Assembly (NCBI GenBank): GCA_965644315.1
Contig: CBFFRQ010000076.1
Span: 1-64,000 of the forward strand
Source: Caecitellus pseudoparvulus
Lineage: Eukaryota; Protista; Bigyra: Bicosoecida
Direction of reading: 5' to 3'
Length of the DNA: 64,000 bases
Shown here: in pieces, positions 1 to 64,000 of the stretch
Position numbering within the stretch: position 1 is the first letter of the stretch
Layout: every line of letters starts with the position of its first letter
The notes under the pieces: generated by a model
Database searches by the model: none
The model's input: the letters and a program-made list of their open reading frames with translations, nothing else
What the model was told of the DNA's origin: nothing
Position numbers and translations under genes: made by a program

Positions 1-17
1 GGCCCTGTCCCATTGAG
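1..17 (+). repeat. left terminal inverted repeat of Harbinger element
   Basis: GGCCCTGTCCCATTGAG; its reverse complement matches 4994-5010 with 2 mismatches. Confidence 0.75.
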
Positions 18-549
18 TGGTTAGGAGGGGTTCGTTTTTGAGCTTGTCAGGAGGGCATGTTGGCGATAGTTGTATGTGATAATGTACTGAGTATAAAATA
101 ACGAATGCATACATTATTTTTGTCAGAGTGTGCTTGAAAGGTTGGGTCTGTGATGCAAACTGGATGCGGAATTTGCTTGCCCACGTTTGTAAAAGGAGGC
201 TGCTGTCTTATGTTCCAGTCTACTTGCGCGTATTCGTACACTTTCGTGATCCAATGCAAATTTTTATGAAGTGTGGGCCGAATTTCGAGGAATCGGGCCG
301 TTTTGGTGATCACCCTCTTTCGATTCGGGTGAGTTGTCTGTCGATTACGAACAGAGGGCCTGCGTCGTCATCGAGGTGCTCACAAACCCGCATTCGACAC
401 CGGCGCAACCAGCACTCCAGCCCCCATGTGTCTTTCACAGTGTCGAACTACCGATCAAACGATCAGCGTCCCAGGGTTGCAATTCACAATTTTCACCTCG
501 AAGGCTTGCACTTCCCGCAAGGCGAGTTTCGCGGAAATCGAAATGAGTC

Positions 550-2355
550 TTGGTTGAGACAGGCCGAACAAGGCACTGTGAGAAAAGACTCCCCGTATTG
601 TCTTGCACAGATCATACAACCATGTCTGGCATGCAATTCCTGGTTTCCTTTTTACTGTTGCGCCGGCGGCAGCATGTCCGTAGGTTGCAAGCGCTCCAAG
701 CACTTATTGCCACAGAAGCAGCACTGTTGCTGGCAGTGGTAGCAATGGCCGATGAAGATGGACACGAGCAGGCCGTGCCACTACCGTGCTTCGATGAAGA
801 CTGTGCTCTGGAGGAGGGCGTGAGGGCCAGCGCACGTGGCCGCACCAATCCTCTTGCAGGTTTGGCATCCGGTGTGAGGACGTGGGTGGCACGGCAACAT
901 GGAGTGCCTCTCGAAGAGCACGAGGTTTGCACAACCCCACATACGGTGTTGCAGTATACTATGAAGCAGTTGTGCTCTGTTGGTGTGAACACTATTTTAG
1001 CTCTATCGGTGTGGTTCATGAAATCTTCTGCACCAAAACTCTGGTACAGGTGGGTCATGCATTCGATCCTACCCGTGGAAGTAGAGGCCCACGCTGTGGA
1101 GCTTGCAGGTGATGAACCTGCAGAGGAACCAGACTCACAAGAGCACAGGACCTGGCAGAGACAGCTTCGGCGCCACAGGGAAGACTGTCTGCACGAGCAC
1201 TGCAGTCGCCTTGGGGCATGCGAGCGTCCCATGGTGCAGCAACAGCCATCAGTGGCAGACTGGTGGGGTGCTGTGGACTCATCATTCTGCGGCCAAGGAT
1301 GCACTTTCAGTTGGCTGGAGGCTTGTTGCCTTGGAGTGCATTATATGTGCAAGGGTTTCAACATGAGAGCTGGACAAGAAGCGTTCACTGGGGCATCGAA
1401 GTCCACATGCAGTCGAATCCTAAAGGTTTTCTTGCGGTCTATCTCATCCAGCATGTTTGAACAGCAGGTGTACATGCCAGCACCAGATTCTGGGGAGTGG
1501 ATGGAGAGTGTACGATTGAACTTTGCCCTGTCAGGCATGCAGCTGCCGTGCGTAGCAGGCAGCGTGGATGATACACATGTGCGTGCTTACATCAGTGAAG
1601 ATAGTGGAAAGGGCGTATACATAAACAAGGATGGCGTGGCTTCGGTTAGTGCCCAGTGCATGGTAAGTGGCCACGGACTCTTCTGGCAAGCAGACATTGG
1701 GTATGCTGGTGCCGAAAGCGATCGGGGGAAGCTCATAAGGTCTCCCATGTTTGCGGCAATGGTCGGGAACCCAAGCTTACGTCCTTGTCCACTCCCATAT
1801 ACATTGGCAGCAGACTCGGGATTTCGTCCGGGGTACACATTCTTACTTCTTCCGTTCGACCAGCGGGACACTGATGTGGTGCAGCCGAATCATTTGGTGA
1901 CAATTTTCCACGATGCACTTTTGCACATTCGAGTTAAGGTAGAATGTGCATTTGGAGAGCTCAAGAACAGGTTCCGCATCTTGAACAACACTGCGAATGG
2001 AAACCTTGGGCCAGCAGCAGTTGCACTGCGTCTACGTGTAGCTGTAGCACTGCATAACTTTGTACTGCGAGCTCTGCCATTGCGGGCATCTGTGTGGCAT
2101 GCCCTTGATGTGACAGCGCCGGGGACTGTCTGGGGTGACCTGCTGGAAGAAGCAACGGCAAAGGTGGTAGAGGACTTGCTTGAGGCGCAGCCCCCTTCAT
2201 GGAGTATGCCGAGTGCCATGGGATGGAAGACGCAAGTGCTGGAGCTGGCGCTTGGCCAGCTTCCACCCACACCATCTTCAAGTATGCTGGGGTTCAGTAT
2301 CGCTCCATCATGGTGGGCACTGCCCAGTGGTGCCGCGAGAGAGTTGAAGAGCTAG
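550..2355 (+). CDS. Harbinger/HARBI1-type DDE transposase (true start probably ATG ~622-631; C-terminus may continue in another frame to 2450)
   Basis: Catalytic motifs VAGSVDDTHV (D1), LAADSGF (D2) and RVKVECAFGELKNRFRIL (E), followed by VAVALHNF; HTH-like segment FTGASKSTCSRI. Confidence 0.88.
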   Translation: MVETGRTRHCEKRLPVLSCTDHTTMSGMQFLVSFLLLRRRQHVRRLQALQALIATEAALLLAVVAMADEDGHEQAVPLPCFDEDCALEEGVRASARGRTNPLAGLASGVRTWVARQHGVPLEEHEVCTTPHTVLQYTMKQLCSVGVNTILALSVWFMKSSAPKLWYRWVMHSILPVEVEAHAVELAGDEPAEEPDSQEHRTWQRQLRRHREDCLHEHCSRLGACERPMVQQQPSVADWWGAVDSSFCGQGCTFSWLEACCLGVHYMCKGFNMRAGQEAFTGASKSTCSRILKVFLRSISSSMFEQQVYMPAPDSGEWMESVRLNFALSGMQLPCVAGSVDDTHVRAYISEDSGKGVYINKDGVASVSAQCMVSGHGLFWQADIGYAGAESDRGKLIRSPMFAAMVGNPSLRPCPLPYTLAADSGFRPGYTFLLLPFDQRDTDVVQPNHLVTIFHDALLHIRVKVECAFGELKNRFRILNNTANGNLGPAAVALRLRVAVALHNFVLRALPLRASVWHALDVTAPGTVWGDLLEEATAKVVEDLLEAQPPSWSMPSAMGWKTQVLELALGQLPPTPSSSMLGFSIAPSWWALPSGAARELKS

Positions 2356-2470
2356 CCCTTCTGCACCTGCAAGCACCTGAACAGCCTGGGGCTGCCGGCG
2401 AAGGTGATGAAGGGAGTGACTGGGAAGGTGACTCTGTTGGCAGTCAATAATGCAGTGTGTTGTCTCATGT

Positions 2471-4691
2471 TCATGACTGCATGGGTTGCCCAGCAACACT
2501 ACGCTTCTTCAGGGCTGTAACCATTTGAAGTCGGGCGCGTGCGACCTTCAGCTCCTTGTCTGCGTCTGACAGCGGGTGCGGTGGCATGCCACGCAAGGTT
2601 GGAGGCACACTTCCGCTGTGCAGCTGCTCCAAAACAGTCTGAACCTGCTCTTGCATGCTAAGGTCACCGTCAATGATGCTTAGGTCCAACCACCCCTGCA
2701 CTCTTGTAATTACACCTGATATCGCTGCATCTACCGCACGCTCACTATGTGCGGCAGCAGCACCTGGTGCAGGCACCGAAAGCGAAGGTGCGGGCTGCTG
2801 CACTTGCAAGGACTGCTGGAAAAACTGAAGAAGTGAGGCGTCCTGTTGTGCTTGTCGTTCCCGTGCTGCCTCTTCAGCAACCTGTCGTTTCTCCAGCGAA
2901 TCTGCCAAACGGGCAACGATGTCACGCATGCCTGCGGCTGGTGGTGACGTGCCAGACCCCAGGCGACCTCCATCCAGGGCTCCAGTTGCTTTTGCAACAG
3001 CAGCAACACGGCTTCCCGTGCTCGTTCCACTCCCCGCACCTGATAGGTACTCTCCGCCCTGTCGCGGACTTTCAGTGGGCAACGCAGCGGGCCTGCCACT
3101 CGCCAACAGCGAGGCTACTGTGTGTGATCCTTCAGATCTAGCCTCTGCAAATATCCCGTTGGTGATGTTGCGAGGCACTGAAGACATCGTTGCCTTTGGC
3201 CTGGCTTTGCCTTGGCACACGCTTGCATAATTCATCAGCTCGCCCGGAAGCAGTCCACCGTTCAGGGGTGGATAGCGCAAGTCATCAGTTGGTCCCACAG
3301 GCAACCACATTTCCTTGTTCGTTACGCTACACCGCAGGCGCTGGAAGCGCAAGCGCGCAGCGGCGCTTGCGTTTCGTGCCCTGCTCCACCCCACCTTCGT
3401 GATGTCCCAACGTGTGTACTTCTTTCCATTTAAATCAAGAGAGGGAGCACCAGGGTGGCTAGGGGCTGTGGGTTCGCTTGCCCCCCCGCTTCCCGTCCTT
3501 CTGCCCTCAGACCCGTTGATGATGTCAACCTGTTTCTTCAACGTTTCGAGGCTGGCCCAAGTACCTGAAGCTGGAACCAGAGCCTCACGAAGGAGGCTTG
3601 AAACCAGGACCAAGCCTGACCACGACAGGAAGGCTTCTTGGGAATCACTACCTGGTGTTGAAACCAACACCATGTACTTTGAGTCGTCTCGCTCCGGCCA
3701 TGGCCTTCCTAGCATGTTCGTGTCATGCTCCTCGAAGGCAGTGAGCAGCAACGGCAAGAATTTGTGAGCTAGGCTCTTGCCCACAATGCCACTTCGCATC
3801 TTGTTGCTCCCTTGTGTGGCAAAAGTCCGGAACAGGCTTCTGTCAGAGCCTTCCGGGCATGGCTCACCCGACGAGACAACACGACCCCCAAGAGATGAGT
3901 AGTCAATGGTACCCTCACGAACACCCAGACGAACGATAGCTCCAGACATTCTCCATGCACTTGCTTTGTTTCCAAAGGCAGCCCAGGTCGACGACGGCAT
4001 CAAGGTGGCGAACTCCTTCTTGTCAGGGTGCGTCTGCACCCCATTCTTGGACGGTGTTTGCAACAGAGCTCGATCAGTAGAGGCCCACGGAATTGGGCTC
4101 GCTGAGTCGAGACGCATCAACGCACGGGCAGGGGAAGTGGCAGCTGGTGTCGCGCCGACGGCACCAGCAGCACTCCGTGGTGGGGAAGGGCTGCCAGCTG
4201 TCCAGGACACACCACCACTCTCCAAGTCAGGACTTGAACTGTCACTCTTGCCCTCATCACCACTCATGTCAACGACCTCGTCTGCGGGCAGAGTCAGGAA
4301 GGCGTGTTTGCGAGAAGCGTTTCGGAGTTTCACACAGCGGAAATGAAAACGAACCGAAAGCTTCCAGTTGTTCCTTAGCGTTTGTCTTCATCCTCCTGGC
4401 AATGCTTGCTGTAAGGGCAGCAATCCGGACTGGTCTGGTAGGCGTTGCGATGGCGGGTGATTCTTGCGCAGCGAGTTCGCTTCCTGGAGGCGTTGCAGGC
4501 AGCTCAAACACCCGTCCTGCTGCCCCGAGCCTCGCGCCCGTCCGCAGTCGGGAAGTCGGTGCGTTACCTTGAAGGAACTGTCGGACCAGTGCATGTGTGT
4601 CCGCTTGCGAGCCTTCAACTGCGGTTCTTTTGCCACTCGTCGGCGCATCTGCCTGAACGCGTGCATTCCGGGGGCGCTTGCGGCCAGACAT
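2471..4691 (-). CDS. Harbinger ORF2, putative Myb/SANT(trihelix)-like DNA-binding protein; join(4355..4691,2471..4281)
   Basis: Two overlapping ORFs are joined in frame by a 73-nt GT..CTGAC..CAG intron (4282-4354), giving EAF-D-EVVDM. N-terminal NLS-like GRKRPR; trihelix-like WDITKVGWSRARNASAAARLRFQRLR; convergent with the transposase inside the TIRs. Confidence 0.65.
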
Positions 4692-4993
4692 GGCAGCAAA
4701 TCATTCCAAGAGTATGCTCACAACTTACTGTGAATAGTTTAAAAGTAGAGTTTGATATCCATATCTGCACTGCTCGCCATGGTACACAAACCACTGCCAG
4801 CAAGTGGCAAATTCCGCATGCTAATAGGCTCGATAAACAACGCTCTGTTGCACACGACAGAGCGGCCGTTCAAGTCTAACATCCTCTGTTAGTGTCAAGG
4901 TGACAAAACATGCTGCCTGCAGCACTTTTCCGTGAACTTCAAAAAATGCATTCTCGTTTCACAGATTTTCTCGATTCAGAGGCCTCCGCTGGC

Positions 4994-5010
4994 CTCAATG
5001 AGACACGGCC
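4994..5010 (-). repeat. right terminal inverted repeat of Harbinger element
   Basis: CTCAATGAGACACGGCC versus expected CTCAATGGGACAGGGCC; followed by putative TSD CTG (5011-5013). Confidence 0.75.
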
Positions 5011-5193
5011 CTGGCTGGTACACTTCGCGCAATGCTTCCATCAGGGACATGCAGTAGACCTGCAGCGGAAACTCGGGTTCTTCAGTTTTGCATGTGAAGT
5101 GTGCAAGAATTTCATTGCATACCTTCACGGTGCACCTCCACCGATGCACGTTGGCAGACGCCCTCACGCCTCACTCTGTGCCGAGTTGGACCT

Positions 5194-7608
5194 TTAGCGA
5201 GCGCCAGAAGTGGACCTCTTCCATGTCAGGTGTGTCCCGGGCGGGATGGGGATAGGCTTGGCTGATAAAGCCGTTCCCTGCCGCCCCGATGCCACAGCTG
5301 CTGGCCGCAGAAGGCTTCCTGAGTGCGGGCCGGGCCCCATGCCACCGCCCCCTCCGCCACCAGGCGGCCGACCTGCCAAAAGCGCCGAAAGCACTGCGTC
5401 CCGAGACGGCTCCAACCCAGGATGCAGCATGGCGGGTGTACTGTCGGGCCCTCGCTGCTGGGCGCTCGCGTTTGGCTGCGCAGCGGGGGAGCCCATCTCC
5501 AGCCCCTGAACACTGGTGAGTGAGGGCGGATAAAAAGCCCCCCCCGCACCACTGGGGCTGCTGGAAACGGCAGCCGCTAACGGTGGGGGCATGGCATGGC
5601 TGAGGCTGGTGAGGGGGGACGGCGTGCCGTCACTGGCCACCGTTTCCAGAGCTTTCGTGGACAGCTGCTGTCCGAGTTGGGCCCAGGCCCGGCCAAGAAC
5701 GCTGTGCCGCCCACCATACACGCTAGTGCCGCGCACCCAGCAGAAGAACGATCCACAAGGCAGGGCGCCGATTTCAGGAATGGCCGGCCCTGCTCCGAGG
5801 TAGGGAGCCGCCTGCGAACTGCGCCAAGTGCTGACAGCCCGAGCACCGCGCACGACAGTGCCGATGGCTGCCAGGAAGAGGAAGGGAATGCCAGCAAAGG
5901 AGTACTTCCTTGCGTACCCGGCGTCCCCTGTCTGCACCACCTCCGCCGCCAGCACGACGGCTGCGGCGATGGTGCAGAGCAGGATGATGCTGCCAGCCCA
6001 AACAAGGACGGGCAGGCAGGAAAAACCGTGGCCCTGGCCCTGGCGAGCACGCATGTTCACGCAAACGGCCCGGATACAGAAGCCTGTGGATGCCAGGCCC
6101 AGCAAGGCCAGCGGCACGAGGGCCACGGTTGCAATGCCCAGCGCTGGCACGCCTGTCAGAGTGCCGTCAGCGATGGCGGCAAACGAGCCAACCGTGACGG
6201 CCGTGGGGCCAAGGACACAACAGAGGAAGGCAGCAGTGGCGCCTGCCAACTCCCACTTGGAGTCATGCCGTACACCCAGCACAAGGGGCCATGAAGCGGC
6301 GGAGCCGAGGCAGCAGAGCAACGGGGCTGCACACAGCAGCCAAGGCAGGGGGCTGTGCAGGCCAGACACCTCGGGCCCGACGATGGCCAGGCGCAGGGCA
6401 TACAGCAGCGAGCTCGCCAGAAGTGTGAAAGGGGCGAGGATGAGAATGCCCACGTGCAGCGCGCGGCGAGCACAGTGCAAGCTCGATGCGTAGGTGCGCT
6501 GCAGGCCCGTGCCCACAAATGCGTCGCCACAAGCCAGGTGCACTGCCTCCCCAGCCCACAGGCCAGGCAGTTCGTCAAAGCGCCAGCACACACAGCACAT
6601 TTGGCGGGGGGCGGGTTGCACGTACTGCTGCAGGCGCTGCCCCTCCGCTGCCCACCGCAACGCCGCAACTGACGCGAGGGACGCCGCCACGAGGCCGAAC
6701 GCCAACAGCGCAGGCAGCGCCACCAGCAGCCAGGAAATGTCCACACTTCCAATGAGAAGGGGCGGCATGAATCCGTCCAGGCGCAAGGTCATGAGCAGGA
6801 GAAATGCGAAAATGAGGGGTGCCGGCAGAGCCTGGCCGACCAAGTACAACCACACGTCACAGGCCGCCTTGCACCGCACTGACGCGCGTAGGAGTGGAAC
6901 AGCTGCACGCATGCGCCGCCGGGCGCCACGACTGCTAGCCCACGCCTGTGCGAACTCTCGCAGAAAGTGCAAGGGTGGATACAGTGCCTCCAAGCTGTCT
7001 TCAGGTGCGCGGGCGGGGGGCAGGGAGCTCCCATGCACCCGGGCAGCTGCGGAGGCGCTGGGAGCTGCGGGGGCTTTGGCTCCTGCAGCACCCGGCCAGG
7101 CAGTGTGCAGGGACCGGGATGGCGTCTGCGTGGCGGAGGCCAGCGAGGCGGTGTGGGAGTGCCCCCCAATGGAGCTGCAGGTGGACCTGCGCGACGTGCT
7201 CATGGACCCAGCACGCAGAGCTGTGGAAAGAAGAAAGAGGAAAGAGGAAAGTGAAGGAGGGGGGCGCACCATGCAGCTTGACTGCGCAGCAGGCCGTGCA
7301 AAGCCAAGCGGCGGCTGGGAACCTGTGTTGGCGTTGGAAGGCGGCGCAACCACACGCTGCCAAGCCGCCAGCCCCGCGCTCGCCTGGCCGCTCCCGACCT
7401 CACACCCGCAGCACGCACCTCGAGGGACGAACTGGGCCTCGAACAGGTCCCTCCAATGCCGGTTGGAGGATGCCGCCTGCCATGACGAGTGGCACACGGC
7501 GCCAAACGTGAGTGTGTCTGCCGGGCCAAGCAAGTCCACCAGCGACCGCAACGCTTCTGCGCACAGAGCCGGGCGGGGAGTGGCGCTCCGGAGGGGTTGA
7601 CCGCGCAA
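5194..7608 (-). CDS. F-box-like N-terminus plus multi-pass membrane protein (TMEM185-like helices); 5' end uncertain
   Basis: EALRSLVDLLGPADTLTFGAVCHSSWQAASSNRHWRDLF resembles an F-box; about 8 hydrophobic helices including FLLLMTLRLDG...ISWLLVALP. Confidence 0.55.
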   Translation of the reverse strand: MRGQPLRSATPRPALCAEALRSLVDLLGPADTLTFGAVCHSSWQAASSNRHWRDLFEAQFVPRGACCGCEVGSGQASAGLAAWQRVVAPPSNANTGSQPPLGFARPAAQSSCMVRPPPSLSSFLFLLSTALRAGSMSTSRRSTCSSIGGHSHTASLASATQTPSRSLHTAWPGAAGAKAPAAPSASAAARVHGSSLPPARAPEDSLEALYPPLHFLREFAQAWASSRGARRRMRAAVPLLRASVRCKAACDVWLYLVGQALPAPLIFAFLLLMTLRLDGFMPPLLIGSVDISWLLVALPALLAFGLVAASLASVAALRWAAEGQRLQQYVQPAPRQMCCVCWRFDELPGLWAGEAVHLACGDAFVGTGLQRTYASSLHCARRALHVGILILAPFTLLASSLLYALRLAIVGPEVSGLHSPLPWLLCAAPLLCCLGSAASWPLVLGVRHDSKWELAGATAAFLCCVLGPTAVTVGSFAAIADGTLTGVPALGIATVALVPLALLGLASTGFCIRAVCVNMRARQGQGHGFSCLPVLVWAGSIILLCTIAAAVVLAAEVVQTGDAGYARKYSFAGIPFLFLAAIGTVVRGARAVSTWRSSQAAPYLGAGPAIPEIGALPCGSFFCWVRGTSVYGGRHSVLGRAWAQLGQQLSTKALETVASDGTPSPLTSLSHAMPPPLAAAVSSSPSGAGGAFYPPSLTSVQGLEMGSPAAQPNASAQQRGPDSTPAMLHPGLEPSRDAVLSALLAGRPPGGGGGGGMGPGPHSGSLLRPAAVASGRQGTALSAKPIPIPPGTHLTWKRSTSGAR

Positions 7609-8187
7609 AACACATGCTACAGCTGCCTTCGATGATGACGCGCTGTGGCAAGCCCTGCCACAAACGCAGAGCTGCGCAGTGCTCCCGGCGACCTGCCTCG
7701 AGGGGTGTGCTGCACTGCAGCAGCGGCGGCTGGCTCACCTGCTCGGCTGGCTGCCTCCGTGGGGGAGTCTGCTGGCCCCCCCCTCCGGAACAGGCGGTGT
7801 GTGGCAGATTTTATCATGGAGGGCCCCCCTCCATGCGGGCGTAGAGCACGCGGCATGGGCAGGGCGGCCAGCCACAGGCCGGCGCAAGCTACGCTTCGCC
7901 AAGTCCAAGCAACCCAGCGGCGCAGTTCCTCGCAGCGAGCCTGCCAAGGCAGCAGAGGCAGGGCTCAATACACGCGAGAACGGGCGGGGCTCAAACCACA
8001 AGGGAAGAAAAAATGTCAAGAACCATTTTTTCCGACTTGGCGCCCCCTGAGCGCCGGGCATCATGCTGCAGGGGGCACACTGCACCTGGCAACGGGCTGG
8101 AGGCTGCAGAAGCAGCAGCTCACGTGCCAGCGCCGCACCGGGGCGCTTGACGGCCGAATCTCCGGGGCACGTAGGTACCTGTGTGCG

Positions 8188-10248
8188 ATGCAGGCGGTGC
8201 TTTCCATAGCAGCAGTGCTGGTGGTGCTGGGAGAGCCCGGCAGCGCGCTGGGCACCCACCCAGAGTCCCTGCAGCAAGGTGTGGTGTTGCCTCAAGGCCG
8301 TCTGCGGAAATTGGCCTGCACACCCTTGGAAGCAACAGTGCAGAGCACCCGCATCCTGGTCCACCTGCCTGGCGTGCTGGACTCAACTGACACATCCTTG
8401 CCTCTCTGGACGGCAGCGGGTCCGCCACTGCTGAAGCAGCTCTCGCCACTGCATGAGAGCTGCACCAACGCTGATGCAGACATCGCTGGCTTGGGGCTTC
8501 GGGCGACAACTCTAGCCGCTTGGACGGCGCAGTGCACGCCTGGGCTCCAGGCGCCCGCGCCGCCAGCCTGTCATGCCGTGTGGCAGCTTCTGAACGCTAC
8601 GACCCCTGTGCAGCCCCCCTCTGCGAATGGCCACGCTCACCGCTTGCACTTGCACCGTGCCTTGCGGCAGCTGCAGCTGTCTCAGGCAGCACTGCTGGCA
8701 GCACCCGGCCTGGGCGCGGCGCTGAGCGAGGCCGACATGCAGCGGGTATGGGACGCATATGATGCGGTGGCGCTGGCGACACAGCCGCCCCCCCACTGGC
8801 CTGCCCACGCCCACATCCCCCGCCTGGTGCACATGTCCAAAGCCGACTCCAAGCCGGGCAAGTTTCCACCCCACGCGGCCCTGACGGTGCTGTCTGCCTT
8901 CACGCGACTGGCACCAGACCGTATTCTGTTCAGGACCAGCGTGGTGCCCACGGCAGCCACGTGGCACCGTGTGGCAGGCCTGGTGCAAGTTCTGCCGTTG
9001 GCTGAGGATGGGTGGGCTGTGCGGGGGGACGGTAGCACCGTGCTCCTGCACCTGGCAGCCCACATGACTGACATGCTGCGTGCACGGGTACTGGCTGCAC
9101 AGGGCGGCGTGTGGCTGGACTGGGACATCGCCGTCCTGCGACCCTTTGACGACCTGCTCTCGGCCCCCCTGCCTCGCCCCCTGCGCACGGCCCTGGGACA
9201 TACCCTGCCTGCAGGCACGCGGTGGGGCGGAGGGCGGGGGGGGTTCGATGACGGCGGCACCCCCACCACTGTCCTTGCTCGGGAGGAGGAGGTACATTTG
9301 GATGGGCAGGTGTACCCGCCCTACGTGGGGGTGGCTGTGCTGCTGTCCACTGCGAAGGCGTCTCTGCCCCACCTGTGGGCCACCGCCATGCCTGACGCGT
9401 ACGACCCCCACTGCTACACGTGTGCCAGCACACAGCTCCTCTCCCGTCTTATTGACGCCGAGCCAGGGCTGGTGGTGGAGCTGCCCTGGACGTCACTGTA
9501 CGCCCCAGGGTGGACTTTGCCCGCCATGCACTGGCTGCGCAACACCTCTGCCTTCACATCCACACAGGCCGCCTGGGCTGCTGTGCGTGGGCAGCACAGC
9601 ATCCACCTCTTTTCGGGGGGTGCCACGTGGAACGCAGCGCCGGGCAGCCTGGAGCTGCTCACGGGGCCCCCCAAGACCAACTTGGATGCGCTGCTGCAGG
9701 ACACACAGCGTGTCGCACCACGCACTGTGCTGGTCGCTGCCAACACCCCTGCTCTGCTCCTGCGTCTGTCCCTCGAAGGCGCGCTGTGCCCTGGACAGAG
9801 CGCAGACGCTGCATCTCAGACTTCCGCTGGCGACGACGCGCACGACCTTGTATCGCTCCTTGCGCTGCTGACTCCGCGGCAGCTGCTGGGCCCCAAGGAC
9901 GCTGTGGCCAGCCACGGCACAGGGGACCCTGGCAGCGACCCCGCCATGCTGTGGCTACTGGATGGCGGCGCCACCCTGAGTCCCCCCCTGCCCACCTTGC
10001 GCCAGCACATGGTGTGGCCGGAAGATGTCCTGGCAGAGCTGGCTCGCCAGCTGCAGGAGGGGGGCGTGCCTGCCGCGCATTCCTGGCTGTGCGGTGCGCA
10101 CAGCTCATCCCCCTCCCCTGCCTTGCAGGGCCTAGCCAATGCCACGCGAGCTGCCCTGGTCGCTGCGCTGCGGCTGCACACTGCTGGGCGGGTGGCCAGC
10201 CTGGCCCTGCAAGCCACTGGGCGGGCGGGTGTGAGAAGCGTGGATTAA
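8188..10248 (+). CDS. secreted/Golgi glycosyltransferase, GT32 (DXD sugar-binding) family
   Basis: Signal-like MQAVLSIAAVLVVLG; IPRLVH; AHMTDMLRARVLAAQGGVWLDWDIAVLRPFDDLL DXD motif. Confidence 0.8.
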   Translation: MQAVLSIAAVLVVLGEPGSALGTHPESLQQGVVLPQGRLRKLACTPLEATVQSTRILVHLPGVLDSTDTSLPLWTAAGPPLLKQLSPLHESCTNADADIAGLGLRATTLAAWTAQCTPGLQAPAPPACHAVWQLLNATTPVQPPSANGHAHRLHLHRALRQLQLSQAALLAAPGLGAALSEADMQRVWDAYDAVALATQPPPHWPAHAHIPRLVHMSKADSKPGKFPPHAALTVLSAFTRLAPDRILFRTSVVPTAATWHRVAGLVQVLPLAEDGWAVRGDGSTVLLHLAAHMTDMLRARVLAAQGGVWLDWDIAVLRPFDDLLSAPLPRPLRTALGHTLPAGTRWGGGRGGFDDGGTPTTVLAREEEVHLDGQVYPPYVGVAVLLSTAKASLPHLWATAMPDAYDPHCYTCASTQLLSRLIDAEPGLVVELPWTSLYAPGWTLPAMHWLRNTSAFTSTQAAWAAVRGQHSIHLFSGGATWNAAPGSLELLTGPPKTNLDALLQDTQRVAPRTVLVAANTPALLLRLSLEGALCPGQSADAASQTSAGDDAHDLVSLLALLTPRQLLGPKDAVASHGTGDPGSDPAMLWLLDGGATLSPPLPTLRQHMVWPEDVLAELARQLQEGGVPAAHSWLCGAHSSSPSPALQGLANATRAALVAALRLHTAGRVASLALQATGRAGVRSVD

Positions 10249-10296
10249 TGCAACTGTGTTCGGCTTGAAGGGGACACCGCAGGCGCTGCGCCGCCG

Positions 10297-11850
10297 TCAC
10301 TGTGACGCACGACGGGAGGCAGCTTTGAGCTCCTCACGCAGGGCCGCTGAGGACTCGCGCTCCGCTGCCAGAGCGCTGGTGAGCTGTGCGTGCTGTGCCT
10401 GCAGCCCTTGCACCACTGCCATCAGCTGCTGCACGGTGGCGACGAGGCGCTCGGTCTGCTCCGTGGATGAGGGGGGGACAGGGGGGTGGCGGGCCGGGGG
10501 GGGAGCCGGAGGGGGGTGCGACGCCCCCCTGACCCCCCCTCGTGCCTGCACTTGGAGCACCTTCCTTGGGTGCTGGCGCCGCGGGGGGCTGCCCGGGCGA
10601 GCGGTGCGCAGGTGAGGGGGGGGGTTGCTGCCGCAGGGGGGAGGTGGCGGGCCCCTCCCCTGCACTGGCGCCACGCTGCAAGCGGCCACTGCCCCGCAGG
10701 TGGTCTGGCATGGACGGTGAGCCCGCCCCGCCCGAGGTGAAGCTGGCGCGGCGCCGACTGCGGCCTGTGCCGCCCATGGAGGAGGGCGTGCCCCCTGCAC
10801 TGGCGCCATCGCTGGTGACCGACCCACGGCTGTGCGGGGAGTCTGCGAAACCAGGCCCAGCGCCGCCAGCGCCCAGAGGCACGCCACCGCCCATGCCGGA
10901 GCCGACGGAGCTGAGGGATCCCGAGCGTGGCCCGCCGGTGCCGAAGGTGGAGGCGCGTCGGGAGGAGCGGTGGCGCGTGATGCCCTTGGCGTCCAGGACG
11001 GCCAGGCCTGCCTCGGCTGCCCGGAGAGGCGACATGACACCTTCTGCCGTGGACACGAGGTTGGTGCGCAGCTTGCGAGCCGCCTCTGCGATGACGGGCA
11101 GCTTGCTGCGGTCGGCCAGGGACAGCGGCACCGGCGTGCCGTCCACTTGCAGGAAGTCCTCGCCGAAGATGTCAGCGTAGAGGGGAATGAAGTGACCGTC
11201 CAACAGGAACTTGACCGACTCAGACAGGTTTCCGTCTTGAACTGGGTAGCGGACGGTGGCAATGTCCAGCACTCTGCACACAGGCGGCGTGGCGGCTCGT
11301 GCAGGCAGCGTGGCGGTGTGGCGCGGCAGGGTGCAGTGAAAGTGCGGAAGTTGAGGTTCGACCGCCCCCGGCACGCCTGCGACACGCTGGGCGCCCAGCC
11401 CACTCACGCTGACAGGAAGTGCTCGAATTTCAGCTCCCACGACTGCCCCGCCGAAAAGGCCAAGTTGTTGGCGAAGCACTGCCCCGCCACCGACAAGTCG
11501 AAGGCGCCTTGCAGCAGGCCAGGCATGCTCCGCACCATCTTCTCATACCCCTTCTTGGTCATGCCGTCCACGATCTTGCTGCGCAGGGGGCGAGCAGGGG
11601 ACAGTGTTGCTAGGCCGCTGCCCTGTGCTGTGGCCCACTTGGTGGGTGCAGGGCAAGCCCGCGGCCAGGGAAGCCCGCGCTGGCGGGGTGAGCGTTTCAC
11701 TCACCCGCTCTGATCACGACGCGTGTACAGCGTGTCGGAGAGCCCCTTCACCACGCGGGTGTCGCGGTGGTTGGCGAAGAGCAGGAAGACGTCCTGCAGC
11801 ATCTGCAAGGACATGCCTGAGCCGTCCAGCATCTGTGCGTTGCCTGCCAT
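10297..11850 (-). CDS. hypothetical protein with p25-alpha/TPPP-like N-terminal domain and C-terminal coiled coil (introns 11579-11704, 11274-11407; frame break near 10470-10560)
   Basis: Spliced reading LQDVFLLFA...MTKKGYEKMVR...ELKFEHFLSAVLDIATVRYP resembles p25-alpha; both introns have GTGAGT donors. Confidence 0.45.
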
Positions 11851-12103
11851 GTTGCCTCGCGAGTGTCGGGTGCTGCTGCCGCTGCAGTGAGAGCAGCGCT
11901 GTCCACAGAAGTTGCACCAGCGAAGCGAACACGTCACAGCGGGAGCCTGGTGTGCGCCGGACTCCAGGTGGACAGTGGCGTGCGTAAAGCGTGTATGGGA
12001 GGTGAATTACTCCTCTGTCGTGTTTGCTCCTGCGCCGTTCCGCCCCGGAAGCCCCCGCCACGCCGCGCCGTTGCGAAGTGCAACTCAGGGAGCAGACCCT
12101 GGC

Positions 12104-15100
12104 CTACGGCGCCTTGGAAGCGCTCGCGGCGCCTGCCTGGGCACTGGCGGGCGCACTGCCTTCGCCTGCTTGCTCCAGCAGTCGCCGCAAGCATGCCTGG
12201 GCCCTCACTGCTGCCCGAACGGTGGGCGGAGCATTGCCAGCGCCGTCTCCGCTCGGTACCACCCCGTGTGCAGCGCCACGCGAAGCTGACTGAGTGCTGG
12301 GCGCCGTCCCAGACGTCATGCCCCCCAGCGCTGCCATTTCCTGCGCTGCCATCACAGCACCTGCTGCGACTCGCAGGTACGCGCTGGTGCGGCGTGGCTT
12401 GGCGCCGGCCTTGGTTGACGCCAGCGCGCCAGGCATGGCGAGACGGGCGCCTTGCAGCAGGGCTCGCACGGCATCAGCACCGGCACTGGGCAAACGGGGG
12501 ATGTTCCCAGCAAAGGGTGCGTCAGGCGCATCGGCAGCTGGCGGGAGGGGAGCCAGCCCCGACGACACACGCCACAGCGGGGACAGGAAGTCTGCGAAGC
12601 TGCACTTGTCCTTGCTGGGCAGCGCCTCCCACATGGCCAGGCTGAAGTCCCCCGCGCCCTTGCCCAGCAGCAGCCACGTGATGAGGCAGGCCACCCCCAT
12701 CACGTCCCGCTCAGCTGCCCACTCATCTCGCGCCGGCAGCTCCTGGGAACCGGGTTGCAGGGGCGTCGAGGACTCCTCCTGCACTGCCCCTTGCCCGTCG
12801 AAAGAGACACGGCGGGCGGGCACCTGGCCCTCCGCATTGAAAGTGGTGGACCGCCACGCCTCGCCGCTGCTCTGGGCATGTGCAGCAAGGGAAGGCAGGG
12901 TGCTGACGCTGGCGCTGGGTCGGTGGCCGCCGCGCCCCCCCCACCGCAGCCCCGACTGCCGCGTCTGGCCTGCACCCCCGGGGGCGGTGCCTTGCCCGCC
13001 ACCTGTCTGGTGGGGAAGAGTTTCGCTGAAGCCTCCTGTGTCGGCATCCGCTGCCCCCCTCGCCAGTCCGGCCGTGTCTTGCTGTGAGCCTTGGGCGGGT
13101 GCCGCCGCCGACTTGCTGCCGCCGCTGAGGCCTCGACGACTGCCCTCCAACCAGAAGGACGGCGTGGAGGTGCTGTGCTGCAGCCTTGGAGGCCCCTTCT
13201 TGCCCTTTGCAGCCTGTGTAGCAGAGGGAATGACAACTGCACCTCGCCCAGTGGGCGTGCGCACGTGCCCCCGGCGCTGCGGACTGCCGGCGCGAGCTGG
13301 CACTTTTCCTGCACTGGGCAGCAGGCGCAAAGTCCGGGGCAGAGTGAGGCCTTTGTACAGGCGTGCTGCAGCCCGGCGGGACGCTTCATCGTCGGCCTCT
13401 GCATCCACCTGCACGGCCAGGCCAAAGTCAATGATGCGCACTTGCAACTCCACGCCCCTCGGCTGTGTCGCGTTGCTGGCTGTGACAATGACGTTTCCAC
13501 CGTGCAGGTCGCGGTGCGCGATGCTCTCACGGTGCATGTGGATGATGGCTTGCAGCAGGGAGTGTGCGATTTCCACGCGGTGTCGGAGGGAGAAGAACGC
13601 CGCCCCGCCAGCGTGCAGCAGCAGGTCGCGCAGGGTGACGCCGGGGGCCAGCTCCATGACGGCGTACACGCTCTGCGCCCGGCGCGTCAGCCCGTAGCAC
13701 GTGGTGATCAGGGGAGACGCTTGAATGGAGCGCAGCATGCGGATTTCGCGCTGCATGCTGGCCACCGGGTCCCCCCCCTCGCGCCCCGCCACACCCTCGT
13801 CCTCCGAGCTGGGCGGCGCCAACTCCTTCACTGCCACTGGCGTGCCGTGCCACAGCCCAGCCCACACAATGCCGTGGCTGCCTTGCCCCACGATGGCCTT
13901 CGTCGGAACACTTCCCGGAACAACGTCCTCCCCACCGCCGGCCGCGTCAGTCTCGCCCTCAGCCGGGTCGGCGTCTGCTGCCTCAACCTCCGGCTGCGGC
14001 GGCAGCGGCGCTGGACAGCTGTCCAGAGTGTACACACTGCCCGACCCCGATGCGCTCTGCACCTGACCACCACCCTGGTGAAACGTGTTGCCATGGTGGG
14101 GGGCTGCACCAGGGTGGTGGAACTGTGGGCCGGTGTGAGGTGAGGGGGCGCCCCACCCGCCTGGCAGGGCCATAGGGGGAGGCGCCCCCCACGGCGCCCC
14201 CATCCCCCCCCCCATGCCCCACATGCCGCCTCCCAGCGCTGCGAGAGCGCTTTGCATGAAGGCCGCGTTCTGGGCAGCGATGGCCTGCACCGCCGCCATG
14301 GCCGCTGCTTGGGCTGCTGCCGCCTGTTGCTGCTGCGCCGCTTGCTGGTGCGCCAGCAACTGTGCGTTGCCGGCACGCCATGGGGTGGACAGCGCCGGCT
14401 GAGGGGTCATTGCCCCATGCGCACTGGGCAGGCCCAGCGCTGGCCGGGTGCTTGGCGAGGGGGCTGCCCCAGTCGGCTGCCAGGATGAGGTTGAAGCGGG
14501 TGTGCCGAGCGGAGGGGGGTGTCGGGGGGGGTGCCGCGGGACAGTCACTTTGGGCCTGTCCATGCTGGGTGGGGCGGCCTGAGGCACATCGTCGTAGTCA
14601 TCTGCGAAGGCAGGGGGAAGGGGTGTGGCACCCCCCCCTCCACCCCCCTCCTCCTCCTCCTCCTCACACGCAGTGCAGTAGGAAGACTCCATCCATGGGC
14701 TGGCTGTGTGGGCAGCGCGCCCTTCCTCTGCACTTGCAGCAGTGTCAGCGTCCACCACGCTGCTGCCTTGCCCTGGCTGCCACTGCAGTGTGGCGTACCG
14801 CTCGGGCATGCGCAGGGCTGGCGGTGGCGCAGACAGCCCTGCGGTCCCCGCCGTCACTTCTGACACCTGCGGGGCAATGTGCCGCAGGGCACGCGGCCAC
14901 CCTGCTCCCAGCTTCAAGTACAGCGCTTGCAGCAGCTTCACGAGGTCGGACCCCGTCGCTTGCTGCACTGTGTCCCACTGGACACCGTCCGAGCTGCCGC
15001 GACCGCCGTGCCACTGCGCACCGCCCCCACCACCGCCCCCACCTTCTAGCATGGCCACCCACTCGCACGAGGCAGGGTGCAGGTCTGCAAAGGACACCTC

Positions 15101-16999
15101 CTGCCCCAGGGGCATGGTGATCAGGCGCAGGGTGGCATCCCCTGCGACATCAGAGGGGGTGTGCCCTGCGGAGTCACGCACGCCCAGGTCGGCGCCGGCA
15201 TCCACCAGCAGCGTCGCGACGTCGTGTCGAGAGAGACTGGCCGCCCAGTGCAGGGCAGTCCAGCCGTCCGAGGTGTCCATGCTGCGGGCCGTGTCCACTG
15301 CCGCGCCGCGCTCAATTAGCAGGCGCACGATGTCCGTGGAGCAATTCACCACTGCCGCCATCAGCACCGTGCCGCGAGTCTTGGTGTCTGCGTCGTTCAC
15401 GTCGGCGCCGGCGTCAAGCAGTGTCTCCACCAGGGCTGTCTCAGTCTCCCGAGTCGCGCCGGCAGTTGCGAACATCAGCGGAGTCGCGCCGTTCACATCC
15501 TCCACGTTCACCGCCTCTGCGATGGCGTCGTCCGCCGCCGCTTGAGCCAAGGCAGTCAGCTCCTGTGCCCCCGCAGCCCCTGCACTGGCCTTTGCAGCAG
15601 CCACCGCCTTGTCTGCTGCACGCTCTCCGATGACGCGCAGCAGCACCTGCACTGCTGCCGTGCTACCCGCTCGCGCTGCGAGGTGCAGTGCCGTCACGCC
15701 CTTCACGTTGGCAGTGGCTGTGTCTGCACCGAGGCCCAGCAGCACAGTCACTGCCGCCACGTGGCCACCCTTGGCCGCCCGCATGAGGGGGCTGCCCCAC
15801 GTGGGGCCGCCAGCCCGTGCCATGAGCGCGCTCGCATTCACAGGCACGCGGTGGGTGGTGGCCAGGTACTCCACGATGTGCGCGTGCCCTTTCTCCGCCG
15901 CCACATCCATGAGAGTCTTGGGCAGGCGTTCAGAGTCCCCTGGCTCACGGGCCAGGCGCACATGCACATCCGCCCGCGCCGCCACCAGCGCTTTCACCAC
16001 CTCCAAATTGCCCACCAACACCGCCGCCCCCAGGGGCACCGCAGCGGTGAGGGCTCGCAGCCCACGGTCACGCCGCTGCACGTTGGGGTCTGCCCCCGCC
16101 TCCAACAGCAGGCGCACCATGTCTGCGTTGCCCACGCCCATACTGCGCGCCGCTCGAAGGAGGGGCGTGCCGTGCTTGCGGCTGTTGTAGTTCACGTCGG
16201 CGCCCGCCTGCACCAGCAGCCCAGCCAAGTCCAGGAAGCCCCGCTCAGCTGCCAGCAGGACAGGCGTGCGGCCGTACTTGTCCGGTTTGTCCAGTTCGCA
16301 GTCCCCCCCCTTCACCAGGTGCCGCACCACTTCCACGTGCCCGTACTTGCAAGCCAGCACGCAGGGCGAACTGCGAGACACCGTGTTGGCAACGTTCACA
16401 GACGCGCCGTGCTGCAGCAGCTCCTGCACGACATCAGCGTGGCCGTTCCGCGCCGCCACGTGCAGGGGGTTCCACCCCTGCTCCATGTGCATGCTGTCCA
16501 CATCCTCCGGCGTGACGGCACTGCGGTCGAGCGTCAGCTCCACAGCGGTCACGGCCGCACTGGCCGACGGCGCCTCCAGCCCCTCCACGGCCCTGCGCAG
16601 GGCTGCAATGGCTTGCAGCAGCCGGGACACGTACTGTACCTTCCCCATCGTGCACGCTTCGTGCAGAGCTCCCTGCGCGAGCGCCGCTCGGTGCTGCAGC
16701 TCCGCCCGGTCCAGCGGCACGTCCGCCGCCAGCAGCGCCTCAGGCGTCACGTGGCCGAAGTGCAGGCCAGAGCCGTCGGCGACATCCTCACTGGCAGTGT
16801 TGGGCACCGGTAGCGGGGTGCCCCTGCTGAATGCACGCTGCAGGGGGGCGGGGCTGGGCGGAGCGGGAGCAGCATCGCCTGGGGCGCTTGAGGCTCCCAG
16901 GCTGCTGTGTGCCGGCTGTGGGGCCCCTGCATCACCTGCTGCAGAGACAGCACTGCGCAAGCTGTCGGCGAACTTTCCAGGTGTGCCGCTTGTGGCCAT
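12104..16999 (-). CDS. ankyrin-repeat protein kinase (TKL-like) with degenerate C-lobe
   Basis: About 10 ankyrin repeats (GWNPLHVAARNGH, GRTPVLLAA, GVTALHLAA, GWTALHWAA); kinase motifs GQGSHGIV, VAVK, HRDLHGGN, DFG. Confidence 0.85.
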   Translation of the reverse strand: MATSGTPGKFADSLRSAVSAAGDAGAPQPAHSSLGASSAPGDAAPAPPSPAPLQRAFSRGTPLPVPNTASEDVADGSGLHFGHVTPEALLAADVPLDRAELQHRAALAQGALHEACTMGKVQYVSRLLQAIAALRRAVEGLEAPSASAAVTAVELTLDRSAVTPEDVDSMHMEQGWNPLHVAARNGHADVVQELLQHGASVNVANTVSRSSPCVLACKYGHVEVVRHLVKGGDCELDKPDKYGRTPVLLAAERGFLDLAGLLVQAGADVNYNSRKHGTPLLRAARSMGVGNADMVRLLLEAGADPNVQRRDRGLRALTAAVPLGAAVLVGNLEVVKALVAARADVHVRLAREPGDSERLPKTLMDVAAEKGHAHIVEYLATTHRVPVNASALMARAGGPTWGSPLMRAAKGGHVAAVTVLLGLGADTATANVKGVTALHLAARAGSTAAVQVLLRVIGERAADKAVAAAKASAGAAGAQELTALAQAAADDAIAEAVNVEDVNGATPLMFATAGATRETETALVETLLDAGADVNDADTKTRGTVLMAAVVNCSTDIVRLLIERGAAVDTARSMDTSDGWTALHWAASLSRHDVATLLVDAGADLGVRDSAGHTPSDVAGDATLRLITMPLGQEVSFADLHPASCEWVAMLEGGGGGGGGAQWHGGRGSSDGVQWDTVQQATGSDLVKLLQALYLKLGAGWPRALRHIAPQVSEVTAGTAGLSAPPPALRMPERYATLQWQPGQGSSVVDADTAASAEEGRAAHTASPWMESSYCTACEEEEEEGGGGGGATPLPPAFADDYDDVPQAAPPSMDRPKVTVPRHPPRHPPPLGTPASTSSWQPTGAAPSPSTRPALGLPSAHGAMTPQPALSTPWRAGNAQLLAHQQAAQQQQAAAAQAAAMAAVQAIAAQNAAFMQSALAALGGGMWGMGGGMGAPWGAPPPMALPGGWGAPSPHTGPQFHHPGAAPHHGNTFHQGGGQVQSASGSGSVYTLDSCPAPLPPQPEVEAADADPAEGETDAAGGGEDVVPGSVPTKAIVGQGSHGIVWAGLWHGTPVAVKELAPPSSEDEGVAGREGGDPVASMQREIRMLRSIQASPLITTCYGLTRRAQSVYAVMELAPGVTLRDLLLHAGGAAFFSLRHRVEIAHSLLQAIIHMHRESIAHRDLHGGNVIVTASNATQPRGVELQVRIIDFGLAVQVDAEADDEASRRAAARLYKGLTLPRTLRLLPSAGKVPARAGSPQRRGHVRTPTGRGAVVIPSATQAAKGKKGPPRLQHSTSTPSFWLEGSRRGLSGGSKSAAAPAQGSQQDTAGLARGAADADTGGFSETLPHQTGGGQGTAPGGAGQTRQSGLRWGGRGGHRPSASVSTLPSLAAHAQSSGEAWRSTTFNAEGQVPARRVSFDGQGAVQEESSTPLQPGSQELPARDEWAAERDVMGVACLITWLLLGKGAGDFSLAMWEALPSKDKCSFADFLSPLWRVSSGLAPLPPAADAPDAPFAGNIPRLPSAGADAVRALLQGARLAMPGALASTKAGAKPRRTSAYLRVAAGAVMAAQEMAALGGMTSGTAPSTQSASRGAAHGVVPSGDGAGNAPPTVRAAVRAQACLRRLLEQAGEGSAPASAQAGAASASKAP

Positions 17000-17336
17000 T
17001 GCACCTGGTGAGAGCAGGAGGCGGCGCCACACGGCCACGTGCGGCACGTCGCAGCGACGAACGAGAGCTGGTCCGGGCTCGGCGTGAACAGCGCTCCCCG
17101 GCCAATCCTTGTCAAGATTGAACAGCTAATTCAGTCGCTCTATCAAGTAAGCGCGTCCTGCAGTGTGCGATGGTTCCGTGGTTTCTTGGAAAGTGCCACC
17201 GCCGCGGCGGCGCGTGGTAGCGCCTGCACTGGTTTGCACGCCCACCTGCAGAAACCGCTGGTGCCGCGCAGGCAGGCAGGCAGACAGGCCCACTCCATGG
17301 CCCCACGCCAAGCAGTGCATTAAGATGCCTGGACCT

Positions 17337-18306
17337 TCAATCCAGCTTGCGCACAGCAGCCATGCCCTTGTGCAGGGCGGCATTGCAGAGGCCGGCGACG
17401 CTGAAGACACCCCCCACGATGGCGAAGAGCGACGTGATGAACTGCATGGTGCTCTTCTTGGTCTGCTGCTTCCAGACAATGACGGGGGAAATGTCGTAGT
17501 GGAAGAAGACGCCTGGCTGCACCAAGTTGGGGTTGTCCCCCGTCAGTGAGCTGAGGAACTGTGTCACGCTGTACTCCTCACTCTCAATGCCCTCCCCCTC
17601 CCCAGCGCCCAGCGGCACGTACATCGTCGGGATGACTTTCATGTGGTACTGCCACTGCGCCCCCGCCTCGAACACCACCGCCACATTGTCGTTCAGGGGG
17701 CTGCCCTTCCCAGGGAAGGTGGGTCCAAACAGGAAGCTGTTGATGCGGTGGGAGGCGTTGAACTGCGTCAGCTCGCCGAAGTTCAGGATGACGGCTGGGC
17801 CACTCGGCGGCTTCAGCAGCTGCTTCAAAGTGAAGTACACCGACCCAGGCACCATGCGCACATCCATCGTGCCAGCCACGCGGCACCCCGGCAACTTGCT
17901 GTCCCCCTCCTCGTGCTCCCACTCCGTGAACGTCAAGTGCTGGGCATCCAGGGGGTAAGGTGTACCCTTGCTATCCTTCGAAGCCAAGCCAAGCTCTGCA
18001 CACAGGCACGGGGGTTGCGCTGACCGTCAGCGCTTGGATCGAAACGTTTCGCCAGCGTTACGCACCGCTGCACCCCAAGTGGAAAAATGATATGTCCAGC
18101 GCAATACTGAGGTTTCGCTCCCCAGGCCTCGTGTCTATCTTAACGTGGTGCTCTGTGATGACTTCCTGGAAGTACATGAACTCTGAAATCGCCAGGAACG
18201 CCGTCACCACCAAGGAAACCAGCGTGATGATGGCACCAGCGCTGGTGTGGGAGATGACGTGCTCCCCTCGACCCTTCAGGAACGCGTCAAAGCCGGAAAG
18301 CTTCAT
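17337..18306 (-). CDS. ERGIC/Erv41-Erv46 family COPII vesicle protein; intron 17996-18065
   Basis: FDAF..GAIITLVS N-terminal TM; GCRVAGTMDVRMVPG; NASHRIN; PGVFFHYDISPV; LFAIVGGVF TM; RKLD end. Confidence 0.9.
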
Positions 18307-18818
18307 GGCAATAACTACACTTCAAAGACAGCCTGGCCTCATGCGACTCAGCCCGAGGCGCGTCGGTGCGGGTGCAGATCCCACGCACGCGCCTGAAGCA
18401 GATCGAGCTGGCGCTCACAGCCCAACGCCCTCGCGTGTCCGCCGAAGTGCACAGGCTGAGCGATCCTTGCAGGAGTGCTGTGACGGATGTGTGTGGGGAG
18501 CTGCATGCAGTTGGCGTTCTTAGGGTGTTTTTTGTGCAATTCTGGGTGCTGTGGTGCTGCAATATGGTCTATTTCATCGGCGGGGAGCACGGGCGTCAAG
18601 TTGGGCTCAATGTACGCAGTGGTAGTCTTTTGGGAAAGCTCCAGATTACAAACACTTTCTACCCCTCAGCCTTGCGCAGTGACCATTGACACATAAAGCT
18701 CTCCCAATTTGCATGAATCTTGCATTGCTCGCGGTACCTTCGGTACCGGCAAACACTTCCTACACCGCAGGCCCAAGCCTCCAAGTCACAGTGGGGCACT
18801 GGCTTGGCCCGCCCGTAC

Positions 18819-19905
18819 TTACTCTTGCTTGGCAGAGGCCGAGCCCACGTCACCCCTGCACACTGACAGGCAGGACTGGGGCGTGGGGCACAGCATGGGC
18901 ACTCGCCGCATGTAGGCAGCGTAGGCGTTGCCTCGCCGCCTGAGCTGGCGTGCTTCCATGAGAGGGATGCTGACCCCCACGAACAGCGCCAGCATGAGCA
19001 CAGCCCCCACACTGGAGGCAGCTGCGCAAGGCCCAGCCGCCCCCAGCGCAAAGGCAGCCAGACCCACCCACAGCAGGATCTCACCCAGGTAGCTGCATGG
19101 AGGGGGGGGGGGTGAGTGCAGCACGGCATGCAAGCTGGCCGCTGCGATTGCCAGCGAGGTGGACGCACTTGGGGTGGCGTGACAGCCCCCACAGGCCAGA
19201 GTCACACACAGGGGGCGTCTTGGGCGAGGCCAGGAAGCGGTCCATGTGTGCGTCCGCCACCGTCTCCAGGCCGATGCAGGCGACGAGGCAGAGCGCACCC
19301 AGCGTGTCCCACGCGCCCCAGGCAGCGTGTGCAGAGGGCGCCGCCAGGGCATACCACAGCGGCAGGCAGCCGATGTAAGTGAGGAGGGTGGGGAAGAGGT
19401 GGAAGCCGCCTAGTGAGAAGACGAGCCAGTAGATGACGCCGCCACCCCACTGGCGCTTGAAGTCAAGGTAGCGCCAGTCTTCCTCTGCAGTGTTGCCGGC
19501 GAGCCAGTGCTTGGCCACGCGCCCCCACCAGTTGAAGGTGAGGCGGCCCGCCCACACCAGCACGCCGACAAGCACTGCTGCCTGGCGCAGGGAGGGGCTC
19601 AGCTCAGACGACGCAGCACTCCCGATCCAAGCAAGGTACAGGGCCATGATGGGCGGCATGACGGACCAGTAGGGGTCGTAAGCGCTGCCTGAGGGTGCAG
19701 GGCAAGTGAAGTGCTTCTGCGCAGTTTCGGCTGCGTTTCGCTTCGCCTCACTGTTGTTGATGGCCACCGAAACGAGCCATGTGGCCAGCGTCGCAGCGAG
19801 GTCCACGACCAGCGCCCACCCCAGTGGATGCTGCATGTCTGTGACATGTCGCAGCAGCTGCGCGGCCTCCGCAGCCACGCATGTGGACAGCCCGTGCAGC
19901 TCCAT
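18819..19905 (-). CDS. DUF1295 / steroid 5-alpha-reductase-like membrane protein; introns 19689-19751, 19093-19168 (start 19905 or 19836)
   Basis: YDPYWS, WAGRLT, EDWRY, ETVADAHM and GLWGLSRHPNYLGE motifs after splicing. Confidence 0.88.
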
Positions 19906-20124
19906 GCCTTGCAGGCAGCTCCACGTCAGTGTCGCACGGTGGGTGGCCGGCTTCCCGGGCAGGCGGCAGAAGCCTGCGGATAGCACTTTGCCCGCTCGCG
20001 CCAGACCTTGCTGCACACACCTACGCTCTTCGAGCTCAGGTTTTGTCGCCGTTCCCGCGTTGCCCGCTGCCCGCCCGAGTCGTCAGGGCGTGTTCACCAA
20101 CTTGCTTGCAGCCGCTCACACAGC

Positions 20125-22408
20125 ATGTTCGACAAGATCCTCATCGCCAACCGCGGCGAGATCGCCTGCCGAGTCATCCGCACCGCGCGGCAACTTGGCG
20201 TGAAGACTGTGGCAGTGTACTCAGATGCTGACCGCAACGCCATGCACGTGCACCACGTAAGCACGCGTCGTGGCGGGCTGCAGGTGCAGTGCACTTGCAA
20301 CCGTATCACCGTGCCGCTTCCCCCGCAGGCTGACGAGGCGGTGCACATCGGCCCCTCTGCTGCAGCAGAGAGTTACTTGAAGGGGGACATCATTCTGGAC
20401 GTCGCATCCAGCCGTGGCGCGCAGGTCAGTGGTGGTGTGACGTGTTGCCAGGCACCCGCACCACCCGCCTTGCACGCTCCTTGCCCGTGCTGCTTCCGTC
20501 GCGCAGGCCATCCACCCAGGCTACGGCTTCCTGTCTGAGACGGCGTCCTTCTGCCGGGCATGTGCTGACGCAGGGGTGAAGTTCATCGGCCCCCCCGTCA
20601 AGGCCATCGAAGCCATGGGCAGCAAGAGCGCCAGCAAGGACATCATGATTGCCGCTGGCGTGCCGTGCACGCCCGGGTACCACGGTGCCGAGCAGGATGC
20701 GGCCTTTCTGCAGGCGCAGGCGGCCGAGATGGGCTACCCCGTCATGATCAAGGCTGTCCTGGGCGGCGGCGGCAAGGGCATGCGCATCGTCATGAGCGAG
20801 AAGGAGTTCCTGCCGGCGCTGGAGGCATGTCGGCGCGAGGCAGCGGCCTCCTTTGGGGACGACCGGGTGCTGCTGGAGCGGTACCTGACCAAGCCGCGCC
20901 ACATCGAGGTGCAGGTGTTCGCTGACGCACACGGGCACGTGGGGCACTTCTACGAGCGTGACTGCTCCGTGCAGCGCCGGCACCAGAAGGTGCTGGAGGA
21001 GGCACCCGCACCAGGCATGACGGAGGGGCTGCGGGAGCGTATTACGGGGGCCGCCGTCGCCGCCGCCCGCGCCGTGGGGTACGAGGGCGCCGGCACGGTG
21101 GAGTTCATGCTGGATGAAGACGTGGCGCCGGGGGCATCGCCCGATGACAAGGACTTCTTCTTCATGGAGATGAACACGCGCCTGCAGGTGGAACACCCCG
21201 TCACGGAGCTGATCACGGGGGTGGACCTGGTGGAGCTGCAGCTGCGCGCCGCAGCTGGCGAGGCCATGCCTTTCCTGGAGGAGACGGGGCGCCCCATCCA
21301 CGGGCACGCCATCGAGGCCCGCGTGTACGCTGAGAACCCCATGGCCAACTTCCTGCCTGCGACGGGCAAGCTGCAGCAGCTGGCGCCGCCGACACACCTG
21401 CCTGGCGTGCGTGTGGACACGGGTGTGCGCACGGGGGACGAGGTGAGCATTTTCTACGACCCCATGATCAGCAAGCTCATCGTGCACGGGTCGGACCGCA
21501 AGCAGGCTCTGCTGCGCATGGAGGCTGCCTTGGCGGAGTACCAGATCGTGGGCCTGCCCAACAACCTCTCCTTCCTGGCCAAGTGCGTGAAGCACCCCGA
21601 GTTCGCCAAGGGCGGCGTGGACACCTCCTTCTTGGGCAAGTACCTGCAGGATGTGCTGCCCCACCCCACCCCCGTCCCGCCAGCCGCCGCTGCGGTGGCA
21701 GCTGCCTTGAAGGTGGTTAGCCAGGTGCACGCGGGTGTGGACCGTCTGGCGGGGGAGGCCGTCTCTCCTTGGGATGTCTCTGACAGCAGCCGCCCCATGG
21801 GCGCCCTGGGCAAGGCCGTCACGTTCCTGGACCTGGCTGTGGAAGAGGGCGCCGAACCTGCTCCCGTGGAAGTGGCACTGACCTCTGCACAGGGCGGTGG
21901 CGCACGCGGCGGATCAGGGCACTATGCCGACGTCCCGGCCGGACAGAAGCCCGCCTACACTGCCACTGTCGGCGACGCCACCTTCAACATCGAGGTGCAG
22001 TCCATGGAGGATGATGGCTCCTTCGCCGTGGTGGTGGACGGCACGTCCATGCGGGGCACGCTGGTGACGACGCCTGAGGCCGTCGTCATGTACGTGCCCG
22101 TGGGCGTGGGTGAGGCTGGTGTGACGCAGGTGACACTGGGCCTGCCGCAGCCCGACCTGGGTGTGGCGGGTGCGGGCTCCGGCGCGCCCACCGTCGTCAC
22201 GCCTATGCCTGGCAAGATCATCAAGGTGCTCGCCAAGGAGGGCGAGGCCGTCAAGTCGGGGCAGCCGGTGGTGATCCTGGAGGCCATGAAGATGGAACAC
22301 GTCATCAACGCCCCCATCGACGGCACCGTCGCCTCCATCCGCTTCGCAGAGGGAGAGCAGGTGGGCTCAGGCGATGTCCTGGCTGAGTTCGCGGCGGCTG
22401 ACGCGTGA
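20125..22408 (+). CDS. MCCC1: 3-methylcrotonyl-CoA carboxylase alpha subunit (biotin carboxylase + BCCP); introns 20257-20328, 20425-20506; probable upstream presequence exon
   Basis: [62 protein letters not shown], biotin site EAMKME; SKSASKDIM and PGYHG are typical of MCC alpha. Confidence 0.9.
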
Positions 22409-22505
22409 TGACCCCAAGCTGCAATGCAGGCGCACTACTCGTGCACCTCACGCTCTGCGCACAAGTGAGCGGTGCCAAGACGGCCACCCTGCGTGCATTG
22501 CAACA

Positions 22506-24230
22506 TCAGGAGTGTCTGGTGCTGGAGTGCGGCTTCCGGGCCAGTGTGAAGGCCACGAGGCCCCCCACCAGGGCCCCCACGGCGCCAGCAAGGAGCACGC
22601 TGCGACCCCATGCACGCTGGGCACTGCAGCTTCCTCCAGGTGTCGACTGGGCCGTCGAGGGGGAGGGTTCGACCGGGTGGGTGGCAGGTTCGTCTGCACT
22701 CCCTGCCCAGTGCTTGGCACGCTGCACTGCGCGGTGCCACGTCGACCGCGCCGCCTCCGTGTCTGCAGAGGGCACAGCAGGCGTGAAGGTGCGGGCTGCG
22801 GACCAGGTGCGTGCCACATCCTCCAGACTGTCCCAGAAGCCCACCGCCAGGCCCGCTGCGAATGCCGCCCCAGCCGCCGTCGTCTCCGTCACTGCTGGCC
22901 GCACCACGGGGCGCCCCGCCATGTCGCTCTGGAACTGCAGCAGCGTGTCGTTCACAGCCATGCCGCCGTCCACCAGCAGCCGCCGCGCGGGCTCGCCGCT
23001 GTCGGCCTCCATGGCTGCCAGCACGTCAGCTGACTGGTGGGCGGCCGCCTCCAGCGTGGCCCGGGCGAGGTGCCCAGGCTTGGTGCCGCGCGTGAGGCCC
23101 AGCAGCGTGCCGCGAGCCGACGCATCCCAGTGCGGCGCCAGGAGGCCCGTGAAGGCCGGCACAAACACGACGCCGCCGGAGTCCGGCACACTACGCGCGA
23201 CAGCCTCGATGTCAGAGGAGGACTGGATGACGCCGGTGGTGTCTTGCAGCCACTTCACTGCACTGCCGGCCACTGCTACACTGCCCTCCAGTCCGTACAC
23301 CGGCGGCGTGCCCTCCCCCAGCTGGTACGCCACCATGGTGAGCAGGCCGTGGCGACTGGGCACGGCGGTGGTGCCTGTGTTCTGCACCATGAAACACCCC
23401 GTGCCGTAGGTGTTCTTGGTGTCCCCGCGCTTGAAGGCGGCTTGCCCGAACAGGGCTGCGCTCTGGTCCCCCATGAGGCTGGCCAGGGGCACGCCGCCCA
23501 GCGGCACCCCCACCCCCTCAGCCACCTGCCCATACACCTGGCTGGAGCTGGCCACGCGAGGCAGCATGCTCGTCGGCACGCCGAATGCCGCGCACAGCTC
23601 AGAGTCCCACGCCAGGCGGTGGATGTCCAGCAGCAGCGTGCGTGCAGCATTGGAGACGTCTGTCACGTGCAGGGCCCCTCCAGACAGCTTGTGGGCGAGC
23701 CAGCAGTCGATGGTGCCGAAGCGAGCGGTGCCGGCGGCAGCTGCTTGGGCCACTTCCGGGCAGTGCCGCAGCATCCACGCGAGCTTGGTGGCTGAAAAGT
23801 ACGGCACGATGGGCAGGCCCGTCTTGTGTCGGAAGCGGTCCACACCGCCGCCGTCGCCCCCTGCGGCGGCCACTTCGGCGCAGATGTCCGCCGAGCGACC
23901 ATCCTGCCACACGATGGCACGTCGCAGGGGGCGGCCGGTGTCGGCACTCCACACGACGCTGGTCTCGCGCTGGTTGGTGATGCCGACAGCTGCCACGTCG
24001 GCGCTGGTGGCGCCGGCAGCCTGCATGGCGCCTGTCACCGTCGTCACCACTGTGTCCCAAATCTCCTCCGCGTCGTGCTCCACCCACCCCTGCGTGTTGG
24101 TGTACTGCGTGAACTCCACCTGGTGCATGGCGGCGATGCTGCCATCACGCGCAAAGAGACAGGCCCGAGTGCTCGTGGTGCCCTGGTCGATGGCCAGCAC
24201 GAAGCGGGGCTTGGTCTCTGTGGCTGCCAT
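22506..24230 (-). CDS. GK: glycerol kinase (FGGY family) with C-terminal hydrophobic tail
   Basis: AIDQGTTSTR, GITNQRET, AIVWQDGR, YFSATK, TDVSNAART, GDQSAALFGQ, KNTYGTGCF, LEGSVAVAG, VDGGM, ETTAAGAA. Confidence 0.95.
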   Translation of the reverse strand: MAATETKPRFVLAIDQGTTSTRACLFARDGSIAAMHQVEFTQYTNTQGWVEHDAEEIWDTVVTTVTGAMQAAGATSADVAAVGITNQRETSVVWSADTGRPLRRAIVWQDGRSADICAEVAAAGGDGGGVDRFRHKTGLPIVPYFSATKLAWMLRHCPEVAQAAAAGTARFGTIDCWLAHKLSGGALHVTDVSNAARTLLLDIHRLAWDSELCAAFGVPTSMLPRVASSSQVYGQVAEGVGVPLGGVPLASLMGDQSAALFGQAAFKRGDTKNTYGTGCFMVQNTGTTAVPSRHGLLTMVAYQLGEGTPPVYGLEGSVAVAGSAVKWLQDTTGVIQSSSDIEAVARSVPDSGGVVFVPAFTGLLAPHWDASARGTLLGLTRGTKPGHLARATLEAAAHQSADVLAAMEADSGEPARRLLVDGGMAVNDTLLQFQSDMAGRPVVRPAVTETTAAGAAFAAGLAVGFWDSLEDVARTWSAARTFTPAVPSADTEAARSTWHRAVQRAKHWAGSADEPATHPVEPSPSTAQSTPGGSCSAQRAWGRSVLLAGAVGALVGGLVAFTLARKPHSSTRHS

Positions 24231-24406
24231 GCCGCAGGCGTGGTGTGCGGAAGTTGACGCGCAGCCCAGGACACGCAGCGCCCTGCACGGCACAAGTGAG
24301 CCGGGCGCGCAAAATTGACGCGACGAGCGGGAAGTGGCACACTATCCCGGTGGGCAGGCCGGCGTCTTGCAGGGGCTCTGGGTTTTGGGGCGCCCCGCGT
24401 GCTGCC

Positions 24407-27400
24407 ATGACCACCAAGTACAAGAGGCTGAAGGAGCTGGGCCGGGGTGGCTATGGCGCCGCCATCCTGGCCTGTGACCGCAAGGACAAGCGCAAGCGCT
24501 ATGTCGTGAAGGAAGTGCGCCTGGCCGACATGTCAGCCGCTGAAATCGCCGCTGCGCACCGGGAAGCAGACTTCTTGGCTCAGCTGGACCATGCCAACAT
24601 CGTCAAGTGAGCTGCGCAGGTGGCGCACAGCGGCGGAACGGCCCAGGGGCGCCCTGCATGCACCACACTGGGCATTTTATCCACACAGGTACATCGAGTC
24701 GTACGAGGAGCGCAACAAGCTGTGGTGCGTGGGGCTTGACGGGCGGGGGCGCAGGCTCGCGAAACGCCCGTGACACGCCGAAGCCAGCACACGCCACCGC
24801 CCCACCCCCTCTCTTCCTGCCACGCCACAGCATCGTCATGGAGTACGCTGACGGAGGAGACCTGTCCCAGCTGTTGACGAAGCGGCGAGAAGCTGAATCG
24901 CCGCTGAGCGAGGAAGAGGCTCTGGGGTACTTCGTGCAGATTTGCCTGGGCATGAAGCACATCCACGACAAGAGCATCGTGCACCGCGACATCAAGAGCC
25001 AGAACGTCTTCTTGGCGCGGGGCGGCATCGTGAAGCTGGGCGACTTCGGCGTCGCCAAGGCCCTCGCCGACACTGCTGACATGGCTCGCACACAAATCGG
25101 CACGCCGTACTACCTCAGCCCCGAGCTGGTGGCAGGCGAGCCGTACAATCGTAAGACTGACATCTGGAGCCTGGGCGTGCTGCTGTACGAGATGCTGGCG
25201 CTGAAGCTGCCCTTCACCGGCTCCAACATCGCCGCCCTCATTAGCCGCATCTCCCAGGGCATCTACGCACCCATCCCCTCACGGTACTCCGCGGGCCTGC
25301 GCGAGCTGGTCGCACGCATGTTGCGACAGGCGCCGTCGGAGCGCCCCACCATTCGGCAGGTGCTGCTGTCGCCCATCATCCGCACACGGGTGGCCAGCAT
25401 GGTGCGTACCCTGAACAGCCGCAGCATGGGGCAAGGCGTGTCGGGGGAGGCTGCGCTGGAGGGGGGGGGTGAAGGGGGGGATGCACCCCCCCCCGCCTCC
25501 GGCGCCGTGCCTGTGTACGAGGTGGACCTGTCTGCACCCGCCTCTCCCGCAGCAGGGTCTGGGGAGCCATCTGAGGGGGGGGGTCAGGGCGGCCACGCAC
25601 CCCCCCCTCACCCTGGCAGGCACATCCCCGGAGGCGGTCACGGTGCGGATGCCGCCTACGCCGCTGAGCGTGCCCGTCGCCTGGCCGCCATGGTGGTGCA
25701 GCGCAAGGACCAGGCCCGTCTGCGGCGAGATCGCGAGCGGCACGTGTCGGAGGCGCAGCGAGCTGCCAGGGCAGGGTGGGACGAGCGGGAGGTCGCTGAG
25801 CGACAGGCTGCGGCGCTGGCTCGCAAGGAGTGGCTGGAGCGCGAGCGCAGTCGAGAAGCGCAGCTGGAGGCGGCGGCGATGGTGCAGGGCATGGCTGCGG
25901 CGCGGGAACGCGCGCGATCTGAGGTCGGGCCCCGTGCTGGCGCCGCCCAACGGGATGCTGCCGCGGCCGCCGCAGCAGCCGCACGCCAACGTGACTGGGA
26001 GGAGCGCCAGGCGATCGCTGCACGGGCCAAGGCTCGGGCGGAGGCGGGGGGGGGCAGTGACCCAGATCGCAGGGGGGGGCAGCGAGTGGCGGGGTCAGGT
26101 CTGGGCCAGGTGGGCGGGCCAGGGGGGGCGCGACGGGGCAGTGCCCCCCCTCGAGGCGGCAGCGGCGGCGCAGATGCGCGTCAGTTGCAGGCGGCGAGGG
26201 ACGCCTTCTTCGAGAACCGACGCATCGCTGCTGCGGCACAGGCGAGGTCGAACATGCAGCTGGGCAGGGGAGGGGGGGACGGAACACCACCCCCCCCCTC
26301 CGACCCGCTCAGTCACCAGGAACACATCGATAGAGCTGGAGCAGTGAAGGCCCGGCGCGCTGCTGAGAAAGAGGCTGCTCGCGCCGCCCACCTCGCGGCC
26401 ATGCAGGAGGCCATTGCGGCCCAGGCAGCCGAGCGAGCGGCTCTGGCAGCCAAGCTGGCGGCTGCGAATGTGGACACGGAAGGGCGGCGAGGGAGGGGGG
26501 TGCAGGGGGCCCCTCCAGCCGCGGCAGCTGCACCGGCGGAAGGGAAGGCTGTGGATGAGGAGGAGGAGGGGGGGGCGGCAGACGACACCCCCCCTTCGAG
26601 GGCCCCTTCACCCCCCCCCGCGTCAGAGGAGGATGTGTTGCAGGCCCTGGCGGCAGCCCGGGCACAGTACCAGGCTGAGGTGGCAGCAGCGCGGCAGCGA
26701 GCAGTGGCTGCTGGGGCCAGTGGCGGCGTGTGGGAGGGGGGGTCCAGCGACGAGGAGGGGGGGTCAGGCGAGGGCAAGGAGGCCCCTGCACCCGCCCCCA
26801 CCCACACCCGGCGAGGCAGCAGCATGTCCACCACGGGCGGTGACCTCATTGTGGTGGACATGGGCGGTGCCAAGGCCAGCAAGGTGCCTCGCAAGCCCAA
26901 GCTGGGCAGCCGGCGCAAGAAAACGCAGCAGAAGCCACGGCAACGCACTGGGAAACCAGGTGCACGGGGGGCCGCCGCCATGGGGGGGGGCAAGGAGGAG
27001 GAAGGGGGCGGCAGCGCGCCAGCCCTGCCGTCAGGGCCCTTGCAGCTGGCAGCCCACAAGCAGTTGAAACGCATCAGGAAGGGCAAGACTGCCGGGCAAG
27101 CCCGGTCTGAGCGCGGGAGCAGCACGCCCCTCAGCCCCCTGGCAGGCAGCAGCGAAGGCAGCAGTGCAGGCGGCACGGGTGATACAGCAGGGGACGAGGA
27201 GGTGATTCAGCTGGAGGTGGAGGTGGACGGCATGCGGGATGACCTGGTGCTGCTGCTGGCTGAGGCGGAGGGAGTGCCGGACGCACAGCTGCAGGCGGCA
27301 GCGGCTCACGACTACGACGACGAGCCGCCACAGCGGGCACTGCTGGGCGCAGCGCAGTTTGGTGTGGTGTCGGACGGCCAGGGGGGCTTCAGCGAGGAGG

Positions 27401-27831
27401 AGGAGGGGGGTGCTGCCAGCGACAGCAAGTCGGGCAGTTTGCCTGCTCAGCTGGGCGCCCAGCGCCACGGGCTGCTGCCCCCCCTGCCAGACATGCCTGC
27501 ACCGCCATCCCTCTCCGCCACCACCTCTTCTGCCCAGGACATCGAGAGCCTGCGGCTGTACCTTGAAGAGTACATGGGGGACGTTCCCTTCGTCAAGTCG
27601 TACGCTGCAGTGCGGGCCATGCAGGCGAGTGAGGGTGCGCCGACAGCGGCACACGAAGCCGTGGGGCGTGTGCTGAGTCGGGAGGGGGGAGGGCGCAGTG
27701 GGGCAGACACTGCCGCCCTTTCCAGTCGCTTCGGGGACCTTATTTTGCAGCTGATCGAACTGGAGGATGAGCTTGTCGCCAGGCGACGGGCCAAGGCGAC
27801 TCCAGCGGCCGCAGGGGGCAGTTCACAGTAG
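24407..27831 (+). CDS. NIMA-related (NEK) Ser/Thr kinase; introns 24607-24688, 24725-24830
   Basis: LGRGGYG, YVVKEV, CIVMEYADGGDL, HRDIKSQNVFL, KLGDFGVAK, IGTPYYLSPE; coiled-coil tail; NEK1-like C-terminal IESLRLYLEEYMG. Confidence 0.93.
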
Positions 27832-27954
27832 CATCGCAAATGTATTTTCAAGTATCATATTCGTGTTGGGCTGGAGGGGCCCGCTTACGCTGCGTGCTGC
27901 GATCTTGCCGCCTGTCGTGGTCAGCTGAGCTGGGAGGTGGGCAAATTCCGCAGC

Positions 27955-29436
27955 ATGGCTGCGCAGCATGACAGCGTGTTGTGGTGGGCTGCCACCTCGC
28001 CCAGCGGCCCGTGGATGCCCATCTGGTCCAAACGCGATGCAACGCCATCCGACATGTACGCTGAGCTCTGTGCAAAGTTCCCTGCCATGCAAGCTGACGG
28101 GGTTGACTTGACACACGCTTGGCTCGGCCGACCAGGCTCCCTTGTCGCGCTGGATTCGCCGCTGTCTGCCGCGGAGGGGAGTGGCTTCATCAGATTCGAC
28201 TGCACCACCAGTGGAAGCAGCGAGTCTGGCGCCGCCTTGCTGGCGCACACCCCGCCTCCCGTCCTGGAGCCTCACAAGATCCCCCTCGCATGCGAGGTGC
28301 TGAAGTCACTGGTGCTGGCAACTCAGACTGCGTTGCACGCAGCGACAGGGCAAGGCAGTGGTGACCCCGCGCCGGGCGCCAGCCTGCAGGACCTGCCCAG
28401 GGCCGAGCTGTTCAAGCGCGTCAAGGCTCTGGGCAGCCTCATCCAAGCCCGCAAGACTGCCTTGCAGACGCTGGCCCTTGCCGATGACTCGTCGTTGACG
28501 GCATTGGCCGCTCAAATGGCCGCATCGACATCAGCCTCTGTGCGTGCAGTGGCAGCACAGTACACACACAGCCAGGGACAGTGGAAGCACCTGCTGGCGG
28601 CCCTGGAGGGCGCGTTGGCTGCCTCTGCACCAGACTCCGCCAAGCCCCAGCTGGGCATCGGCAGTGCCATTCCCTCCGTCCCCGTGAAGGGAGAGACGCA
28701 GCTGGGGCAGCTGGCTGCAAAGCATGCTGGCGCCATACTGGTGTTCTTGCGGCACTTTGGATGACTCCCATGACGGTGCGTGGCTGTGCCAGCTCCCGCT
28801 ACCGCAGGTTTGCGCCTCAGCACCCCCTTGCCCCCCTTGCACAGAGACCACGTGGCAATGCTGGCGACCTACGCGAGCCTGTGGAAGGCACTGGACATTG
28901 CTGTGGTGGTGCTGTCGCTGTGCCCCACACCTGCAGCTGCGGCTGAGTGGGATGAGCAGGTAGGGCACCCCTTCCCTCACCTGCAGTGGGCGGAGGCCAC
29001 TGCCCCAGCTGACGCATATGCTGCCTTCGGGTTCAAGCGCTCCCTGGCTGGCGTGTGGGGAGCCCAGTCTTTGGGGTGGTATGCTCAGCAGGCAGCTGCG
29101 GGGCGGGAGCTGCAGTCCAGTCGGGGCCAGGATGTGCACCAGCTGGCAGGGGATGTCGTGGTTTCGGCGGAGGGGACGGTGGTCCTGCCGTATTACGGCC
29201 TGGACAACACCGACCGACCAGGCGTCACTACCCTGGCTTGGGCTGCTGCTGTCGCTGCCTGCAACAGCCAGCACGAGTCTCCTGCGTGGAGTGCAGCTGC
29301 GCAAACTGTCCGGCAACACTTGGCTCGCAGTGCAGCTTCCCACGGTGCACCTTCTGGAAGTGCTGTGTCAGACTCTGTGGGGGGCGCAAGTAAGAAGCCA
29401 GAAGCTGCAAACGCACCAGAAGACTGCGCCGCATGA
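27955..29436 (+). CDS. SELENOL: selenoprotein L (UxxU, AhpC/TSA-like thioredoxin fold); join(27955..28775,28845..29436); Sec at 28762-28764 and 28771-28773
   Basis: TTC TTG CGG CAC TTT GGA TGA CTC CCA TGA CG|intron|A GAC CAC reads FLRHFG-U-LP-U-RDHV; downstream YAAFGFKRS...DVHQLAGDVVV...DRP; SECIS in the 3' UTR. Confidence 0.92.
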
Positions 29437-29514
29437 CGCTTGCCTGGTAAGGGGGCAGCCAAGCGGCGCAGGGTGGGGGGTGTGGACGAGTAAAGGGGTT
29501 CGAAGGGGCTGGCA

Positions 29515-29583
29515 CCTGCACGTCACGACGCGTGGGGGGGAAAGTGTGCTCAAGCCACACTCCTCACGCCGAACAAATGCAGG
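29515..29583 (+). promoter_or_regulatory. type-2 SECIS element with ACGA core
   Basis: Helix I CCTGCA/TGCAGG; core ACGA (29525-28) and GA (29571-72); helix II GCGTGGGGG/TCCTCACGC; AAA (29541-43) 12 nt after the core; mini-stem GTGTG/CACAC. Confidence 0.85.
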
Positions 29584-29653
29584 CCGCCAAGCCCTCCTCT
29601 GCAGGCACCTCTTTCTCACACTCCCAGCCCAGCGCAAGCGACGTGTTGTGGTC

Positions 29654-31650
29654 ATGGGGGGAGGCGGGGAGCCAGAGGCCGGCAGCCGGCTCCTGCAGCG
29701 CCCATCAGAGCCAGAGCGGGGAAATCCCTCACCAGCATCGTCGAGCACGCCCTCTCCGCGACGGGGTGCCCCGAAGAAGCACCCAATCACCCTTGATGGG
29801 CCCTGGGGGACGCCCTTGTGCGCGTCGCTGTTCTACACGGTGTTTGCGTTGACTTTGCTGTATGCCAGGTGCGGAGATTGCCCACCACGCCGGGCCGTCG
29901 CAAGCTTCTTGTATCCCACTGGGGAAAGGACAGGGCCTGTTGTGGTGCATTTTCGCGGCAGAGTATCCCCACCTTTCTCCGTAGCGCATGGCGACTTGCC
30001 TCACGAATGCCTTGTCTGCACGGGCACCCGCCTTCAGCACACCTCGCTCGCTGCGTGCTGCGCAGTGGCTTGAACTACCTCCTGCTGAACCTCCTGACGC
30101 AAATGGGCGTGCGCCCGTCCCAAGCCCTGCTAGCAGTATTCCTGCCCTTTAACACGCTGCTGGGCGAGGACCCAGCTTCCCTGCTGCAAGTGCGGCAGAA
30201 CGGGTACCTGGACACGGATGGCATTCGGGGGCTGGTGTTCAGCGGAGCACTGCCATTCTTCGTGCTGGCCATTGGAGTGGAAATCGCGGGGGCAGTGCTG
30301 GTGTTTGGTCGCCGTCTGCACCGTGTGAACGACTCCATCAACAGCCTGAGCATGGGACTGGGGGACCAGTTGTGCGGCGCAGTCATCGGCTCCATGCTTG
30401 TGGGCCCATACGCCGCCATTCACTCCAAGTGCGCCTTGCTGCACGTGGACTGGACCCACAACGCGGCAGCTTGGTGGGGAGGCTTCCTGGCGGTGGACTT
30501 GGCGTACTACTGGTTCCACCGCTGCTCGCACGAAGTGTCCTTTTTGTGGGCATCGCACGCCGTCCACCACGGCAGCGAGGAGTACAACTTGACCACAGCG
30601 CTGCGCCAGAGCTTCTGGGGCAGCGCTGGCTTTGTCTTTTACTTGCCCCTTGCCTTTCTCTTCCCGCTGGAGCTGGCCCTGGCGCACAAAGTGATCAACT
30701 TGCTGTTCCAGTTTTGGATCCACACGCGCACGGTTGGCAGGTTGGGCCCCCTAGAGTGGGTGCTCAACACGCCCTCTGCGCACCGTGTGCACCACGGGCG
30801 CAACCCCTGGTGCATTGACAAGAACTTTGCCGGCACGCTCATCATCTGGGACCGCCTTTTCTGCACGTACCAGGCAGAGGAGGAGGTGGATGAGGAAATC
30901 GTGTACGGCGTCGTCCCACCCCTGGCCACGTGGCAGCCAGTGTGGGGCCAGACGCACCACTACGTGGAAATGGCACACAACATCTACCGAACACCTGGCT
31001 GCTGCAACAAGCTGCAGTTGCTGGTGCGCCCGCCGGGGTGGCAATGGGATGGCCGCAAAAACCGCTGCCGCCACTTCGCCGTGCCTCGCATCGGACACAA
31101 GGTGAACCCCCTCGCGCCGTATGACCCGCCTCTGCACCCGCTTCTTACGACGTATGCTGCTGTGCAATTCGGCACCATGCTTCTGGGCTACTTTGTCCTC
31201 GTCACCAGCGTGCCAGAATCTGGCAGCGATTCCGTGTCGCGCGGTGCTGCTGTAGCCGTTTACGCCGCCGCCACAGCGATTTTCGCACAAGGCCTGGTGT
31301 CCATCGCGGCAGTGCTGGACAGCAAGCCGTCAGCCATGCTGCAAGAGGCTGTCCGCTTGCCTTTGGCCCTGGCAGGACTGGTCGCACTGCTGGCCTGGCA
31401 GGCTGTGGCTGTGCGCGGGGATGCCTCGCCTGCGGCCACTGTCGCAGGGAGCCCCGCACTGTGGATAGTGGCTGCCGAAACACTTGCATCAGCTTGCTTC
31501 CTCCTGTGGTGGTGGTGGCGAGGCGGCTTGGCGCCGCCCACTGGCCACTACGCCAAGCTGGGCATGGAGACGAGCAGCTCGTCGCCAGCCGTGGAGCAGG
31601 AGTTGGCGGTGAAGCAGGGGCCTGCCCAGCAGACTGGGGGCGATGAGTGA
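29654..31650 (+). CDS. AGMO: alkylglycerol monooxygenase-like (fatty acid hydroxylase superfamily); intron 29869-30065
   Basis: His boxes YYWFHRCSHE, WASHAVHHGSEEYNLTTALRQ, FQFWIHT, HRVHHGRNPWCIDKNFAGTLIIWDRLF. Confidence 0.88.
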
Positions 31651-31833
31651 ACGTGGCGTGTGCTTCTTGGCTTGCATGGTGTTTCCACAGCTGCTCCCAA
31701 TGCAGCCTTTCGCGGCACCGCTTGGTTTGCGACTGCTGCTCTGCTGCTGTCCACCCAAAACAGATCACGTAGCTGGGGGCCCCGCCAGAAACTAATCCCG
31801 AGCTGTCAACAACATGTGTGCATCGAGTCCGAC

Positions 31834-34366
31834 ATGAGTGCTCAGCGTTTTGCGCGCGAAGCGGCGCTGGCCAAGCTGAGCGAGGTGCGGAAATTGGTTG
31901 CGGCGTCGAGATCTTGCCGCCCCCATCAGGACGCGCACTGCTCTGGAACCACCCCTCCGCAGGCCATCGCGAGATGCGAATGGGACGTAGCAGAAAGCCT
32001 TGCTGGACAGGTCGCTGGAGAGGCTCGGCATGATCCGCTACGGGTGCTTCAGGTGAGACTCTGGCGCTCTTGCCCTCGCACAGTTCCAATGCAACTGTAC
32101 ACCGCCACTTGAGTTGCCCCTGCAGGCTGTGCTGCGCAGCGCAGGGGCCGATCTGGACAGATGCATGCGAGTCTTGCAACTCGCTGAGCTGTTGCTGAAG
32201 GTGGAGGGCAAGGCAGCGAGGCCAAAGCGCAAGTACACGCACCTGGTGCACATGCGTCACGAGTTCTTGGCCTGGTGTGCTGCGCACAGCTTCTTTGAAC
32301 AAGTCATGGCGGCGGGACAGGCCTGGATGCGGGAGGAAGTGCACCGGGGGGACGTGTATGTCCCTGCAGCAGTGTCCCATGCGGCATTTGCCTCTTGGCA
32401 GGCTGACTTCGGCACTTCTTTGGGCAGCACCTTGTTCTCCGCTCAAAGCCCAACGCCAAGGCAAGCCACAGAGCTGTGGCCGCCGGGAGCACCGACGTGG
32501 TTGCTGCCTGTTGCCGGGGAGAGTGGGCAGGCTGTGGTTGGTGCTCTGGGCGCCGGGCAGGACGACACACTTCCCCCGGCACATGTGTTGCGAGCGGCGT
32601 TTCCTCACGGCGCCTTGACGCCTTCCACAGCCCGAGCCAAGGTGCCAGGGGCCCACAGACTCGGCGAAGCAAGTGGCCTTCTGCTGGCATCAGTGCAGGG
32701 ACAGCTTGTAGAGCAGGAGGGGGGTGCCAGTGGCAGGGCAAGGAGCGGGCGCCACCCCGACACTTTTGCACCCTCAGGCCTGGCGAGCTTCCACACCCTG
32801 TGGTTGCTGGGCCAGTACAAGGATGCAGTGCTGGGCGCGGCAAGCCTGCTGCAGCGGTGCTGTGCTGCAGATGTGCCGGGCCACGCCGTGTCTGCTGTGC
32901 GGGGCACGCTGTTGTGCGAGGCACTACATGGGCTGAGTGTCGCGCTGCGGTGTGGGCTGGTGGCGCCACACGCGTGGGACGGCACACCAGACGCCGTAGA
33001 GGCGGTGAACGCCGCTCTGAGCCGAGCACAGCACAGGGCTCCACAAGCGTCGCTCACTGGTGCAGGGGCCATGCTGTCGCAGTCCAGCTGGGCGGCGTCA
33101 CAGTCTCAAGGGGTCACGCGGCGGCGCAAGTCACGGCGGGGCTTCGTGTCCACCCTCGACGGCAGCGACACGGACTCGACAGAGGACTTTTCCGATGCCA
33201 GTGCCGTGGACGACGGGGAGGACAGCCTGCTCAGCCACGGCACTGGCAGTGTCTCATCTGCAGGAGCGGCCAGCCATGCGTCGGACCTGGAGCAGTCCGA
33301 CCACCAGCCAGGGCTGCCATTCTCGCATGACGCAGACCGCAGTGCCTCCCCAACTGCAGACTCTGAGCTGGGGCATGGCGGTGTCGACGAGGGGCTCGCA
33401 CTGGCTGGGGCAGATGGCGGCAGTGTCGTGACGGGCAAGACGGCATTTACCGCCATGACTGGGACCACAGTCAGCCTGGCGTCAGCAGTGTCGCTGCGCA
33501 AGTCTGCAGCTGCGGTGGCGGAATGGTGCGGGGCCCCCCTTCCGCCCGTCGCGCAGCAGACACCCGAAGGCGAAGGTGGCGATGCAGTCACCCACTGCGT
33601 CTTGCTGCAGTCATTTGCGGCGTGCTTGGAGGCACCTGGCGCCTCGTCGCCCCTCAGCGGCAGCGTGCATGCTGCGTTCCGGTGCAACGGCGCGCTGCGC
33701 AGCGCCTTGCTCAGCACAATGCGCGAAGCAGGGCTGGCACGGGAGCCCCTTGGGCACTTTTGTGCTCGGGGCAGTCCCTGCGCCGTCGCCCACACCATGG
33801 CCAGCTGTGTCAGCCGGGCCGTGCTGGGCTTGCCCAAGGCTGCTGCCCTCGCCTCCCTGCAGTGTTGCCAGGAGGTGACGTGCTGTCCTTCCCACGAGGC
33901 AGAAGCGAGTCCTGCATTTGTGTACGAGCGCCTTGCGTTGATGGGGCCAGCGTGCGGCACAGAGGCTGTTCCATCTGCACTGCGTTTGCACGCGTTGCTC
34001 GCTGCGGGCCTGTCCCACGCAGGCCCCACGCGGGTGCTCCGCACGGTACTGCACGCTGCACAGACTATGACGGGCTCTCATGATGCACATGGGCTCTCTG
34101 TAGCCCTTGAAGCCCATGCTGCAGTGTGCCTGACCTTTGCAGCGGCGGCATCCGCGTTGCGGCAGCAGGCAGCGTCGCAAACAGGATTGCGGCAGCATGC
34201 GCTGGAGGCATGCATTTGCATTGTTCAAGCATGCATGTCTCCGCAGCTGTGGCGCGACTTGCCTGTGGAGGCTGTGGAGGCTGTGCTGTCGAAAGAGGGT
34301 AGGGCACTCGTGCGCGCGTGCAAGACGCAAGTTTGCATCATTCACGGAACGCAAGAATTGAGATGA
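31834..34366 (+). CDS. hypothetical protein (two short 5' introns inferred)
   Basis: 750-codon ORF plus upstream exons bounded by GTGCGG/GTGAGA donors and CAG acceptors; no recognised domain. Confidence 0.55.
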
Positions 34367-34956
34367 ATCCACCTGATCGCCTTCCAGAGTGCTGGTGGCT
34401 TATCCAGCACTTTTCAGCACCAAGCAACCGATTACTTACTGCATCACTGGCCCTGAGGGTTTTGCACGTGCGTTCTGTGTCTTGTCGTGTTGCTGTTTGT
34501 GGGGTGGCAGGTGTGGGCAGGGCGATATTAGCCGGGGGATGGGCGTGCACCGCTACATGGCCGGTCAGCTCGCGCACACAGCTTGCCTTTGGCGAACGGC
34601 AGCTGCGTGAGCTGAGTGCCCCTCGTGTGCGGTTTCCACTGCACAGGCGTGGGAGGCTTCAGTACGCGGCTGAATGCTGGCGTGGGCTGCGGAACTTGCT
34701 CCCCCCCGCTGCTGCCATTGCCTGCCCTGGCCTGGAGCATGCATGAGGGCCTGTTTGCCTCGTGCAGCTGGGACCCGTGTCTTGCCCCCCCCTCCGTGCT
34801 GTCATGTTCATGTGCCGCCGGCCAGTGCCCTGCTGCCTGCGCAACTGGTTTGCCACGTTCGCCGTCCAACTTCCGCTCCCATCACCTGCGCTGCACGAAA
34901 GCCCCTCCCACCTCGCCCCTGCAGGTTGTCTGCATCACACCCCCATCCGTGACACC

Positions 34957-35358
34957 ATGGCTGACTTCACCGTGCGCACTCGCAAGTTCATGCGCAACGC
35001 CGTGTGCGGGCGCCGCCAGATGGTCGTGGATGTGCTGCACCCTGGTGTGGCCACCATCTCCAAGCAGGCCATCAAGAAGGCCCTGGTCGACATGTACTCT
35101 GCCAACTCCGACCTGGTGTTCACCTTCGGTTTCCGCACTGGCTTCGGTGGCGACAAGACCACTGGCTTCGCCTACGTCTACGACACCGAGGAGGCTGCCA
35201 AGAAGATGGAGCCCCGCCACCGCCTGATCGCTCTGGGCTGGGCTGAGGCACGCACCCGCAAGCGCGGTGCCTGGAAGGACGCCAAGAAGAAGATCAAGTC
35301 CACCTGGGGTACCGGCCGCCGTGCCGCTGCCCGCAAGGCCAAGCGCGCTGCCATGTAA
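34957..35358 (+). CDS. RPS24: 40S ribosomal protein eS24
   Basis: TVRTRKFMRN..RRQMVVDVLHPG, FGFRTGFGGDKTTGFA, KKMEPRHRL; strong codon bias. Confidence 0.97.
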   Translation: MADFTVRTRKFMRNAVCGRRQMVVDVLHPGVATISKQAIKKALVDMYSANSDLVFTFGFRTGFGGDKTTGFAYVYDTEEAAKKMEPRHRLIALGWAEARTRKRGAWKDAKKKIKSTWGTGRRAAARKAKRAAM

Positions 35359-35542
35359 ATGTCTTTGCCGCTTCGCTGGGTTGCCCTGCCCCGGCAGGGT
35401 GTGGTGGAGGTTGCGCTGGTCAGCTTGGCAGGGCCTCTCTCTTGGTGGTTGTGGTCTCGTTCAGGTTGGCTTTCTCACAGCTGGCAGGGGGGCTGGAATC
35501 AGATCCAGGCCGTTGCTGGTGTCGTGTGGCTGGGCGTAGTCA

Positions 35543-38500
35543 ATGCACCCGGGCACACATTCTTGCGCTTGCACCACATCCCACTCCTTCGACTGCCGTT
35601 GGCCAGCATGCTGCTGCTTGGCCTTCAGTGCAAGCTGGCCGCTGCGTCTCGCCTGCACCAGCTCACACTGGCTGCGCACAGCAGCTGCTTCACGAGGCAA
35701 AGCGCGGCAACCTTCGCCACTCACGGCTTGCCCTAGGAGCCATTATATCACCGAGAAGCTCCGCCTCGCGTATTTATCTTGGCCCCTGACGAAGCACCGT
35801 GCTTCACGTGACAGTCACGATGCCGAGTGCCACGCGAAACGCCCAGCCCACACAAGCCAAGCGTGCGTTCCGCAGCGCCTGTTGAGGGACACCACAAGCG
35901 AACACAGCCTTCCACGAACCTCCCCATGTGCAGAGTTGCTGAGGAGTTTCGCGTCGTCTGGCAGCTCTAGGCCGCCCCTCGCGGAGGCTCGGCACAGCAA
36001 TGGTAACGGCAGCACGGCAGAGGCAGGAGTCGCGGCCAAGCAGCCCCAACGCCGCCGAGCCCAGCGCAGCAGCCCACCACCAGCACAGCAACTCCTGGCA
36101 CAAGCCCGGGCGCTTAAGCGCCGGTTCGACGCAGCCCTGGCCGCTTCGCAGTCTCTGGCGCCGCCTCCACAGGCGTCGCCGGAGCAAGACCCAGCGCCTC
36201 GTCACACCGGGCAGAGCAGCACGGCTGCCTCCCCAGCACTGCCCACACCCCCTCCTCCACGCCCGCCTGCCCCAGCTCGAGGGCGGCGCAAGGCCTCACG
36301 CAAACTATCGCAGGCCAAGCGCCCTGCCAAGCCGTCTCCAGTCGCCACGGCGGCCAAACAGGGCACCCTTCCGCCGCTGCCCGCCATCCACGCAACGCTG
36401 TACACTTCAGCAAGGCATGTGCTGACCGGCACTGCCTCGGAACCTGCGACCACGCAGTCCACCACGGCGGCAAGCAGCCCCCACCGCCAAGCCACAGTGC
36501 CCGCTGGCAGCGGACCTGCCACAGCTCATGCGGCAGCCTCCCCAGCGGCAGTCACCCGACGCACGGCTTCACAGGGCGCTTCCTCTGCAGAGGATGCGGT
36601 GCAGGCTGCTGTGCAGCAGCTCAAGGCCGACATGCAAGGCATGGTAGCGCAGGCTGTGGCGGCGGCGATGGGCGAGCCCGCGACAGCTCTCCCCACCTCT
36701 GCCACTGCCATCCCCAGACAGCGTGCGGTTGATGCAGGGCGCCACGCTCGGCAAGCCCCTGCACCCTCGGTGCTGAGCGCTGGCAGCAGCGAGGAAGACG
36801 AGTGTGCCAGCGTGCGCTCGGGAGTGTCGGATCTGAGCAGGGTGTGGCTGGGCAGTGACAGCTCCAGCAGTGGCGCGTCAGAGGCAGGGTGCACTGACGC
36901 TGCCGATGCAGAGGGGGGTGAGGGTGCTGTGCAGCCGGCAAGCCCAGGTCAGGGCGCCGGCTCAGAGACAGGCTCCACGGCCACTCGATTCGGCACCGCT
37001 GGCTGGCGCGGGGGTCTCGAGTCACAGGTGCGATCAGCGCTGCGGCGGTGTGGCGCCACTGCCGCCGCGGCCTCTGCACGCGAGGCGCTGTCCGCAACAA
37101 GCACTGCCTGGCTGGAGGTGTCAAGTCTGGCGGGAGATGCGCCTGATGATGATGATGATGGGGTGCGTGGTACGTCCCCTGCCCGCTCACTGCTAGACGC
37201 TGCCCGAGGCATGCGGCGGTCCCCTCGCCGGGCCTCGGAGGGAGACGTCAGCGACGCAGGCAGTGACTCGGGCACAGTCGCCCTGGGTGCCGCTGGTGCG
37301 TGGGACAGCGCGTCAGTCGGGACGCACCGCTCTGCTCTGTCTACGGCGGCGGAGGTGGCTCCCGCAATGCTGGCGCGACACCACGCAGCCGTGCAGCGGG
37401 CAGTGCAGGCTGTGCAGGCTCGGCAGTACAGGGAAGGCGCCTTGAAAGCCTCAGAACCTGTGACTGCGCCAGCTGCCCGAGAGGAGCAGGCAGACTCACC
37501 CCCCAAGACACCGGAGCGAGGCGCTCCTGCTGCCTCCGCTGGCTCGGCCACACCATCCCCTGTGCGTGCACTTGACCATGGCAGTGACAGCGACGAGGAC
37601 TCGGCTGTGGCCAGCCTGGCAGAGCGTGTGTCTCGGCTGTGGGCGCTGTCAGGCGCGGCTGATCGCCAACAAGGCACACAGGCTGACTCAAGTGCCCCGC
37701 CCAGCGGCCCGGACCACACGCCGCTCGCAGCGCCCCCTCGCGAAACGCCCATGTCCAGCGGCACAGTCATCACCCCTGTGTCTGAGCTGACGCCGTCCGG
37801 CACGCCTCGGGCTGGCTCGCCCCAGAGCGATGCCCGGCAGCCGTCAGCTGCCTTCCTCGCGGCACGGTCCCTGGCAGCTGCCCTGCAGGCGGAGGTGGAG
37901 GGGTGTGTGACACAGGCAGCTGCCCTGCTGCCCACAGCAGCGCAGCACACTGCCCTCATGGAGCGCGCCAATCGCCTGCTTGCGGCGGCAAGGGGGGAAG
38001 GCGGGAGGGGTGTCGCACCCCCCCCGACACCCCCTCGTCCAGCCTCCACGCGCACTGCCACAGCAGACATTGTGGCCCCGCCCCCACCAAGCAGCCCCCC
38101 TCCACGCCCCTCCGCGCCCCCCCCAGACACGGAGCTTGCAGGGCCAGTAGACCACAACCCCTTTCCCATTCTGCACCAGGTGCAAGTGTGGCCAGACAGG
38201 GGTTGGGTGCGGGATGAACCAGTTGCACTGCCTGTCTCACATGCCCCGCCGACACAGGATGCGGTGCCCGAGGACGAGGATGCTCTGTCCTTGGTCAGCT
38301 GGCTGAACGAAGGAGGGCCACCAGGGCCCCATGGCCCCCCTGCACCCGAGCAAGGGCCAAGGGAGCGCCCACCCTCTCACTGGCATGTGCAGGCCCCCAG
38401 GCAAGTTGCAGCGTGGGAGGCACCCGCCCCAGTGCCGTTGGCGCGGCAGCCACCGCCACCTTTCCTGGAAGCAGGCCCAGAAGTTGTCCTGTCAGCGCCG

Positions 38501-38788
38501 TCACGAAGGCTCCATGAGCAGGGGGCCAAGGCAAGGCGTGTGGCGAGGCGCAACGGTCCTCGGCGTGTGGCGAGGCGAGGCCCTGGTCGGTCTGGCCCGG
38601 CACCCCCCTCTTCCGTTGCCGGGGGCTCGTGGACAAGCTTGGCCCACCGGCCAGTGAGCGAAGTGAGCACCGAGGAGTTGTTGGCCATGTCCAAGGCCAG
38701 CGCGTCGCGTCTGGCCGGTGCGAGGCCGCGCGCACCGAAGCCGCGTGCCGCACGCAGCCATGCGCCACACCGGCACTGGAAATACTGA
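35543..38788 (+). CDS. hypothetical low-complexity Ala/Pro/Ser-rich protein (start uncertain)
   Basis: 1081-codon ORF, disordered composition, short coiled-coil-like segments. Confidence 0.5.
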   Translation: MHPGTHSCACTTSHSFDCRWPACCCLAFSASWPLRLACTSSHWLRTAAASRGKARQPSPLTACPRSHYITEKLRLAYLSWPLTKHRASRDSHDAECHAKRPAHTSQACVPQRLLRDTTSEHSLPRTSPCAELLRSFASSGSSRPPLAEARHSNGNGSTAEAGVAAKQPQRRRAQRSSPPPAQQLLAQARALKRRFDAALAASQSLAPPPQASPEQDPAPRHTGQSSTAASPALPTPPPPRPPAPARGRRKASRKLSQAKRPAKPSPVATAAKQGTLPPLPAIHATLYTSARHVLTGTASEPATTQSTTAASSPHRQATVPAGSGPATAHAAASPAAVTRRTASQGASSAEDAVQAAVQQLKADMQGMVAQAVAAAMGEPATALPTSATAIPRQRAVDAGRHARQAPAPSVLSAGSSEEDECASVRSGVSDLSRVWLGSDSSSSGASEAGCTDAADAEGGEGAVQPASPGQGAGSETGSTATRFGTAGWRGGLESQVRSALRRCGATAAAASAREALSATSTAWLEVSSLAGDAPDDDDDGVRGTSPARSLLDAARGMRRSPRRASEGDVSDAGSDSGTVALGAAGAWDSASVGTHRSALSTAAEVAPAMLARHHAAVQRAVQAVQARQYREGALKASEPVTAPAAREEQADSPPKTPERGAPAASAGSATPSPVRALDHGSDSDEDSAVASLAERVSRLWALSGAADRQQGTQADSSAPPSGPDHTPLAAPPRETPMSSGTVITPVSELTPSGTPRAGSPQSDARQPSAAFLAARSLAAALQAEVEGCVTQAAALLPTAAQHTALMERANRLLAAARGEGGRGVAPPPTPPRPASTRTATADIVAPPPPSSPPPRPSAPPPDTELAGPVDHNPFPILHQVQVWPDRGWVRDEPVALPVSHAPPTQDAVPEDEDALSLVSWLNEGGPPGPHGPPAPEQGPRERPPSHWHVQAPRQVAAWEAPAPVPLARQPPPPFLEAGPEVVLSAPSRRLHEQGAKARRVARRNGPRRVARRGPGRSGPAPPSSVAGGSWTSLAHRPVSEVSTEELLAMSKASASRLAGARPRAPKPRAARSHAPHRHWKY

Positions 38789-38918
38789 AGCAGCTCGGCG
38801 CAACGGGGGGGCGACGCTAATTTCCTCGCACGCCCATGTGCCGCAGGGCATGTTGCAATGTATTTTCTCCCAGTGGGGTGTCGTAGCCCAGAACCGCGCT
38901 GCAGTGGGAACGAGCACC

Positions 38919-41269
38919 ATGCAAGTGTCTGGCCCGAACCCGAGCGCTGTGAGCCAGCTCGCAGACTCCGCGCCGAATGGCGCGTCTGCCTCCAGCGCTA
39001 TCAGAACAGTGTACGATCCGACAGGAAAGATCCAGGTCACGGGGCGTTTCTTGCGGCGTGGCGCTATTCGCCCGCTTGTGTCGGTGCGTGTGTGGCGTTT
39101 CATTGGAGGACCGGGATGAAACGCAAGCGTCCGTTATGTCGCGTCACGGGCACTGCGCCCTCTCCCGAGGCACAGACGGACAAGCCTCGTAGACCTAAAA
39201 CAGCCATTCAGCTGTTCGCGTTGAAGTTCCAGGGCAGGGCCAAGGCCATCGTGGCGAAGCAGCTGAAGGGCACGGTGAGGGTGGTGCACGACGCCGACAA
39301 GGCTCGCATGATGCAGGCAGTGCTGGTCAAGATGTGGAAGGCCATGACCCCCAAACAACAGGCCCCGTACACGGAGGCAGCAGAGGCGGCTTTCCAGCGG
39401 TACAAGGAGGTGTGTGAGCACTGGGTCCCGCCTGACAAGCGGCCGTTCCTGGATTCGACGGGTCGAATCTACGACCCCCGAGCCCCCCGCCGGCCTAAGT
39501 CTGCGTACAGCATCTTCTTGGAACAGTTCAGGGCGAGGTACGAGAAGGAGACTGGGACGGGGCCCATCTCCTTCCCTGAGGTGGCCATGGCGGCGCAGAA
39601 GGCGTGGCAGTCCCTGGCACCGGTGGAGATGCTGCCGTTCAAGACGCAGGCCAAGGCGGAACGGGAGGAGTACGAGGCGCGCATGGCTGGGTACGTCCCG
39701 CCCACCGTGCAGGAGGTGCTGGACCTGAACCCCTTGTGGGACGAGAACTGGAAGGCGCTGGGGCGTGCCGTGCAGGCGAACGCCGGGCTGCCGCTGGACG
39801 AGGGGCAGTCAGGCCGGAAGCTGGCCCTGCAAGCCAAGGCCTCCACACAGAGCCAGCGCCAGGCCAAGGCCAAGCAGCGCAAGCGGCAGGGTGGCGTGGA
39901 CGACGGCGACGGCAGCGGCAGCGAAGCCGGCTCCTCCAGGCAGCGCCGGCCCAAGCGCAAGACGACGTCCAAGGCACGGGCGAAGAGTCGGAAGGAGGCG
40001 GCGGCAGAGGCACTCAAGCTGCCTGCGCCCCTGCCTGGCATTGGCGTGCCGTCAGAGATCGGGCCGTGGATGGACCAGTACGGCATCGTGCACGACCCTG
40101 CTGCGCCGGCGCCACCACAGGACGCTCAGGCGCACTTCGCCAAGGCTGCGCTGGCTGAGATGAACGCTTCGGGGGATGGGGGGGAGGCTGCTGCGCGGGT
40201 CATGGCGGAGTTCTGGGCCAGCATGTCTGCACAGGAGAAGGAGCCGTTCGTGGACATGGAGCGCCAGGATGCGGACAGGTACGAGCGGGAGCTGACCAGC
40301 TACACCCCCCCCGACCCCACCAGTAACCCTGTGTGGGCGGCGTACCTGGATGCGCTGTTCGTGCGCGGCATTACGCCTGGTGAGGGTGCTCGGGCGGCGG
40401 AGGCCAAGTATGGCGTGGCGAAGGCAGTGCAAGCGGAGACGGCGCCTGGTGGGGAGGATGGGGAGGATGAGGAGGAGGACCCCCTGGCTGCCGCCGCTCG
40501 GGCCATGGTGGCGGCCACAGGGTTCGGCATCCACTCCACATCGTACCTGGCTGCTCCAAGCAGGGGCAGCGGCAGCTCAGCGGCCAGCCAGCCCCCCACG
40601 TCCAGTGAGGACAAGGCCCTGCTGCGGGAATGGAAGCGCGCACTGGCCCAGCGGGTCAAGGCGAAGAAGGCAGAGCTTGCCAAGCCCAAGGCCCCCACCA
40701 AGCCGCGCTCTGCATTTGCCGTGTTCATGGGCAAGGTGAAGGAGGGAGTGCGTGCGGCGTTTGCCGAGATGGGCGAGGGGGAGCCGAGCAAGGAGGAGGT
40801 GGCGGCAGAGATCAAGGACATGTGGGAACAGCTGGACGAGGAGGACAAGAATGTGTACCAGGTGCTGTACCGCCAGATGGCGTCGGACTACACGGCCATG
40901 CAGAGTCAGTACAAGGCCAGCCTGGCGACATGGGCCCGCCTGAACGAGGAGTGGGCGGAGAAGTACGGCAGCCTGCCAGTGGACAAGGCGCTGGCGCAGG
41001 AGATGATTGTGGAGTGGAACAATGTCGACAAGGCCGTGCCTGCCAGTGTCCTGGCGAAGTTCGCCGCGGACGGGGAGCTGGCGCACTTTGCCCTGGGCGG
41101 GGAGGGGGGCGCACAGCCCCCCCTCACCAGTGCCGACGAGGCGGCAGCTGCTATGACTGGCATGGCAGCGGGCACCGGGGGTGGGGGAGGGGGCGGTCGG
41201 GGCACCAAGCGCCGGCAGGGCGGCAGTGTGCCCATGTTGCCGCCCAAGAAGGCTAGGCGCCGGGTTTGA
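38919..41269 (+). CDS. protein with four HMG-box domains; probable intron 39084-39175
   Basis: KPRRPKTAIQLF..WKAMTPKQQAPY; DPRAPRRPKSAYSIF..WQSLAPVEMLPF; DPAAPAPPQDA..WASMSAQEKEPF; PKAPTKPRSAFAVF..WEQLDEEDKNVY; NLS PPKKARRRV. Confidence 0.88.
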
Positions 41270-41700
41270 GGGCCGTGGCTGGCTGCACACAGACTTGCAC
41301 GCACGAGCAGGGAAGATGGGCGCAGTGGTGTCCAAGGCTTGTTGCACTGCAATGCAATCACGCGTTTTGCAGGCGTTCCACTGGTCTTAGAGCAGTGTGT
41401 ACCCGGCCCGCGATGTCAAGGAGCGCGACAGTGACGCAGGTCAGAGGAGTGCTGGGCGGGAATTCATTTTCCGCAAGCCTCACAAACACGCACTGGTCGA
41501 TGCCAAATCTTTTTGAGCGCTCCATTTCCTTCGACTCGAGCTGTGTGAAGTGAGCGGTCGCGCTTGCAGCGTGTTTTGCTCAGGCTTTGTGTCCAATTTC
41601 CGCATTTCGCCTGCAGCGCTTGCTGTGCCCTGTTGTCCAAGCTCTGTGGCCGTAGGTCGCGTGCGCTCCTGTTCTTTGGGAGGCGAACTTCGGAATCGAT

Positions 41701-44700
41701 ATGGCAGGGCGCTCCATTGGCGTGAAGCCCCGTGCAGCAGCGGTGTTGTGGCCGTCCAGTCTGTTCAGGGCCACTGCGAGCAACGTGAGGCTGGTCCCAG
41801 TCCGCCACTTGGCCGTGGGCCGGGCGCCCCCGCCTTCCCAGCCCGCCACACATGCGCCAACTCAACAATCGCGAGCGAGTCCAGCCCGGAGTGGCCTGAC
41901 TGAGAGCTTGAACGCGGGCTTGGCCACAGTGCACCATCCGTTGAACGCTCTGCCAAAGCATCTTCGCGGGCTGACGCGTCAAGCCGCCACCAGTGCACTG
42001 GCCGAGCTGGCCAGTCCTGCCCCTGGATCACGGTCCCTTGCTCCTCTCGACGCCCTGGCTGGTGTGCGTCTCCTGTGTGCCGCAGCCAAGCCGCTCAAGA
42101 TCCCGCAGCCTGCCCAGGCTTCTTTCTTGGCCCAAGCACACAAGGCACTCCATGCAGCCAGCCCAGGCTGCAGTGGTGGGGAGTTGGATACATGGGGGTT
42201 GTTTCTAGCGGCAAGCACGAGGCTGCACGCTGCTGCACCCCCTCCCCTGCCCCTGCTGCAAGCTGCCGAGCGGCGAGCTGCTGCGTCTGGCGGGGACATG
42301 CCGCCCGTCGCTGCTGCAGGGTGGTTGCTGGCAGGGAGGGGGGTTGGACTGGACACACCTGCCTTGCGTGAGGTGTGTGGCCGTGGCCCTGTCGACCCCG
42401 CTGCGGCGCTCGTGCAGGCTCAAGGGCTTGTGGCGGGGCGCTCGGGGACCTCTGAACTGAGCACAGTTGTGAATGTTGCTGTGCGGAAAGCAGCCGGGCC
42501 GAGGCATCGGCGGTGGCGCCCCGTGGTGTCAGCACTGCACAAGGCAGGCGCACTGGACGTGGGCCAGGTGCGAGGCTTGCTCCAGGCGGCCTTGCCTGGC
42601 ATGTCCTTTGGAACGGCTGGGTCGGTTTGCGCCTCCGATGCACTAGGCAGTGACGGCGAGTGGCTGGCACAGCTGTGCCTCATGGCAGTGTCCCTGGACC
42701 ACGTGCCTCGTGAGGCACTGGCGAGGCTGACAACTGCGCTGGCAGGCTGCCGCGAGGTGGCACCCCCGACTTACACGAGGCGCGAACACCTCAGCAGCAC
42801 CCTCCTCCGCCTGCACAGTGCCGCTGCCCTGCAGCCAGAGCTGCACACGCCCGTGCTGCCAGACTCGTTGAAGCGTGCTTGCTTGGAGCAGCGACAGACA
42901 GGTAAGCCGTCAGCCTTGCAAGCCGCCGTGGGCGTGGCCCTGGCCAGGGCAGGGGCGGCGCCTTGGCAAGCTGAGGCGTGCCTGCCATGTGGCGAGTCGA
43001 TTGACTACCTGTGGCCAGCGCAGGGCGTGGCCTTGGAAGTGGATGGGCCCAGTCACTTCACACCAGAGGGCTCAGCCACCCCTGCCACGCGCCTGAAACG
43101 CAGCATTCTGCAGGCACAGGGCCTGCAGGTGGTCAGCTTGCCATTCTCACAGTGGCCAAGCAAGGGCGACACGCTGGCCAGCAGCGCCCTCCTGCGGCAG
43201 GTGTTGCCGCCCTCTGTTCTCACCACTTCGCAAGCTCGGACGCTACACACCAGTGCGACCGCATGGGCTGGTCGACGTCGGCGGGGCGGTCGCGGCGTCG
43301 CGCCAGGCGACCTCATCATCGACGTGCCTGCCTCGGCGCCAAAGGGGCAGTCGACGAGGAGCCGAGTCGAGTCTGGGGCAGATGCGGCAGGTGGCGAGGA
43401 AGAGGTGCTGGGCCGCTTGGCTGGGCAGGAGGAGGCAGCTGACGCGGAGTTGCGGCAGTTGATGCAGCAGCTGGGCGCAGCGGACCGCCACGGCATGCGC
43501 GGAGCAGAGGAGGCACCCCGCGCCCCCCAAGACTCCAGCCCAGACCCAGGACAGTTGCTGGAAGCACAGGCTCTGCTGGACCGTGTGGGCGGCGTGGAGG
43601 GGCTACAGGACACTATGCAGGACCTATTTGCGGAGGAGCTGGGCGCAGACAGCTCCTTGCAGGAGCAAGTGCTGGGGCGGCAGGACACCATCCTGACTGA
43701 ACCCACGGCGCCTGGCGAGGCACAAGCCCGGGCAGCGGCTCGGGAGCGCGGGGAGGCGGTGCAGGCCACCACCCTGGCTGAGGGCTTTGACCCACTCAGC
43801 GACGCCTTCGGCAAGTTCAGCCCCAGCCAGGAACGGGAACTGAACCGCCTGCGAGCGCTGGAAGCTGGCGCTCAGGCAGAGGGCGTCACCTTGACGCAGC
43901 AGCTGCTGGAAGAGGGCGATGCCGACGGGCGTCTGACCCAGCTGACGCTGAAGGGCATGCAACTCCTGGGGCTGAAGCCAGACGACGCCTTTGAGCACGA
44001 GGAGGTGGAAGCGCTGCTGGGGTACAACGTAGGCGCAGATGGGAAGCAGTTGCCGCCGAGGGCAAGGCGCAAGCGGTACCGCCGAGGCACGGAGCGTGCG
44101 CAGAGCCCCAATGCGGCTGCTGCAGCGGCGGGGAAGGGGCTGACCGCAGACCAGGCCCTGGCTGCTGCCGAGGATGACACAGACCTGCGCAAGTGGGTGG
44201 AGGAGGTGACGGGTGAGTCCCTGGAGGAGGGGCAGCAGGGGCGTGATGATGTCGTGCTGCACAGCAAGCTGACCCCCCACGAGGCCGCTGCAGCGGCAGC
44301 CATCAAGCGGCACTTGGCCGAAGAGGGTCTCACCGCCGAAGAACGGGCCGAGGCAGCGCTGCTGGCAGAGCAGCGAGCGCAGGCGATGGCGGAGGCGGGG
44401 GGGGGCTCTTCTGCTGCGTTTCGTGAGAGCATGGAGCGAGGAGCCGCCCAGGCCTCGGTCTCAGCCGACGCTGCAGTGCAGTGGGGACAGTCCATGCTGT
44501 CTGCCAGTCAGCAGGCGGTGGCAGGGGAGCTAGCTGACGGCTTATCATCCGCGCTACTGGGAGGTGGGCAGCAGGCGGAGCTCGAGGCAGGCAACTCGCC
44601 CCTGCCTGCTCTTGCGGGATCCGCCGACGCCAGCCACAGCGGGGGCGATGCACAGGCCATGCTGGAGCTGATCGAAGCTGCGGCTGAGGCGGCTGCGGTG

Positions 44701-46695
44701 GGGGAGGAAGGGCGCGCTGCGGCGGGGGGGCCGCACCTGGCAGCTGTGCGCCGGCGCCGCGCAGCGAAGCGCACACCCCGCAAGCGGCCTGCCCGCCCCA
44801 CCCTCGGCGCCAAGCTGGTCCTGCAGCGCGCCAAGCGGCAGGCAGCAGAGGCAGGCACGCTTGCGCCAGACCGACCGACCGACCGGGCACAGGCGCTGAG
44901 CATGCTGGGTGTGAGCCTGGGGCGGCAGGAGTGGGCCCACCTCCCAGCAGAACAAGTGGAGGCGGCGTGGCGAGGCGAAGTCAGCGCCTTTGCGGAGGTT
45001 CTGGCAGACTCGTTCGCCGGAGCAGGCATGAACCGGGCCCAGGCGGCAGCTGCCATCTCCAAGGAGACCCTGCCCCAGCTCCAGGCTCTGGTTCGCGAGG
45101 CGCAGGAGGGAGGGGTGGGGCGTCGTGCCGCGTTGGGTCTCACTGTGCGGTCTGCCTCACAGGGCTCCACGCAAGACACTGCCCTGCTGCAGTGCCTGGC
45201 TGAAGGCGGCGCAATGGCGGATGTGGTCATTGGGGACATTGCATCTGCGCTCAAGGCGGATCCTGGCGCATGGGGGGCACTCGGACAGCACTCTAGCCCT
45301 GGGAGCCAGGCAGTGGTGGGGAAGGGGAGCACTGTGCGGGAAGCCGGCGACGCCGCCTGGGCTGGTCCGCGGTGGAGGCATGTGGACCAGGCCTGCCGCC
45401 TGCCCTCTGCGCCGGTGGCTGTGGCCCTGGTGCTGCAGCATGCGCGCCGCCACCCGCTGAGCGCCCCGGCACTGTCCCTGCAAGAGGTAGGCGCGACCTT
45501 TCCTCGCGTCAAGCGGCGGGAGCGGGGGCGTGTCAGCCTCGCGGACGTGTCCAGGCAGCTGCCGCGGGACCTGCTGGCTGCCACACAGGACCTGGTGCGA
45601 GCCGACGCAGAGCAGCTGCCAGGGGACACTGCGGCTTGGTCGCCAGAGCAGTGGGCGCGGGTGCACTGGCGGCGCCTGCGTCGCCTCGCTGCCCTGTTAT
45701 GGCGGGCTGGCGTGCCACCCACCTTCACCACCGCAGCACTTCGCAAGGCGGGCCTGCCGTGCAGTGCAGGCGACGTCAACGCGCACTGGGGCTGCAATGT
45801 CCGCCTGGTGTCTGATGGCAGTTGGCAGGAAGTGGTGGAGGGCGGTGAGAGCGGCATGCCCGATGCGGGCGTTTGGCAGGCGCTGGCTGGGCCCGATGGC
45901 TTGGTGCACGGACCCGACGGCATGGTGGCCAGCCCGGCGGACTTGCAGGCCTTCGAGGCCCTGGTGGGGGGACAGGGCCTCAAGGGGGCCCGGTGGGATC
46001 CGCGGGCGGAGGACGCGGCCTGGGAGGCGCTGGAGGCACGTGCCGCTCACACGGCGGCTGCAGCCAGGGGCGCTGCCCGCCCAGCACCAAGTGCCCGTGC
46101 TTCGGACCCACCTCGCGCAGAGCAAGCGCCCAGCGCTTCCATGGAGGAACTGGACCTGTCGGGGCTGAGCGCAGCGGACCAGGCTGAAGTGCGCGACCTC
46201 ATGTCGCAGCTTGCCGGCATGCCGAGCGAGACTCCAGCCCGGAGCACTGCAGGCACAGAGGGGCGCCGGGGTTCGGCTGCCACTGCCATGCGCCACGGCA
46301 CACAAGCTCTGGAGGCGGCCGAGGCGCTGCAGGGGGGCGAGTTCATGTCAGCTGAGGAGGAGGCTGGGCTGACGCGCATGCTGGCGGGGCTGGAGGCGGA
46401 TGCGGGTGTGCAGGGGGGGGAAGCGGCGAGCACGGCAGCCCACTTTGCCCAGGCAGGCCAGGCAGCCATGGCAGGCGAGGTGGGAGACGGCCCCGAGGGC
46501 TCCCTGGAGGCTTTGCTGGCTGCTGAGGGCTTGGGCGAGCTGGCAGGTGATGCGGAGGTGACGGGGGTGCTGCAAGAGCTCATGAGCGCGGGAGCGGGCA
46601 CGGGCGACATCCGTGAAGCCCTGCGCAGCGCCACTTCGGAGGCGACACATGGGCACGCCGGGATCCTGGATGTGGACGACGACTCGGACCGGTGA
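41701..46695 (+). CDS. RAP-domain (FASTK-like) organellar protein fused to ~1150-aa acidic helical region
   Basis: Arg-rich N-terminal presequence; RAP motif SIDYLW..VALEVDGPSHF..TRLKRSILQAQGLQVVSLPFSQW at about aa 405-490. Confidence 0.75.
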   Translation: MAGRSIGVKPRAAAVLWPSSLFRATASNVRLVPVRHLAVGRAPPPSQPATHAPTQQSRASPARSGLTESLNAGLATVHHPLNALPKHLRGLTRQAATSALAELASPAPGSRSLAPLDALAGVRLLCAAAKPLKIPQPAQASFLAQAHKALHAASPGCSGGELDTWGLFLAASTRLHAAAPPPLPLLQAAERRAAASGGDMPPVAAAGWLLAGRGVGLDTPALREVCGRGPVDPAAALVQAQGLVAGRSGTSELSTVVNVAVRKAAGPRHRRWRPVVSALHKAGALDVGQVRGLLQAALPGMSFGTAGSVCASDALGSDGEWLAQLCLMAVSLDHVPREALARLTTALAGCREVAPPTYTRREHLSSTLLRLHSAAALQPELHTPVLPDSLKRACLEQRQTGKPSALQAAVGVALARAGAAPWQAEACLPCGESIDYLWPAQGVALEVDGPSHFTPEGSATPATRLKRSILQAQGLQVVSLPFSQWPSKGDTLASSALLRQVLPPSVLTTSQARTLHTSATAWAGRRRRGGRGVAPGDLIIDVPASAPKGQSTRSRVESGADAAGGEEEVLGRLAGQEEAADAELRQLMQQLGAADRHGMRGAEEAPRAPQDSSPDPGQLLEAQALLDRVGGVEGLQDTMQDLFAEELGADSSLQEQVLGRQDTILTEPTAPGEAQARAAARERGEAVQATTLAEGFDPLSDAFGKFSPSQERELNRLRALEAGAQAEGVTLTQQLLEEGDADGRLTQLTLKGMQLLGLKPDDAFEHEEVEALLGYNVGADGKQLPPRARRKRYRRGTERAQSPNAAAAAAGKGLTADQALAAAEDDTDLRKWVEEVTGESLEEGQQGRDDVVLHSKLTPHEAAAAAAIKRHLAEEGLTAEERAEAALLAEQRAQAMAEAGGGSSAAFRESMERGAAQASVSADAAVQWGQSMLSASQQAVAGELADGLSSALLGGGQQAELEAGNSPLPALAGSADASHSGGDAQAMLELIEAAAEAAAVGEEGRAAAGGPHLAAVRRRRAAKRTPRKRPARPTLGAKLVLQRAKRQAAEAGTLAPDRPTDRAQALSMLGVSLGRQEWAHLPAEQVEAAWRGEVSAFAEVLADSFAGAGMNRAQAAAAISKETLPQLQALVREAQEGGVGRRAALGLTVRSASQGSTQDTALLQCLAEGGAMADVVIGDIASALKADPGAWGALGQHSSPGSQAVVGKGSTVREAGDAAWAGPRWRHVDQACRLPSAPVAVALVLQHARRHPLSAPALSLQEVGATFPRVKRRERGRVSLADVSRQLPRDLLAATQDLVRADAEQLPGDTAAWSPEQWARVHWRRLRRLAALLWRAGVPPTFTTAALRKAGLPCSAGDVNAHWGCNVRLVSDGSWQEVVEGGESGMPDAGVWQALAGPDGLVHGPDGMVASPADLQAFEALVGGQGLKGARWDPRAEDAAWEALEARAAHTAAAARGAARPAPSARASDPPRAEQAPSASMEELDLSGLSAADQAEVRDLMSQLAGMPSETPARSTAGTEGRRGSAATAMRHGTQALEAAEALQGGEFMSAEEEAGLTRMLAGLEADAGVQGGEAASTAAHFAQAGQAAMAGEVGDGPEGSLEALLAAEGLGELAGDAEVTGVLQELMSAGAGTGDIREALRSATSEATHGHAGILDVDDDSDR

Positions 46696-46937
46696 CGTGC
46701 CTCGAAGCGGGCGTGGCGGAACGGCGAGCGGACTCGCGGCAGGAATTGCGTCGTGTCTTGCTCGACGAACACCGCGACACAGTGGTAACCCCAGCAAATC
46801 CATTGCCACGTCAAAATTGCATGCTTTCTGGTTGACATAGTCTTGGTGTGTGTGTCTGCCCCGGCTTGTCAAGGCTGTCGCGCAGAGTCGCTTGGCGTGG
46901 TGGCGAAGAGCACACCTCCCTCCCAGTCCCAGCCAGC

Positions 46938-49900
46938 ATGGAGCTTGGCAGCGCAGGGCATGCACTTTTGCAGCGTGCAATTTCAGGCGACTCTGCTCCC
47001 GGGTCTCCGACTCCGGCTGGCCAGGAGGCCGGCGCGGCAGGAGCTGGGGCCGCCACTGGCGCCGGGACATCAGCTGATGGCTTGAGCAGTTTCCGCACGC
47101 CCTGCAGCCCCGAGGTGCGGGCCGTGCAGGCAGCTGTGGAGACCCTGTTCCAGGCACGGTGTAGATTCGTAGCTGAAGATGCAGTGGTGCGCACCCTGTG
47201 CGATTTCGCGTCCCCCTTCGTTGACGCGACGCTGCACGGGTGCAGCATCACTGCGACCATCGGCTCTGACGCCGATGGCATGGCGACCTACTGCCTGCAA
47301 GTTGGGGGCGACGCCGCGCCAGCGGACTTCACCATTGACATTGCGTGGCAGTGGGCCGTGTTCACCTGCCTCACCGAGCTGCTGGGTGGCTGGCACTCCG
47401 CGGAGGCGCTGCATGGCGCAGAGCTGCTCGCCGCTGGCCTGTTGCGGGACGTGGCTGGGCGTGGCGACGCTGCACTGGACGCCCTCTGCCCCTCCAAGCA
47501 GCCAATAGAGCCCCGCCTGTACCAGGTGCGTAGGGCTCGAGGCCCTGTCGCGGCACATGAGGTGGCATGTGCGCTGCACCCGGCTCTGCGGGAGCTGTGC
47601 GGTGCGCTGGTGGAGCTGGTGCAGCGCAGGCTGACCAAGTGGCACTCGAACCTGCGAAGCGGCTTGCGGGAGGTGCTGACCCGGGAACCTGCCTGGATAG
47701 TGGAGGAGGGCAGGGCTGTCTCGGCGCCGCCCACCTCCGCCGCCCTGTCTTACCTTAGCATGGAGGCCCACAGCGGCGCACTGGCCCACCTGCCTCGCCC
47801 GCTGTGGCAGGGCTTGAAGGCCGCCCTGCGCCACGTGTGGCCGAAGTTGCACGTGGGCATGGCCCTCCTGGCCATGAAGAGCTTCACTCCGCCACAGGCA
47901 GACCAGTGCGCCAGCTCGGCGGACGTCGTGGCGCTGGTCCGAGGCGCTGCGGAGCAGGAGGGGGTCATGGCAGCAGCTCTGGACCTGGACGCCGCGTTTG
48001 GGGAGGCGGGGGCACAGCAAGAGCTGCTGGCGGCCAGTATGGCACTGCTGCTGGAGCTCTTTGGCTCCGACGTGGACGACTCACAACCGCCGTCAGCCCC
48101 CGTGAGCGGCCTGTACCTCACCGAGGCGTATGCGAGACTGGCACGCACGGTGCTGGCCGACCTGCAGGCACTGCCATCCTGGGGCGACGCTGCGCAGGCT
48201 GGAGCAGGGACTGGGGGCGCGGCGCTGCAGGCTGCTGTGGCCACCATGGACGACGACAGCGACTTTGACAGCGACAGCGACGGCTTGGCGGTGCCTCTGC
48301 ACGCCCTGTCGATTCCGACCATGCAGTGCCAGGCGCCAGACCCTGAAGACGACACGGACTTGGTCGGGGCGCCGCTGCCTGCCCATGTGTTCTGCCTGCC
48401 ACACCCCGAGAGAGTGCGCCTGGCCGTGGGCCTCTCCAGCACAGCTCGAGAGGGCTCCACGGCCCTCACCCCTGCGCCCTGCCCGCGGTATGGATGCTGT
48501 GCATTCACCTTGCGGGGCCGGCTGTACATGTTCGGAGGCACGGGCATCGAAGTGCTGCAGAAGGCTTTGCAGCAGCCACTGCCGCCGCTGGACCGAATCA
48601 GTCGGTCTCCCCGCGTGGACGATGCGCTGCTGCGACAGACCATGCGCATGCTGGGCTTTCGGGTCATCGGTGAGCTCGTGGACCAGCGCGGGGAAATGCT
48701 GCCCATTAGTCAGCTGTTGGCCAGCCGCTTGCGCCGAGTGACTGGGCCGTCAGCGACCAGGCTCGTGCGGAATGTCATTACCAAGGCAACGCAGTTCGAA
48801 GCCGACCGAGCGCCAGTGCAGTTGGTGGACGGGCACCATGTTCCTGTGGCGTACAATAAGGACGAGCAGGTGCTGGTGTCGTGGCTGAACACGGCGAGGG
48901 CGGAGGTTGCGAAGCTGTTCCTATCCGCGCAGCCCAGCCTGTTCACGCTGCACGTGCACGGCAGTCGATACAAGTACAACAGCATTGCCCTGGACCCGCA
49001 CGTAGCCGAAGACAAGCAGCAGGCGCTGCAGAATTTGCTGGCACGCGCTGCCGGGCACAGCACAGCTGCTGAGTGGGTGCAGGTTCCGAACGCTGGCACG
49101 CCCCTGCCTGCACACGAGTCCACCGTGGCTGTCACCATCCCCACGCGCTCTGACCCTCGCGTGCTACTGCTGTCTACCGAGAGGTCCCGCCTTTCTCGGT
49201 TGGTGTGCTCTGTCTTGCGCATCAACGCGCAGGGCGCCTCGACGGTGCGAACCCCCAAGCTGCGATGCAGTGCCCGCCACCAGCAGGGCTTCACGGCCGA
49301 CCGCCTGCCTGGCGAGCAGAATGTGATCGTGTACGGCGGGTGCAATCCGCACATGACGCGCCAGGTACACCATTCCCGCAAGGTGGCACATGGGTTTTTC
49401 CTGTTGCATGCACGGGCAGGGCGTGAGGGGATGTACCACGTGCAGGACACCGACGTGCGAGGGGAGTTCCCCGTCCCCGGCCCCCTTCGAAACCACTCCT
49501 CCAGCATGACTTCCCACGGCAACCTGGTGTTGTTCGGCGGCGCCCCAGGCGGAGGGTGCGGCCGGGATGTGTGGGTTGCGAGCATGCTGGACTGCGTCGC
49601 TGCCGGAGGCAAGGAGTTCAACCCTGACACGCTCCGCGGTGGGGCGGTGGAGCCAGAGGCCCGTTTCCGCATCGCCATGTCGTGGGTGAAGGTGGAGGGC
49701 GTGGCGCCTCAGATTCGCGCGCACGCCTCCATGCACCGACTGCCTGGCACTGACACAGTGCTCGTGTTCGGCGGCTGCTCCAACCAGGGCACCAGTCTGG
49801 GCGACGTGTGGACGGGGCACATCGAAGCCATCCACCCTGACAAGATGCATTCCTGGGGCGATTTCCGATCCCTCAGCTTCGCCATCGGCGGCCGCAGCAA

Positions 49901-51917
49901 GTACGAGACAGACAGCATGCCGCTGTGGCGCATGAAGTGGGTCAGCCGCCGTACGAAGCTGCCGGGCGAAGACGACGGCAGCGACTGGTCCTACCCTCGC
50001 CACAAGGCGGCGAGTGCCATCCTTTCAGGGCGCCTGTTTGTCTTTGGCGGGCTGCAGAGCCGGCGGGGGGGCATTGTCGGCGAGCCACGCACACTTGAGC
50101 GGGCCATGGAGCGGGACTACAGCACGCTGCTCATGTCCAAATCGTACTCCAAGGCGGCACGCAAGACCAGCGGTGGGGTGGGCATTCACAGGTACGGCGT
50201 GCTCACGCCAGTGTCCTGCGAGCTGGGCGGCATTCATGCGGACACTCACGTCCTCAAGCTGGAGCGCGAGCGCATCGGCCTGGCGCCAAGCTCCTTGCCT
50301 GACGACTTGGCCTGGCTGTGGGCCGGCGCCGCCTCCGCACAGCCAGTGCTGCGGCCTCCCACTGGTGTATTGGAAGCGCAAGACGGCCCCATGTGGCGCG
50401 TGGACTCTGGCGCCGCGGCCCTGCCTGCGGATATCAAGGCACAGCTAGACCGCAGTGCGGGGGAGGGGGGCGGAGACGAGGGGGGGCTGAACGCAGGCGT
50501 CTTGGCGGACGTGGTGCTCATTTGTGCGCCCCCCGTCACGGAGTCCGGCACGGCTGGTCGGGCTGGCACTGACGCAGCTGGACAACCAGTGCACGCCTTG
50601 GCGGCACACCGCTGCATTGTAGCCAGCACCATTCCCTGGATGTGGGGCGCTCTGGCCGCTGAGGAGGGCGGCTGGGGGGCCGGGGTGGCCCACCCTGGCT
50701 TCGCAGCGGAGGCTGGACCAGTGCCTGCCGCGCCAGGCTTGCACGACGATGACGAGGAGGCTCTGCCTGCACCCCCCCTGCAACCCACCCTCTCCCTGCG
50801 CCGGTCCGTGTCTGTTGGGGAGGCGTGTGTAAAGCCGTTGTTGGCAGCGCCCCTGGTGTCTGCCGCGTCGCCACAGGTCGTGCAGGTGCCGTTCGCGCCG
50901 GTTGACGCCATGGCATGCATTCTGCAGTTCGTGTACACCGGCCACACAAGCATCCCATCAGACTTGGTGCCGTGGGTGTGGGGCGTCCTGCAGTGCCTGG
51001 GCATGTGCCCTGAAGCGAAGAGCGTCATGAAGGCTGCACGGGCAGCCAAGGCGGGGCGCAAGGGCGCCAAGTATCGACCCACTGACAAAAAATGGCGCCA
51101 CAACGTCTTGCTGGACGTGGCCGCAGGGTGGTTGCCAGGGCCAGCGTTGCCCAGCATCACGCACTTCGACAGCTGCCCGCTGCCCTTGGTGGCCATTGAC
51201 ACACAGCTTTCCAAGCTATGTGAGACCGTGCTGTCAGTACAGCGGTCAGAAGGCCGCCTTGCAGCTCGTGAGCGCGTTGTGGCGGGCTCGCCTGACCGTC
51301 CGCTGAACAAGCGCACAGTGAACGGGCTGCGGTGGCTGCACAGCGAAGGTGCCTTCTTCGATGCCCACGTTCAGTGCCTGGATGCCTCCACGGAGCAGCC
51401 CATGTTCGTGGGGGGGCACCGTGCCGTGCTTGCGGCACGCTCTCGCATGTGGCGTGGAGCGCTGTGCAGTTCCCTGGCCACGCAGCCTGGCTCAGGCGCC
51501 GTGCCACGGGAAGTGGCGCTGGGTGTGGGGGAAGGCATTGCATTGGAGGTGGATGACGTGACGGCTTTCCTACAAGCGGCTTACAGTGGCGAGTTGCAGA
51601 ACGTGCGAGTGGAGGCCGCGCCGCTCATGCTGCCACTTGCTGCAGCACACTCCATGTCGCGCCTGGCATCGCACTGCGAGCGGCAGGTGGTCAGCGGCTT
51701 CGATTTGGAGGACCCCGAGTCTGCTGTGGGCATTTGGGTGTATGCGGCAGGCCTGGGGCTGGCTGGTCGGCGCCTTCGGCGCGTGGTGGCCAACGCGCTG
51801 TCCCTGTCAGGCGCCACGAAACAGCTCCCCCGCACACTGGAGCAGTTTGTGGAAGCGGGTGAGATGACCCCTGAGATGGAAGCGCAGCTGTGGAAGGATG
51901 TCAAGGCGTACGCTTAG
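46938..51917 (+). CDS. Kelch-repeat + tandem BTB protein (LZTR1-like architecture)
   Basis: Kelch GG motifs (LYMFGG, IVYGG, VLFGG, LVFGG, LFVFGG) followed by two BTB signatures (ADVVLIC..AAHRCIVAS; FDAHVQC..GHRAVLAARS). Confidence 0.75.
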   Translation: MELGSAGHALLQRAISGDSAPGSPTPAGQEAGAAGAGAATGAGTSADGLSSFRTPCSPEVRAVQAAVETLFQARCRFVAEDAVVRTLCDFASPFVDATLHGCSITATIGSDADGMATYCLQVGGDAAPADFTIDIAWQWAVFTCLTELLGGWHSAEALHGAELLAAGLLRDVAGRGDAALDALCPSKQPIEPRLYQVRRARGPVAAHEVACALHPALRELCGALVELVQRRLTKWHSNLRSGLREVLTREPAWIVEEGRAVSAPPTSAALSYLSMEAHSGALAHLPRPLWQGLKAALRHVWPKLHVGMALLAMKSFTPPQADQCASSADVVALVRGAAEQEGVMAAALDLDAAFGEAGAQQELLAASMALLLELFGSDVDDSQPPSAPVSGLYLTEAYARLARTVLADLQALPSWGDAAQAGAGTGGAALQAAVATMDDDSDFDSDSDGLAVPLHALSIPTMQCQAPDPEDDTDLVGAPLPAHVFCLPHPERVRLAVGLSSTAREGSTALTPAPCPRYGCCAFTLRGRLYMFGGTGIEVLQKALQQPLPPLDRISRSPRVDDALLRQTMRMLGFRVIGELVDQRGEMLPISQLLASRLRRVTGPSATRLVRNVITKATQFEADRAPVQLVDGHHVPVAYNKDEQVLVSWLNTARAEVAKLFLSAQPSLFTLHVHGSRYKYNSIALDPHVAEDKQQALQNLLARAAGHSTAAEWVQVPNAGTPLPAHESTVAVTIPTRSDPRVLLLSTERSRLSRLVCSVLRINAQGASTVRTPKLRCSARHQQGFTADRLPGEQNVIVYGGCNPHMTRQVHHSRKVAHGFFLLHARAGREGMYHVQDTDVRGEFPVPGPLRNHSSSMTSHGNLVLFGGAPGGGCGRDVWVASMLDCVAAGGKEFNPDTLRGGAVEPEARFRIAMSWVKVEGVAPQIRAHASMHRLPGTDTVLVFGGCSNQGTSLGDVWTGHIEAIHPDKMHSWGDFRSLSFAIGGRSKYETDSMPLWRMKWVSRRTKLPGEDDGSDWSYPRHKAASAILSGRLFVFGGLQSRRGGIVGEPRTLERAMERDYSTLLMSKSYSKAARKTSGGVGIHRYGVLTPVSCELGGIHADTHVLKLERERIGLAPSSLPDDLAWLWAGAASAQPVLRPPTGVLEAQDGPMWRVDSGAAALPADIKAQLDRSAGEGGGDEGGLNAGVLADVVLICAPPVTESGTAGRAGTDAAGQPVHALAAHRCIVASTIPWMWGALAAEEGGWGAGVAHPGFAAEAGPVPAAPGLHDDDEEALPAPPLQPTLSLRRSVSVGEACVKPLLAAPLVSAASPQVVQVPFAPVDAMACILQFVYTGHTSIPSDLVPWVWGVLQCLGMCPEAKSVMKAARAAKAGRKGAKYRPTDKKWRHNVLLDVAAGWLPGPALPSITHFDSCPLPLVAIDTQLSKLCETVLSVQRSEGRLAARERVVAGSPDRPLNKRTVNGLRWLHSEGAFFDAHVQCLDASTEQPMFVGGHRAVLAARSRMWRGALCSSLATQPGSGAVPREVALGVGEGIALEVDDVTAFLQAAYSGELQNVRVEAAPLMLPLAAAHSMSRLASHCERQVVSGFDLEDPESAVGIWVYAAGLGLAGRRLRRVVANALSLSGATKQLPRTLEQFVEAGEMTPEMEAQLWKDVKAYA

Positions 51918-51962
51918 AAGGTGCTGTGTCTCGTCTGCCCTGCAATGCACGCTCGGCAAGCA

Positions 51963-53384
51963 TCATTCTGCCGCTCGGCTTCGCGCTCGAAGCAGCACAA
52001 GCTGCCGCCTCCGGCACCACGCCAAGTTCTCATGCACTGCGCGGAACAGGGCGGTGCCTCGGTGACGAGCCTTGAGGTGTGTCAGCAAGGCCGGGGAGAC
52101 AGGCGCGCCTGCCCCTGCCAACAGGGCAGTGCACTGCAGGTGGCCGGCACTGCCAGCCTCTGCCAGGAACTCTGCAAGCCCCACCAAGCTGCGGTGACGA
52201 GGGGGCAGCACAGATGTGGGCGACGGCATGTTTCCAGGCACGTGGTGGAGGGGTGCACGTGGTGTGCTGCCTGATTTGCCCAGAGGGCACACGTCCAGTG
52301 CCAGTCCGCGCAGTGCGTCGGGCGGGATTGAGCGAGCCAACACGTGCGGTGCCGCGTGCTGTAGCAGCAAGGACAGGCACTTTGCGTTGCCGCCCAGCAC
52401 TGCACTGAGTAAGGCGTGGTGCAGCGCGTCGTCGTCGGGGGCGGACTGTCGCACGAGCGCACAGGGAGTGCCTGGGGGCAGGTCGCAAGTGCTCGCAAGG
52501 CGAACGCGCGACAGGGCTGGCGTGATGACCACTGCAATGTCCGCTGTGACGGGAAAGCGCAGCGTAGACTGCGTACACGACGGCTTGATGGCACTGCTGT
52601 GGGGTGGCTTTGCACCGGCTTGAAGGTGGCTGCCTTCGTGGGTCCCTTGCGTGTGAGCTGCGGGGCGCCGGCTGCGAGGCAGCAGGTCGCTGTCCGCGAC
52701 CAGCAGTGCACGCACGCCCTCGGGGTGGCCCCACCGCGCTGCAAGGGAGAGCGGGCACATTGCAAAGGCAGGGTCCAATGCAGCAGCAGACACGTCGCTA
52801 CTTCCCCCTTGCGCCTGTGCCGCGGCCCGCCCCACATCCAGCGGCCGCGTGTCATGTGGGACTACGGTGGGCGGCGGCGTGTACGCCACTTGGCACGGCG
52901 AGCAGCCACAGAGACGCAGGAGGCGAGCCACCTCCCCCGCACCTGATCGGCGCAAGGTGGCGATGCGGTGCAGCAGCCCCCCGCCCACTGCACATGCCAG
53001 GTGGCCGTGCTCTTGCAGACCGAATGCTCGCAGTTGCTCCCATGCTGTGGGGTCCCGCACGGCACCGTGCATAGCCAGGACGTGGGCGGCTGCCGTGGCC
53101 ACCAGGGGAGTGTACTCTGGTCCATACGCAAGGGACCAGTTCTCCAGCACTTCTGTGGCCTCGAAGGGGCTGCGCATGAGGGTGGTGCAGACGTCTTCAA
53201 AGGCGGCCGACACTGCTGGCAACGATGTGCCTCTCTTGCTGCCGCTGCTGCTGAAGATGGACCCGCTGGTGTCCGTGCTGCTGGACAGCGTGGAGTCCAC
53301 TGAGTCCATGGAGTACCCGCGTGGCCGGTCAAACGCAAAGGATGGCGGCAGGTTCGCGGTGTTGTACGACACTTGGTTGCCCAT
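51963..53384 (-). CDS. hypothetical protein with degenerate ankyrin repeats and possible N-myristoylation (MGNQVS)
   Basis: PLSLAARWGHPEGVRALL, ALLSAVLGGNAKCLSLLL, AGSAGHLQCTALL. Confidence 0.55.
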   Translation of the reverse strand: MGNQVSYNTANLPPSFAFDRPRGYSMDSVDSTLSSSTDTSGSIFSSSGSKRGTSLPAVSAAFEDVCTTLMRSPFEATEVLENWSLAYGPEYTPLVATAAAHVLAMHGAVRDPTAWEQLRAFGLQEHGHLACAVGGGLLHRIATLRRSGAGEVARLLRLCGCSPCQVAYTPPPTVVPHDTRPLDVGRAAAQAQGGSSDVSAAALDPAFAMCPLSLAARWGHPEGVRALLVADSDLLPRSRRPAAHTQGTHEGSHLQAGAKPPHSSAIKPSCTQSTLRFPVTADIAVVITPALSRVRLASTCDLPPGTPCALVRQSAPDDDALHHALLSAVLGGNAKCLSLLLQHAAPHVLARSIPPDALRGLALDVCPLGKSGSTPRAPLHHVPGNMPSPTSVLPPRHRSLVGLAEFLAEAGSAGHLQCTALLAGAGAPVSPALLTHLKARHRGTALFRAVHENLAWCRRRQLVLLRARSRAAE

Positions 53385-53955
53385 GGTGATTGCGGAAATT
53401 GGGTGTGAGCGGCGCAATTTCAGCGACGATTCCTGAAGCACACTGAGACCCGTTGTGAGTGAGAATGTGAGATTCCGAATCTACCTTTGCCTGGTAGGGT
53501 AAAGGAAAGGGCCTCTTCAGCTTCTGAAGCAGGGGCGGCGGTTTTGGTCACTGCTCCGGCTGTTTCCCGCAAACTTCGCCGGGACCAGCGTGGCCGGCTT
53601 TCGCCCGCTCTCACAGGCCTGGAGTGCTTTGGCGGAAATCCCGCATGAAATTCTGCGCAGACTGAAGTGGAAAATGGGGCGGAGGTTGCAGACTGTGTGT
53701 GTTGTGTGCCGCAGCGTGGATCTGCTCGGGCCGGCCGCTGGCTCATTCTCCACGTGTGAAAAAGCGAACCCTGCTGCGCGCCCCTCAGGCCGAGGTGCAG
53801 CGGGGCCATTCTAGCACTTTGCGCACGAGACCCTGCACCTCACCCTCTTCCCTCTGCATCACACTTCGTGCAGGCTAAGAAGTGCCTCAGTCGCCTGGTG
53901 CCGGCACAGCGTGTCGGCAACGGGCGAAACGCCAGCTCCGCACTGACATTGCGGG

Positions 53956-54815
<860 letters not shown>

Positions 54816-55068
54816 GAGTGAAAGCATTTTCGCGCCTTGCACTGTCTTGGGGCCGCTCGGATCTGTGCGGTGCACAAGCCGTGAGGGCACGTGTGACATG
54901 TCTGCAGACCCAAGCGGCGGCCTGGTTGTCAGCACACCCAGCCAGGCAAAACACTCACCCCCTGCAAGCAAATGGCCCGCCAGTGCGGCCAACGGGGGCG
55001 AGCGGGCATGTACAGCCCGTGCCTGCCAGGGAACAATTTATTTGTGAGCGCCAGCGACACGACGCAGC

Positions 55069-58000
55069 ATGGGCAGGCGCCGTGGCAACCGGCGCCGCAA
55101 GGGTGGTGCCAAGGCAGCAGCAGGCGCTGGCGCGGAGGCCGAGAGAGCCCAGCAGGGCGAAGCCACTGGGCCTCCCAATGTGCGCCCAGCTGGCTCCCTC
55201 GTGGCCATCGGCATGTACAAGCGGCTGGTGGACAGCCTCGCCGCCTCGCTGCCCCCGGTGCCAGCGTTGGTGGACGAGTGGTACTTGCCCCTGGACGGGA
55301 AGGAGCTCGACCCAGCAGTGTCGGAGGCTGCCTGTAACATTGTGTCGCGGCACTACAAGCCGACGGCGTTTCCGTGGAAACCTGTGCGTGCCGGCGCGGG
55401 TTGGAGGGCGTGTCGCGGAAATTGAACACTCTTGCCCTGCTGTTTGCAGATTCTGGACGCCTGCTCCCGGGAACTCAAGGAGGAGCAGCGGTCAGCCGAT
55501 GCCTTCAAAGCAGTTCTCATTCAGTTGTACGCCGCAAAGTGCATCCACGTCTGCGACGGCGTGACGTTCAAGCTGCAAAAGGGGCAGCTGGTGCCTCAGG
55601 CGCCGTTCGACGCAGAACTGGCCATTTCCATGCTGAAGAACATCCAGGCTGTGGCGTGGCGTGCCGTGCAGGGGCACCTGATATACTTCTCTTCCCCAGT
55701 GTCGGGTTTGAAGCGGTGTCCCCAAGCCAAGGCCGCCATCGCTGTGGCAGCCTCTCGCTCGTGCCTGGAGTCCAACTTCGCTGCGCCATACATGCCTGTC
55801 AGCGCGGAGCCCGACGATGACAGGTACCACGACCTGAACCCCGAGATGAACACTGCCGAAACCATCATGGTGGAGATACTGTCCTCTGCTGACTCGGCAC
55901 GTGTGCTGCTGACGATGTGTGCCCAAATCGAGGCGCGGCTGGAGGGCCGCCTGCCGCTGAAGATTGGCAACATCGCGGAAGCCCACACCAAGGGGCTCGT
56001 GGGCATGTTCGAGACGCTGCCGCAGCACACGGAGCTCGTGAACATCTTGAGCGAGACGGGGCCGGGCCTGCTGGCGGACACCATCGTCGCGGAACACGCG
56101 GCGGCCAACGTCCTGTCTAGCTGCAGCCGCATCGCGCGGTGCCTGGAGCGCATGTGCATGACCATGACCCGCCTGGGGTCCGACCTCACCCTCATTGCCG
56201 TGCAGGACGCCCTGCCGGAGGGGCCTGCCAAGGCTATGCGGAAGCTCGCCGAGGCGGGGAAGGTGGCGGGGCAGCTCCGGGAGGATGTAAACACGCGGCT
56301 GGAGGAGTGGCTGCTCCTCAACGCAGCCCAGGAGCACAACATGCGCAGCGTGCAGCACATTTACAGCACAGTGTACGCTGACCCCGCCATGCAGCCGCTG
56401 CAGGGGCGCGAACCGGACACAGAGTTCGAGCGCAGGCTGGCTGAGGCAGGGCCGGGTGCGAAGTGGAAGGACTACGACGGGGCGGACCGCCCCCCTCTGG
56501 GCAAGGCCTTTGATGAGCTACAGATTGATGAGATGGAACTTCCAGGAGCACGAGAGGGCGGCGCGTCCGACGGCGCACTGCATCAAGACGACGGCGACGG
56601 CAGTGGCTCGGACTGCTCCGAGGACTCCGCCTCCATGGGGTTCTCTGCCAAGATGAAGTATTTCCGGGACAGGTACCGGCCCGAGGGGCAGCCCGAGACG
56701 TGTTTCGTCGCGCAGCTCCGCCTCAAGCCGCTGGTGGGCCCGTACGTCCGCATCCGCAACCTGGCTGACAGGGGGCCAGGCGGCGAGGGCATGCATGTTC
56801 GGGCTGAGCGCTTGCGCGGTGCCATCGCCAAGGTGTTCATCATGCAGGGCCTGGTGCATAACCTGGCACAAACGGCAGTGACGATCTACAAGGAGTACAT
56901 GCCGACGCTGCACTCGGTGGGGGCGGTGTACAAGCAGCTCATGACCTTGATGTACGACCGGGGCTTCAAGAGCTCCCTGAACATGTGGCGGCGCAGCATG
57001 TGCACGTGCATGTACACGGACATGCTCACGCCATGGATGCTGGTGGACCACTCCTGGTACATGGCGTACGACCCTGCTGTGGATGCGGTGCCAGAGGACA
57101 TCGAGGACGAGGAGGAGGCGGCGCAGTTCGAGCCCAGCATCGCGGCTGCCGTGAAGGACCGGGAGGCCCTGGATGCCGTGCCCTACCGGGTGGATGACTC
57201 GCCCCTCCTGCCTTCCCTGCGTGCCATGGAGTCCGTCACGGCGGCAGTTGCGGCACAGAGCAAGCCTGCGCCTCCGTCCTCGCCCAAGCCACTTGACGCG
57301 GAGACGCTGGCGGTGGCAGAGGGTGACCCTGCCGCCCAGGCGCGCATGCAGGACCTGTGGGGCGCCCTGCAGGCCGTTGCACCGCCCGACGTCATGTCTG
57401 CCTGCAAGGACATTTTGAACGGACAGGGCGCGGGGGCAGGGCTGCCTCTGCAGCAGCGCCTGGGCATGCTGTCAGCCGCCCTCACGGCACACCAGCCGCT
57501 GCAGGACAAAGAAGAGGGCATAGACACCTCAGAGGAGGGCACACGGCCGCTGCCGTACTACTGCCAGCGCGACTCGCTGGCGGCGGCCAAGTACTCCGGG
57601 TACTGCCTGGCGCTGCTGAGCGCGGAGAACTCCCACTCTGCGAGGGAGGAGCGGATGGCCATGCGTGTCAAGGCGCTGGCGAGCCTGTGGTCGAACCTGA
57701 AAGACTGCGAGCAAGTCAAGGACGTCTTCGCTGCCTCCAAGGGCGACGCCTTCAATGCGCTGATGCAGAAATCCCGGCGGCTGCCACGGCGCATCCGGCC
57801 AGACAAACGCCAGGGCACAGGCGTTCGGTCAGTGAGCGAAGACATGGAGTACATGATGCTGCCTGGCATGCGGGGGGGGGTGTCGCTCGCGGACCAGATT
57901 GTGAACGGCTCCGAGCCCGAACGAGCCAGCATGGAGAGCATTGAGGAGAACGTGCTGCACCTGGGCCTGGACCGCCTGCTGGACCTACACCATGCCATGC

Positions 58001-60042
58001 AGACGGACTGGAGCTGCCACCTGTCCTTCCTGCGCACCTCTCTGCACGCGTTCTTGCTGGGGGCACTGTCCACAGTGCCAGTGGGGGCTGGCGTGGCCGC
58101 GCGCATCAAGCGCGACCACGACACCCTGCAGCGCGAGCTGGAGACAGCTGAGGTGGACATGTCAGACTGGGCGGCGCATGCCAACGAGGTGCTGGTGAAC
58201 TTGATCTCCATCACCGGCGGCCCCTCCCCGCTGGGGCACCGGAAGTCGTACCTGGAGCAGTTCTTGGAAGCCTGCTCGCACGTGCCCCCCGGCAGGGGGA
58301 TCAGGTCTGTCCTGGACGCCGAGTTGGAGTCCCTGGACCGCCTGCCCGCCCCCGTCGCCCTCGCCCTCCGGGCGCCCAGCGTCGTCAACCGCCGCCGCAT
58401 CGCTCTGCTCAACCACGCCCTCCGAGCCACCCGCGCACACATGCAGCTGTGCTTCGCCCGCGCCCTGAACGACAGCCACACGAAGCTGCTGAGCGGGTAC
58501 CTGGACGCCTGCCTGCTGCTGCTCAAGCTGCCCATCCTGCTCACCTCCAGGACGGTGGGGGAGGGCTCCTGCCTGGACGGGCGGGCCGCTGGCTACCTGG
58601 CTGTGGGCATCCACGACACCAAGATGGAGAACAACCCGCCCAGCCCAGGAGACGGGCCCCTTGCCTTCATGCTCAAGGGCAAGAACAAGTGGGCCCCCTG
58701 CAAGGTGGAGGAATTCGTCACTGCCCGCTTCCACCACGAAGCGCTGCGGGCGTGGTGGTGCAATGCCGTGGCTGAAGGGTATGCCAACAGCCTTGCCGCA
58801 GAGATGGCCTGGGCTGCTCCGACCCCCAAGGGCGGTGGCAAGAAAGGCAAGGGCGGCGGCAAGAAGGGTAAGGGGGGCGCCCAGCCCGCCAAGGCGGCGC
58901 CGGCTCCCGCCCCTGAGCCAGCGCCACCCACCACGGCGTATGACAGCAGCGGCTCCAGCGATGACGAGAGTGACGACAGCGGGAGTGAAAGCAGTGTTGA
59001 CGGGGAAGAGGGTGACTCGCCAGACGCAGACCAGGGCGTTTCGAGCGGTGAGCAGACGCCGCCTGAGTCAGTGGCGTCCCCTGAACCCGAGCCTGATGAC
59101 GCCCAGTGCACCCCAGAGCACTCCGCCACGCCAGCGCCGCCCGACACCCCAGACATGCACAGCGGCCTCTCCCTGCCGCAGCACGGCACGCCCATGGAGG
59201 TGGCCAGTCGCAGCTGGATGGACCAGCTGCTGGATGAAGAGGACGAGTCAGGCGACGCTGGCACAGCAGGCGGACTGGGCGCCCTGGGCGGCGGGGGCTC
59301 TGCCTTCGGGGTAAGTCTGGGCCTGGGCTCCATGTGGGACACGGAAGGGGGTGGTGGCTTCCCAGGCCTCATGCGGCAGCAGACGTCTCAAGAGGAGCCT
59401 GTGCCCGACGTGAGCACGAGCAGTTCGCAGGCTGCCCAGACGGCGGAGTTGAGCGCTAGCAGCGCGCCTGCCCTGCAGAACACTGCCAGCCTGCACCCGA
59501 GCAGCCTGGGGCAAAGGCGGATGCCAGCCACGCACAACATGCTGTCTTCCTCAGCCGCCCTGCTGCCGGCTGCCGCTGGAACGCTGGCTGCCACGCCGCA
59601 AGCTGGGTCGCTGGGGCCTGGCGTGGGCATGCCGCCGCCTGGCCTTGGGTCCAGTGAGCTGCCGTCGCAGGAACCGGGGGCAGGGGGCGGTCAGGTGGCT
59701 GCCGGCTCGGCGTGGCAGCCCCAGCCTGTACCCCTGCCCCCGCCGCACCAGTCCACATTCACGCCAAGCGTCTCGGGAGCGCAGCAGGCTCAGCCTGCGG
59801 CCGCACCCTCCCTCGGGCGCTCCGGTCGATTCGGCGTGCCGCTGCCACCCCCCCTGCCCCAGCCCACACCAACGGCCCCGCCCAGTCTACCTGCCCACCA
59901 CCGCGCAGCACTGAGCCTGTTCACAGAGGAGCAGCTCATCGTCCTGGGGAACATCGCACAGTATGCCCCTGCACACTGCAAGGGCTTCGCGGCTGCGGCG
60001 GCCATCGGCGCCGCCGCGGCTGTGGCTCACAAGGGGCATTAA
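55069..60042 (+). CDS. large hypothetical protein; intron 55384-55449
   Basis: 1536-codon ORF with strong GC3 bias; upstream exon joined by a GTGCGT..TTGCAG intron; no domain recognised. Confidence 0.7.
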
Positions 60043-60064
60043 AGGGTGCATTGCATCTGCCGCG

Positions 60065-61297
60065 TTACACGAGGCGGCCTGCCAAGAACATGATGACGGC
60101 CAGGAGCACGACCTGCCACAGCGGGAAGCCGCCCTCGTCTGCCGGCGCCACGGCTGCCTCGGCGTGGTCAGGCTTGGCCTCCACTTCGCCGGCGCGTTTC
60201 CGGATCGTGCCGTCGTCGGGCTGCGGCGAGTCACTCCCCGCCCCATCCACCTCCTTCGCGGTGAGCTGTTCACGCAGCGCCTCTGCCGCACGCCGAGCAT
60301 CTGCGAGATCCCGCTGCAGGGCAGTTGCGCCCTCTCGCTCCGCTTCCAGGTGCTGCTTCAGTCGCTCCTCGCGCTCGGAATGCACCATTGCCTGGCGCAT
60401 CAAGTCGTTGTACTGCGCCCGCAGGTCCTCCAGCTCCCCACGCACACTGAGCAGGTCTCGCTCAGTCTTGGTGGGCTGGGTGGGGGTGGGAGCACTCGCT
60501 GCCTCCACGGCCGCTGTGCCAGCCTGTGATGACACTGCAGCTGCCGCACCCGGCCCCAGGTCAGCTGACGACACGGCGGCCTGTGGGTCACGCGCCAGCT
60601 TCTCGACCATCTCCACCGGCACCTGGTAGCAGCACTTGAGCAGGGACGTCGTCAGGGTGTCCTTGCTGGCCTGGGCCCAGGCAGTGCTGAGTTTCCCGGG
60701 ACTGAGCTGCGCGCCCTCCCCTGCCGCCGCCTGCACCTCCGCCAGCAGGTCCGCTGGCAGGGACAGACGCTGCACCTGGAACATGTCGTCGAGATGCCAC
60801 TTGACGCAGCCGTCCTCTGCGCCGGCTGTGGACAGCTTGGCAGCGGCCAGCTTGCTCAGCACCTTGCGCAGCTGAGCGTCCCGCACCACAACTGCGCAAC
60901 GAAAGGAAGCCAGTGACGCGTGGCCAGAGCACGGCGCAGGGAGCTGGCAACGCACACCTGACGTGGGCATTGCTGCCACCCACGATGATGCCCTGGTGAG
61001 GCTTCACCAAGTACCGACTGGTCTTGTTCAGCTTGATCTTGAAGGCAATCTGGCAGCAAAGCATGTAGGGGGGAAACGCTGCCAGCTCTGCGCCGAGCGC
61101 AGCAACACGCAGCACCAACGCACAGCGTTCTCGCTGGGATTGGACAAGGTTAGCCATGCTTCGAACTGCACCCCATGCGTCTCGCTGACGTTCGCTGAGG
61201 CGGGGGGGCGCTCAGAGAGGTGGGAATGAGTCCACTGCGGCGCTGGTGTGGCCTGACACGCACCTTGGAAAATGATCGTGGGGTGCTCCCCTGCCAT
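60065..61297 (-). CDS. VAMP-associated protein (VAP/Scs2 family: MSP domain, coiled coil, C-terminal TM); multiple introns
   Basis: LTLSNPSENA|IAFKIKLNKTSRYLVKPHQGII MSP signature; DMFQVQ; coiled coil; tail FPLWQVVLLAVIMFLAGRLV. Confidence 0.8.
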
Positions 61298-61746
61298 GGT
61301 GCTGCTGCTCTTGGGTGATCGATTTCCTGGCCCTGATCGCACACGAACTGGAAGCAGCAGCTGCGGGGCTCAGCTCGTGCGCACACCTCGCAGCAGTGCT
61401 GGAAAAAGTGCCTCCGTGCGGAATGTGCTGCTGCAACGGCTGCTGCTCTGGCTGGCCAACGCAATCACAGCAGGTTCGAGCGCTCGCACAGAGACAATTT
61501 ATTTGCAGAAGGGGGGTGTTTTGGTGGAACTTGTTCGCTGGCGTCTGCCTTCCCCAGACGGGTGCTTGACGGCCTTCTGTCAGGCATGGTTGACTTGAGC
61601 AATCACTGGTGCTGCCGAGTGCAGAGACCAAGGCATCACAAATCAAAGCCGCACCAAGCTTGCGGGCGCAAGTGGAGGGCATCGGCTAGTTCGAAGGGGA
61701 CGTGCATTGCAATCGCCCTGCAAAGAAGGCTTTCTCCTCACGCGCC

Positions 61747-64000
61747 ATGTTCAGGCGCTTCCTTGGCGGAGCAAAAAAGCCCGCGCCGCAGGAGCTTCCG
61801 GAGCCGCCTCCCCCACCCCAGGAGGGTGCCCCAGATGCTTCCACCCCACCACCACCACCACCAACTCAGGATGAATCCCGTCCGCGCAAGAGCCTGACGG
61901 AGAACCAGTACGCTGAGCAGTGAACTGCGCAACGTGTTGAGGGGAGTTTCATGTGAAACGCAAGCTGCCACTTTCACAGGCAACGCATACGAGGCGGCTC
62001 TGTGGCACTGCTGCGACTGGCTGGGATGGAAGACAGCAGCAGTGATGACGAATGGGGCTCGGATGAGAGCCCCGTGCCTCCCAAGGCACCCAAACCGCCA
62101 CCCCCGCCAGATCGTACACAGCAAACAAGCCAAGCCACAACGAAGCAGCCGGCGCCACCCCCTCCACCTGACCAAGACACGTCCACGTTTGTGCAGGGTC
62201 CCGGAGGGCAGGCGCCTCCACCCCCCGCTCCAGTGGACCCAAAAGTTGCCAAATCCCTGGCAGGGTACGCCGCCAAGCCGGGAGCTGGCCGGGGCCGTGG
62301 ACGAGGGCGAGGAGCTGCCAAGGGCGGGGTGCCGCCAGCTCCCCGCCAACAGCCCAAACCGCCACAGAGCGCAGACAAGATCGACATTCACCCCAGCACT
62401 CTAGATGACGGCTCGCTGACCCAGGTACGGTGTGGCCACGCAGCAGAAGCTTCGCAACGCACCTCACGCTCGTCCTCCCCACTCCCCCCCAGCCCACTGC
62501 CAGCCGCCCTGTCGCCCCGCGAAGAGGGCACCGAAGCCCCGAAGCTTCCAAAGCAATGCTTGCGCGTGTGGGCGGCACCCCCTCACCCTCCCTCGGCTCG
62601 CCAGACGACACCAGCGACGGCAGCGCCACGCCACCCGCCAAACTGGACCAAACGGCAACCCTGCCAGCCCAGCCCCCTCGTAGCCACAAACCTGTGCGCA
62701 TCCTGCCTCCTCCCACTGCACCACCAAGCTCGAGTGTGGCTGAACCTGCCACCGCCAAGGCTCGTGGACCAGTGGCGCCAGTCAGTGCAGGTGGGCCTGG
62801 CACCGCCAAGGCTCGTGGACCAGTGGCGCCAGCCAGTGCAGGTGGGCCTGGCAGCGCCAAGGCTCGTGGACCAGTGGCGCCAGTCAGTGCAGGTGGGCCT
62901 GGCAGCGCCAAGGCTCGTGGACCAGTGGCGCCAGTCAGTGCAGGTGGGCCAGGCAGCGCCAAGGCTCGTGGACCAGTGGCGCCAGTCAGTGCAGGTGGGC
63001 CAGGCAGCGCCAAGGCTCGTGGACCAGTGGCGCCAGTCAGCCCCAAGCCGAAGCCGGGCCTTGCGGTTCAGGATGCAAGTCCTAGCTCATCTGCACCCCC
63101 TGGCGTTTCAACTAAAGTGCTGCCTCCGAACACGTCTAGCAGTCCGAAGAGTGCTCCAAGCCGCAGCTCCACGCCGCCTGCTGGGCGCCAACCGGATCTT
63201 GCACGGCTGAAACGCATCAAGTCGTCAAGAGCGGCACGTACGTCCCCAAAGCCCACCAAAAGCGTGCCCCGTGTTCCACCGGGAGTGGTTCCAGAAGTTG
63301 ACAGCCCCGGGAAGGTCAAGCCAAGCGCAAAGTCAGGTGCCAAATCTTCGCCAAGTCAGGCGCCGAAAGCTGCGACAGCCACGATCCAGAAAACGGCTGA
63401 CGACGAAGTTGTGACAGGGCTCTTTCGAAGGGTCGTCGATCCGGACAGTGGCAAGGTGCACTTTGTCCCTGTCGATGACTCAAATACGAACGCCACAGCC
63501 GCACATGCGACGGATGAGACTCCGATTCACACGGCAGTTGCCCGCCGAACGTGGAGACCCATGGGCAGCCACCTGTCGTCAAAGCTGCATGGTTCGCCCC
63601 CAACTGCAAGGAAAGGACTGCCTTCTGAGTCTCCAAGCAGCGGCTCCCTTGTGAAACAGAGTGCGACGCCACAGTCCAAGCCCAGCTCAGACTCTGGGCA
63701 AGCACCGCAACCTTCGCACACACCGAAAGACAGTCATGACCAAAGCATGCCGCCGCACTCCTCAGAGCAGCACGATCAATCTCGACCTTCGTCTGTGGCG
63801 GCCGTGCAAGAACACCTTGCTGGCGGGTACGCTGTGGTGCACGTCAAAGACGCACGGGCATTTGTCCCCGTTGTCCCCAAGCGGCGCAAACCTGCTGAGA
63901 AAGATGTTCAACCGAGCACACACGTCGCACCAAGCGAGCTTCCGCTTTCTCTCCCACGAACGCCAAGCTTGGCTTTGCGCCAGTCGGTTTCGTCAGGGGT
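61747..64000 (+). CDS. Pro/Ser-rich hypothetical protein, 3' partial; introns 61920-61979, 62425-62492
   Basis: Splicing links MFRRFLGG.. to QRIRGGSVALLRLAG.. and then PTASRPV.., which appears open to the window end. Confidence 0.6.
62751..63040 (+). repeat. coding minisatellite, 51-bp unit x ~5.6 (AKARGPVAPVSAGGPG[ST])
   Basis: Near-identical units starting at 62754, 62805, 62856, 62907, 62958 and 63009. Confidence 0.95.

What the first reader, a model, noticed from the sequence alone, without database searches (positions are those of the whole stretch)
27955..29436. Hidden diselenide (UxxU) selenoprotein L gene split into two ORFs by the ORF caller
Seen: the ORF ending at 28764 stops at TGA in FLRHFG, a second in-frame TGA follows two codons later, and a 69-nt GTGCGT..CAG intron (28776-28844) restores RHFG-U-LP-U-RDHV in frame with an AhpC/TSA-like C-terminal half. 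Known: RHFxULPURDH is the SelL signature, a rare family with a Sec-Sec diselenide reported mainly from fish, aquatic invertebrates and marine microbes. Inference: this protist encodes a full-length SelL, including an animal-SelL-like helical N-terminal region, that standard annotation would miss.
Basis: partly seen in the sequence, partly recalled or inferred. Interest (0 to 1): 0.9.

Follow-up and report, generated by a model that had tools for sequence, protein, structure and literature searches.

The report
Selenoprotein L with third selenocysteine
This marine protist gene encodes selenoprotein L, an antioxidant-type enzyme known for two selenium residues, and here it very probably carries a third one at the end of a flexible tail, hidden behind what looks like the stop codon; dinoflagellate relatives show the same.

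Summary
TGAs at 28762 and 28771 form RHFG-U-LP-U. The 69-nt intron (28776-28844) sits where 20+ relatives run straight on in frame. The two halves match SelL (NF040769; helical N-terminus matches animal SelL). The genome has tRNA-Sec, SepSecS, a Sec-type SPS2 and eEFSec. The 'stop' at 29434 is a TGA three codons after a Cys (CxxU). All 13 relatives with this Cys (six close protist loci, seven dinoflagellate-type contigs) have TGA there, followed by a short conserved peptide and TAA/TAG. Seven of eight relatives without the Cys end in TAA/TAG. Predicted protein: 489 aa, Sec at 270, 273 and 471, stop at 29491. The SECIS (29525-29573) lies only 88 nt after the third TGA and has an ACGA core, as do this genome's SelT and SPS2 elements. 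In human SelN that U-to-C change causes disease. SelL in algae is already known; I found no paper on a three-Sec form. No RNA evidence could be obtained.

The parts
27955..28269 (+). Lineage-specific N-terminal extension (about residues 1-105), low-confidence, predicted mostly beta/coil; start ATG inferred
   Evidence: First ATG after the in-frame TAG at 27829-31; close relatives have extensions of similar size that barely align; pLDDT 40-60
28270..28626 (+). SelL N-terminal helical region (about residues 106-224), homologous to that of animal SelL
   Evidence: Profile A3 vs animal-type SelL L050: hhalign 95%, E 1.8e-8; HMMER pairwise E 1.5e-14, and 1e-8 for Glandiceps P0096; four helices, pLDDT about 80-90
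28750..28775 (+). RHFG-U-LP-U-R redox motif; Sec codons at 28762-28764 (U270) and 28771-28773 (U273)
   Evidence: Both TGAs kept in all eukaryote-type homologous loci that cover the motif
28776..28844 (+). 69-nt phase-2 GT-AG intron, in frame and stop-free
   Evidence: Absent from all non-conspecific homologous loci; same size and ends as SPS2, GPx and SelT introns of this genome; no RNA evidence
28845..29280 (+). Remainder of the peroxiredoxin-like (AhpC/TSA-2, SelL-type) thioredoxin-fold domain
   Evidence: NF040769 SelL_rel_redox E 1.5e-12; PF13911 E 2e-4; model pLDDT about 93, best structural matches Bcp1 3drn Z 8.7 and human prostamide/PGF synthase 9us9 Z 8.1
29281..29424 (+). One helix followed by a low-complexity, probably flexible linker
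   Evidence: Unalignable among relatives; pLDDT falls to 44-55
29425..29436 (+). C-terminal C-x-x-U motif: Cys468 (29425-27) and probable third Sec U471 (TGA 29434-36)
   Evidence: 13 of 13 loci with Cys at -3 have TGA; 1 of 8 without it
29437..29493 (+). 18-residue Pro/basic tail ending at TAA 29491-93
   Evidence: [QR]-[MLI]-P plus basic residues kept with synonymous codon changes in five other loci
29516..29582 (+). Type 2 SECIS: ACGA core at 29525-28, 10-bp helix II, unpaired AA, apical mini-helix, CGAA at 29570-73
   Evidence: Fold z -2.6; only 10/10 match of the pattern in 64 kb on both strands; same position and shape, with AUGA, in L001, L003, L018, L020

Best explanation
A spliced, two-exon selenoprotein L gene that encodes about 489 residues with three selenocysteines read from one SECIS. 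U270-x-x-U273 sits at the thioredoxin-fold active site, as in fish SelL. A third Sec (U471) forms a C-x-x-U motif at the end of a flexible linker. Shown by sequence comparison: family, both active-site TGAs, the intron position, conservation of the third TGA and of the peptide after it, a SECIS, and the machinery. Inferred (about 85%): the third TGA is decoded as Sec at least part of the time. Inferred (about 45%): the CxxU arm is a tethered electron shuttle. It takes electrons from a cellular reductant and swings in to reduce the very stable UxxU diselenide by selenol-diselenide exchange, much as the C-terminal Sec arm of animal thioredoxin reductase shuttles electrons (own knowledge). The short UGA-to-SECIS spacing may yield a mix of full-length and arm-truncated protein.
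For: NF040769 hit. Intronless relatives read RHFG*LP*RQHV. N-terminal helices match animal SelL. Cys-x-x-TGA in 13 of 13 loci against TGA in 1 of 8 loci without the Cys (Fisher p about 7e-5, worked by hand, sequences not independent). These loci fall in two separate well-supported groups on the tree. In all seven dinoflagellate-type contigs TAA/TAG follows within 1-2 codons. In the window's group the peptide after the TGA is conserved through synonymous changes. 33 of 60 close homologues end in C-x-x as called, with Cys at 1.1% background. TGA is only 5 of 13 stops in identified host genes. SECIS present. tRNA-Sec, SepSecS, SPS2 with in-frame TGA, and eEFSec found. A C-terminal CxxU is redox-active in SelO (PMC3994087).
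Against: The third TGA is 83-103 nt from the SECIS core in five loci, inside the 51-111 nt minimum and below the 207 nt shortest natural mammalian spacing (PMC3316567). The effective sample is two clades. Dinoflagellates favour TGA as a stop (own knowledge), and 34 of 50 long open frames in the window end in TGA (many are spurious frames). One Cys-less relative (L058) also ends in TGA. SBP2 was not found and PSTK only as a weak candidate. Animal, bacterial and many protist SelLs lack the arm, so it is dispensable. The arm-to-active-site contact was not modelled.
Confidence: 0.8

Rival explanations
1. Ordinary two-Sec SelL ending at TGA 29436 (470 aa, C-terminal C-A-A). The Cys near the end is a conserved resolving or regulatory thiol and the TGA is simply the inherited stop.
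For: Very short UGA-to-SECIS spacing (PMC3316567); TGA is a common stop in GC-rich protists; all described SelLs have two Sec (PMC3316567, PMC3473315).
Against: No switch to TAA/TAG in 13 loci that are otherwise unalignable in this region; a coding-type conserved peptide or an immediate TAA/TAG follows in every case; the Cys is at exactly -3 each time.
Confidence: 0.1
2. The third TGA is a programmed, SECIS-independent read-through site (UGA-C context) that inserts Trp, Cys or Arg at low frequency and appends a basic, possibly nuclear-targeting tail.
For: TGA is followed by C in 11 of 13 loci, the classic leaky context (own knowledge); the tail in the window's group is basic (AKRRR, KKRR).
Against: Dinoflagellate extensions are only 1-2 residues, too short for a signal; read-through does not explain the fixed Cys at -3; the mRNA already carries a SECIS; UGA-C also favours Sec insertion.
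Confidence: 0.06
3. Three Sec are made, but the CxxU arm acts on other proteins or binds a metal, independently of the UxxU site (SelO-like), rather than recycling it. This rivals only the mechanism part of the best explanation.
For: SelO's C-terminal CxxU forms transient complexes with another protein (PMC3994087); linkers vary from 59 to 146 residues and some contain hydrophobic stretches or an extra domain; SelL works without the arm in most lineages.
Against: The arm is kept in cis on a long flexible linker in two distant groups; one relative (L025) has a glutaredoxin-looking insert before the arm (by eye only, no Pfam hit), which would fit an electron-supply role.
Confidence: 0.35
4. The 69-nt segment is not an intron but a retained 23-residue insertion, or is retained in part of the transcripts.
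For: It is in frame and stop-free, and identical in five conspecific metagenome copies while the coding part differs by about 19 changes.
Against: Canonical ends and the typical intron size of this genome; no relative has an insertion in this active-site helix. About one difference is expected in 69 nt at 98.6% identity, so zero is not unusual.
Confidence: 0.04

Closest known systems
Selenoprotein L (SELENOL) of fish and aquatic invertebrates (Shchedrina et al. 2007, cited via PMC3316567 and PMC3473315; the paper itself was not held)
   Same: RHF[GA]-U-LP-U-R motif, peroxiredoxin-like domain, N-terminal helical region, one SECIS
   Different: Extra N-terminal about 105 aa; C-terminal linker with probable third Sec in CxxU and a basic tail; ACGA SECIS core; intron 2 nt after the second UGA
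NCBIfam NF040769 SelL-related redox protein (bacterial) and Pfam PF13911 AhpC-TSA_2
   Same: Catalytic domain, with the conserved QD-H-Q-x-x-GD and DRP motifs
   Different: Bacterial members seen here are about 175 aa with U/C-x-x-C type motifs, no helical N-terminus and no arm; scores are below the curated cut-offs because the domain was searched in pieces
Selenoprotein O (PMC3994087) and SelTryp (own knowledge)
   Same: Redox-active C-x-x-U close to the C-terminus
   Different: Unrelated host folds; a single Sec; no second selenium centre in the same chain
Animal thioredoxin reductase C-terminal Gly-Cys-Sec-Gly arm (own knowledge)
   Same: Functional analogy: a Cys/Sec pair on a mobile C-terminal tail next to a second redox centre
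   Different: Adjacent CU rather than CxxU, flavoprotein fold, no homology

Membership tests
Selenoprotein L | Two in-frame UGA codons two residues apart (UxxU) in the RHF[AG]-U-LP-U-R context | tested here: met
Selenoprotein L | Peroxiredoxin-like thioredoxin fold carrying the motif | tested here: met
   NF040769 E 1.5e-12; model of the post-motif piece matches Bcp/Prx folds at Z 8-8.7
Selenoprotein L | N-terminal helical region as in animal SelL | tested here: met
   hhalign 95%, E 1.8e-8 with L050; HMMER alignments with L050, Glandiceps, Capitella and Trichoplax proteins; Atlas top hits named Selenoprotein L at 0.80, a lead only
Selenoprotein L | A single 3' UTR SECIS serving the Sec codons | tested here: met
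   One SECIS-shaped element at 29525-29573, conserved in position in four relatives. Rfam RF00031 did not detect it, and its core departs from the UGAN consensus
Selenoprotein L | Exactly two Sec per chain, as described for known members | tested here: not met
   A third conserved TGA in CxxU; treated as an addition that makes this a variant, not as exclusion from the family
Selenoprotein L | Intramolecular diselenide bond between the two Sec | not testable with these tools
   Needs mass spectrometry of the protein
Eukaryotic selenoprotein (host competence) | tRNA-Sec, SepSecS, SPS2 and eEFSec in the genome | tested here: met
   tRNA-Sec, UCA, 72.6 bits; E 4e-123; SPS2 with G-TGA-GCK; E 1e-20
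Eukaryotic selenoprotein (host competence) | PSTK and SBP2 in the genome | tested here: inconclusive
   PSTK: weak candidate L057, none with TIGR03575 genome-wide. SBP2: the five L7Ae hits read as L7a, L30, Snu13, Nhp2 and S12
Canonical eukaryotic SECIS | Core UGAN/KGAW with a 5' U | tested here: not met
   Core reads CGAC/CGAA; SelT and SPS2 of this genome also have ACGA; consensus from PMC3753652

The most novel reading that the evidence does not exclude
An undescribed three-Sec class of SelL, present in at least two distant protist groups including dinoflagellates, in which a tethered C-terminal CxxU arm is the built-in reductant of the UxxU diselenide. This would be a natural single-chain selenium relay, and here it is translated with a SECIS core that is non-functional in humans and at a UGA-to-SECIS distance at the accepted minimum.
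Probability: 0.4. Interest if true: 0.75.

Novelty: new variant of a known kind. Interest (0 to 1): 0.55.

Why it matters
SelL is the standard example of a protein with a diselenide in its redox motif, and how that bond is reduced and what SelL does are unresolved as far as the papers I could read say. A natural variant with a third Sec on a mobile arm suggests a concrete, testable answer. It also shows a class of hidden Sec that even selenoprotein-aware annotation would miss, because the codon sits where the stop is expected and has no Cys homologue. The same mRNA offers two natural tests of decoding rules. One is an 83-103 nt UGA-to-SECIS spacing. The other is a genome-wide ACGA core: the same U-to-C change impairs SBP2 binding and causes myopathy in human SelN (PMC3541580), which implies an altered SBP2 in this organism.

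Tried and rejected
Rfam SECIS_1 found nothing in the window or the genome. A MAFFT alignment of the SECIS elements misregistered the window's 3' arm, so no covariance model was built and pairs were counted by script. The N-terminal profile search of the large database returned only close protist sequences. Fold searches of the N-terminal model gave only generic helical bundles. PDB sequence search found nothing significant. Both GPx genes looked at gave no in-frame TGA; L021 has a Cys codon split by an intron. The original SelL paper and the SEPN1 SECIS paper were not held. Paper searches for a three-Sec SelL or an ACGA SECIS found none. Rejected: sequencing error or pseudogene (the two active-site TGAs are present in all five conspecific metagenome copies, the third in the four that reach it); general TGA reassignment (TGA ends EF-Tu, Snu13, GPx and AGMO).

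Full report
Observation. An ORF from ATG 27955 ends in LRHFG at TGA 28762-64, then Leu, Pro and a second TGA at 28771-73. A 69-nt segment, 28776-28844, starts GTGCGT and ends GCACAG. It is phase 2, in frame and stop-free, and removing it gives R-D-H-V. Three other introns of this genome are 68-71 nt with GT and GCAG ends. The best support comes from relatives: L001, L003, L019 and L020 have no such segment and read RHFG*LP*RQHV with TGA at both stars, as do dinoflagellate-, haptophyte- and animal-type contigs with R-[DNH]-H-V. Five metagenome copies of the same species (98.6% identical) keep the motif and intron, so this is not an assembly error. The joined protein was not built; every search used the pieces.

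Family. The second exon matches NF040769 SelL-related redox protein (E 1.5e-12) and PF13911 weakly. Its model is confident over the first 160 residues and matches Bcp and peroxiredoxin folds and human prostamide/PGF synthase at Z 8-8.7. A profile of 14 protist N-terminal halves aligns over 132 columns with an animal-type SelL contig (hhalign 95%, E 1.8e-8) and with the helical N-termini of Glandiceps, Capitella and Trichoplax proteins. The first 105 or so residues are a lineage-specific extension without an assignable fold. On a quick tree of the post-motif domain the gene groups with five close loci (support 100) inside a protist SelL assemblage next to animal SelLs, with bacteria apart (midpoint root, deep branches weak).

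Machinery. The genome has tRNA-Sec (72.6 bits, UCA anticodon), SepSecS (E 4e-123), a selenophosphate synthetase with an in-frame G-TGA-GCK, eEFSec (E 1e-20) and a SelT-like gene with C-T-A-TGA. PSTK is only a weak candidate and SBP2 was not among the L7Ae hits. TGA is still an ordinary stop in 5 of 13 identified genes, so it is not generally reassigned. It has 30.6 Mb, 65% GC and a 1697-nt 18S gene; from memory this fits a heterotrophic stramenopile such as a bicosoecid, which is a lead only.

The third TGA. In all five other close loci the frame also ends in [ED]-C-V-E and TGA, and the next codons read Q-[MLI]-P plus a basic stretch to TAG or TAA (L019 is cut by the contig end). The window reads R-L-P-G-K-G-A-A-K-R-R-R and stops at TAA 29491-93. 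Gln, Pro and the hydrophobic position are kept through synonymous changes, the mark of coding sequence. Seven dinoflagellate-type contigs (P0018 of the same clade is Cladocopium) end in E-C-x-x, TGA, then 1-2 codons and TAA/TAG. Seven relatives without the Cys stop at TAA/TAG. One more, L058, lacks the Cys yet ends in G-G-TGA, has a second G-G-TGA eleven codons on, then one codon and TAG; it is either a plain exception or another Sec tail. The tally is 13 of 13 against 1 of 8 (p about 7e-5 by hand), but the 13 fall in two clades, so the number overstates independence. Among 60 close homologous proteins, 33 end in C-x-x as called. I put about 85% on Sec at this codon. The model is then 489 aa with U270, U273 and U471.

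SECIS. A type 2 element lies at 29525-29573: 10 of 10 helix II pairs, unpaired AA, an apical mini-helix and flanking helix I (z -2.6). It is the only perfect match to the pattern in the 64 kb. L001, L003, L018 and L020 have an element at the same place with different but paired stems and an AUGA core. The window has ACGA, and so do the elements behind this genome's SelT and SPS2 genes, so the change looks genome-wide. The consensus core is UGAN/KGAW (PMC3753652), SBP2 selects a protruding U (PMC1874613), and T-to-C at this U in human SelN impairs SBP2 binding and causes myopathy (PMC3541580). The host's SBP2 must therefore differ. The third TGA is 88 nt from the core (83-103 nt in relatives), within the 51-111 nt minimum and well under the 207 nt shortest mammalian case (PMC3316567). 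This is the main argument against efficient decoding.

Mechanism. Shown: gene structure by homology, conserved codons, SECIS, machinery. Inferred from the family: U270 and U273 form a diselenide at the start of the active-site helix (bioRxiv 10.1101/2025.05.29.656587 describes this for SELENOL). Inferred and untested: the CxxU on a 59-146 residue variable linker, predicted disordered here, shuttles electrons from a cellular reductant to that diselenide, which I recall being hard to reduce with thiols. I give this about 45%, against 35% for an independent SelO-like role toward other proteins (PMC3994087). Leaky termination at the third UGA could make arm-bearing protein depend on selenium supply.

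Comparison and verdict. This is a member of SelL by motif, fold, N-terminus and SECIS. SelL is described with two Sec (PMC3316567, PMC3473315) and is already listed for algae (PMC7539508), so its presence in a protist is a new member only. The probable third Sec in a C-terminal CxxU, shared with dinoflagellates, was not found in the papers searched, nor was an ACGA core; subscription papers are not covered. Verdict: new variant of a known kind, interest 0.55.

Noticed in passing
G000 genome-wide; L048 (SelT-like, C53) and L012 (SPS2, C56) 3' UTRs: Both SECIS elements have an ACGA core; the SPS2 one appears to have CC instead of AA at the apex. Close relatives of the SelL gene keep AUGA, so the switch is specific to this lineage and implies a changed SBP2.
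   Followed up: partly
L058:1258-1308 (P0136): A dinoflagellate-clade SelL lacks the Cys arm but ends G-G-TGA, ten residues, with a second G-G-TGA, one codon and TAG: possibly another multi-Sec tail.
   Followed up: partly
L025:980-1747 (P0032), P0150: A roughly 100-residue insert that looks like a glutaredoxin by eye (CPSH, CPCV, FIGGCDDL) lies between the SelL domain and the CxxU arm; Pfam gave no hit.
   Followed up: partly
L029, L031, L032, P0009-P0013, P0015: Many protist SelLs without the arm end in a hydrophobic stretch plus basic residues, like tail-anchored membrane proteins; some arm-bearing dinoflagellate ones (L024, L036, L051) have two hydrophobic stretches before the arm.
   Followed up: no
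window:27955-28270 and L032 upstream of 2100: The N-terminal extension has a strand-strand-helix-strand pattern by eye that recalls a ubiquitin-like fold; the model was too weak to test it.
   Followed up: partly
window:29437-29490: The tail after the third TGA is basic (AKRRR; KKRR in L001) and could be a nuclear localisation signal present only on full-length protein.
   Followed up: no
window:29654-31650: The downstream gene is a fatty-acid-hydroxylase-family (alkylglycerol monooxygenase-like) gene (PF04116, E 1e-25), whose probable ATG at 29654 is about 70 nt after the SECIS.
   Followed up: no
window:24607-27831: The upstream gene is a NIMA/Nek-like kinase (PF00069) ending at TAG 27829-31, only 123 nt before the SelL ATG.
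   Followed up: no
L021 (G000:C67), L022 (G000:C66): Neither glutathione peroxidase examined shows an in-frame TGA at the active site, although the organism uses Sec; in L021 the Cys codon is split by an intron.
   Followed up: partly
P0161, P0063, P0083, P0096: Public annotations of Trichoplax, Capitella and Glandiceps SelL homologues skip the UxxU-containing stretch altogether.
   Followed up: no

Follow-up and report, generated by a model that had tools for sequence, protein, structure and literature searches.

A selenoprotein L-type gene of Caecitellus pseudoparvulus with a probable third selenocysteine codon in a C-terminal CxxU motif

Gene layout, transcription and the 3' end

The DNA analysed (the window, 64,000 nucleotides from a contig of the bicosoecid Caecitellus pseudoparvulus) carries a two-exon gene on the + strand that encodes a protein resembling selenoprotein L (SelL). 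Exon 1 spans 27955-28775 and ends ...AILVFLRHFG-TGA-CTC-CCA-TGA-CG. Its open reading frame (ORF) from the first ATG to the first selenocysteine (Sec) codon (27955-28761, + strand) encodes an N-terminal region and the start of a Prx-like fold (...AILVFLRHFG), and the following TGA CTC CCA TGA (28762-28773, + strand) specifies the active-site motif UxxU as U-L-P-U, with FLRHFG before it and R-D-H after it. A 69-nt GT..AG intron (28776-28844, + strand) interrupts the frame 2 nt past the second Sec codon. The coding part of exon 2 (28845-29424, + strand), which opens R-DHVAMLATY..., comprises the remainder of the Prx-like (AhpC-TSA_2) domain and then a linker; an alignment of orthologues showed that the domain is conserved and that the linker is low-complexity and hypervariable, with acidic residues at its end. 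Upstream ORFs of 285 aa that are orthologous to exon 1 of the window are present in L001 and L004, two of the five orthologous loci described below. The 69-nt intron was not found in orthologues L001, L004, L005 and L007, and therefore looks like a recent lineage-specific gain. The gene is single-copy, with no paralogue in the 30.6-Mb assembly.

Contigs assembled from seawater metatranscriptomes (Logan) cover the exon 1 side of the gene (27883-28774). Contigs from two runs contain the joint left by removal of the 69-nt intron, the loose end of a contig from a third run reads on into exon 2, and one contig runs unspliced across 28844-29415. Collectively, these data confirm that the SelL-like gene is transcribed and spliced. 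Coverage ends at 29415, and the interval 29416-29639, which includes the 3' end of the reading frame and the tail described below, lies outside it. The next gene encodes a fatty-acid-hydroxylase (AGMO-like) protein with its first ATG at ~29655, so the 3' UTR of the SelL-like gene can be at most ~200 nt long. A transcript contig of this neighbour begins at 29640, ~15 nt 5' of its ATG and ~57 nt past the SECIS hairpin of the SelL-like gene, and is spliced at 29868/29869 (region seen, 29640-29868); the gap between the two mRNAs must therefore be extremely short.

Exon 2 closes with GAA GAC TGC GCC GCA TGA (29419-29436), whose last four codons, TGC GCC GCA TGA (29425-29436, + strand), would form a C-terminal CxxU motif (C-A-A-U) if the apparent stop codon at 29434-29436 were read as a third Sec codon. 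An earlier note, made from the sequence of the window, had proposed exactly this, and its description of the site was confirmed throughout: the TGA lies in the stated codon context, the core of the SECIS-like hairpin is 88 nt away, and readthrough would add RLPGKGAAKRRRVGGVDE before a TAA at 29491-29493. This in-frame basic tail of 18 codons plus TAA (29437-29493, + strand) is conserved within the clade to which the window belongs. A SECIS-like hairpin with an ACGA...AAA...GA core is predicted at 29515-29583 (+ strand), its ACGA beginning at 29525, and is the only SECIS candidate before the next gene. An Rfam search of the window returned no SECIS match, and the ACGA core is non-canonical.

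The sequence around the TGA could also be read as a mis-modelled C-terminus, with GTAAG at 29447 (or GTAAGA at 29390) serving as a splice donor and the frame resuming in a downstream exon. CTG/GTAAGG does come near to a consensus donor, but the GTAAGA at 29390 is excluded by the transcript contig, which passes through it unspliced to 29415. The GTAAG at 29447 was likewise rejected: orthologues keep the frame and the tail without a GTAAG at the homologous place, and the sole acceptor that would give a reasonable intron (AG at 29583) would take out the SECIS on which UxxU depends. With the next gene beginning at ~29655 as well, this explanation is scarcely credible.

Assignment to the SelL family

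When the piece downstream of UxxU was searched alone, it matched Pfam family PF13911 (AhpC-TSA_2) with E = 1.9e-4; its 22.2 bits fall short of the 27-bit cutoff, a weak score that is explained by the absence of the N-terminal strand and helix from this piece. A profile constructed from six orthologous pieces retrieved 189 relatives from 1.84 billion representatives. This family profile matches a cluster that includes 'selenoprotein L [Biomphalaria glabrata]' with E = 7.4e-7 (1e-12 in pairwise BLASTP), and precomputed annotation assigns PF13911 to homologues P0142 and P0153. Most of the relatives start just past the active site and represent downstream gene halves that ORF callers had severed at UxxU. 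The motif itself reads G-U-L-P-U-R in L001, L004, L005, L007, L012, L013, L014 and L016 and E-U-Y-P-U-Q in the Porphyridium locus L015; bacterial Cys forms have ...RHLGCLPCR..., with GCLPCR in the place of UxxU, and one entry, in which TGA was translated as W, reads S-W-L-P-W-R. An upstream UxxU was present in every locus for which upstream sequence was read, which means that the mRNA must already decode Sec before the ribosome reaches the C-terminal TGA. The profile, BLASTP and UxxU comparisons with these relatives identify the gene product as a SelL-type protein. Over its first 270 residues Pfam gives no match, nor could any resemblance to the helical N-terminal domain of metazoan SelL be detected. 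Among near-identical strains, the N-terminal ~250 residues (27955-28700) evolve fast, with about as many non-synonymous as synonymous differences.

SelL is a textbook diselenide selenoprotein. The family has been described with two Sec, two residues apart, that are served by one SECIS (PMC3316567, PMC3473315). The window protein has the expected Prx-like/thioredoxin-fold domain of AhpC-TSA_2 type, and its two in-frame TGA codons place UxxU at the CxxC position of the fold. It departs from the description in the number of Sec, where exactly two are expected, by a third conserved in-frame TGA that completes a CxxU. It is therefore filed here as a member of a SelL-type subfamily and not as a canonical SelL. 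No mention of a third Sec in SelL was found in the searchable papers, although the original description (PNAS 2007) may contain one, and a survey of algal selenoproteomes merely lists SELENOL.

Public gene models of this family are incomplete in a recurrent way. KAA8499869.1 of Porphyridium purpureum (L015:1501-2245) and P0155/P0087 of Biomphalaria glabrata lack UxxU, which was apparently removed as an artificial intron, and the same models terminate at the third TGA. In fact, the Porphyridium gene reads ...CFLRHLE-U-YP-U-QVH... and ...VECSE-U-QVPSRRA-stop.

Conservation of the third TGA and of the frame beyond it

In this genome, TGA is used as a stop more often than either other triplet (~55-70% of ORF ends in the GC-rich window) and is by itself weak evidence for Sec, so the case rests on comparative data. 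We compared the window with 11 loci that are not all phylogenetically independent: four complete and one partial orthologues obtained by word search (57-66% identity), one near-identical strain, and five distant family members that were chosen for their C-x-x ends. The called ORFs of the five orthologues all end ...[E/D]-C-V-E, the Cys being the sole invariant residue past the hypervariable linker, and each is followed by TGA: EEECVE in L001 (tail QMPPPGAKKRRG, next stop TAG), SEDCVE in L004 (QLPPRGSKRARGT, TAG), ETECVE in L006 (QMPPRRKAARGGVSTRNE, TAG), NAECVE in L007 (QIPLRGTERLRGTGRGQ, TAA) and EEECVE in L005, where the contig ends after QMPPP and before the next stop. The window has PEDCAA, TGA, RLPGKGAAKRRRVGGVDE and TAA, and the near-identical strain (L009) differs from it in one tail residue. 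TGA also follows the ORF ends of the distant homologues, namely QEECKT in L012 (tail G, next stop TAG), SGECKS in L013 (QA, TAG), REECKT in L014 (Q, TAA), PKECNS in L016 (no tail, TAA) and HVECSE in L015 from the red alga P. purpureum (QVPSRRA, TAA).

The TGA thus stands three codons past the conserved Cys in each of the 11 other loci as it does in the window, always with exactly x-x between the two. In all 11 complete sequences the frame then closes at TAA or TAG and never at TGA. Selenoprotein genes essentially never end in TGA (PMC3473315). The comparison that the earlier note had called for, of orthologues for C-x-x-TGA and for constraint on the extension, accordingly came out in its favour, with TGA in 12 of 12 loci, neither TAA nor TAG at this position, and a conserved tail within the clade. 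The same pattern emerged from the family at large: 20 of 154 family members have a Cys at -3 relative to the called stop, as compared with 1.7% at neighbouring positions, a 7.6-fold enrichment (binomial p = 3e-12, or p = 5e-8 when the window's clade is collapsed to one), and the residue that precedes this Cys is usually Glu. P0014, P0015, P0018, P0022 and P0094 are all proteins that end C-x-x. No clear homologue with Cys in place of the third Sec was found; P0092, which has an ambiguous E-C-L-C-C, was considered and not counted, since BLASTP aligns this stretch elsewhere in the Porphyridium protein. A metagenome scan for further loci returned only L003, which was already in the set.

The nucleotides past the TGA carry a coding signature. 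The peptide of the clade begins [Q/R]-[M/L/I]-P...: the window has CGC as its first codon where each of the five orthologues has a Gln codon (CAA or CAG), the second is hydrophobic throughout (ATG, CTG, TTG or ATA), and the third is an invariant Pro written as CCT, CCC, CCA or CCG. In a hand tally from the codon table, the first three tail codons contain 2, 1 and 6 extra nucleotide states at codon positions 1, 2 and 3, a third-position periodicity that matches that of the codons preceding the TGA. U-Q recurs in the distant loci L013, L014 and L015. The base following the TGA (+4) is C in 10 of 12 sequences, and UGA-C is the weakest eukaryotic termination context.

These observations bear directly on the simplest alternative, in which translation simply terminates at the TGA, leaving a protein whose ...EDCAA end holds a conserved resolving Cys, and in which the conservation further downstream reflects RNA elements of the 3' UTR. 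Such a reading draws on the frequency of TGA as a stop triplet, on the GC-rich hairpins that lie just past the TGA in several orthologues, on the short distance between UGA and SECIS, and on the metatranscriptome contigs, which end at 29415 before the tail. It is nevertheless quite improbable, because it does not account for a TGA in the window and all 11 loci combined with a second stop that is never TGA, for third-position variation that persists across the TGA and spells one Pro with four different codons, for the invariant x-x spacing, or for U-Q in lineages that have no common 3'-UTR hairpin. Such a stop would also be expected to leak, given an mRNA that already decodes two UGAs with the same SECIS. 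Taken together, the retention of TGA in every locus read, the TAA or TAG that comes next, the coding pattern and the enrichment of Cys at -3 bear out the earlier proposal, and sequence comparison makes it very probable that the apparent SelL stop at 29434-29436 encodes a third Sec that completes a C-terminal CxxU.

Beyond the proposed Sec, the tails vary widely in length, from 0-2 residues in L012, L013, L014 and L016 to 7-18 in L015 and the window's clade, in which tails of 12-18 residues are basic. Clusters such as KRRRV, KKRR, KRAR and RRKAAR occur in these clade tails, while L007 has no NLS-type K/R cluster. The earlier note had suggested an NLS-like extension, possibly appended as a selenium-dependent isoform switch. 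A related reading holds that both products matter: partial termination at the third UGA would yield a short form ending Cys-A-A alongside a long form with Sec and the basic NLS-like tail, and selenium supply would set their ratio. Full efficiency is rare in Sec decoding, and the basic clusters of the clade would suit a targeting role, but the tail shrinks to 0-7 residues in the distant members (U-G-stop, U-Q-stop, U-QA-stop, U-stop and U-QVPSRRA-stop), mostly without a basic cluster, and L007 lacks one within the clade. An NLS-bearing isoform is therefore not the conserved function, and the basic tail is a property of the clade alone. Nor is a selenium switch plausible as the main role of the third UGA, because a shortage of selenium would halt translation first at the two UGAs of UxxU, ~200 codons upstream, which makes the third UGA a poor sensor. 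We consider this two-product reading unlikely, and a conserved third Sec in CxxU remains the preferred interpretation.

The third UGA of the window is enclosed by a GC-rich hairpin (29424-29471, + strand), which fold prediction presents as a possible element of the Sec-redefinition type. The MFE fold pairs CUGCGCCGC (29424-29432) with GCGGCGCAG (29463-29471) in a 9-bp outer stem and places the UGA in an internal-loop region, at -29.9 kcal/mol and z = -2.4 (4 of 200 shuffles fold equally well). The hairpin of the earlier note thus exists, with the UGA in its internal loop, although it is modest and its stems differ slightly from those drawn before. Hairpins directly 3' of the UGA were also predicted in L001 (z = -3.2), L006 (z = -3.4) and L012 (a 9-bp stem), and the combined z for five clade members is ~ -4.8. 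In L004, L007 and L013-L016, a hairpin near the third UGA is weak or absent, with nothing significant, so that conservation of the hairpin does not extend to the subfamily as a whole. A likeness to Sec-redefinition elements, as first suggested, consequently holds for the GC-rich clade, where the hairpin may assist recoding, and was rejected as a general feature of the subfamily, most distant members lacking it. The hairpin could also be a partial source of the richness of the tail in Pro, Gly and Arg, and part of the tail conservation in the GC-rich clade (CCC.../...GGG) could derive from the hairpin arms and not from the amino acids.

The position of the SECIS is consistent across the orthologues. 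L001, L004, L006 and L007 have canonical AUGA...AAA...GA type-2 SECIS elements 86-106 nt past the third UGA, at a position that matches the hairpin of the window, and the L001 element passes the Rfam SECIS_1 model with 38.4 bits (gathering score 35), the only orthologue element above threshold. Where the orthologues have AUGA, the same architecture holds ACGA in the window and its near-identical strains. Sequence comparison suggests that this ACGA core was born of a small deletion or rearrangement that created a new basal helix, CCUGCA/UGCAGG. The upstream GGCACCTGCACG motif of the window is also found in L006 (L006:680-716), which has ~16 extra nt before its ATGA. The minimal spacing between UGA and SECIS is 51-111 nt, and the 88 nt of the window is near that minimum. 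In the AT-rich locus L016 (L016:566-640), where TAA directly follows the TGA, the best SECIS-like core identified by eye (ATGA) lies ~34 nt past the third UGA, below that minimum; L016 either tolerates a shorter spacing or inserts Sec at this UGA with low efficiency.

Variation among strains was assessed with near-identical contigs from other samples (L008-L011), which diverge from the window at ~1.4% of positions. All three TGAs are retained in L008-L011, and the ACGA core is retained in L008-L010, the contigs that extend that far. Three near-identical contigs contain no indels or frameshifts across 27801-29700. Over the whole of exon 2, each near-identical contig has 5-6 synonymous and 2 non-synonymous differences, and in the Prx-like part nearly all differences are synonymous. 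Purifying selection and expression together support function in this ACGA-core lineage.

Proposed redox role and relation to known systems

In the model that we propose, the gene encodes a SelL-type Prx-like protein with three Sec, two in UxxU (28762-28773) and the third at the UGA of 29434-29436. The third UGA would be recoded through the same single 3'-UTR SECIS, 88 nt downstream, possibly aided by the weak UGA-C context and the local hairpin, and translation would then continue for 18 codons to the UAA. The product would carry Cys-x-x-Sec on a long, hypervariable, presumably flexible acidic linker. There, CxxU could form a selenenylsulfide that acts as a mobile second redox centre and exchanges with the UxxU diselenide, relaying electrons between UxxU and an external reductant or substrate. 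By analogy with the C-terminal Sec arm of thioredoxin reductase (TrxR) or the resolving Cys of 2-Cys peroxiredoxins, the most economical role for the CxxU arm would be to resolve or recharge the UxxU diselenide.

The other protist, metazoan and bacterial family members that were inspected end differently, which indicates that CxxU is an accessory module of one subfamily. A sister group (P0008-P0013, P0019, P0021 and P0026) ends with a C-terminal hydrophobic segment that resembles a tail anchor, followed by Arg/Lys, and has no CxxU; set against CxxU, these ends suggest that a single catalytic core can carry either of two C-terminal modules. On balance, the loci compared favour a widespread protist SelL subfamily, spanning marine protists, Porphyridium and others, that would combine a UxxU diselenide with a C-terminal CxxU selenenylsulfide arm and use one SECIS for three UGAs, the last of them ~35-105 nt upstream of it.

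A conserved third Sec in CxxU suggests a recycling route for a diselenide of very low potential, in the form of an internal selenenylsulfide arm, and would add a rare further case of Sec at two functional sites in one protein. If the model is correct, this would be the first intramolecular Sec-to-Sec relay. It would also offer a natural test of minimal UGA-SECIS spacing and of processive Sec decoding outside selenoprotein P, as a last UGA at or below the spacing thought necessary lets the rule be tested in a natural mRNA. Existing annotations and selenoprotein profiles would then cut these proteins short, and every database ORF of the subfamily that we retrieved stops at the third UGA.

Several known systems share parts of this arrangement. 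The Gly-Cys-Sec-Gly arm of TrxR likewise has Cys near Sec by the extreme C-terminus on a flexible segment, which in the window protein corresponds to the hypervariable low-complexity linker that precedes CxxU, and its presumed role is similar, a mobile selenenylsulfide moving electrons from a buried primary redox centre. However, the folds are unrelated, TrxR being a flavoprotein and the present protein Prx-like; the motif is C-x-x-U here and adjacent C-U in TrxR; the primary centre would be a diselenide in place of dithiol/FAD; and the window's clade adds a basic tail of 12-18 residues. Selenoprotein P also combines an N-terminal redox Sec motif with C-terminal Sec and requires several UGAs to be decoded per pass, but it is non-homologous and uses two SECIS elements, many C-terminal Sec and a function in selenium transport, whereas the gene described here has one candidate SECIS and one putative extra Sec in a redox-type CxxU. 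SelS, SelK and SelO also carry Sec within a few residues of their end, in a disordered C-terminal tail, and SelO ends with a CxxU-type motif, although all three belong to other families and folds and none is known to have an internal UxxU diselenide site as well. In the window, L001, L006 and L012, the stable hairpin that lies at the UGA or directly 3' of it is comparable to the SRE of SelN-type mRNAs, except that here it is neither conserved in sequence nor a defining feature.

The closest relative is SelL itself (PRXL2C-related), with which the window protein has in common the Prx-like fold, a UxxU that would be decoded with one SECIS, and the ...LRH[FL]G-U-L-P-U-R signature. The metazoan SelL proteins and bacterial Cys forms inspected end soon past the ...DRPS... 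helix without CxxU, whereas the protist subfamily has an extra long linker and a C-terminal CxxU. The three-Sec CxxU form would therefore represent a new variant of the known SelL family, which the sequences compared place in distant protist lineages.
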